Of a DNA stretch of 64,000 bases, positions 1-64,000 are shown piece after piece. The stretch covers positions 72,044,001 through 72,108,000 of the forward strand of contig NW_027266297.1 of assembly GCF_022045235.1 (NCBI RefSeq). The letters run 5' to 3'. A program made the translations under genes and the position numbers. The stretch's first letter is position 1; each line of letters starts with the position of its first letter. The notes beneath the pieces were generated by a model. It made no database searches. It was not told the DNA's origin and saw only the letters and a list, made by a program, of their open reading frames with translations. Source of the stretch: Haliotis cracherodii. Its lineage: Eukaryota.

Positions 1-179
1 CATGCTTTAAGAATATAAGTACGATAATATATTCGAACATAGGTTATTTTTTATTTGACTGTTGTACATATTGAACCACGTGTACTGTAAACATCACCCA
101 TTTGCATTAATAGGTATATATATGAATTATGATCCTACTGTCTAGACAACAATAATACTGACTAGACTTCTTCTACTCC

Positions 180-368
180 CAAGATAGTTTATCATGTTGG
201 CTGGTCGTATTATCATACTATTTAGTTAGCTCATCATTTTGTTTAGTCGGTTTATCATACTGACCAGATACCTTATCATATTAAGCTGTCATTCTGTCTA
301 GATAGTTTATCATATTGTCTAGATGGCTTAACATATTGACTAGATAGCTTATCATATTGTCTAGATAT
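180..368. repeat. 21-bp minisatellite (ttatcatattgtctagatagc), left part
   Basis: Degenerate tandem copies; the same unit resumes at 4297-4490. Confidence 0.8.
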
Positions 369-660
369 GTATGAAAATTTAGTAAATGTGATCCCATCCT
401 GTTAACAAAAAACAAATATATAATTTACCATAACAACACTTACATTATTGTGCACAAAATTGTTTTATTTGAACAAAAGAATCGCTTTGTATCTTGCATA
501 TATTAAGCTTGAGAAATTTGATTTATCCAATATGGAGGACAAAATGGCATCCACCATGGCTGCCAACATAGAAAAATGAAAATATTTCGTCTTCACTTCG
601 GAATGTATGACAAATTTACTGATATATGATCTGTCACTGCAGATGAGATGCGTGATGTAT

Positions 661-990
661 CTACAGACATATTGTCATCTGAAACATGGCTCTCAACATG
701 TGTTGCTGGAAAATATCTTCCGTAGGTGGGAACATTGTAGCTGCCTTGTCACCGTTGGAAGCCTGGACATAGCCTCGGTCACCCAAGGTGTTCAAAAGTA
801 TACCAGGAGGACGAATGCTCAAGCTGAGTATGGGGACACTTCTAGGGGTGGGGGTGGGGTGTGGGGGGTGGGGTTTGGGGTGTGTTGTGGGTGGGGTGGG
901 TTGGCGGGGGCTCAATCCAAACTGACAAGTTCTTCTTCAACATTTCAACATATGTCAGCAATGTTAAAAAGGCTGTCTTCTTTGAATTAA
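661..990 (-). pseudogene. Academ-like transposase C-terminal fragment, interrupted by a G-rich tract
   Basis: ORF track 661..915(-) contains PPTEDIFQQHMLRAMFQMTI; minus-strand sequence at 915-990 gives SKKTAFLTLL. Confidence 0.55.
844..910 (+). repeat. G-rich low-complexity tract with G-quadruplex potential
   Basis: About ten runs of 3 or more G separated by short T linkers. Confidence 0.8.
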
Positions 991-2529
991 TAACTAGACA
1001 TCACCATACCAATATCACGTTTCACAATGTTTTTCTGGATCACTATTACCAGCATACAACTGCCTTTCCTGATTCACATACAAATAACTAACAGAAAATA
1101 CCCAGTCTCGATTTTCTCAGCTCCGTACAGTTACGTTATTGAAGCTTGGGTCCCATGCAGTGCATCGTTAAGTGATACAAGAATATGAGTTCAAACAGTT
1201 TTCATAAGATCTCATCCTTATCATTATCTCAGCTAATATTTAATCATCATAAATGATTTCTGTCTTCATATTGGTAGTGGGCACCCTCCACCGACCCACC
1301 CACAGCTCTCTCTCACCCGTTTACACTGTCTTGGTTCTTCGTGTTTACAATACGACAACATCAACACCAAGCAAGAGCTTAATCATGGCCGTTCATTTCA
1401 GAACATTTGAACATTTCTGCAATCATTTCTTGACTCTTGCTTGCTGCTGTATTTATCAAAGCAATATGATGAAATATTCAGAAACTCATGAATGTAATGT
1501 CCAAATGTGTTTCGAGTAGACTCTTCTAGACTCTCGACATAACGATTGTTACGACATTAGATTCATGTGTAAATGTACCTCATGTTGAATCGCTGAATCG
1601 CTAGAAGAGGGGGGGGGGGGGGGGGGGGGGGGGGCTAATGAATGACACCAATACACTTTTCACGTGTTGTGGTAAAACCCATAAATACTTGACTCTTAAA
1701 TACTTTAAATCCAAAGCACGTTTAGAGCTAAGTAGGTTTAAAACCTGTTTTATAACATAACGCATTTTTACAGTCTATGAATGTGGTAACATCATATAGT
1801 TACAGCCCTTTCAGTATTGCAGCATTGCAGCAGATAACCGAACACAATATTTTATAAAAAGTTAAATAAACCGTCAACACCAGCGAACAACCTGTCTCCA
1901 ATTTTACGCCATTTCAGATTCCATTGGGCTTAACAGCCAAATAACGATGACAATTATATGAATAGACCACTGAAGATCAGTGAAAAAAGGTAAGCATGTC
2001 CTTTCCTACTGGTAACACCTGACACTCACTCAAGTGTTTGTATGTTGCCTTCCATGCGACGCTTGTCTTAAACAAACCAGAGAATCAAGTAATGGATCAG
2101 ACAGAAAATCCAGTGACACTATACCACATTTACTGTTTTTGTGGAAACTGAAAACCCATATGTAAATTTTTGGATTACGTCTTCCATGTGGAAGTGCAGA
2201 ATTGTGTTTGGAAAGCAGCATGGATACATAGCCACATATTGTTTTTATGCCATGAGTATAGCTATGTCTCGGTTATATATCTCGATCATACTCATTTGTT
2301 GTTATTTTTGACCATTTTTTGACAGTCTAGTCACACCGAACTGTACGCATTTTGTGGTTTAAATGATTTTTGTATGAAGAATCATGTATGTAAATTATAA
2401 ATATAAACATAATAGTGCACTACTTGGGTATCGAGAGCAATAATGATTCATAAATATTCTGACGTATATGTCAGATTCTGAGGTTAATGTACCTTCATGT
2501 AAACTTTGTATGACATTGTGAAGTGTTCG

Positions 2530-2781
2530 GTTGTTTGTTTGTTGTTTAACGCCGCACCCAGCAATATTCCGGCTATATGACGGCGGTCTGAAAATAATCG
2601 AGTCTGGACCAGACAATCCAGTGATTGACATCATTGGCATCAATCAACGATGACATGCATCAACCAAGTCAGCGAGCCTGACCACCCGATCCCGTTAATC
2701 GTCTCTTACGACAAGCATAGTCGCTTTTCACGGCAAGTTTTGGCTGCTGAAGGCCTATTCTACCCCGGATCTTCACGGGTC
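2530..2781 (-). mobile_element. SINE-like family A copy
   Basis: 5' CCCGTGAAGATCC, internal GCTTGTCGTAAGAG motif and a (CAAA)n tail; degenerate TSD catt..gaagtg. Confidence 0.85.
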
Positions 2782-3014
2782 CATTTAGAAGTGATACACA
2801 TAAGGAAAAGATGCCAACTTCTTTCTTATGAGGAACACAATGATTCAGAGTATATACCTACTCCTTCATCAGCTGCTATGAAGCAGAGAACACATACATG
2901 TGAACCTGTAAGAAAAACAAAAGTAATTAAATAGCAAAGGTGGAGATTTAACATGGAGAGCCAACAGTTAATTGGCGCTGATAGGTGATTAGCAATGGAC
3001 AATAGAAGCCAACA

Positions 3015-3220
3015 CATTGTTGTTGGTAGACAGGACTTTGGTGGCTTCCCACATGATGTTACGGTCTTGGTTCTGGATGATGTGTTGGGAAATAGCGGAT
3101 TTCAGGTCTAGTTTGTTGACAGAGGTCTGATGGTCTTTGAGTCTGGGGTCTGAGAGTTTGCTGGCTACAGTTGCAGGGGATATGGTATATGCATTCTTGG
3201 GGTGTCTCTGCCTTTGGCTC
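3015..3220 (-). pseudogene. GIY-YIG endonuclease fragment of a Penelope-like element
   Basis: Minus strand reads CIYHIPCNC ... (frameshift/deletion) ... RLKDHQTSVNKLDLKSAISQHIIQNQDRNIMWEATKVLS, typical of the PLE endonuclease. Confidence 0.75.
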
Positions 3221-3376
3221 CAAGACAGTTAACTATTCCATTTGTCAATTGCTAATCACCTGTCAGCACCAATTAACTGTTGGGTACCTTGTTACGTTTC
3301 CACCTTTGCTATCTTTTTACTTTTGTTGTTCTTACAGGAACATATATATGTTCTCTGGTTCATAGCACTAATTCAC

Positions 3377-3410
3377 CTGATGAAGGAGTAAGTATATACT
3401 TCGAAACGTT
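3377..3410 (+). ncRNA. Minimal hammerhead ribozyme motif (PLE type)
   Basis: CTGATGA-a-GGAGTA-loop-TACTTC-GAAA-CGTT: both conserved core boxes, a paired stem II and a palindromic ACGT stem III. Confidence 0.65.
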
Positions 3411-4296
3411 TCTCAATGTAAAGAAGTTGACATCCATTAGGGAGAGCAGTTATTTTGATTTTGTCTTGCCAATTTTTTCTTTGTTTCTTCGTATATTCTC
3501 TATAACATACTCAGAACCAGTAATGGTAGTTGTATGTGAATTTGTAGCAGTTTTGATACTGTTGATATATTACTTTAGAACTTGACCTTCAAAGTAACAT
3601 TGACCTTCAAATTTACCTCTTCCGTGGTTCAAAATATCATTGCTTTTAGGCAAACCTTTAATAATATCCTATATAACAAAAGTATTTGCAAACGGTGATA
3701 TGTTTGTGTTGTCTAAAGCTATTATTAATTAAATTAACAATGGGAATAAAAAAAATGAACATTTTGACGAAATGGGTGGTGGGATAACACATTACCATTT
3801 TTTTCAAAAATCATGAAAGTTATGTGGAATATGAACACTTCCATTTCATCATAAGTCGTGTCGGCTCATTTTGAGATATGAAATCGTTTGGTTGATGACA
3901 CTAATAATTCATAGCGGTTCATTTTCCAATAATTGGAAAATGAAAATAGAGCGAAATTTACCATAGCTTGGCTTTTTCTACCAATAAGTCAATTTGTGAG
4001 AGGCTATAATTAAATTAATAGTAATTATTCACGTCTACTGTGTGTTAACTATCCCACAAATGATACAAATAAGGACTCAGTGCAAACAGTACCTTTTAGG
4101 GGGCTTTATTTGATTTTCTCTATTTTTGCAACAGAAATGTGCATTTTGACCCCAAAACAGTATCTGCCACCAAACAATTTGACCACAACCATCCTTTTCT
4201 AGTCTGTTGGATACAAACACATAAATAATATCGAAGTTTGCTTTGTTCTACCATTGGCATGTCGGCAGTTTGAGGGTCTGTCCGCTACTTAATGTG

Positions 4297-4490
4297 GTCT
4301 AGATAGCTTATCATATTGTCTAGATACCTTATCATATTGTCTAGATAGCTTATCATATTGTCTAGATAGCTTTTCATACTGTCTAGATAGTTTTGCATAC
4401 TGTCTAGTCAGCTTATATTGTCTAGTCAACGGGTTATCCTGACTAGAGAGCATAGACAGCTTATCATACTGTCTAGATAGCTTTTCATAT
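4297..4490. repeat. 21-bp minisatellite, right part
   Basis: Tandem gtctagatagcttatcatatt units. Confidence 0.85.
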
Positions 4491-5471
4491 ACTTAGTAAT
4501 CTAGACAAAGGACAATACTTTCTGGACAAACATTATATTATATGGTTGTGTTTATGATGGAGTGATTCAAACTTTATTCATATTGTTTTTACCTCCTGCA
4601 ATAGTACTTTTACTGACACAATGTCTGAAGTATTCATCTTTGTTCCAAGGATTTAATCAAAGAATTTCATCATCGTGATGAGTTTCCGTTTTCAATTGCG
4701 TCCTTATTTTGTATTTCGATAGCATTTTCTTGGACACCTTTCTTACACCAAATGCCTTTGTTCACTTTGGCAATAACTAACGATCACTGAATTCTTTAAA
4801 TTGTGTTGCGCGACAATTCAATTCTATTTCTCTTCTATCTGACTGATAAACAAACTAAAACAACAAGAAATATACCAGTTCTCCTCACAGAACGAAAATA
4901 ACCTGCACTTGGCAGCTCAACGCTCCACCTTCTACAGTTCTTCAATGGAATCTATTGGCACGTTGGTGATTATAATGGGAAATGACAAAAGGCAACTGCA
5001 GCCCTACTGAATTAGTTTGTGTAAGCCTTATCAGTCGCACCGACACAAAAGCTGTGAGCCATTTGAGCCATATTCCAGAGTCTTTATGTAGTTGTAGATA
5101 ATCATTTGGAACTCTATCCTTCTCAGATGTACAATCAAGTTTCCACCGAGGCCTTAATGGGCTAGAAATCGATGTCGTGCACATATCCTACTAGAGCCTG
5201 ACAGTGAATTAGCTTAATTTTTGACTATCCGGAAAAAAACAAGTCGTTTAGATGTATTGACTAAAACTGCTATAGCCCAATTGTGAAACACGCTCGCTTT
5301 GTAGTACAAATTGCAGAAGCTATTTATTTACGATACACACAGCCAGGTTTGTACATAATATGAATAAAGTTAACAATATCAGCAGAGACGAATAGCATTT
5401 TGTATTGAAGACAATATTGATTCTCCTGCTGGATGCTAATAAATCCCAATACCAGATTGAAATTGTAAGTA

Positions 5472-6852
5472 TACTGAACCGCAAAATAAACGTCACCCCA
5501 AGTAACATTGCATGAAAAGTTGTCAGTTAAATGTCTGGGTAATTTTTGTCAAAGATTCCAAAATTTAACATTACCGTTTCCGGAAAAATGAAATTTGATG
5601 ATTTAAAAAAATACAGCAGATGACAATAAAACCAATCGCCCAAACGCATCACGGCAACTGCCATGGTAACCCGATGCACGTGAGTTCCGTGCAAATTGAA
5701 ATGCTCATGCGTTCCACCGTTTCTTGCCCTATAAACATCCACCCAGATCGGATAACATTCATTCCTTATTGAATTGCTATCACATGCCAAGATTTGCAAG
5801 AAATCAGAGACACGAAGCCCTTGGGCGATTGCAAGCTGGAGAAACAGCCCGGCAAGTAGCCAATTTATCTCAAGTCCAAGTAACGACCATATACAGGCTC
5901 CAGCAACGGGACCAGATAGTGGAAGACCTGGGGTCACCACCCGACGTCAGGATCGTCAGATTGTGCGACAGCATCTTCAAGATCGCTTTGTTACTGCTGC
6001 GGAAACTGCTCGACAGACCATGGGAACACACCAGCGATACATTAGTGCCGACACCGTGCGTCAATGATTGACGAGCAGACACCTCCACAGTCACAGGCCA
6101 CACCGAGGACCCATTCTGACACCATGTCATCTTCAGTGGGCAACACAGCACCAGCATTGGCACCACCAGCAGTGGAGAAGAGTCCTCTTCTCAGACGAGA
6201 GTCATTACTGTATCTAAACAGCAGATGGCGACGCCGTGGGGAACTTTATTCTAATATTTGTGTTGTTGAAAGAGACTCGTGGGGTGGTCCGAGCATCATG
6301 GTGTGGGGTGGAACTGGTCTTGCTTAGAGGGTCAGCCCTGTGGTCTTCCAGAACATCGGTCCAGGGAGAGGCAATGGTGCCACAACAACTCGGTACATTG
6401 ATCAAGTCTTGAGACCACACACCATACCTCATTTGGCACGTCGCCACAACCACGAGTTTCAGCACGATAACGCCCGTGCCCACACTGTGAGAACAACAAG
6501 AGACTTCCTCCAGCAGCATTGCATCAGAACCAGTCCGATTTAAATCCCATTGAGCACCTGTGGGACGAGAATCAAAGGCGTTCCTTAGAGTTTGCGCTCA
6601 AAAGCCTTCATCATCCGCCTCATCCACACCATGACATCAATGCACATGGTGGATACTGAATTGTGATGCTATTTTCTCAGAGACTAGTGTTGTGTTTTAC
6701 TTTAAGAACATTTGACACTTTAATTTCAACCTTGATGATCAGTTTTGCCAAGTTTCATATTTTTAATATGTCTCAAAGTATGTTGGCAGTGTTTGGACAA
6801 GTGAGGTTTCTCATATATCTATTCATGGTGACGTTTCTTTTGCGGTTCAGTA
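5472..6852 (+). mobile_element. Tc1/mariner (DD34E-type) DNA transposon, near full length, defective
   Basis: About 26-bp TIRs TACTGAACCGCAAAATAAACGTCACC / GGTGACGTTTCTTTTGCGGTTCAGTA, TA on both flanks, internal transposase remnant. Confidence 0.95.
5784..6660 (+). pseudogene. Frameshifted Tc1 transposase
   Basis: MPRFARNQRHEALGRLQAG (HTH), SGRPGVTTRRQDR, WRRVLFSDES, SIMVWGG, FQHDNARAH and the NPIEHLWDE motif lie in different frames. Confidence 0.93.
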
Positions 6853-7144
6853 TATATACCCTACGTCATTAAACGTAGATTATATCGCTCAAGCAGCGCT
6901 GGAACAGTTTTAGGAGTCTTTTTTCGTGCAAGCCACACCCAGTATCTACATGCCGGGCCCAGCGTGAGAACAACACATGACTTGTACTATCAACATACAT
7001 GATACACTAGCATCAAGTTTACTTATCGTAACACAAGATTCTATAATCCTGCGTAGAACCGCTGAATGATAATATATAAAAAAGCGACAATAACGTGCCC
7101 ATAATTATAGGAAATATTTACTTTATTTAATATTTATTTTCATG

Positions 7145-7337
7145 TCGTGGGCATGTTTTTTTTATGAATCACAATCAAATAGTGATGACACCAGGTGTTC
7201 ACGAAAGAGTTGTCACGACGATTGTTCACCTGAAAAAAACTACTCACGGGAACATATGGTACAAGTAAAATAGGGAATTAAATCGGATATCATATTGTAA
7301 CTGATGCGTCAAATATAGACATGTCTACTGTAAAACT
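7145..7337 (+). repeat. Dispersed repeat family E copy
   Basis: atcaaatagtgatgacaccaggtgttc...cacctgaaaaaa...aaaatagggaatt, shared with about 10 other loci. Confidence 0.75.
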
Positions 7338-7475
7338 GGGGATGCCTACTTCTTGCCAAAATGTCCTGTCTCCAATTTTTTGCCCCAAAGTCCAGCATAA
7401 CACTAATTGTTTTCTCAGATGACATTTGCTTTCATTTTTGACAAACTGTCCTTTGAAGAAAGAGATGTAATTATA

Positions 7476-7755
7476 GTGAGTGAGTAATTTGGTTTTAAAG
7501 CCGCTTTTAACATTAGTCCAGTTATATCACGGCGTGTCACCTTAATGTCGGAGGAAAGCCCAAAGTGATTCAGGTCTCAGACGTTTACCACTTCGGTGAA
7601 ACAAACGAGCACGGGTATGGTGCTGACAAACCTAGAAACATAATCGGGGCGAACCGGGATTCGAACCCACAATCATAGGTTTCTGGCGTGCCGAAGGGAC
7701 GCAACTCTGCACAGCAAATCGCGGCGCCTTAGACGACTGGGCCGCCCGTGCCCCC
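7476..7755 (-). mobile_element. tRNA-derived SINE family C (V-domain-like) copy
   Basis: A/B boxes, GCTTTCCTCC V-like core, (CTCA)n tail; degenerate TSD tgtaa(t/c)ta(t/c)a. Confidence 0.9.
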
Positions 7756-8028
7756 TGTAACTACATCTATGGTGACTACGTTTTATAATAAGTTTGTCGT
7801 ATTGGATAGGGGCGTACCAACACGTAGGGAACATGTTGATATTAGGGCAAATTAAGAGATGACAGTGGATTGATTAAGTATTATGAGTAAGGTTTTGTTT
7901 GAGCGTTGTTTAACGTCGCACTCGTACCTAATATGGGCACATTTGCTGGGATGAGTGTTCTCCCACTTCGGGTTATGTAGGCAATGTCGTCTCTCAAGTT
8001 TGTTCTACGCGTGAGTCTGCCTGTTGTA

Positions 8029-8252
8029 TTTGTTTGTTTTTTGTCAGCAATATTCCAGCTATATGACGAGGGTCCTTAAGTAATCGGGTCTAGACCTGAC
8101 AATCCAGTGATTGATATGATGAGTATCGATCCACGCAATTGGGATACGATGACATACATCAACCAAATCAACGAGCCTGACCACCCGATCCCGTTAGTCG
8201 CCTTTTACCGCAATCATCGCTGGCTGAAGACCTATTCTACCCCGGATCTTCA
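8029..8252 (-). mobile_element. SINE-like family A copy
   Basis: Aligns with the other A copies. Confidence 0.85.
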
Positions 8253-9221
8253 GGAGAAAGACAGGCACTCTTCATGTTATGAGCGCAGAGTGTGTAGTCT
8301 GCAACAAGAAGAAATTCGTGCGTGAAACGCCCCCAAAGCCCCGTGAGACCCTACATCTGTCGTCTTTCAGACACATATTCTTAATGTGTCATGGTCATCA
8401 CGGGTCTTTCCTTTATTGGATCAGTTACAGCAATTAATAAGACAGAGCAGTGGACAAATTGCGTGTCAGTCGTGATTCAATATATTTGTGTTGTGGGATC
8501 TTGCGAAATCGCAATTCATGTAACATTAGAACAACGTTATAGCCCTAAAATTTATCTGGTGATCGTGACGAGATCCGCCATCTACAGGTCAACTTATACT
8601 TTCCTGTCTACAGATGATGTGATCTATGTCCCGCAAAATATCTACCACAAAGTAGAACCAACGCTCACTGCTCCTTTGTCTTGGTGTAAATACTACCTAA
8701 CCGTCGTTTATACCGTCGCTTCTCAGTTCTGTGGATGGCATCCGGTTTCAGCAGCAGCCAGTAGTGATGCATCGTCTTTGAGGGACACGTGGACTGCGCC
8801 GTTATGAAGCACCGCTGAAAGATGTAATTACACAGTACATAATAGAATAACAATCACCTTTCCGCGCTCGCGACATAATAGTTGTTTTCACTGTTCGCAG
8901 CTACAGTTACTCAAGGCAAAACGAATCCGCTACATGAGGCTTTGGAACTGCAAAAGGAAGAACGTTAGTTTCCAGTGTACTGGTGTTTAAGTGAGTGAAT
9001 TTACTCAACAGTTCCTGTCAGTGTCTGTAAAGTTGCTCTCTCATGTTTTCTATTAACTGTTTTGATTTTGGACATTTATAATTTAGTTGATCGTAAAATT
9101 TGGTTTTACCTGTCTATAAATATTTGTTATAGGTGCCGCCGGTGTATAGCCGGACTTGAACACTGGACACTGGACACTGGACTCGAATGGTTTTCAGCGA
9201 TTTCTTTTGATTATAGAAAGG

Positions 9222-9498
9222 TGTGAGTGAGTTGGGTTTAACGCCGCTTTGAACAGTATTACAGTTATAGCACGACGTGTCAGCTTAATGTGGGAGGAAA
9301 GCCCGTAGTGATGCAGGTCTCGGACGTTTACCACTTCGGTGAAACCCACGAGCACGGGTATGGTGCTGACAAACCTAGAAACATAATCGGGGCAAACCGG
9401 GATTCGAATCCACAATCATAGGTTTCTGGCGTGCCCAAAGGACGCAACTCTGCACAGCGAATCGCGGCGCCTTAGATGACTGGGCCATCCGCTCCCCC
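9222..9498 (-). mobile_element. SINE family C copy
   Basis: Full length; TSD ttat(a/g)gaaagg. Confidence 0.9.
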
Positions 9499-9566
9499 GT
9501 TTATGGAAAGGGTTTTGTCGCTTTAATAGTTGTACACACGTCGTGTGTAAGTATTTTGCACTGATG

Positions 9567-9913
9567 NNNNNNNNNNNNNNNNNNNNNNNNNNNNNNNNNN
9601 NNNNNNNNNNNNNNNNNNNNNNNNNNNNNNNNNNNNNNNNNNNNNNNNNNNNNNNNNNNNNNNNNNNNNNNNNNNNNNNNNNNNNNNNNNNNNNNNNNNN
9701 NNNNNNNNNNNNNNNNNNNNNNNNNNNNNNNNNNNNNNNNNNNNNNNNNNNNNNNNNNNNNNNNNNNNNNNNNNNNNNNNNNNNNNNNNNNNNNNNNNNN
9801 NNNNNNNNNNNNNNNNNNNNNNNNNNNNNNNNNNNNNNNNNNNNNNNNNNNNNNNNNNNNNNNNNNNNNNNNNNNNNNNNNNNNNNNNNNNNNNNNNNNN
9901 NNNNNNNNNNNNN
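9567..9913. other. Assembly gap
   Basis: Run of N. Confidence 1.
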
Positions 9914-10734
9914 CTTCCTGTGGGATGTTAACCCAAAGTGACACATGATAATAAAGTTTATCAGTTTAATACAGACCAGAAGTTCTGTGACCAGGGATCG
10001 TAATCGGCGCGACTATGACATCGAAACAAGCTGATCCCGTCAGATCCTCCAGTCTGCACAACCCGAAATCTCTATGCCTGTGACACACATACCTTCTGTG
10101 TCCTATCAGAGAACAAGACATGAATACCCTACTGGTCAAAATATTTACTCCTTTCCGCACTCTAACGTTATTACACGTCCGAACATATTGAAAAAGCGTG
10201 AAACTCACTCACTCTAGCTTATCACAACCAGCACGAGAACGTATCCTCTACCTCATATCATCATTTAAAAATTCAAAATCAGCTTTTCAAATATTATGGT
10301 CATAAAAATGTTGTCATAAAATACCATTCGTCCACATCTGAAGATTTCTTCTCCTAAATACAGTATTAATATAAATACTCGTTATTTGGAACTATCATAT
10401 TGAAGGAAGAAGTCTCTTAAATTATGAATTAAACGGCACTGCTACTCTATGCCATCCGTGAGCCGTGTTTCTGCCAATGACACGTTATCTGGCTGTAGTG
10501 ATCCTCCGGGCTGGAACCGCACAGCGCCAAGGAGAACCGGCTTTTCAGATAACAAGTAATGTCGGTTTCCGTCGAATGATTATCTCTTCTATGGTAACAA
10601 TTTATTTCTTGAAATAAATTCTTGTTTAAAATATTCCATTAACAGAAATTCCATCATAGAAATTCCAAAGAAACAGAGCTCTTTAATCTGAAAGATGATT
10701 TTTACAATTCCATGTACACGTTTAGCACTACTGT

Positions 10735-10950
10735 AAAGTAAGCCGCAAAACCCTTTCTATATCCAATAGATATCTGTGCATAAAGCAGGGTCGATTTTAC
10801 AATTCTGACTAAATCACGAGCATGTGTTTATGAATCAGTATCAAATAGTAATGATACCAGGTGTTCGCGAAAAATGAGCGTATCCTGCCCCAACGGTGGC
10901 ACCCGACACAAACACATGCAAAGACAAGTCAATTGTTCATCTGAAAAAAC
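10735..10950 (+). repeat. Family E copy
   Basis: gataccaggtgttcgcgaaaaatgagcgtatcctgccccaacggtggcacccg core. Confidence 0.8.
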
Positions 10951-10984
10951 TCTGGTGGTCACTCGAACACGTGTAAACTGATGA

Positions 10985-11230
10985 CAAAGCAAGCTTCAAA
11001 ATACTGGTGTTTCTGAGAAGGAAACACCAGACCATCCCTCGGACTGTAGGAGCAAGCATTGCAAAAGGTAACCCGTCACAACACGTACTGGAACAAGTTG
11101 CCACATTATAGGAATGCACGTTTACACCCCGCTTGAACCTAATATAGCGAGCATCTTGGACTTTTTCCACCTTATTGCGTCTTATCTTGTTCTCAAGAAC
11201 AGTAATCTGATCGATGACATTGGATTTACA
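10985..11230 (+). mobile_element. Possible degenerate LINE ORF2 3' end (I/Ingi-like)
   Basis: Frameshifted NPSQHVLEQ / PHYRNARLH resembles the C-terminal H-x-L-x-x-C-P-x-Y-x-x-x-R zinc-knuckle region. Confidence 0.3.
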
Positions 11231-12339
11231 AACTACTCTTTTCCCCTTCTTCATAACTGTGGCGCCGTCGCCTTAGTTCTTTAATGATCACAATAATGGA
11301 ATGAAATTTGCTTTTCTTTGTCAGATAATTTGTTATTAACTGAAACTGTGTTTTTAGATATGCGAAAAGAAAATACGACAAATTGAAATTCGGTGGGAAA
11401 TATACAAATGTTCGTCTTTGTTCTTACTGTTGACAAGGTACAGACGTGGAGTGCAGGTACCTAAGGAAGCCATAAGGAAATACCGAGCAGTTAGAGCTCA
11501 GCAGGGCAGGCTAGATCGGAGCCAAGTATTCCCTGATTGTCATTGAGTCGGCTACAGCGGGTATCAGATGGCCACCATGGTCTGACAGGATTAATTATGG
11601 ATCATCGCACGCTGCCGAACGTCATTAATCCTGCTTCGACTTCTACAAGGCTGATGCGGCTGATGACTGTGCTGACTTATGTACACTACTAAAGTATGAA
11701 TACCGGGGATTTCAACCATCTCATGGCTGGCACGATAACCTTACATATGTAGAACACGATTACCTTACATATGTAGAATACCTCTCCGTTTTGGGATGAC
11801 TTAGCGATTAATAAGAAATATCCTATGCATATATCAAGAATTGGAAAGGTGAAATTGGGTATTTGATATTTCTCAATGACGCCATTCCTTTTCTCACTCA
11901 CTTGACTGAGGGCTACGGCGCCATGCATAAACGATAAACCATGTGATTTATATTTAACCTTATTCTTCGTTTCATGACGGGACCTTTGTGTTGTATAATC
12001 TTACAAGGAGACGCTTGGTGTTCTGTGTTTTACGTCAAATTGCCATCATCAGTTATCGTCGGTGATCCTCACCTTGTTTGGTGCTACAGTTGTGACCATG
12101 CGTATCGGATATCTGTAAAGATTATTTGAAAGCATATAAATACATCACGAGGTATGTTGTGTACCCGGTTATCAACGGGCACATATATGTTTGGCTCCAT
12201 ACTCGTTTGTCAGCCTACACACCAGGAGCAACATCTGTGACGATCTCAATCCTGTATGGGTTTCACCACATACTACCCCAAAGCAGCAGCACATCTGTTT
12301 CAGAGAGTATTATGCACGAGTTTTACACTGGAATATAAA

Positions 12340-12585
12340 AATAAAAGCAACAAAACTCTTTCCATATTCGACATAAATCTCGAATTCCAACTATATCATG
12401 GGCATGTGTTTATGAATTACTATCAACTAGTGAAGATACCAGGTGTTCGCGAAAGGTGAGCGTATCCTGCCCATCCGGTAACACACGTCACAAACACATG
12501 CAAAGACAAGTCAATTGTTCACCTGAAGAAAAAAACACGGGAATATATGGTACAAGTCAAAATAGGGAATTGCACCGGACAATGC
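12340..12585 (+). repeat. Family E copy
   Basis: Same core and downstream aaaatagggaattgca. Confidence 0.8.
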
Positions 12586-12773
12586 TGGTCATAGATAGCG
12601 AGTTACCTCCCTTATGAGGTCAAGGTCACAGCGTCGTCTTTGTTTGATATGGCCTCCACATGTCCAGACTCTAGCTAATATGGGCACATTTGCTCGGGTG
12701 AGTGTTCTCCCACTTCGGGTTATGTAGGCGTCTCTCAATTTAAGTTTGTCGTACGCGTGAGTATGCCTGTTGT

Positions 12774-13015
12774 GTTTGTTTGTTTGTTGTTTAACGCCGC
12801 ACTCAGCAATATTCCGGCGGTATGACGACGGTCTGTAAATAATCGAGTCTGGACTAGACAATCACGTGATTAATATTATTAGCATCGGATCTATGCAAAT
12901 GGGATGCGATGACATGCAAAAACCAAATCAGCGAGCCTGACCATCCGATTCCCATAGTCGCCTCTTACGACATTGGTTGCTGAAGACCAGTTCTAACCCG
13001 GAATCTTCACGGGAC
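12774..13015 (-). mobile_element. SINE-like family A copy with perfect TSD
   Basis: 11-bp TSD atgcctgttgt at 12763-12773 and 13016-13026. Confidence 0.9.
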
Positions 13016-13767
13016 ATGCCTGTTGTAAGGCTGATTGTAGTTGTTTAAAATGTTTGCGGCAAAGGCTGACGTTACCCAACACGTCTGTCAACATGGTTCT
13101 CCCCTTGCTCTATACGGTTGGGACAGTGTGATGGTCAAGGAAGCACACCGTTATCCTGGTTCTTTCAAATCCCCATGGTAACCGGTGAAGTGTGTGGTCA
13201 ACGTTGTCCACCTGGACATGTCTGTCTGAATGTTGAAACCTGGGGAAGTGTGAGGGCGCAGACGCTCTTAGTGATAGAAGAGTAATTTACCTATTTCTGT
13301 GGTGAAAATATTGATTTGTTGTGGATTAGTTGAGTACGTTTGTATAATGCCGTTACTAAAATGGGTTATAGTAGATGATGCAGGCATTTATGTCTCTTTG
13401 GTTGATCCTGAAGATGTTTGGTAGATTATTCGCAAAGTATTCACATTAAGGATCAAATAGCTAGTGTACCAAATGTATCTGTGATGATACAAACACCAGG
13501 ACGTCGGGTTTTCGCTGTTAAAGTCGTATGTATTCAGTTGTTAGTCAAACACGACACGATATGTTTGATTCTATAGATTAGCATAAGAAAATGTTCATAT
13601 TGGGTAAGTCTGACAACATATCTGTATGTTTAGGCTAACCAAATAAGAGCTATGGCGCAATGAGTTAACGTTACATATCATCGGCTAGTATGTGACGTTA
13701 CTATCCTGACAAGACATGTGTGACGGTGAGTTAGCCAAGCGTGACACGATCATAGCCTAACAATATA

Positions 13768-14010
13768 GTAAAGCGACAAAACCCTCTCGATCAGAAATCT
13801 TTCCTAAAAGCAGAGTCGATTTACGATTCCGACTGTATCATGAGCATGTTTATGAAGCACTATCAAACAGTGATGATACCATGTGTTCGCTAAAGGGTCA
13901 GCGCATCCTGCCCATCGAAGGCACCCGTCACAAACACATGCAAAGGCAAGTCAAATGTTCCCCTAAAAAATACGGAAACATGGCGCGAGTCAAAATATTG
14001 ACTTGCATCA
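13768..14010 (+). repeat. Family E copy
   Basis: Same core. Confidence 0.8.
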
Positions 14011-15489
14011 GTTGTATAAGATGTTAAGTTAGCCTAACAAGGTCACGCCATTGATCAGATTCAAACAGATTCTGATTACATCCGGTGATCACTACGGTGT
14101 TGTACGGCTTCTCAAGTAACGCCATGGAGTGTAGGCAAACACAGGGAGGTCAATGACGAGGACTCACCAGCGACGAATACCGGCGTCGCCCTTAATACAA
14201 CCACTCCAACAACTCCAACGTGCTTCCTCAAACGTGTTGCGTGATTGGATGTCTTTCTGCTGAAATGTCATATTAGTGTTCTATAAGGCTGGGATGGCAT
14301 CAGGAAAATAGGTTAGCATTTGCCAAGAGAGAGATGATGACATGTTCAGTTTCTTGCAACATGTCGATACACTGCTAATGCAGGAAGTGTTTTGTTCTAA
14401 AAGAACAACACTATGTCATCATCTTTCAATCAGCCTCTACACCGTCTCTATATTCTGCCTATGGGGTTTCTTCAATGGTGGATCTGTTTAAACATTCGCT
14501 TGTAATTTCCACCTAGATTATATTCATTTGTTCAATGATATATTACCGACACTTTTGAATCAGTGAAGAATCAAGAATCTCGGAACGTTTATTTCCATTC
14601 GTCACTTACGTGTTTACGTATCGAACTTACAATGTACACCCTGTTATCAGAAAGAGAAAATAGGGATTTTCCTGTTGATTTATAACTCTTTGTACATTCT
14701 TTTACAGCGTTGATATGTTTCGCGGGTTGATTAGTTTGTCAATCTGTCCTATTTATCAGATGGTAGTCAATCGATATGACGTGCCGATGAATGTCCGGCT
14801 TGCTCTAACCGTCTCAATATTGCCGGGCACTTTATACTGCATCGCCGCCAAATATCCCATTTGTGTATTTCTGGAGAAACATTTGTTGTAGCTCCACTGT
14901 TAATTTCGTACATCTGAAATTAATGGATAGCAAATAAAGTTGGCTTCGTCTAACTTGTCAACATTTGTTAAGACAAAGAGAGTGAACCTGAAAAAACGAG
15001 ACTTTTTTTTAGAGCCGCGTCTCAGTGATAACAGCAAACACGGCTCTCTACAACTTCTGCGTAGGCTGAACATTTTTCTGTGTGTAAAAAGCTCCCATGA
15101 GATTTACATCCGTCATCGTAAAAGCGAAGCATGTTTGAGCTGCGTTGCAGTGGGTCTTCGCCACTGTGAGTCAACGACTGGAACTTGAAATGTTCGACAC
15201 ATTCGCGACTGTTGACGGCTTTGCATTGATTGTAAATTGTCGGGCTTTTAAGCCATGTTCGTCATTGAAATGTGTGGTGAAAGTCTGACACGTGATTGAT
15301 ACATCGGGTAGATAATTATTACACCCGCAATGCTCTTCCCAGACATGTTTTTATATATAATAGGTAAAACACGGGTTAATAACAATTTGTTTCGGCGGAT
15401 AATCGCGACTGGTTATTCTCTGGCATTAATGTTTCATATTGACAGTTAGAGACCAGTGTTTACGTCGAACGCCTTCGCATAACACGTGT

Positions 15490-15723
15490 TTTGTTAGTTT
15501 GTTTGTTGTTTAACTCCGCACTCAGCAATATCCCAGCTATATGATAGCGGTCTATAAAACATCGAGTCTGGACCAGGCAAACCAGTGCTTGACATCATGA
15601 GCATCGATCTACGCAATTGGGATACGATGACATGCATCCTACCAATCAGCGAGCGTGACAATCTGTTCCGTCAGTCGCCTCTTACAACAAACATGGGTTG
15701 CTGAAAATGAATCTTCACGGGTA
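15490..15723 (-). mobile_element. SINE-like family A copy
   Basis: Degenerate TSD cat(a/t)acacg(t/a)gt. Confidence 0.88.
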
Positions 15724-16114
15724 CATTACACGAGTAAAAAGTATGAAAATTCGGATTCATTTATCAAATGTTTCAAAAAGTAGATATTTTCACTTGAGCG
15801 TAAATAGCTTTATTCAGCGCTTATATTAAGATTAGCCAACGAAGAATTCCAGTCATGTGTATATTTGATGTATGAATGTTTTAAACACAGATATTCGAAA
15901 AGGCAGGATCAGGTTTATTGAAGACCAAAGTCTCGCTTACATCGCCAAGGCCAAGATAGCCACGTTTCATTCCTAAGTCAGGAAAATCAAATGGCTAGTG
16001 TTGCATTGATTTTGTTAGGAGAGCCACTACTAGCGTTGACAGTATTGTCCTGCTGTCACCGAGTCGAGCTCTCGCAGAACCTAGTGGGACGGACCTTAGC
16101 TATAATACTGAAGG

Positions 16115-16576
16115 AGCTGGACCAATAGTGATTGAGATAGCGTGGGAACACGTGTGAATCAGTGTGTGTTGCTGGCATCACAGCTTGTCAGACTACTGGA
16201 ATGCGATATTGACCGAATACCAACCAGTCATAATGCTTTGCCGGGGCGGGCGGGTGACACTGTAGAACTAGCGCGCGTTTCCGGAAGTGTAGTGTTTAAC
16301 GCGCGCGACAGATACTCTCTGTCACTGCGTATACGGGGACGAGCGAGACACCACGCTAAAGCCGGGAGTAAAAGTTGGACTAGGGCTGTTAACGACACGG
16401 AATTATTAAGGATAATTTCTTTCTGTTTGGACTTTAGTAGATTCTCTTATATAGCGGAGTGTATAAAGTTTTACCGACTCCTACCATTTGGGATTGAGTT
16501 TGAAATTAACAACTTTCTTAACAAGGAGTGACTTACCGGAACACTTTACAGGACCCACAAGAAACAAAAGGTAAAC
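16115..16576 (+). promoter_or_regulatory. Candidate Pol II promoter plus non-coding first exon ending at a splice donor
   Basis: CpG-rich island in AT-rich DNA; CCAAT at 16122, GC box GGGGCGGGC at 16243, ETS site CCGGAAGTG at 16281, AAG|GTAAAC donor at 16571. Confidence 0.5.
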
Positions 16577-16875
16577 TGTTTGATTTTGTTTTAAGCAATG
16601 AATAAGATGAATAAAAAATGTTAAGCCCCAAAACTCATTAAACAGACAGAACATTTGAAACATTAAATCGAAATTATAACAAAAGGTAATATTAATTATA
16701 TTTCTTTATGGGCTACTTCCCAATGTCATTTGATAAAATATCGTATTTGAATTTGTCATATGTAATATGTTTATTTGAACATAATGTATACATGGAGAAG
16801 AATGAAATCAGCCTATTGGCAGGAAATATTATAATACATCACGAATAATTTATGCGCATTCGTACTGTAAGATAA

Positions 16876-17139
16876 GGCGGCACGTCTAAGGCGCCGCGAT
16901 TCGCTGTGCAGAGTTGCGTCCCTTGGGCACGCCAGAAACCTATGATTGTGGGTTCGAATCCCCGTTCGCCCAAATTATGTTTCTAGGTTTGTCAGCACCA
17001 TACCCGTGCTCGTGGGTTTCACCGAAGTGGTAAACGTCTGAGACCTGCATCACTTGAGGCTTTCCTCCCACATTAAGCTGACCCGCCGTGATATAACTGG
17101 AATAATGTTAAAAGACGGCGTTAAACCCAACTCACTCAC
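16876..17139 (+). mobile_element. SINE family C copy, slightly 5'-truncated
   Basis: 13-bp TSD tactgtaagataa. Confidence 0.92.
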
Positions 17140-18159
17140 TACTGTAAGATAAACTTGGAAACTAAATCTGAATTTACGAACCCTGTGGACCTTCTTCCCT
17201 CTTTTCATTTTGAGTTATGATCAATAAAATGTTTTAAACTATTTGTTTCGCTCATACATTGTTCTTGAACGTATTTGTAACGGCAAATGTCTTCTCTTAA
17301 TGATGCACAAAGCTATCCGATGTTATTGGGTGTCGCTGCATCACATCCGGGTATTCATACAATCCTGCCATACGTACAGGTACAACTATATCTATTCAAG
17401 TTTGTTTTCTTTATGATAAAGTTATGAAGCAAAACCAGACGCCTTTTCTGTTAATACATATCTGTAATGGGGAGCCCCGTCATACGTAGGTTCAAACTGG
17501 GACTGGCTGGTAGCGATAGTTTCGTGGTTATTTCGCGCAAGGTTTCGATGCAAAAGCTGTGTATCAGTGGTTGACGGAAATAGTATATATCATATTTTCC
17601 TGCCGGGTAAAGTTTAGAAAGAAGCTGTCTCTCAGTTGGAATGCCGTGTGAAGAATATGTTAATAAGACAATACAGAATTACTGTCTCTATATCTACATT
17701 AGTATCACGGATACCTATTCTATTCAGTATTTGAATAGGTGAGCATAGATCTGATATTGCTGAATGATATATTTGGTAAGGTCTTCAATGCCTTGTATTA
17801 AGCTGGGGATGAGGTATTGTGACATGTATTAATTGCACATTCTCAGACGAGTCTGATTTGATTCTTCGGTAGGGATCCTGTGCCCTTATGCCCACTTTGA
17901 GATGAGCTTGTATGAACCGCCTTCATCTATGTTCACTATTAAGTTCTTCTCCGACTATTCAATGTGGCAATATGTATTAAATAGGTCCAGAGGGTCCACT
18001 AGGAGATGCACATACAATACTTGAAGCCGGTTGTGCCAGAGCTTTAACTTGTCAACACATGAAACTGAATGTGCCATGTTGATAAATGTCGAATTAATTC
18101 TGACCTCTGGTTATCCCCTTCGTGTATACGGTGCTTACATATGGCTAATCCGTACCTTT

Positions 18160-19052
18160 CGGCATATCGATAAACATGTATGGCTGGATGGTAAGTGGCA
18201 TATCGATAAACATGTATGTTTGGTTAGTAAGTGGCATATCGATAAACATGTTTGGTTGGTTAGTTAGTGGCATATCGATAAACATGTATGTTTGGTTAGT
18301 AAGTGGATAATCGATAAACATGTCTGTCTGGTTAGTAAGTGGCATATCGATAAACATGTTTGGTTGGTTAGTTAGTGGCATATCGATAAACATGTATGTT
18401 TGGTTAGTAAGTGGATAATCGATAAACATGTCTGTCTGGTTAGTAAGTGACATATCGATAAACATGTATGGCTGGTTAGTTAGTGGCACATCAATTAACA
18501 TTCACTATTGGTTAGTAAGTGGCATATCGATAAACATGTCTGTCTGGTTAGTAAATGGCAAATCGATAAACATGTTTGGTTGTTTAGAAAGTGGCATATC
18601 GATAAACATTCACTGTCAGTTAGTAAGTGGCATATCGATAAACATGTCTGGCTGGTTAGTTAGTGGCACATCAATTAACATTCACTATTGGTTAGTAAGT
18701 GGCATATCGATAAACATTCACTGTCAGTTAGTAAGTGGCATATCGATAAACATGTCTGGCTGGTTAGTTAGTGGCACATCAATTAACATTCACTATTGGT
18801 TAGTAAGTGGCATATCGATAAACATGTCTGGCTGGTTAGTAAACGGCATATTGATAAACATGTATGGTTGGTTAGGAAGTGGTATATCGATAAACATTCA
18901 CTGTTGGTTAGTAAGTGGCATATCGATAAACATTCACTATTGGTTAGTAAGTGGCATATCGATAAACATGTCTGGTTAGTTAAAATGTGGCACATCGATA
19001 ATCATGTCTGGCTGGTTAAAATGTGGCATATCGATGTATATGCATGGTTGGT
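18160..19052. repeat. 36-bp minisatellite (gtggcatatcgataaacatgtatgtttggttagtaa), about 25 copies
   Basis: Direct tandem units; explains the repetitive ORFs at 18031-19056. Confidence 0.95.
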
Positions 19053-19222
19053 GTGAGTGAGTGAGTGAGTATGGTTTTACGCCGCTTTTAGCAATATTCC
19101 AGCAATATCACTGCGGGGGACACCAGAAATGGGCTTCACGCATTGTACCCATGTCGGGATTCGAACCCGGGTCTTCGGCGTGATGAGCAAACGCTTTAAC
19201 CACTAGGCTACCCGACCGCCCC
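19053..19222 (-). mobile_element. tRNA-derived SINE family B copy
   Basis: A box TAGCCTAGTGG, B box GGTTCGAATCC, (CTCA)n tail, 11-bp TSD gcatggttggt. Confidence 0.93.
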
Positions 19223-20092
19223 GCATGGTTGGTTATCAAGTGTTATATCGATGCATATATGCGGTTGTTACGAACATCTCTGCATATCGCAGTATATTTC
19301 TAACAAGTCCACAATATGGCTGAAATATTGCCGATGTGACTATAAATCCTAACTCACTCACTCAATCTAACAAGTCATTACTCATTTGAATCCCGAAACT
19401 CTGCCAGGAATGCATCGATTGCTCGCACTCCCATGTTTTCGAAATTCCCCAGTTAAAACAGCATGCTAAAATACGCATAAACAATTTATTGAAAGAAAAA
19501 TAATCTTAATGAGTTAACGTTTAGTGGCGTTTTATGGCGAAGCCAATGTGCATAAGAACTAATTCTTGGCCGAGGAAGTGCTAAGTGATCTGTGTAGGAA
19601 TAATTCATTGTACGCCAACACTAATATGTTGCCTATTGTGTTTTGCCATAGTGGTCAATATTCACATAATGAGTCCATCAAACAAATCGTGGCCTTCTTA
19701 TCTAAAACGAACGTATGAATGGTTTCAGGGCAAAAACTTTTGTCTGTTGCTGTTAGAGCTCCCGCGAGGTGTTTTTCTTATTTTGAAAGATAATATGGCG
19801 TTGAATAGGTAATACGGTGGTGCTAGTGAACCGCGTTGTCGTCCTTCATAATATTATTGTGAACATATATGATCTAGATCCTAAGGCTATAAGGTAAACC
19901 ACAAACACATTCGAAGGTCATTCAACACTTTTCGGGATGAGTCACATAAATTTGGTAAGGATTGTTGCTGATGGATTGTTTGTACCCAGGCAGAGGGTTC
20001 AAGAGGACCTGGCAAGGAAACCACATATTGAACATTTGCCATGAGCATGTTACCTCGAGACATGACCTTCATCTTTCCAAGGACTATAGTCA

Positions 20093-20433
20093 TGAATACC
20101 ACAATGCCATTTAGACAATGTTGTATTTGTTACATTTGACCACTTTCTAAATGGCATTATGTATTCATAGCTTTCGGCCATGGGAGCAGTACCAATTTAC
20201 ACTTGTCAGAGGGGTACTCAAAGTACGTGATCTAGACTACCAGTTGTCGGACTTTCATTATTTGTGGAAGCCTCGGTGGCTGAGTGGGTTAGATCGCTGA
20301 CTTTGTGTGCTGGCGATTAGGTGCCTCACTCTGGCAAGTGTGTGTTCGAATCCCGGACGAGACTCAACCCCCAAAAAGTACGAGAATCTGTACTTCACTA
20401 AGAAAGTGTTATCCCAAGTATAACATTTGTTAA
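20093..20433 (+). mobile_element. Family D: tRNA-like, circularly permuted element with inverted 5' arm
   Basis: 10-bp TSD actatagtca; tRNA-like module 20270-20364 (A box TGGCTGAGTGG, B box GTTCGAATCC); inverted repeat 20092-20115 / 20146-20169. Confidence 0.75.
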
Positions 20434-21069
20434 ACTATAGTCACGACGTCATTGCCGGACATTCTGGAAAATAGATTGACCGAACAATATGTGATAAGTT
20501 TCATTTGAAGCTTTAGCGAACCAATCACAACGTAACGCAAGTCGTATATGGAAATAATGAGTACTGCATTAGTTAAATACACCCGCTAGTCTGTCTTAAA
20601 AGTATTTGACCGTTTTCTTGGGTAATCTGTGTTATTTCATCCAACTTCTCAATGGAAACACATAAATAAACCGCGCGATATTCACACTTTACTACAGAGG
20701 CATATAGAGAAACCATTCACAGATTACAGTTTCTGTATTATTTAAAAGTAATTACCTTGTAAAATTAGAGTGTATTTTTTTCGCAAAACGATAAAAAACG
20801 TGCACATTCCGTATTTCACTCAACGTGTAGAGACATGCCATTGATGACGTCATGCATTGCAATGACGTCCCGCAACGAGGTTACAATTCAAAGCCATCAT
20901 AGGATAAAGCGACATGTCGTAACACGGAATTAATTTCCTTTTTCTTCATCAATAACGGCATATCTTGACACTCGGTTTCACAGCTTCAGAAGTGCAAAAT
21001 ATGCACTTCCATTATGTCATTAGGACACCACACATACACGACAGATATAGGTGCACAGTGAGTGTTAAA

Positions 21070-21540
21070 ACATATCAGCATATTTCAATATGTTCAAGTC
21101 CACAGGTCTTCGCGGTGTGAATGGAAGGTGTAAATGATACTGCAGAGATAGGCGAATATACTTGTCACCAAAAGTTGGGATCCAGTCTGCTTGATGGTTT
21201 ATCAAAGCAAGAACATTTTAATACATTGAAACAGCTGACAATTGGCGATGTTAATGGATTTTCAGACCACTGTACTGTATACGTAGGATTTAAAACAAAT
21301 GGACTTCAACATGTAATGAGTTATGAAACCATAAAACGTTGACATGTATTAGATCGGATTCGGAGAAGAGAATGCAGTTAGAAAAAGATGTGATACAAGA
21401 AGAAAAAACTTGAATAAAAGTTGGTCTAATTTGAACAACGTGACCAAGACATTATTGACCACACGCTGACACTATTTACTAATCATATTACTGATATCGG
21501 TGCTACAGTGCAAGAGACTTTACCAGGGGAAAAAGTAACT
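21070..21540 (+). mobile_element. CR1/L2-like LINE remnant, APE endonuclease end
   Basis: GEYTCHQKLGSSLLD...FSDHCTV matches the C-terminal motifs of the LINE APE endonuclease. Confidence 0.6.
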
Positions 21541-21557
21541 CTGATTCATATAAAGTG

Positions 21558-21759
21558 TGTGTGTGTGTGTGGGGGGGGGGGGGAGGGGGGGGGTCGGAAG
21601 CCTAGTGGTTAAAGCGTTTGCTCGTCACGCCGAAGACCCGGGTTCGATTCTCGACATGGGTACAATGTGTGAAGCCCATTTCTGGTGTCCCCCGCCGTGA
21701 TATTGCTGGAATATTGCTAAAAGCGGCGTAAAACTATACTCACTCACACACTCAATCAC
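21558..21759 (+). mobile_element. SINE family B copy with 5' (TG)n/poly-G expansion
   Basis: TSD tcatataaagtg. Confidence 0.9.
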
Positions 21760-21879
21760 TCATATAAAGTGGTGTAAATGTAATGTCATTGAACATCATA
21801 ATAATTGGTCATTCTTCTGATCAATGTTTTTTATAACAATTGCATTGGCAAAGACTATACCTAGTAACAGGAGACAGAG

Positions 21880-22135
21880 CGAGACGTTCTAACAGAGGCG
21901 TGGTGTAACAACTCCATTAACAATGTCAAGTTCGTGTGTAACAGGCATTTGTGTTGACACGGGCGAGGCAACGACGGCGCATTGGAGTCAGAAATGATTG
22001 AAAACAGCCTTGGGAGTGTTGTTCCAAATGTTGTACAAAAATCGTCAACCAACTGAACTAGCGTTAGCGGGTGGTTCTAGTCCTGTCGTAGGTGTCTACC
22101 CCTCTCATCCCAGACATGTCCTATGGGGCAATGTT
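21880..22135 (-). pseudogene. Second Tc1 transposase remnant, C-terminal part
   Basis: Minus strand gives PIGHVWDERG, IWNNTPKAVFN and MRRRCLA. Confidence 0.7.
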
Positions 22136-22153
22136 ACATTGCTTCCAAAAATA

Positions 22154-22294
22154 NNNNNNNNNNNNNNNNNNNNNNNNNNNNNNNNNNNNNNNNNNNNNNN
22201 NNNNNNNNNNNNNNNNNNNNNNNNNNNNNNNNNNNNNNNNNNNNNNNNNNNNNNNNNNNNNNNNNNNNNNNNNNNNNNNNNNNNNNNNNNNNNN
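22154..22294. other. Assembly gap
   Basis: Run of N. Confidence 1.
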
Positions 22295-23529
22295 ATGTCG
22301 AACGATGTCGTCTCAACTCAACTTATTTTTTCTCGAAAAAACACACACGATAGAATACAATTATATACAAGTTTCAATATGTCAAAGACGACGGCATTTA
22401 ACAAGAGTAATTGAAATAGGACATATATTATACTAATAAATTTTACTAATTTGATTATACACATGATGAAGGAAGTTAGAGAGACCTTACACTATCAGTT
22501 GTCATTAGTTTCTTAAATTGGAATAGATTTTGAAACTATTTGATATTATTTCTTCAAGCGTTCATATGACTGCAGGAGAAAAGCCTCACATCTAAATAAA
22601 TAATGAAACTCATCTCCCACAGCAATTAAGTGGACACTGGTGGTCCTCCCTGGGCATGTTTAGCCATCGACCAGTTTTACCGGGTAATCCATGATTAGCA
22701 GCTCTAAATGTTAATACAGAAACAAATATTGATTTTGAGAGTAATAGCTTTTTCTCAAATGAAGGTTGATTCTTTAGATATTTGTACTTCGACCCTTTGG
22801 ATCTTGATTCAGCAGAGGATTTCCAGGAATTGAAATCTCTCTATATGTTAAACCATTGAGGCGTGAAGCATACTGATGGGTTTGGAAATACTTATAATAA
22901 ACCACAGTCATCTCATTCTTGACACATTGTAACCATGGCGTATTGTCAATTCCTTAATGGGTAGTATACGTGTATTTGTAAAGTATTTGTAAAGTATTCT
23001 GTAAATCCAAGCTCTCGCCAAAGGGAAATAACACGTTTATAAACTATAATACTTGGGGTTCCCTACCCAATTCACCATACATAAAGTTTGGTGTGTGTTG
23101 TTTCCGTCCAGTAGCTAATTTAAGACATTTAAGATTCTCATGTGCTCCCATCTCGACACCATGTGATAGTATAGGGTCGGCAGTTTCATCAAATACAGAT
23201 AAGAGGCAACCTTATGGTAAAGTCACATTACAGGACTTCATGAATACTGAACTCTTTAGCTACATTTTCAGACGGAGCTTTTCATAAATCGACTATTCCT
23301 GTATAGTTTTCTGCCAAACTAGTCTAAAAGAATATATATAAAAATGCAGTTCAGTTAGTATCAGTTTAAGGATGCGTTGTTCAAGGTACACAGCTTTACA
23401 TTCATTGTTCAGCATTTTGTCCAAGATCATTTAAGAATAAAGAACATAGCTGAGGGATGCCGTTCGCCATTCAATTAATCATACATCACACTTCCACCCC
23501 CAAGCTAACGGTGTTGAGTAAAGCAAGCG

Positions 23530-23745
23530 CCGCTAATCGAGTTCCTGGATGGTTGTAGACCCTTGCAAGACCACTAGAGCTGTCTGGGGGAACCTGGACT
23601 CATCTGTGAACAGTACACTGTCCCAGTCTTGTGTTCTGAACCTTGGCGGTATCGTATCGCCAGGCGTCGGAGCCTGATGGTGTGATAGTGATTTAGACAT
23701 GAATGAATATGAGATGATTGTGATCTCAGATTGTTTTATGAACAT
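23530..23745 (-). pseudogene. Second Tc1 transposase remnant, first catalytic Asp region
   Basis: QDWDSVLFTDESRF in ORF 23533..23745(-). Confidence 0.75.
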
Positions 23746-23779
23746 ATCAAGGCTATCTTATCAGATATGAACTTTATCG

Positions 23780-24560
23780 TGAGACTCTAGAGGAAGAATT
23801 ATTTTTTAAAAAATGTTGTTTTTACATTTTCCAATAACATTAGAGGAAATACATGTAACTACGGCTACGGGGAATGATATTGTCACATTATTTAATTATT
23901 TATTTGATATGGGGCGTTTTCCATCCATATGGTCAGTTGGTGCTATTGTACCTATACATAAGAAGAATTCCCAAGAAGACCCCATCAACTATAGGTGGAT
24001 TACTCGTCTGAGCAATATAAGAAAAATTGTAAATTGCAGATTATAATATATTTAAAAATTGTTTCATTGAATATCTGATCCCCGGTATGTTTTTAAAAAG
24101 GGATGTGGTAAATTTAAAAACATCTTTCAATCAATGTATAATGATGTTAAGTGATGTATTAAATATCAAAATATGTCTAGCGAAATATTTAGTTACAGTA
24201 CAGGGAGAAAGCATGCCGCAACTTTTATTTTCCTTCGTTATCGAATCTTTAGAGTTAGGTTTGTAAGAAACTGTACAATCTGGAATAGACATAAGTGATC
24301 GTGTGTTATTTGTATTACTCTTTGCTGATGGCATGGTCCTACTGGGTAAAACTGTTGTTGGTTTGCAGTCACAACTTGACAATCGTGCTCATAACCAATT
24401 GACGCTTACTGTCAATACTGACAAACCACATTGGAATTTTCAGAAAATTATATCAACCATTAAACATACAGATTTATATCAATTATTTTCACTAGAAATA
24501 GTACAACAGCTTAATCAAATTTATTTTGGATTGTTATTAGTGTCAAGTATCCAACGTTTT
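23780..24560 (+). mobile_element. CR1/L2-like LINE reverse transcriptase remnant
   Basis: LFNYLFDMGRFPSIWSVGAIVPIHKKNSQEDPINYRWITRLS and LFVLLFADGMVLL (degenerate YADD). Confidence 0.8.
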
Positions 24561-24584
24561 TGGTGGATTGCTGTAGAGCGTGAC

Positions 24585-25225
24585 GATGACACAAGGCATT
24601 GCTGTAGAACATGACGAGAGCACAAGTCATTGATGTCGTACGTGAAGTAACACAAGGCATTGATGTCGTACGTGAAGTAACACAAGGCATTGATGTCGTA
24701 CGTGAAGTGACACAAGGCATTGCTGTAGAACATGACGAGAGCACAAGTCATTGATGTCGTACGTGAAGTCACACAAGGCATTGATGTCGTACGTGAAGTA
24801 ACACAAGGCATTGATGCCGTACGTGAAGTGACACAAAGCATTGATGTCGTACGTGAAGTAACACAAAGCATTGATGTCGTACGTGAAGTGACACAAGGCA
24901 TTGATGTCATACGTGAAGTGACACAAGGCATTGATGTCGTACGTGAAGTGACACAAGGCATTGATGTCATACGTGAAGTGACACAAGGCATTGATGTCGT
25001 ACGTGAAGTGACACAAAGCATTGATGTCGTACGTGAAGTGACACAAAGCACTGATGTCGTACGTGAAGTGACACAAGGCATTGATGTCATACGTGAAGTG
25101 ACACAAGGCATTGATGTCATACGTAAAGTGACTCAGTGCATTGATGTCATACATGAAGTTACACAAGGAATTGCTGTAGAACAAGACGAGAGCACAAAGC
25201 AGTGGTGCCGTAGGTGAAGTGACTC
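24585..25225. repeat. 30-bp minisatellite (gtgacacaaggcattgatgtcgtacgtgaa), about 20 copies
   Basis: Tandem units with interspersed variant units. Confidence 0.95.
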
Positions 25226-26013
25226 AGGGCATTGCTGTACTACGTGATAATGACATTTGTAAGGCATTACTGCGCTACATGCATTGCTGCAGTAATGCTG
25301 AGGCATCGCAATGTATTTCAACGTCAGGGCGGCGCGTCGTATTGTCAAAGCACTGTATTAAGTAAGTCTCTATCCAAGTGTAATGTAACCTTGGATGAAG
25401 CCATGTGTCTGGTGGGGACGCTCCCAGGTACTACATACACCGCAAGAATATGTCAGTTCTATTCAGCAGCTATTGTGTGGTAGTTTAAAACTCATCCATC
25501 ACGTGCAGAAAGGTAGTGCTAATCTTCTGCTGGTATCTGAGGCTCTTTTCAGTTGGACTTTCCTCCGAGCATGTTGTTTGACAGTGTGATCAACGCAACA
25601 TCAGCAGGAATACTGGTACTGATGGAGATGAAAGATGTCAGTGTAATGCATCATTGTTCACAGGGTTATTACATACGCACGTATCCCGTGGACTTTTCGT
25701 CGGCTTGGCGCATAGCATTTCCCCACTCGTCTCATGCTTGAGGCTTTCCATTGAATACTCGGACAAACATTGCCCGTTTCGAAATAGTAGCAATGATCTG
25801 TACATGTGAGTTTAAGCAGGTTGTGGATAAAGGCGTTCTTAGTTACCATTATTATCCTTGATGTCTTAGCACCATGCCCGTGCTTATCACTATAAGGATA
25901 TCACTATAGTGTACAACTCTACGAAGTCCATCACAATGGGGGTTTCTCCCACATTAAGTGAACATGCCATTATATGAGTGAAATACTAGTTGTTCAAAGC
26001 GCCATTAAAGCGC

Positions 26014-26212
26014 CTCTCACAACCCCTTGTTAGTAGGGGACCTGGCTGTCTCACTCAGGCCCTTATGCCCTCTCACAACCCCTTGTTAGTAGGGGACCTG
26101 GCTGTCTCACTCAGGCCCTTATGCCCTAATGCAACCCTTTGTTAGTGGTTGACCTGGCTGTCTCTCTCACACCTCGTGTCCTCTCACAACCCCTTATCGG
26201 AGGCTGACCTAG
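26014..26212. repeat. 56-bp tandem repeat, about 3.5 copies
   Basis: ctctcacaaccccttgttagtaggggacctggctgtctc... repeated. Confidence 0.85.
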
Positions 26213-26805
26213 TTGTACGGAGAATTGACAAACAATAAACGAATTACCGGAGGACTAATCGCAGCATCCGATATTGACGCAGTTGTTTTTGTACCGGATT
26301 GCATTGCCTTTGACGCTTTTCGTTCCTGTTGTCGTTCACTGACAATACTGGAGGGTATTCGTATCAACGTACACTATCTGAACTGAACTGTACATTCCTT
26401 TGGCCACAGTCCGCACCATGAGTTGTTTACAGGAAATATACATTACAAAGCACCATACAAAACATGTATATACTATATACACATATTTTGACATAAGCAC
26501 AAATCATCGTGAAAAGGTTTTCTTTTTGAGTTTGCAAAAGTGTACTCAATTTTCCAGGTTTTGGGGTGGAGAAGTCTTTTAGTTTTATTATACCGGTCAT
26601 TTTGATATAACGGGATGTGCGAAAGATCTTCCCACTGTTACAAAGTAATCCCATTAATTAAAACTCATCACCCAAATCACATAAAAAACATAAAAGTGAC
26701 AAAACCATGTCCATGATCATAAAATATAACGTCCACGCCAGAAAAATATCAGCCTCGATTATCCGCCGAAACAGACCCCATGCGCCCACAAAAGTGAAAT
26801 TTATA

Positions 26806-26975
26806 GTGAGTGAGTGAGTGAGTATGGTTTTACGCCGCTTTTAGCAATATTCTAGCAATATCACGGCGGGGGACACCAGAAATGGGCTTCACACATTGTA
26901 CACATGTCGAGAATCGAACCCGGGTCTTCGGCGTGACGAGCGAACGCTTTAACTACTAGGCTACCCGACCGCCCC
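26806..26975 (-). mobile_element. SINE family B copy
   Basis: Full-length match to the other B copies. Confidence 0.92.
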
Positions 26976-27022
26976 TAAAATTTAAAATAATATGTCACTG
27001 AAAATCAATGATGACCCAGCTG

Positions 27023-27215
27023 TTAACACACAAGGCCATTAAGAAAGTGGTCAAATGCAACACATGTTATATTTAGGATAACACTTTCTTAGTAAAGGTC
27101 AGATTCGAGTACTTTTGGGTGTTGGGTTCGAATCTCGGAAGGGACTCAATCCCCAGAAAGAACTAGAATTTGTACTTCACTGAGAAAATGTTGTCCCAGA
27201 TACACCATTTGCTAC
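27023..27215 (+). mobile_element. Family D second copy (fold-back)
   Basis: TSD atgacc(c)cagctg; inverted arm 27023-27122, then a forward arm from the B box to catttgctac. Confidence 0.72.
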
Positions 27216-27439
27216 ATGACCCCAGCTGAATGCTAAAAGTAGACTCCACCGTACGATTCCGACTTTATTGTCAGCATGTCAGATAGTCAGACTGTTATTT
27301 TTGGCTCAAGCTATACGTGCCAGTGGTGCCCCTTGCAATGGTTTGATTCCTCTTCAATGTCTGTAGTCTTAAAACTTTCCATATAGGTTTGCCATTCACT
27401 TGATTGTAATTGTAGATTGTTTGCACCTCAATACGCAGC

Positions 27440-27735
27440 AAGAAAAGCATTGTCCATTGTACAATTCCTACCATTCATAAGCATGTTCTTGGAATCTCTA
27501 TCAAATGCTGCTGCTGGAGCTGTTCGCGAAAAGATCCGCATGTCCTACTCCCCCAACGGTGGCACCTGTCACAAACACATGCAAAGGCAAATTAAAAGTA
27601 AACCTGAAAAAACACAACATATTTTAGTCAAAATAGGGAATTGCATTAGACATTTTTTTATCACTGATGCCTCAAATATAGAAATATTTGTGAAGGCTTT
27701 ACTGAGGCCTTGAAGGTTGAAACCCTGAGCAACCC
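27440..27735 (+). repeat. Family E copy
   Basis: Core plus the gaaggc...tgaggccttg extension. Confidence 0.75.
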
Positions 27736-27925
27736 TTGAGCTGAGGCCGTATGACGTTCTCTGAAATCTTCGAAGAATATCCTATGTTATCCTACCTACC
27801 TTCGTACATACTCAGTGCACCAACACCATGTCAGAGGGAGAGTAATCTCCAGGAGTGGACGCCATAACACGCTGCACAACATTTAGTTTGTGAACAACAC
27901 AAGCACTGTTGTCACACATGACACA

Positions 27926-28274
27926 TGAATCCCGGTTCGCCCAAATTATGTTTCTAGGTTTGTCAGCACCATACCCGTGCTCGTGGGTTTCACCGAAGTA
28001 GTAAACGTCCGAGACCTGCATCACTTCGGGCTTTCCTCCCACATTAAGCTGACACGCCGCAATATAACTGAAATACTGTTTAAAGCGGCGTTAAACCCAA
28101 CTCACTCACTCACTCACTAAGGCGCCGCGATTCGCTGTACAGAGTTGCGTCCCTTGTGCACGCCAGAAACCAGCATCACTTCGCGCTTTCCTCCCACATT
28201 AAGCTGGCACGCCGCGATATAACTGGAGTAATGTTAAAAACGGCGTTAAACTTACTCACTCACCCACTCACTCA
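27926..28274 (+). mobile_element. Two tandem family C copies (5'-truncated, then internally deleted)
   Basis: Two C tails at about 28100 and 28260. Confidence 0.85.
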
Positions 28275-28984
28275 GGGTAATAGCGAGTGTATGAGTAACA
28301 ACTTTCACGATATTGATTTCAAAAGACAATAACTTTAACTGCCTCGGAGAATAGTCAGCTTGGCATACAATTGACAGGCCCCTGTTTCACGTAGATCAAA
28401 CATGGTCCTTATTTTCAATAATATAATAATCTATTTTGAGACACGATATGTATCGAAAAGCAAAATTACATAATTTTCATATTATCATTACATCAGACAA
28501 TTTTACAGGAAGGGAGTCTTTCGTAATATTTTGTTTTAATTTGTTGCTATGGTATTCGTTTTTCAATGCATTCATGCACAGACAAAAACCTTCAGTCGTA
28601 TGTACTGTACGGGGAATGTCAATACAAGACAATGCATCATTACCGAAGATGACACGGGAATACTGAGTTCTCCCACTAATCAACCTGATACAAAGCTTTG
28701 TGTCTTTATCACAAGGTTCTGCGTGGGGATATTTAATCCCAAATATCGACTGCTGCGACTTTACTCAGTATCACCCGTTAAACAAATATATCATATTAAA
28801 TACTGAACAACAATCATAAATAGAAGACATCGATAAGGGATTCATGACACGTGTTTTCGAAGCAAAAACATTTGGATCCTTTTGAAGTATCACCATTTCT
28901 GTCTTAATAGATTGAAATAGGTTAAAGAGTCACTTACACATCTGTTCAGTATATTTTGTATTGTTATTGTGTGCGTTTGCAAAT

Positions 28985-29320
28985 AAAAAAGATATCATAT
29001 AATCCATTAATAAAAGTAGAGTCAATTGTACAATTCCGAAAATATATCATAAGCATATATCTATGAATCATTATCAAAAAGTGATGATACAAGGTGTTTG
29101 TGAAAAGGTGCTATATCAGAAGCATCCGTCACAAACACATGCAAGGGAACGTCAATTTTCACCTGAAAAAAAACCATGGGAACCTTTAGTGCAAGTCAAA
29201 ATAGGGAACTGCATTCGACATTATTTTTGTCATTGCTGCGTAGATGTGAACGTGTCCTCCATATGTCTACCATAAAACGTTTTGAAGGCTTCACTGAGGC
29301 CTTGCATGTTGTAACCCTGA
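28985..29320 (+). repeat. Family E copy
   Basis: gtgatgatacaaggtgtt...cgtcacaaacacatgcaa...aaaatagggaactgca. Confidence 0.75.
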
Positions 29321-29564
29321 TTATACCACTGTAGTGTTGTCGTGAGTACAGGGGTGTGGGTGGTTAAAACAGCCTGCAAGTATTAGCATTTTGTATTTCA
29401 ATTACATTATCACACATGTACGTCAATTCTGGGTTGTTGTGTTTTGTTGAAAGTTTCTCCACATATATGTAACTTATTTCGATGCGGTGTGAAATTATAA
29501 ACACATGATGCATAAAACATAAGACAAACCTTAGACTTTTTGCCGTCAAACACAAGCAAACACG

Positions 29565-30200
29565 TTATTGGTATCAACAGGTAGTGGGTACGCTGTCAAA
29601 CAAACAAACAAAAAACAACAGCATTATTGATATCTTTATATATTGGGTACGCTGTCAAACAAACAAACAAACAAAAGCATTATTGATATCTGTATATATT
29701 GGGTACGCTGTCAAACAAACAAACAAACAAAAGCATTATTGAAATTTGTGTATATTGGGTACGCTTTGAAACAAACAAACAAACAAAAGCATAATTGATA
29801 TATGTATATATTGGGTACGCTGTCAAACTAACAAACGCATCATTGGTATCAGCATGTCTTGGGTACTCTGTGAAACAAGCAAACGCTTTATTGATATCTG
29901 TATATATTGGGCACGTGGTTAAACAATAAACGCATCATTAGCATCAATATATCTTGGGTATGCTGTCAAACAAACAAACGCATAATGAATATCTGTTTAT
30001 ATTGAGTACGCATTATTGGTATCAGTATGTCTTGAGTACGCTGTTAAACAAACGCATTAATGGTATCAATGTATATTGGTTACGCTGTCAAACAAAGAGG
30101 GCAACGTTGGTATCAGAATGTCCTGGGGACGCTGTCAAGCATGTTTTAGGTTTCAGAATGTCCTTGGGATGCTGTCAAGCATGTTTTTGGTATCAGAACT
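29565..30200. repeat. Degenerate tandem repeat (about 45-58 bp units containing gggtacgctgtcaaac(aaac)n)
   Basis: Tandem units decaying toward the right. Confidence 0.85.
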
Positions 30201-31684
30201 TCACGGGTCACTATTATACTTGTTGTCAGTACGAATTCGCCTTCGGAATACAGCCACATACATGCACGTGGACTTGCGTGAGTCCGTGTGTGGCTGCTAT
30301 TAACTAGTACCAGTTGATCAAATAGTCATAAACCGGGCATTTTACCGGACTATGAGCTATCGCAACCTCTACTCTTCCACCTAAATGAGGTTGTTTTTTC
30401 CACAAGTCCAACGAGGTCACCGTGTCTGGGGAATTAAGGACCACATTTTCCCTGAGGACAGACCAATTCATTGACAATGTGGTCAAACAGAAATTTTTGT
30501 TACAAAAGACCAAACCAAAAAACCTACTTCAGATAGTTTGACAGAATTGGATGTAGAGGAACATTCATTTTGACGACATGTTCATCAGAAAGACACAGTT
30601 ATAAAAGCAGGATGCGAGTAAGGTCCTGGCAATGCCGATTCACTATGTTGTTCCATTCCTTGGGGGAGAGTTGACATACTGAATTCAGAGCAGGGGTCCC
30701 TACCAGACAAGACTTGCCTTTACAAAAAGGACCGTGTTGATACAGTAAAAAGGTAGAAGGTAGAAGGCACGCTTTGCCGATGAAGTCTGGAGCCTTGAAA
30801 ACGACAGCTCCTAATAGATAACAGAGTGTGTTGTTCTATTTACAACAGAAACCGTCGGATTACATTTGACTATGCCCGTAAAGTATATCCATTTAATACA
30901 GAAATATAAGTCCTTTAGTTCCTAGGATCCGCAGGTTCTTGGTACGAATTCAATATTCGTCTCGATTATGACCTATGGCTGCACCGTGCTCGTGGGTTTC
31001 TCCCATTTCACGAAAATGAAAAGACTCCACGAAAGAAATATATGTCTACGATTGTCGAATTACTTTATGGTAACAGACGGCTTTGGCTAAGTGGTGTACG
31101 ACTATCACCTCCAGCCTGAGACTTACTTGTGAGGATGTGATTCTCTTACGGTGACGATGGTTGGGAACTACAGCCATGTCTGTTCAAAGGATTTGTCTTA
31201 TATTAGATCAGTACCGCATGATTTGTTCCATTTGTAGAGGGGCAAATTGGGTTATAGGAAAAACGTCAGTTCAGTTACATTATTGAAGCCCCCTAACAAT
31301 CAGGGAATCTTGAGATCTTTTAACCGCAATCACGATCAGTGTTGTTTGGTGGGATGGAAACGACGCGACAACATCGTGTGGCCCATCTGAATGGACAATC
31401 CGCGAGGCTCATAGAATTTAATTATGATGTGATCAGATATACGTGGTATTTCGGGCACCCCAAGCCAAGCTTTAGGTGATCTGCACGTGCCAGTAGTGCC
31501 CGTTTTAATGATTTTCTAAAAAAATCCCATAGAAGTTTGTCACACACGTAAGAGGAATTGTAGTAGATGTTGGCACCGGAAAACCCAGCAACACTATACG
31601 CTGTGGTAATAGTAGTCTGAGCGTGGGTGGATATAACGGCTAAGTAGATGCGACAAAAAACATTTCCATAATTATAAGAAATCA

Positions 31685-32130
31685 CTACCAAAAGCATTGT
31701 CCATTGTACCATTCACACTATATCATAAAGCGTGTGTGAATGCATCCCTTTCAAATAGTGATGATACCAGGTCAAAATTTGAATTATCCTCCACATGTCT
31801 ACCATAAAACATTGAAAGTGAGTGAGTTGGGTTTAACGCCGCTTTTAACAGTATTCCAGTTATATCACGGCGTGCCACCTTAATGTTGGAGGAAAGCTCG
31901 AAGTGATGCAGGTCTCAGACGTCTACCACTTCGGTGAAACACACGAGCAAGGGTATGGTGCTGACAAACCTAGAAACACAACCGGGGCGAACAGGGATTC
32001 GAACCCACAATCATAGGTTTCTGGCGTGCCCAAGGGACGCAACTCTGCACAGTGAATCGCAGAGCCTCAGACGACTGGGCCACCCGTACCCCCCATTGTG
32101 GAAGGTTTACTAAGGCCTTGAATGTTATAA
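31685..32130 (+). repeat. Deleted family E copy interrupted by a SINE C
   Basis: E sequence on both sides of 31817-32094. Confidence 0.6.
31817..32094 (-). mobile_element. SINE family C copy
   Basis: Full length. Confidence 0.9.
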
Positions 32131-32838
32131 CACTGCGCAAACTAATCTGTTTTGGCATTATATGTTAGAAAATCTGGATATTTTGTACGAACTTCATACA
32201 CATGATGCATAGCTGTACGTGTATTCTAGGTATGTGACGCAGTGTATGGGTTCTGTATCGTATAAAAGTATACTGTGGACTGTATCTTGAGTTACCCGAT
32301 ACTTCTCTTGATGTGTTGAATGTCAGATTTGAGTGGCAGCCATGGAGTTTCAATACCCTTTTCGTGTAATCAATCATTAACGATATGAATAACACGTGGG
32401 TTTGTAATATTCTGGTCGACACCATGTCATCTTAGATGTCTTGGAAATAACCCCGTCGGCATAACGAAAGTGTCATATAGCATGTTGAAGTATATTGGGT
32501 TTAACGTCTGCGTCACTGTACTGCTACATTGTATCCAAAATGCACATTGAACCAGGCATACAACAGTCACGTTTGCAAAAAGATTTCTCGTCCTGTAAAA
32601 CAATTTCGTTAATGGCTTGCTCTGGTTTTGTGGATGAGTAACATATTTTTAAGAGCAAATCCGTGTTGATAATTTACATAATGACTAAAACAGACATTCT
32701 GTGACAGACTATTGACTGTTGCCTTCAAAGGTACAGTGTCTATGGTCGCCTTTGATTGAAAAGTAATATGACATATATTTAACCGATTGTAGTATGCATA
32801 ACACATGATTTGTAATCGTTAGGGATTTCCGTGTAAGT

Positions 32839-33016
32839 GCGTATGGGTGACTTTGCTTTTACGCCACTTTTAGCAATATTCCAGCAATATTCCAGCAATA
32901 TCACGTCGGAGGACAACAGAAATGGGCTTCACACATTGTACCCATGTCGGGAATCGAACCCGGGTCTTCGGCGTGACGAGCGAACGCTTTAACCACTAGG
33001 CTACCCGACCGCCCCA
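32839..33016 (-). mobile_element. SINE family B copy
   Basis: TSD ccgtgtaagt. Confidence 0.92.
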
Positions 33017-33669
33017 CCGTGTAAGTATATTTCAAAGGTGATAACGCATATTAGAAGTTTAGAAACTTAGCAGTCGTGTGAACCTTTGACCTGGACCATC
33101 CACCTGCCTTTTGTAACATATGAGAGACCTTCACACCTGCCGTGCCCATCTGACACCGGCCCTTGACACTAGGGTCTGAGGCCAGAAACCACGTGATCAT
33201 CAAGTCGACGCTTCGACCTCTCCGAGCCTCAAGGAGAAATGTCTCCAGCTCTCATTACTGACGCCTCCGTTTCTGCTGGTTTGATTGTCCTCTGTGTACT
33301 CTCAAGTACTTTACAAGGTGTGATGCTGGGGTTATTAGTGAACGTTGATACTTTACATTTGTTACTGAATAAAGGTTAAATCTCGGGAAGAGAGACGATT
33401 GCGATTATCATTGTGGCGTGTTGATATCGCCGAAATGATCGGGGAACATAGACACAAATGTTGTTTGCTCTTTTTTCGGAGATTTCAGAGAGTGTGATAG
33501 GACTCTTGTCCCAAAGTTGTTTGATCAAGGTTACAACATTCAAATCCTCATTGACATGTTAATAACATTTCCAGATTTGACGCATCAGGGACAAAAAGGT
33601 AAACGCTGCAAAACCCTATTTTGACTTATACCAAATGATCCCATGTGTTTTCAGTTGAACAACTAACTA

Positions 33670-33785
33670 GCCTTTGCATGTGTTTGGGGCAGGATGAGCT
33701 CATCTATTTGCGAACACCTGGTATCATCACAATTTGATGATGATTCATGGACGCAAGCTCATGGTATGGTCGGAACTGTACATTC
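33670..33785 (-). repeat. Family E copy, reverse orientation
   Basis: ggggcaggatgagctc...gcgaacacctggtatcatcac. Confidence 0.7.
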
Positions 33786-34539
33786 TAGCAACACTGGTCA
33801 TACGGAGTTTTTTTGTACTCCTAAAAGTTCCAAAACATATTTGACAAGCATTCAGACTCAAAAAGGATCGCTTCCTTCACATCTGCAGTGTTAGACCTGA
33901 TACCTCCCGCCTACGTATCACATAGTTATTCGGTCAATCTATCCTAAATTACCTCCATGTGTCCTGTCCTAATGAATGGCGACGGACTGACACCAAAATG
34001 AAGCTGCAGCAGTTTCAAATTGGAGTGGAATATGACAAGGCTCCCGGCTCCCGGCTCCAGCCCGCCAACCCCCGTGCATCGCTTCAGCAGTAACGACATT
34101 CCCAACACCGTGCAGCTAATGATCAACCCCCTCGTCGACACTACGGGTGCGCATCTACGCAGGTTTTATACATTAGACTTGAGATAAAGATAGCTAGCCG
34201 CGACATACAAGTGTCTAATTTAAGCAGAGGATAGTCTTTGCTATTGGCTACAATTAACATTAGTCACAACGATGGGGCCAAGGCCCTCTATCACCATTGG
34301 TACAATAGAATGGTTTGATAATATGGCCTTGCATCTATGGCATTTCGGGCAACTGTTTCTATATCAACATTACACCAGGGACATGTAAGGGACACACGAA
34401 CCAGTGTAACAGTGTGACTTCTATAGCAGACACTACTGGTCCATGTCGCGATGTCTTATCATAGCCGTGCGTCCGTTCGAGATGAGGTTAGGTGAAATGG
34501 GGGTTTAACGTCGCTTCCAAGATCATTGCACTTACATAG

Positions 34540-34604
34540 TGTGTGTTCGTGCGTGCGTGCGTGCGCGTGCGTGTGTGTGTGTGCGTGCGTGCGTGTGTGC
34601 GTGC
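34540..34604. repeat. (TG)n/(TGCG)n microsatellite
   Basis: Direct observation. Confidence 0.95.
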
Positions 34605-35021
34605 TTGTACTAGTCCGGACTGATGACGATTTTATAGTGCTAGACCACTGAGATACCGTGCCGTAGTGATACCAATACCAACATATGTAAGATATACACA
34701 AAGTGCGTGTCAGCACATACAGTTATACACATATATACTAGCAGCATTTTGTAAACAATGCAGAATGTTACGACTTTTGTTTCTGAAGTTTCATACAGTG
34801 ACGAGAGATCCGTGTCATTATTTCTGCCCTGCAGAGACAGATGCCCTAACACATATCGGGGGAATTCATATTTACAGCTGAAAAACAATTTCATTTGAAA
34901 ACATGAGCTCGTGCAATCATAAATTGCTCTTTCATACTTTTCAAATCTGAACTTCTTAAACAAGAACTTTCGACCAATTGTTCAACGCTCATTAATTGAA
35001 TTACATGGTGCGCGTGTCATG

Positions 35022-36656
35022 TGATGACAAGTGTGTTGGGAACACTCTGGGGATCTCTTGATGACAAGTGTGTTAGGAACACTCGGGGGATCTCTTGATG
35101 ACAAGTATGTTGGGAACACTCTGGGGATCTCTTGATGACAAGTGTGTTGGGAACACTCGGGGGATCTCTTGATGACAAGTGTGTTGGAAACACTCTGGGG
35201 ATCTCTTGATGACAAGTATGTTGGGAACACTCGGGGTATCTCTTGATGACAAGTGTGTTGGAAACACTCTGGGGATCTCTTGATGACAAGTGTTTTGGGA
35301 ACACTCTGGGGATCTCTTGATGACAAGTGTGTTGGAAACACTCTGGGGATCTCTTGATGACAAGTATGTTGGGAACACTCTGGTGATCTCTTGATGACAA
35401 GTGTGTTGGAAACACTCGGGGGATCTCTTGATGACAAGTGTGTTAGGAACACTCTGGGGATCTCTTGATAACAATTGTGTTGGAAACACTCTGGGGATCT
35501 CTTGATGACAAGTATGTTGGGAACACTCTGGTGATCTCTTGATGACAAGTGTGTTGGAAACACTCGGGGGATCTCTTGATGACAAGAAGGGGGGAACACT
35601 CTGGGGATCTCTTGATGACAAGTGTGTTGGAAACACTCTGAGGATCTCTTGATGACAAGTATGTTGGGAACACTCTGGGGATCTCTTGATGACAAGTGTG
35701 TTGGAAACACTCTGGGCATCTCTTGATGACAAGCGTGTTGGACACACTCTGGTGATCTCTTGATGACAAGTGTGTTGGGAACAGTCTGGGGATCTCTTGG
35801 TGACAAGTGTGTTGGGAACACTCTGGGGATCTCTTGATGACAAGTGTGTTGGAAACACTCTGGGGATCTCTTGATGACAAGTATGTTGGGAACACTCTGG
35901 GGATCTCTTGATGACAAGTGTGTTGGAAACACTCTGGGCATCTCTTGATGACAAGCGTGTTGGACACACTCTGGTGATCTCTTGATGACAAGTGTGTTGG
36001 GAACAGTCTGGGGATCTCTTGATGACAAGTGTGTTGGGAACAGTCTGGGGATCTCTTGGTGACAAGTATGTTGGGAACACTCTGGGGATCTCTTGGTGAC
36101 AAGTGTGTTGGAAACACTCTGGGGATCTCTTGATGACAAGTGTGTTGGGAACACTCTGAGGATCTCTTGATGACAAGTGTGTTGGGAACACTCTGGGGAT
36201 CTCTTGATGACAAGTGTGTTGGGAACACTCTGGGCATCTCTTGGTGACAAGTATGTTGGAAACACTCTGGTGATCTCTTGATGACAAGTGTGTTGGAAAC
36301 ACTCTGGGGATCTCTTGGTGACAAGTGTGTTGGAAACACTCTGGTGATCTCTTGATGACAAATGTGTTTGGAACACTCTGGAAACCTCTTGATGACAAGT
36401 ATGTTGGGAACACTCTGGAGACCTCTTGATGACAAGTATGTTGGGAACAGTCTGGAGACCTTTTTGATGACAAGTATGTTGGGAACAGTCTGCGGATCTC
36501 TTGATGACAAGTGTGTTAGGGATACTCTGGGGACTTCTTTGATGACAAGTGTGTTGGGAACACTCTGGAGACCTCTTTGATGACAAATGTGTTTGGAACG
36601 CTCTGGAAACCTCTTGATGACAAGTATGTTGGGAACACTCTGGAGACCTCTTGATG
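35022..36656. repeat. 37-bp minisatellite (tgatgacaagtgtgttgggaacactctggggatctct), about 44 copies
   Basis: Tandem units; source of the 592/466/355-aa pseudo-ORFs. Confidence 0.97.
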
Positions 36657-37200
36657 GTAAGACTAAGTACCTGTAAGTGACTTACTCTATTCAATCTCTC
36701 TGGTCTTACAACTCGACATTTCTGTGTTGATTCGTCGACATGATTAAGAAGTAGACCCATGAGTACATTCTGATCAAAACAAATAAAGCTTCAGTCATCC
36801 CTTGCGATGAGGAAATGATGGTTTTAAGAAATGCCTATTGGAGACTCAGACAGTCCAACGAAAATCTCGAAATGAGAGTTGTATGAAAAGCTTTTCATAT
36901 CATAAATATTATTGTTTATAAGTTGATGAGGCAGGTACTCTAGCCACCATCATGAAATAGGTTTACCAGTTTAGTTTGTGTTGATTCCTGCTTAATTCGT
37001 ACTTTGTGTGCTGTGGGGTACCACGTTTTTTAAACTGCCTTCTTCTGTCCATAATAATGTCAATAGACACAATATTTGACATTTGATAATTTCTGAAATC
37101 TATTAATTAAAATATGGATTCTTCAACGTGGTCGTAGAAGCTTTAATACAACCTAGTTAGAATAATCCGAAATAATTCTCCAGCGAACGTATTCATGTCT

Positions 37201-37372
37201 GTTTGTTTGTTGTTTAACGCCGCACTCAGCAATATTCCAGCTATATGACGGCGGTCTGTAAATAATCGAGTCTGGACCAGACAATCCAGTGATTGACATC
37301 CCGAGTATCGATCCACGCAGTTGGGATACGACATGCACCAACTAAGTCAGCGAGCCTGACCACCCGATCCCC
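37201..37372 (-). mobile_element. Family A copy, 5'-truncated
   Basis: 3' two-thirds of A. Confidence 0.85.
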
Positions 37373-37511
37373 ACGTGGGTACAAAGTGGGAATAAATGTC
37401 AACACCCATTTTCGGTGATTGATTGAGTTTTGCAAAGAGCGGCCTTAATGTCACTTGCCAATATATTATACAATATCAGTTAGAACAACCACATAAGATA
37501 CATGAATACGT

Positions 37512-37698
37512 GACATGTGAAGATCCGGGGTGGAATAGGTCTTGCCGTAAAAGGTGACGATGTTTGTCGTATCCCAATTGCGTGGATCGATGCTCATGAT
37601 GTCACTCAGTGGATTGTCTAGTCCAGACTCGATTATTTACAGACCGCCGTCATATAGCTGGAATATTGCTGAGTGCGGCGTTAAACAACAAACAAACA
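37512..37698 (+). mobile_element. Family A copy, internally deleted
   Basis: gtgaagatccgggg start, (CAAA)n tail. Confidence 0.85.
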
Positions 37699-38557
37699 AT
37701 AGTCCATATTCAATATTCCAAAAGTACAGATTATAAAGGTTGTTACTTTACCAAATAGGTTGAAATAAAGATAATAATTATGATACCTGTTACTTTAAAT
37801 GAAGTTAATCAAACAAAAAAACGAAATCCCTTCAGGTATATTCACCGCCAGTACCTAAATGCTTAAGACACACTAATTAGCCATATTACTGTGCACCTTC
37901 GCGTACATTATTTTCATGGAGTAAAATAATGACAAGAGTCAGCACTCGAAGAGCGACTTGAGCAGGCCCAGATTACCGGCATCTGTGATTCAGTAACAAG
38001 ATAGAGATTCACTGGCCTCTCGGGCAACGGTGGCTCGTCCTTTGTAATCCTCCCAAACACATCTCAGCCAATCAAGCACCCTTCTCCTCGTCTAATTTGT
38101 TTTTCACTGCGTTCTCGTCACATATGCACAGTGTAGAAAAACGGACTCAAACACGCATGTGTATCGGCACGGCATAATGTCTTTGTTCTCAGCCGCATAA
38201 CGCCAGCGCCGATGCTCGTCAAGATCACCGCGATTTGTCAATGTTGGATCGCAAAGGGTAAATTATCTAATGACTTTATTGTGTTGCTTGTCGCTCAAAT
38301 AGCCTGCTAATAGACGATCAGATCAGTTTCTACACAGCTGTTTGATCCATGTTGGAGAATTTTCCACGCGGACTGTTGCTATGATTGAATAGCTGTGGGG
38401 CCACTAAGATTCCAGGCAGCGTGAAGGGCTACGGCAATAAAACCACTTTATACAAACCGATTTCAGGTGGTTGGGATACCATGTGCTTTTCACACTATAT
38501 ATACTGTATTAGAAGACGATCGTCCCGATAACCATTGACTCGCCTCTGAAATTTATA

Positions 38558-50729: not shown

Positions 50730-52857
50730 TGAACCGCGTAGACGTACACAGTGACGACTGGGCCACCCGTGCCCCCTGATAATGAATGAATGAATGGGTG
50801 GATGGATGAATGAATGAATGAATGAATGAATGAATGAAGCCATTTTCTCCAGAATTTACAACGGAAAATTTACAATATCTCTGATATTCTCAGATCAAAG
50901 GCATGGTGATAATATTTACATTCATAGGTGCATTATTAACACAAGGTATATACATATATATTCAACATCAGCTACGGAGCTATAGCTATGCAACAGATGT
51001 AAAGTGTGGATAATCTAACATAGCTTTCAAATTTAACATATTATCACAGAAAAATGATGCTATGCTTTCCCAAATGCGCTGGTTCATAATTCCAGATTGC
51101 ATTTGAACCGAGCACTGGGATAGTACAAGCATATCATTCTCTTCCAGAAGTTCAATTTGAAAAACGTAACTTTTAACATCCAAGGGTTGAGAACAGTTCA
51201 TTTCGATCAGTAATAAAATATTCACAGTGTAAATGTAAATGTCAAAGGCATATCTGCCACATTTAGAACATTCTCTAGATGACTAAGCCTAGAAGTTATC
51301 TAAGTGAGTACTGGATGTAATATGTATGATGAGAAGTTTCCATAATACACGTAAACCGAGGAGCAACGGCAATTGTACCTCTTAGTAGGTTTATCATATG
51401 TTTCATGTTCAAGTTAGCGATAATATAGCTGAAAGAATACTTCTACATGGTTTTATTTTACTATACTATTAAATATAACATAAATATAATAATATCGCAT
51501 ATGCACAGCTGATGGTATCAATCTCTTTGCTTTTTTTAAACATGGTAGGGGCGTGTGGTTGCATAAATTCATTTCTTACCCCAGTCTTCATTGAACCAAT
51601 ATATTTTTACACAAAATTACCACAAACCAAATTTTACAAACTGGTCCAGGAATATGTAATGGTTAATACACATAAGCAAATAAACAACAGTTCTGAAAAT
51701 TTTCAATTACTCAAAAAATAAAACTCGGTATAGTTTCATTTGCCCCAAAGTTTAGTTTAAATTTGTTTCAAATCAACCAGTTTCTGAGTTTCCACCGATC
51801 ACTCACTCACTCATGCACCCACCTACTCACTCACTCACTTTTAGTTTCCTACGCATCAGTAGAAGAGTCTTTTCACTGCGTATACACAAAACCTCGACCT
51901 CGCCATGCATATGGTGTACTGCAGTGGACGAGACAGAGTAGCGTTATCGTTTAAAACAGTGGCTACAGAAAATAAACGACAAACTGATATTATATCGTGG
52001 AACAGTTATTCAGTGCCCCGGTCATGTATTCCTCTTCTTACAGCAAGACTCTCAACTCACTAATACTTCCTAGATTAAAATTTCGTTAACTCAAAAAGCT
52101 TATAGAGGACCTCTGGCAGCATTACTACCGTACGCTTCGTTCTTTGTGCAGTAGGCCCCCGATGCAGTGTGCAACAGATGAACATCGCAGCAACATATAT
52201 CAAGTAGTATGTTTGTCATTTGCACACCAATGCGTGTATATGTTGTGCGGGACCGACCAATTAATACCCTTGGATTCTGTATGGAGACAAGATATTTTTC
52301 GGCTACATCACTAACACCTGATATTTTATTAAAAGTAAAACCATGTGCCTGAATATATTTTTGATAAAGCAGTTCGGAAAATTTATTTTTAGTGGCAGAA
52401 AATATCTTTCTTTTTTTCAACAATCTGAAGCATAATTATATTTTCAAGAGTTTTCTGGGATAATTTCTCTTTTCTATGAAATCCAAGAACCCCTCGAAGT
52501 CGGCTCCTAAGCGAGAGTGATTATTGCCATACAAATCGAACAGTCGTATCTCACCTTTTTATACATCTGGATTTCACTGTAATGTATGCTGAACAAACGA
52601 ACTTAAGATGCCATCACGACGCCAGGAGTCCCTTCCTAATGATACGGGGAACTGTTTTTAACGAATTTGAATATCCGAATGAAAACGGCCTTCGCTTAAA
52701 ATGGATGTTATAGACAGGCCATGATGTTGCGAGCACTTTGTTTCTTTCGTGGAGCAACCTCCGTCTGTCAATCAAGAGTCCACAATACTATCGGGGATTC
52801 CGAGTAACGGTGAATTGTCGGATATCTTGGTGCTGATGACGTTTTATCATTTTGTAT

Positions 52858-52947
52858 TCAACATGTGTAGCCGAAGTAGTCAACATGTGTGGCCGAAGTA
52901 GTCAACATGTGTAGCCGAAGTAGTCAACATGTGTAGCCGAAGTAGTC
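52858..52947. repeat. 22-bp tandem repeat x4
   Basis: caacatgtgtagccgaagtagt. Confidence 0.9.
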
Positions 52948-54469
52948 ATCGTTTATTTATTTATTAAGGTCTTTGGGTTGGGTTTTTTTATTAATTGTTT
53001 GACATAACTGCGCAAAACAGCGCTTTCTTAGAGTGAGGCTTTACCAAGGGAGGTAGATTCTCTTTGAACGGAAATTCAAGCCATATTAGCATGATACGTA
53101 TTCTTACCTGACGTCCAGGTTTAAGAAAGCCGGACCCTACTAAATGTATTTTATGGACTGCTCTGACTATTCAGTCGGGTTGATATGGTAACCGTTTGGT
53201 TAAAGTGCCACATATCACGGTTCGATTCCCAATACATGCGCAAAGAGTGAAACTCATCGCCGTTCCCATAACTGGTATTGCTGGAATGTCACTGAAATCG
53301 GCGTAAGACATAATTACTTATCCATTGACAAAAGTGGCAGACATTTTTTAAACTTTATTCCCCAGTAAAGCTCTTTACTATTTTCGTAGTGAGACTATAT
53401 CTTAATGTTATTGTGTATCTGGTATTTGAAGGTATAACTAATAGCGGTCTTCAGCAATATAAACTGACACGTCAGTCCTCCTTGTAGCAACAAAGAAACC
53501 CTTCCCAACACGACCCATAGTGATGTCATATACATATCACCTGTGACAGGTCTGAAGCTCTAAGGCAACCCTGTGAAGATCTGCATCTTGAAGAGTGCTG
53601 GCCAATAAGACGAACGGTTCCTTATACAAGAAGCCGTTGATTGACACGGGTGTCAGTGACTCACGGGTTCTCTGCTTACGAAGATCATCGAATGCGGATG
53701 TGTACATGCAAGTCTCCCTGTATCCCTAGAGGGCGCTTCTTGACTAGCCTGACAGTTAGCATGTGGGCGATTCCACTTCATCCTGTTAACAAAGTGGACC
53801 TTTTTATCAAAGCATGGCTACAAAGCTGCAAGAAAATCAAGGACATTAAATAGGACTTTTAGATGCGCATTGTGAAGTGTTTTGGAGACTTAAGGGCTTT
53901 AGACACAAGTCTAAATTCAATTACAAATAAGTTCCTAACTTCAAAGAGTCGGTGACATATTTCTTGGATTTTCCTTTGCCGGTACTTATCTCCAAATTAA
54001 GCCTTCGGTTTATATAATCATTGCATCGTTAAAACGATCAAACATTGAACTCTCTAAGGGTCTCTTAAGTTTATTTATGGTGACGATACACTACAATTTC
54101 AAATAAATGTCCCTCCCTGCTTAAGTAGCATTGGTTGATGGGTACCACCAGAGCACATAACTCGCCTGGCTTTCATTCTTTGTAAAACTTATACAATCGT
54201 AAAACAACTATCCTTTTCATATAATACAGACCGTACTTAAGACATCCGGATACGTCTTTGATATCCTCCGAACACGTCATCCCTTAATGGATAGTGATAG
54301 CACATATTTGGACAAGACAAACATGACCGTGACATGTTCATTAACTGTGATATTCAGCCAACGTCGCCATGGGAGGTCTACGACCTTAACTGGGTACTGA
54401 TCTACCAAACGCCTTGCCTTACCATAGGTCATGAAATGAGAGGTTACATCTTCATACCTACACACATAG

Positions 54470-55110
54470 CAGTTGCCAGCGCTTCATTGTATTCTAGCTT
54501 ACACGCTGCAGAGGTCTCTGGGTGGTTGTGTGTTCCCCAATTTCAGCTGCCTGCGCTTCAGCAGACACTGCATTCTAGCTTACATCCTGCAGAGGTCTGT
54601 GGGTGGTCGTGTGTTCCCAAATTTCAGCTGCCTGCGCTTCAGCAGACACTCCATTCTAGCTTACATCCTGCAGAGGTCTGTGGGTGGTTGTGTGTTCCCC
54701 AATTTCAGCTGCCTGCGCTTCAGCAGACACTCCATTCTAGCTTACATCCTGCAGAGGTCTGTGTATGGTTGTGTGTTACATGTTACAGCTGCCTGCGCTT
54801 CAGCAGACACTGCATTCTAGCTTACATCCTGCAGAGGTATGTGTATGGTTGTGTGTTACATGTTACAGCTGCCTGCACTTCAGCAGACACTGCATTCTAG
54901 CTTACATCCTGTAGAGGTCTGTGTGTGGTTGTGTGTTCCCCAATTTCAGCTGCCTGCGCTTCAGCAGACACTGCATTCTAGCTTACATCCTGCAGAGGTC
55001 TGTGGGTGGTTGTGTGTTCCCCAATTTCAGCTGCCTGCACTTCAGCAGACACTGCATTCTAGCTTACATCCTGCAGAGGTCTGTGGGTGGTTGTGTGTTC
55101 CCCAATTTCA
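54470..55110. repeat. About 78-bp minisatellite, about 8 copies
   Basis: cagctgcctgcgcttcagcagacactgcattctagcttacatcctgcagaggtctgtgggtggttgtgtgttccccaattt units. Confidence 0.95.
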
Positions 55111-55329
55111 TCTGACGTCATGTAGAGGTCTGTGTGTGTTCCTATATCACAGTTGCCCGCACGTCAGCAAACTCTTTCGGCTCTTACTTGATATTATTGC
55201 TTCAACATTCAGTAGATATTACCGTTTTCTCATGCCTTGTTTTGATGATGGAAACATTATGTCATGTGAACATCACATTAATTTCAGAAAGTTAATGTAA
55301 CGGACAAAAGTCGGGAAACCTCTGAGATA

Positions 55330-55625
55330 TACTCTTCTTTGACAATATTTAAAAATTATTTCGTGAATTTCGACAATAACAATGTCCGATGCAATTCCCT
55401 ATTTTGACTTGTACCTTTTGTCCTCGTGGGTTTTTTCAGATTAACTGACTTGCCTTTGCATGTGTTTGTGACGGGTGTCACATTAGGGGCAGGATACGCT
55501 AACCTTTTCGTGAACACCTATTTGATGGTGATTCCTAAACATTCCCACATGATAAAGTCGAAATCGTACTACCGACTCTTCATTTAGCATCTTTTGAATA
55601 TGGAAAGGGTTTTGTTGCTTTTATT
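55330..55625 (-). repeat. Family E copy, reverse orientation
   Basis: tgcaattccctattttgacttg...gtgacgggtgtcacattaggggcaggatacgct. Confidence 0.8.
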
Positions 55626-57277
55626 TACACATAAATTCACACGGTCTATCTAAAACTCTTGTGGTTGAGGCGTCTTGACGAAACCCCTTGATTACCTGGG
55701 TTCATTATTAAAATTTACCTTTCAAAACTATATTTATGCATTGGTGATGTTATTGTATCATATTCGCTGTTTGACAATCTTCCTCTGTTTGAAATTATGT
55801 TTTATGATTTCGCTACTTCGTCCTAACCCCAACGTGCTTTGCTGCCACCCTCTGATAGAGTGCTTTGTGCGGCCAATGGGGGAATGCCTATACTGGCTCC
55901 CAGTAGGGGAGTGGATATTGTGTTTCTTTTACGCAAATTAAAGATTGTCGTGGTATTAACTAGGCAGCCGGAATTATTTCATTCTTTTTGCGTCCAATTG
56001 ATTAGTTCCATCAATGTGTCGACAATACAAGTCACCGTTGTGTGTTTGAATGTGAGTGATTAGGAGGCCGACTGGAGCTACATTTTCTGATCCTTTTGTA
56101 TGTTTCAATAAAGGGGGAATAATTATGTGCAAATGAATGCGGCGAAACTCATATCATAGCATAAGAAGTATCGGCGAAATGCCGAGTCCATTGTACTATT
56201 CCGACTATCTCCTATTCAACATGTGTAAATCTAGGAAAGGCAAATAGTGATGATACGAGGTGTCATAAGCTTTAGTATTTCCCTCATTGTAAAATGTTAA
56301 TTACGTAAAAAGGTTTAAACCTGTTCACATTTAATATTAAGCCGTGTACAAGCAGTGTAACAGTACATACTTAACAGAAACATTTTCGCATGAGGACTTT
56401 CAGATTGGAACATGTACTGCCACTGAGTTCTTTTCGAGACTATTATATTTGTACAAAAGCGTGCTTAATGCTGCAAGTAATGCATTGATCCATTGGAGTG
56501 TCCATACTGGCAGTGCCCTTTAAGGCTTTTATAGGCGTATTTGCTGAACGATCAGCGGTAACAGTGTATATTGTTTGGAAGAACCGCTTTGGGCTTTGCC
56601 ACTGAGCAAGTCATTTCATTCATAAAACACCCACGCACATAACTGGACAAGTAAATATTGATATGACTTCTAACGTAACCGAGAGATGAAGATGAGTTTA
56701 AGGATGCTAAATCTGTTCAGCATCTTTGATCATTATCACCTTTTCTGGCAGTCTGTGTTCTGTCTAACCGTAAATGAAGCGAAGCTTTTATTGCTGATTT
56801 CGAAGCAGTGTATTTCTTAAGCCACCCATTTTAATAACCGCGTTCATAATTACAGTACCTCGTTAAAAGAACATTATCGCTTCTCCGCACATGTAATGAT
56901 ATTGTACATGCAAATGTTAAGTACTGTAGAATTGATTTTTACTTAATGTAATTGATAGTTTGAGACCGAAAATTATTTACCAGGCTTCATTTTGTATAAG
57001 CATGTTAATTCCATCGAAGAATAACACACAGAGACGTATATTGATCGCCTTGTCAACGTTCACTATAATGAACACGGTGTCATTTTGGTTTCATGGATTA
57101 TTTCATAAAGTTTCTTTATATTTAATACCCTTGTGGTTCAGGTGAAGCCGTGGTGAAGTTATTGTGAAGTCATGGTGAAGTCATGGTGAAGTCCGGTTTT
57201 GATTCCCCACAATGTGTGGAGCTCGTGACTAATCCTGGTTTCCTCCACCGTCATGTGTCTGGACACACGCGGCGACA

Positions 57278-57564
57278 TTGATTGATTGACTGTTGTTTAA
57301 CGCCGCACTCAGCAATATTACAGCTATATGACAGCGGTCTATAAATAATCGAGTCTGGACCAGACAATCCAGTGATTGACATCATGAGCATCTATCCACG
57401 CATTTAGGATACGATGACATGCATCAAGTTCAAGTTCAAGTTCATCAACCAAGTCAGCGAGCCTGACCACCCGATCCCGTTAGTCGCCTCTTAAGACAAG
57501 CATAGTCGCCTTTTACAGCAAGCATGAGTTGCTGAAGACCTATTATACCCCGGATCTTCACGGG
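57278..57564 (-). mobile_element. Family A copy
   Basis: Full length, with a duplicated internal hairpin module. Confidence 0.88.
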
Positions 57565-57904
57565 CAACAAGCTCACCTACCCGCTTCATATACCCGTAGC
57601 ATCACCGTATGAGTATTGACTTTTAACAGTGTATCTCATCAAGAGAAAACATCTATGGAATTATATATGACCGTTTGTTATTTCCAGTTAACAGTGTGAA
57701 AGATATTTAATTACATATGCATAAATATAATAGTATCTCCACCGAAACCCTTCTGGGTTGCATGTGAATTGTGGGTCATTGTGAAAAAGGTTGTCTATAA
57801 AACCCGCTTGGCACACCATGGCTTCACGATCCGCCGCCAGCTCTGGCGTACATCACGCCTCGACCTGTATGTCAAGGGACTAAAAACCACATGGAGAGAG
57901 ATTT

Positions 57905-58400
57905 TAAAACCATATGTAGGGACTGTATAACCATATGTAGGGTTTTTTATAACCATATATAGGGGTCTTTATAATCATATGTAGGGGACTTTATAACCAT
58001 TTGTAGAGGGACTTTATAACCATATGTAGAGGGACTTTATAACCATATGAAGGGGACTTTACAACCATACGTAGGGGGTTTTATAACCTTGTATTAGGGG
58101 GACAATATAACGATCCATAGGAAACTATATAATGTATGTAGGGGAATATATAATCATATGTATGGGCTCTATACCAATATTTAGGGACTATATAACCATG
58201 TATAGGAGATATATAACTTTATGCAGGCGGACTATATAACCGTATACAAGAGGATATATAACGATATGCAAGGGTCTGTATAACCATATAGAGGAGGTAT
58301 ATAACCAAAACATACGATGAATATATATCCATATGCAGGGACTGTATAACCATATATAGGTGTTATATATATATATATATATAGGGGGACTATATAACCA
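57905..58400. repeat. Degenerate minisatellite of about 21-23 bp (gggactttataaccatatgta)
   Basis: Tandem units. Confidence 0.85.
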
Positions 58401-59079
58401 TACGTTGGTTTGTGTGATACCTACAAGCTGACGCTTAAAAGCTAGAAACACGCTTTCTACAAACTACAACGTCAGTATTGTTCTGGGATTTTAATATTCG
58501 TATGAGTGTTATTGTGCTTGGTTGACATAGTTCCACGTGACTTCTTCTGCTTTTACAACACAACTGTGAGTTCATGGAACAGGTATGCCACCCACTCCTT
58601 CATGCAGGTTGGAGTTTTAATCATTGGAACTTACTGTTTCCCAATCGGTCCAATCATTACATTTCTGAACATGTATTATAACCAAAACATGAACTAATTT
58701 TGAATATTTCCAATAATACATTTTCCAACGTTCATAGATATTTCAGTGAAGCAAAAGTATTGTTGTATTGTTTTCCATATATGCATGTTAGCGTATTTCT
58801 CTCTATATTTCTTCGTGTGTACTCTTGTTGTTCCCGTCTGAACCAGACAGAGCTAAAAGCTTCAAAGAAGCACTTGACGTGGCCTAATTTATCCTGTAGT
58901 CATTGGTTCCTTAACTCCGATAACACGGAGAGTAGACACGATTTACGGAAACCTACTTTCCCGTCTGTGACAGTGACGTCATGGGGACTGTCTTGATTCG
59001 CTGTTTCATCTAATGCGCACGGCGGCGGTGCACACGTGTCCGTATCAACGCCAGCATACAACATGTACCTGTATATGTT

Positions 59080-59540
59080 AAGGGTGCACGGTATCACCGA
59101 TATATCGATAAGCTGAGGTTCATTCTTTCCACGATATTCATCACAATATCATGTTTTAATGCTCGGTATATCGGTTGATTTCAAATAGCGATTTTTATCA
59201 TTTGTTTATGTTATACACTTGCCAAATAAATGTATCTTCGAAATGTTTCCGTAATTTCAAAATGGAGTTCTTCTGCGATGAGTTCTGTGGCAAGATGTGT
59301 AACACCAAGTCAACACAGTCCCGGCGCGTGCATCCGTGCGTATTTATTGAATGAGTAAACATTATGCTGTTCCAGCATCTTGTTTTGTTCCATTTATGAT
59401 CTTAAATTCCTGCATTGATGTTTCAAATTGCTTCTGAATTCAAAATTTTGAATAATGCAATATCTTATGATACGTATCGAATACGGCCTTGGGCATTGTA
59501 AAATATTGTGATACACGTTCAACATCCAGTACCAACCCTA
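59080..59540. mobile_element. Possible hAT-like MITE
   Basis: Ends agggtgcacggtat... / ...gtaccaacccta with subterminal cgata/gatac motifs; no clear 8-bp TSD. Confidence 0.35.
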
Positions 59541-59609
59541 GTAAATATAAAACTCAACGCCAGAGGATAAGCAGTCTCGATTATCTATCGAAACAGACTC
59601 CACTGTGCG

Positions 59610-59712
59610 CAAAAGGTAAAAATAGTTGTGACAATTATACGAATCGATACCTGAAAATCAGTGATGACACCAGGTGTTCGCGCAAAGGATGGCCGGTAGC
59701 ACCCGCCATGCA
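59610..59712 (+). repeat. Family E partial copy
   Basis: gtgatgacaccaggtgttcgcgcaaagg...gcacccg. Confidence 0.6.
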
Positions 59713-60142
59713 CACAATCTGCATCACACAAAACGATGCATTAGCGGTAATCTCTTCAGTGCTTACGCGCCCCATGTATTAATGCGTTGTCCTTGTCCAG
59801 TGTTTAACACCATATGAGCATTCCCGCCATCTATAATGTAATATCACATGCGTATTGAAACTAATGATATAACACAACGATCTGAACATAACAAGTCAAG
59901 TGAGACGACAGTACACGGAGTGTCGATGTTATTTACGACCTCCCCACAGTCGATACCGGCCGCCAGTTGCTGGTGGTCCTCATAGTCTATCAAGCGCCGC
60001 ATCACACCGATCACGGGGTAATGGATGTCGTGTTTTAACCACCCGTATCTATTTGGACCCAGAAGAATGCATATCTATCATAGGTATTTCAAAATGATAT
60101 CATAAAACATAAAACTTCCTGGAAACGTATTACATACTTTGT

Positions 60143-60347
60143 AGTGAGTGAGTGAGTGAGTGAGTGAGTGAGTGAGTGATTGAGTGATTGAGTGATTGAG
60201 TGAGTGAGTGAGTGAGTGAGTGAATATTCCAGCAATGTCACGGCAGGGGACACCAGAAATGGGCTTCACACATTGTAATGTAGTGAATCGGACCCCGGTC
60301 TTCGGCGTGACGAGCGAACGCTTAAACCTCTAGGCTACCCCACCGCC
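60143..60347 (-). mobile_element. SINE family B copy with expanded (GAGT)n tail
   Basis: Match to B. Confidence 0.88.
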
Positions 60348-60582
60348 TTCTTGGCTTTATATTTACACTGGAAAATAAATAATTGAACATTTTAGAAAGA
60401 CGAAGTATGTTTTTACATTTGTAACGGAAATGCTAGAAATAGTAAATAATTATAAATGGCTTGGTCTCTGTTAAGAGAGCATTTAGATTTTAGCAATGGC
60501 AGTAAAGGGGCTAAATCTGATTGAGATAATAGGCGGAATGCAATATGATACATAATTGAAATTCAATGATGCTATAGTATGG

Positions 60583-61481
60583 TCAGAGCTGATGTAACAA
60601 TTAACATCTACAGATAGAACAGACGTAACAATTAACATCTACAGATTGGGCTGCGTAACAATTAATATCTACAGAGAGTGTAGACGTAACAATTAATATC
60701 TACAGATTGAGCTGACGTAACAATTAATATCTGCAGATTGAGCTGGCGTAACAATTAATATCTGCAGATTGAGCTGGCGTAACAATTAATATCTGCAGAC
60801 TGAGCTGGCGTAACAATTAATATCTACAGATTGAGCTGACGTAACAATTAATCTCGACAGATTGAGCTGACGTAACAATTAATATCTACTGATTGAGCTG
60901 GCGTAACAATTAATATCTGCAGATTGAGCTGGCGTAAAAATTAATCTCGAAAGAGAGTGTAGACGTAACAATTGATGTCTACAGATTGAGCTGGCGTAAC
61001 AATTAATATCTGCAGATTGAGCTGGCGTCACAATTAATATCTACAGATTAAGCTGACGTAACAATTAATCTCGACAGATTGGGCTGCGGAACAATTAGTC
61101 TCGACAGATTGAAATGGCGTCACAATTAATGTCTACAGATTGAGCTGGCGTAGGAATTAATATCTACAGAGAGTGTACACGTAACAATGAATATCTACTA
61201 CAGATTGAGCTGGCGTAACAATTAGTATCTACAGGTTGAGCTGACGTAACAATTAATGGCTACAGATTGAGCTGACGTAACAATGAATATCTGCAGATTG
61301 AGCTGGCGTAACAATTTATATCTACAGGTTGAGCTGGCGTAACAATTAATGTCTACAGATTGAGCTGACGTAAGAATTAATGTCTACAGATTGAGCTGGC
61401 GTAACAATTAATATCTACAGACTGAGCTGGCGTAACAATTAATCTCGACAGAGAGTGTAGACGTAAAAATTAATGTCTACA
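60583..61481. repeat. 31-bp minisatellite (gattgagctggcgtaacaattaatatctaca), about 29 copies
   Basis: Tandem units. Confidence 0.95.
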
Positions 61482-62365
61482 AATATAAGAGTGCTGTTTA
61501 TTCGACGAAATACCTCTTAAGCCCGACCACACGTTCGCTATTCACTGGTACACGCTTTGTTTACAATGGGTGCTCGTTAATGCGCCACTCTGCCTTGAAC
61601 GATTCAAATTGCTATTCTTTCTAAATATTTAATATGTAATCATAAACCCATTAATAGGTACTAGAATATTATCATACGACTTTCACCCACCCCCGGGGAG
61701 CATTAAGTATTCAATGTTGTTCTCGACGCAGGTACTTGAGACAGCCCAGTGCTTCTTTCCCACACAACTTATATCAGCCGTACGTAGGTGTATAGTCGGA
61801 TCAGCAGCAACAGGAAATCTGTATTAACTGTTCCGTGTCGATAAGTTGATATACAGCCCCTTTTTCCCCACCGTCGTGAATAAATAATGATCGGAATCTT
61901 GCTCAACTCCATGCGCGGTGGCACATGACAGACTGCCGATGTTAGAACTCGTGGGACAGTATGTTGTGCACGTGGGACAGTATGTCATTATTCGTGCCCC
62001 TAGCCTCGTGTTTGTACACGTTCTATGCTAATAGTTGCTTGTTTAATGACTGTGATCAATACTGACGCGCTACCAATGTTAACGATGCACGCCCTACAAA
62101 TACACATGGGTAAATACCCGGTGTTAGGTGCATTAAACGCCAGTCACTTTGTTTTGGTCGTGATTTGTCGGTGGCGTCTGTTTGTGGTTCGATACGGCCT
62201 TATAGAGCGCAAATAAACACGGCATTTCAACATGCGAAATTGAACAGAAGAGAATGGATTTACGTAGATCTAGCGTGGACATGCTGAAGTGTAGTTATAT
62301 TTAATTTAGTATGTGCTTTTTGCCATCAGTAGAACACGAAGGGCACATAAGTGGGATATGCAATA

Positions 62366-62601
62366 TTTGTTTGTTTGTTTGTTTAACGCCGCACTCAGCA
62401 ATATTCCAGCTATATGACGTCGGTCTGTAAATAATCGAGTCTCGACCAGACAATCAAGTGATTGATATTATGAACATCGATTAACGCAATTGGGATCGAA
62501 GACATGCATCAACCAAGTCAGCGAGCCTGACCACACGATCCCGTTACAGCATAGTCGCCTTTTATGACAAGCATGGGTTGCTGAAGACCTATTCTACCCT
62601 G
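62366..62601 (-). mobile_element. Family A copy at the edge of the 25-bp array
   Basis: One array unit lies left of the SINE at 62341-62359. Confidence 0.88.
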
Positions 62602-62978
62602 GGGGATATACACTAGGGCACATAAGTGAGATATATATTAGGGCACATAAGTGAAATATACACTAGGGCACATAAGTGAGATATACACTAGGGCACATAA
62701 GTGGGATATATATTAGGGCACATAAGTGGGATATACATTAGGGCACATACGTGGGATATACACTAGGGCACATACGTGGGATATACACTAGGGCACATAC
62801 GTGGTATATACATTAGGGCACATAAGTGGTATATACACTAGGGCACATAAGTGGGATATACATTAGGGCACATAAGTGGGATATACACTAGGGCACATAA
62901 GTGGTATATACACTAGGGCACATACGTGGGATATACATTAGGGCACATAAGTGGGATATACACTAGGGCACATAAGTA
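62602..62978. repeat. 25-bp minisatellite (gggcacataagtgggatatacacta), about 15 copies
   Basis: Tandem units. Confidence 0.95.
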
Positions 62979-63904
62979 GCAGACACTCTTGGGCATCACA
63001 ATTAACAGAATATACATCAATCTAGATTAACACATGATGATACAGGGGTTAGAACATTAAGACAGCTCATACACTATAATCCTGGAATGTGTTCCTATCA
63101 CCGCCTCATGGTTCCAGAGATGTGGCTTGTAAAGTGCAGAGGTATTTGGTTAGCGTATATTCGCACACGCACACAAGCTTCAGAAACGTTTTAAATATTG
63201 CGTTTATAGTAATAAGCCCCGGCCAACCAGACTCACGTCTGCACGCGGCTGTGAATCAGTTACCATTGATTGTTTGTTACGCTAGAGTCGTAATATTCCG
63301 GAAAATTGTAAATAATGGGTCCTTTTTGTCTTTGACCGTGCACCAGCTAACTGAATTATGGAAATGACAGACCTTCTTTTCGCCCTGGCATTTACCTTGA
63401 TGATGGAACAATTTCATGAAAAATGCGTGTCGCCGGCGGGATTCGAACCCGCGAAGTAGGCACCGAAGCCTGACGAATGTTGTCTTCTGCCTCGGCGACT
63501 TATAGTTTATCCGTTTTTGAACTGCGAAATATGTTTTATGCAGTAGGTTATATGTTACTGTATGCATTATACCTACGTGTGATTTGGTAACTTTTCATTT
63601 TACGAAACGAACAGATAAAAAAGAAATCACTATTATCTTGATCAGGGCTATGTTTGTTAACTACATGGGCAGGTAATATCTAAGTGATTGATAAATGTGC
63701 TAGAGTTGGTCCAAAATGAATGCTATACTTGCCCCGGGCCATGCATTTCGCAACCCGAGTCGGCAAAGTGCGAGATGTACGTGCGGAAGGCTTGCGGAAC
63801 ATTTTCACGTGCATCACGCACAAGTGTCCTCACAGCTGGGCAGAGAGTTCCTAAATATCTTCCACAAACCCATCAACAAAACAATGTTTCTCAATCATTT
63901 TAGA

Positions 63905-64000
63905 GACCGTCTCCGTGGTCTAGTGGTAGAGTGTCCGCCCGCAGAGCGGAAGTTTCGGGGTTCGACCCCTGCCGCCTTTTACCAAAAGATGTTGAAAGAT
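63905..64000 (+). mobile_element. tRNA-derived SINE head, probably Meta-domain type, truncated by the window end
   Basis: A box TGGTCTAGTGG and B box GGTTCGACCCC, followed by taccaaaagatgttgaaagat, which resembles the start of the Meta domain. Confidence 0.6.

Follow-up and report, generated by a model that had tools for sequence, protein, structure and literature searches.

Positions 20083–20443 of the window, by which we mean the whole 64,000-nt stretch of DNA that was analysed, contain one copy of a 298-bp repeat that we refer to as family D, or D, herein. Unit positions are numbered so that u1 corresponds to window position 20168, which places the tRNA-like head at u96/102–196, the inner 3' end at u263 (20432) and the outer 3' end at u298 (20167). 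The features of the window copy are as follows.

20083–20092, no strand: left target-site duplication (TSD), 10 bp, an exact match to the right copy
20093–20115, minus strand: inverted arm beginning at the outer 3' end (u298), from sequence comparison and the reciprocal arm rule
20116–20124, no strand: 9-nt filler at the inversion junction
20125–20432, plus strand: direct copy of one unit and 8 further nt, with the inner 3' end (u263) as its terminus
20133–20167, plus strand: 35-nt 'tail' separating the two 3' ends, inner and outer
20141–20153, plus strand: 3' arm of a terminal stem followed by AAATG, inside the tail; a motif common to Poseidon-type ends
20168–20187, plus strand: predicted hairpin with three G-U pairs, whose 5' arm read on the opposite strand is the GAAAGCUA of a proposed hammerhead
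20199–20258, plus strand: anti-head arm (u32–91), predicted to pair with 20264–20341 in a long rod; contains the complement of 'CUGACAA'
20258–20263, plus strand: T-run, predicted Pol III terminator and unit junction; T4–T6 in the family, interrupted in the window copy (TTATTT)
20264–20365, plus strand: tRNA-like head, with A box at 20277–20287, B box at 20343–20353 and a predicted transcription start at about 20264–20270
20375–20396, plus strand: hairpin without the catalytic core, its 8-nt family loop being the same as that of stem II among copies of one Poseidon-type hammerhead
20401–20408, plus strand: 5' arm of the terminal stem, 24–27 nt upstream of the inner 3' end
20434–20443, no strand: right TSD, 10 bp

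The initial annotation had described a 341-bp insert within a 10-bp TSD, a short inverted arm, a terminally redundant monomer and a tRNA-like module in the middle of the unit, and each of these descriptions held. The TSD is exact at 20083–20092 and 20434–20443; the arm at 20093–20115 is the reverse complement of the outer 3' end except for one added base and a single mismatch; the direct part (20125–20432) comprises one 300-nt unit with 8 nt repeated; and ARAGORN called a tRNA-like structure at 20270–20365 that includes the A box (20277–20287) and the B box (20343–20353), the latter with one mismatch in this copy. The insert is also without a simple-repeat tail, as had been noted. The paired acceptor stem fared less well: about 5/7 positions pair by reading, but the Rfam tRNA model gave no match. 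Stretches of N in the window lie outside the insert.

A search of the 1.18-Gb genome, whose repeats suggest a gastropod mollusc, with the D insert returned 3,461 candidates, and among the 40 that were scored the best were 92–95% identical. A single 29-mer from D had at least 1,090 exact matches, versus none for the reversed pattern. Since the insert search favours long copies, the first 100 matches to the 29-mer in genome order were used instead; these represent 84 distinct loci on two contigs and sample only copies that retain the exact 29-mer. Copies of D are dispersed in the genome, and a search aimed at an older subfamily revealed none that was distinct. The window additionally holds two ordinary tRNA-headed SINE families (B boxes at 7668, 16950 and 32006, and at 19168, 32961 and 50675), one of which has a long A–B spacer and a B-box region in common with D, and, at 63450 (minus strand), another B-box-bearing tRNA-like sequence that is distinct from D and from both SINE families.

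Insertion pattern and helper element

The right ends of D copies fell at two sites 35 nt apart in 76 of the 84 loci (47 inner, 29 outer and 8 other), within zones spanning u258–272 (inner) and u292–u8 (outer), with the left ends scattered. The same two ends appeared as piles of loose ends in unstranded contigs from sequencing runs of four organisms. An inverted 5' piece stood at the start of 50/84 loci; this piece began at a terminus in 39 of the 50, and in 34 of those 39 it was the terminus opposite to that of the direct arm. The remaining five testable loci comprised two inner/inner and three outer/other combinations, and outer/outer did not occur. TSDs of 9–20 bp, typically about 12 bp, flanked 33/84 loci, compared with 1/412 mismatched (shuffled) flank pairs, and were distributed as 27/50 among inverted loci and 6/34 among direct loci. 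In 32/84 loci the pieces were longer than one unit, forming pLTR-like, 5'-truncated partial tandems. We then compared arms within loci, pooling the 84 loci with a further set mapped earlier: subfamily state was equal in both arms in 68/72 (inverted) and 85/89 (tandem) site comparisons versus 64–65% between loci, and private variants were common to both arms 8–17 times more often than between loci. As the arms share both subfamily state and private variants, a single reaction on one source accounts for them.

Penelope-like elements (PLEs) are described as leaving a 30–40-bp tail along with partial tandem copies and inverted copies truncated at the 5' end (passages on insertion structure in PMC8557442), and this tail has been explained as the interval between two internal start sites for reverse transcription, with both target strands extended (in vitro sections of PMC11167929). 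The genomic traits of a non-autonomous PLE, namely partial tandems, inverted copies and a 35-nt tail at one end, are all present in D, and its end pattern is the Penelope 'tail' signature rather than that of a SINE. Given the scheme of two internal starts and two extended strands outlined in PMC11167929, the template for reverse transcription would be the plus strand. We consider it very likely that D is mobilised by a PLE, as judged from sequence. With equally high confidence, the two ends, which are opposite in inverted arms, would mark where a Penelope reverse transcriptase initiates internally on plus-strand RNA, with one start site for each nicked strand. The inverted arm of the window copy at 20093–20115 would record a second reverse-transcription event. 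The window copy is one such insertion and, with less than a full unit following its promoter, is probably not a source copy.

That D might instead be a conventional SINE dependent on a LINE, or a satellite with copies that underwent rearrangement once inserted, could be argued from its tRNA-like head with A and B boxes and from the B-box region that it has in common with another SINE of the genome. Against this stand the two fixed ends, the reciprocal inverted arms inside one TSD, the dispersal of the copies and the lack of head-anchored 5' ends. An ordinary SINE would begin at the head, end in simple repeats and be free of inversions; for D, only 7/147 5' ends lay at the head (u92–104), 50/84 loci were inverted, and inspection by eye of the flanks of the 84 loci revealed no recurring 3' tail, LINE-derived or simple-repeat. 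We therefore regard the SINE or satellite explanation as extremely improbable. The earlier proposal of a non-autonomous element carrying Pol III boxes and moved by a PLE rather than a LINE is upheld by the two ends, the reciprocal arms and the TSDs, with Pol III transcription itself a matter of prediction.

Two kinds of PLE were considered as helpers. Five families were labelled Neptune-type from the cysteine linker, by its description in PMC8557442 and without a tree. All five were rejected, as none has D's ends; families 1 and 2 terminate in (TA)n. A 40-nt match between D and Neptune-type family 1 lies upstream of that family's hammerhead and not at its end, and one Neptune-type family showed weak similarity to D (21/1000 in the 3'UTR and 49/2000 at the end). 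Shuffle comparisons of Neptune-type ends with D gave 49, 360 and 1,797 of 2,000.

One weak GIY-YIG match led to at least three families that are without the cysteine linker (RVT_1, E = 5e-11), herein Pos1–3, which we take to be Poseidon-type. A fourth terminus of this type, Pos4, had ORF remnants in 3/25 loci. Pos1–3 end in a terminal stem, AGAAGTTG with CAACTTCT, followed directly by AAATG in Pos1 and Pos2; Pos4 has the 3' stem arm and AAATG in common with the other Poseidon-type ends. In D the corresponding stem pairs AGAAAGTG with CACTTTCT, again followed by AAATG, and differs from the Poseidon-type stem by two compensatory pairs. Ends fall 25–32 and 57–68 nt after the 5' stem arm in the Poseidon-type families and 24–27 and 59–62 nt after it in D. 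Poseidon-type loci with two ends were inner/outer in 6/8 and carried TSDs of 12–14 bp in 5/8, three values of 75 in this tally being self-matches.

The 3' part of D aligned with Pos2 (1/2000 shuffles), Pos3 (15/2000) and Pos4 (2/2000, mononucleotide shuffles) but not significantly with Pos1 (161/2000), and antisense controls of the alignment were flat. The loop of one D hairpin (u213–220) is identical to that of stem II among Pos2 hammerhead copies; D itself is missing the core, and this region may be a hammerhead vestige. D also lay inside Poseidon-type ends at 2/112 loci versus about 0.13 expected from 4,677 motif matches (a lower bound), an excess that is suggestive only. A search with the tail pattern found no autonomous element with a near-identical D tail; among the first 100 of 523 pattern matches, examined by eye, the tail occurred only in truncated or inverted D copies and in no other element. 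A pattern placing an intact hammerhead before the D stem gave 27 matches versus 16 for the control, representing Poseidon variants and noise. On these sequence comparisons, the helper of D is probably Poseidon-type, and such an enzyme would recognise the shared terminal stem together with AAATG, a step in which we have the same good, if not high, confidence.

Several observations on the PLEs themselves were made along the way. Three Poseidon-type families carry minimal hammerheads with a U3-A8 core (L269–L298 and L319–L338), with 4,677 exact matches to a motif that they have in common. Of 46 matches to Poseidon-type 3'UTRs, 22 stop short of the hammerhead, or about 20 once one mutated core and one double count are removed; these breaks, just upstream of the hammerhead, lead into apparent 5'-truncated LINE sequence (L280, L281, L285, L287, L288, L294–L296, L319, L320, L323, L326, L328–L330 and L335–L338), which suggests a LINE insertion hotspot in the Poseidon-type pLTR. 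Two Neptune-type copies, L061:2885–5242 (minus strand) and L078:2422–4599 (plus strand), have uninterrupted RT plus GIY-YIG frames of 785 and 725 aa, and the L061 copy has inverted pLTRs and a two-end tail in (TA)n. Stand-alone GIY-YIG frames of about 115–135 aa, unlike the PLE domains, were found at L170, L173, L183, L205 and L206, several of them clustered on contig C14.

Transcript, fold and template continuity

The initial annotation had noted a hammerhead-like string on the minus strand, with its predicted cut point at the left junction of the insert and poorly pairing stems I and II, and had considered that D might be a retrozyme-like unit. Both the string and the coincidence of the left junction with the supposed cut point were confirmed, but the motif is not a hammerhead. 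The junction corresponds to the outer 3' end of D on the plus strand. In the minus-strand core, CUGACAA, C3 stands with A8 and G8 occurs in 0/73 copies; the known alternative core is U3-A8 (as described in part of PMC4209133), and single changes at C3 or G8 abolish hammerhead activity (assays excerpted from PMC11167929). Stem II closes with 1 bp, and no stem I was found by eye. Both halves of the motif are the complements of plus-strand helices that contain G-U pairs, and no hammerhead core was found on the plus strand of D. Rfam scans of the window region and five loci gave no tRNA, hammerhead, twister or HDV match and only generic hairpins below gathering scores; a genome search with RF00163 had no match anywhere, the controls being likewise unmatched, and so carries no information.

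If D were a retrozyme cleaved on its minus strand by a hammerhead at the left junction, this would account for GAAAGCUA, which lies exactly at the outer end and resembles the palindromic minimal PLE hammerheads (from the portion of PMC4209133 on these motifs), and for the few small-RNA reads, which are of the minus strand only. With G8 missing in 73/73 copies, a C3/A8 combination that is neither known core form, a one-bp stem II, no visible stem I and motif halves explained by plus-strand pairing, we consider this reading highly implausible; in addition, the truncation polarity indicates the plus strand as template, and the genuine PLE hammerheads of this genome lie on the sense strand. The small-RNA reads came from three libraries of one related organism and numbered 44, all minus strand, with 29 from one start in one run; as reads of 50 nt, they are blind to a 298-nt RNA. 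The 29 reads (run X20) map to L010:1608–1633, where they share a single minus-strand start at the rod tip and are possibly piRNA against D.

The plus strand is predicted to be the more strongly folded, with a circular fold z of -7.7 versus -5.2 for the minus strand and a rod energy of -68.8 versus -41.3 kcal/mol. For a real genomic D unit the fold z was -7.68, matched by 0/100 shuffles. In the predicted rod, the arm at u32–91 pairs with the head at u96–173. A subfamily change from A43-U162 to G-C (27 versus 47 rows, with 5 intermediates) is compensatory, and a change from U36-A169 to U-G in 30 rows keeps a pairing that is valid on the plus strand only, although these changes mark one subfamily and so represent few independent events.

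The A and B boxes of D are 55 nt apart and match the type 2 consensus. The sole run of four or more T residues on the plus strand (u91–95) lies at the rod tip, directly upstream of the head; in shuffled sequences such a run occurred at the same place in 9% and there alone in 2.5%. Runs of T5–T6 are expected Pol III terminators. An RNA made by Pol III from about u96 to the next T-run is predicted to be exactly one unit with paired 5' and 3' ends. Modelled in this way, transcription would start right after one T-run, read a single unit and stop at the next, the 3' arm folding onto the head, and we consider such a Pol III unit RNA likely. The T-run varied in length at 43%, versus 36% for another homopolymer, so that its variation is no proof of a Pol III end.

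If copying ended where this RNA begins, 5' ends would peak at the head. This peak was not found: 7/147 5' ends lay there and 7/53 pieces stopped there, and 46 of the 53 pieces reaching u104 also passed u91, thereby crossing the unit junction. We determined the T-run length at 107 junctions from 137 loci, 11 repeated loci having been dropped, and found 54 T5, 34 T4, 9 T6 and 10 other. Junction length was the same in 16/21 within-locus pairs versus 43% between loci. Because pairs within a locus agree, the junction appears to be mostly templated, as it would be in a circle or multimer, and the template of reverse transcription is likely circular or multimeric.

Three routes across the junction can be envisaged. 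In the first, cDNAs run through it because the unit RNA has been closed into a circle without a ribozyme. We favour this route over the other two because the terminator, the predicted start and the rod tip coincide, and put it at slightly under even odds. In the second, D still depends on a Penelope enzyme, which copies linear multimers that arise by read-through of tandem copies, by Pol II from the flanks or by Pol III past T4, and no circle forms. Dimers and trimers of D exist, T4 is found at 34/107 junctions, a multi-copy mRNA has been proposed for an autonomous PLE (in the relevant part of PMC11167929), and junction identity within loci fits read-through equally well. On the other hand, 63/107 junctions are T5–T6, which should terminate Pol III, no array above three units was present among the mapped loci, and the coincidence of terminator, predicted start and rod tip is left unexplained; read-through is thus a real possibility, albeit one we doubt. 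In the third, the template is a linear unit RNA, and the reverse transcriptase, on reaching the 5' end in each pass, hops across to the 3' end paired with it. The predicted rod would keep both RNA ends together, and 5/21 within-locus junction pairs are of unequal length, but junctions are mostly a clean T4–6 followed by GTG and concordant within loci, and no strong pile of 5' ends exists at the head (7/53 stop). Jumping is unlikely in our judgement.

Family D among known systems

Taken together, D is a genuine Penelope passenger that is young, present in high copy number, equipped with a tRNA-type promoter and free of a ribozyme. Our main reading, to which we give a probability of about 0.7, is that D is a non-coding 298-bp retroelement copied by a Poseidon-type Penelope enzyme from a predicted Pol III transcript, the ends of which are paired and likely joined. 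A more general proposal, which we advance tentatively and at less than even odds, is that D represents a PLE-borne, SINE-like class in which the pLTR hammerhead has been replaced by a Pol III start and terminator: the unit RNA would pair its own ends, a host enzyme would ligate the circle without a ribozyme, and a Poseidon reverse transcriptase would copy round it from two internal starts. Full-text literature searches brought up no description of a hammerhead-free PLE passenger with a tRNA promoter, and Repbase, Dfam, subscription journals or supplements may hold D under another name.

In the usual view, SINEs are parasites of LINEs and PLE passengers are hammerhead retrozymes; D combines a SINE-type promoter with the insertion pattern of PLE passengers and has no ribozyme. 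Its size of 298 nt, lack of coding sequence, high copy number and two mapped start sites make D a substrate on which tandem and inverted copying by PLEs and the role of the hammerhead, topics raised in the sections cited from PMC8557442 and PMC11167929, can be tested. The small terminal stem common to D and four Poseidon-type families is a candidate for the minimal cis signal of Poseidon-type reverse transcriptases, and, if the circles are real, D would be a case of a Pol III RNA circularised independently of any ribozyme.

As far as the cited descriptions extend, the closest precedent for tandem units with an internal Pol III promoter is Sm-alpha/Sj-alpha of Schistosoma (PMC6765202, PMC2770079), which like D has a tRNA-related Pol III promoter in tandem units. 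There, the excerpts state, a unit is driven by its upstream neighbour, and a lone copy is unable to propagate. Unlike D, which has no hammerhead downstream of its promoter, Sm-alpha/Sj-alpha carries an active one on the transcribed strand; Penelope tails, inverted arms and a (predicted) unit-junction terminator are found only in D when set against these accounts.

Poseidon_Ac (PAc) of Anolis resembles D in its two internal start sites for reverse transcription, 30–40-nt tail, extension of both target strands and AT-rich targets, and its hammerhead cleavage was dispensable for insertion in vitro, according to the sections used from PMC11167929. PAc is autonomous and hammerhead-bearing, whereas D is a non-coding passenger. 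MRC1 and other Chlamys-dependent non-autonomous PLEs, as portrayed in the passages drawn from PMC8557442, form pLTR-like partial tandems and head-to-tail copies like those of D, have 3' similarity to autonomous families and belong to a clade in which canonical hammerheads are mostly absent. Unlike D, their description there includes no tRNA or Pol III promoter, and they represent another PLE clade and host.

The metazoan non-LTR retrozymes, in the extracts available from PMC7229834 and bioRxiv 10.64898/2026.07.22.740005, are similar to D in their non-coding units of about 300 nt, tandem copies, long TSDs and highly paired RNA, and a dependence on PLEs and an origin from pLTRs have been proposed for them. 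Set beside the range given for retrozymes (tandem units of 170–400 nt with TSDs of >4 bp), D has 298-nt units and TSDs of 9–20 bp, and its self-pairing is comparable by prediction (z of -7.7, with one compensatory pair). Retrozymes are defined in those same sources by a type I hammerhead, which D has on neither strand, and their circles are proven, whereas for D a circle is a proposal only. D has instead an internal tRNA-type promoter, and its T-run could define the monomer in place of a ribozyme. With tRNA-derived SINEs, D has internal A and B boxes in common, but not a 5' start at the head or a LINE-derived or simple-repeat tail. Failing a defining test of each class, D joins the promoter of a SINE to the size, fold and helper of a retrozyme.
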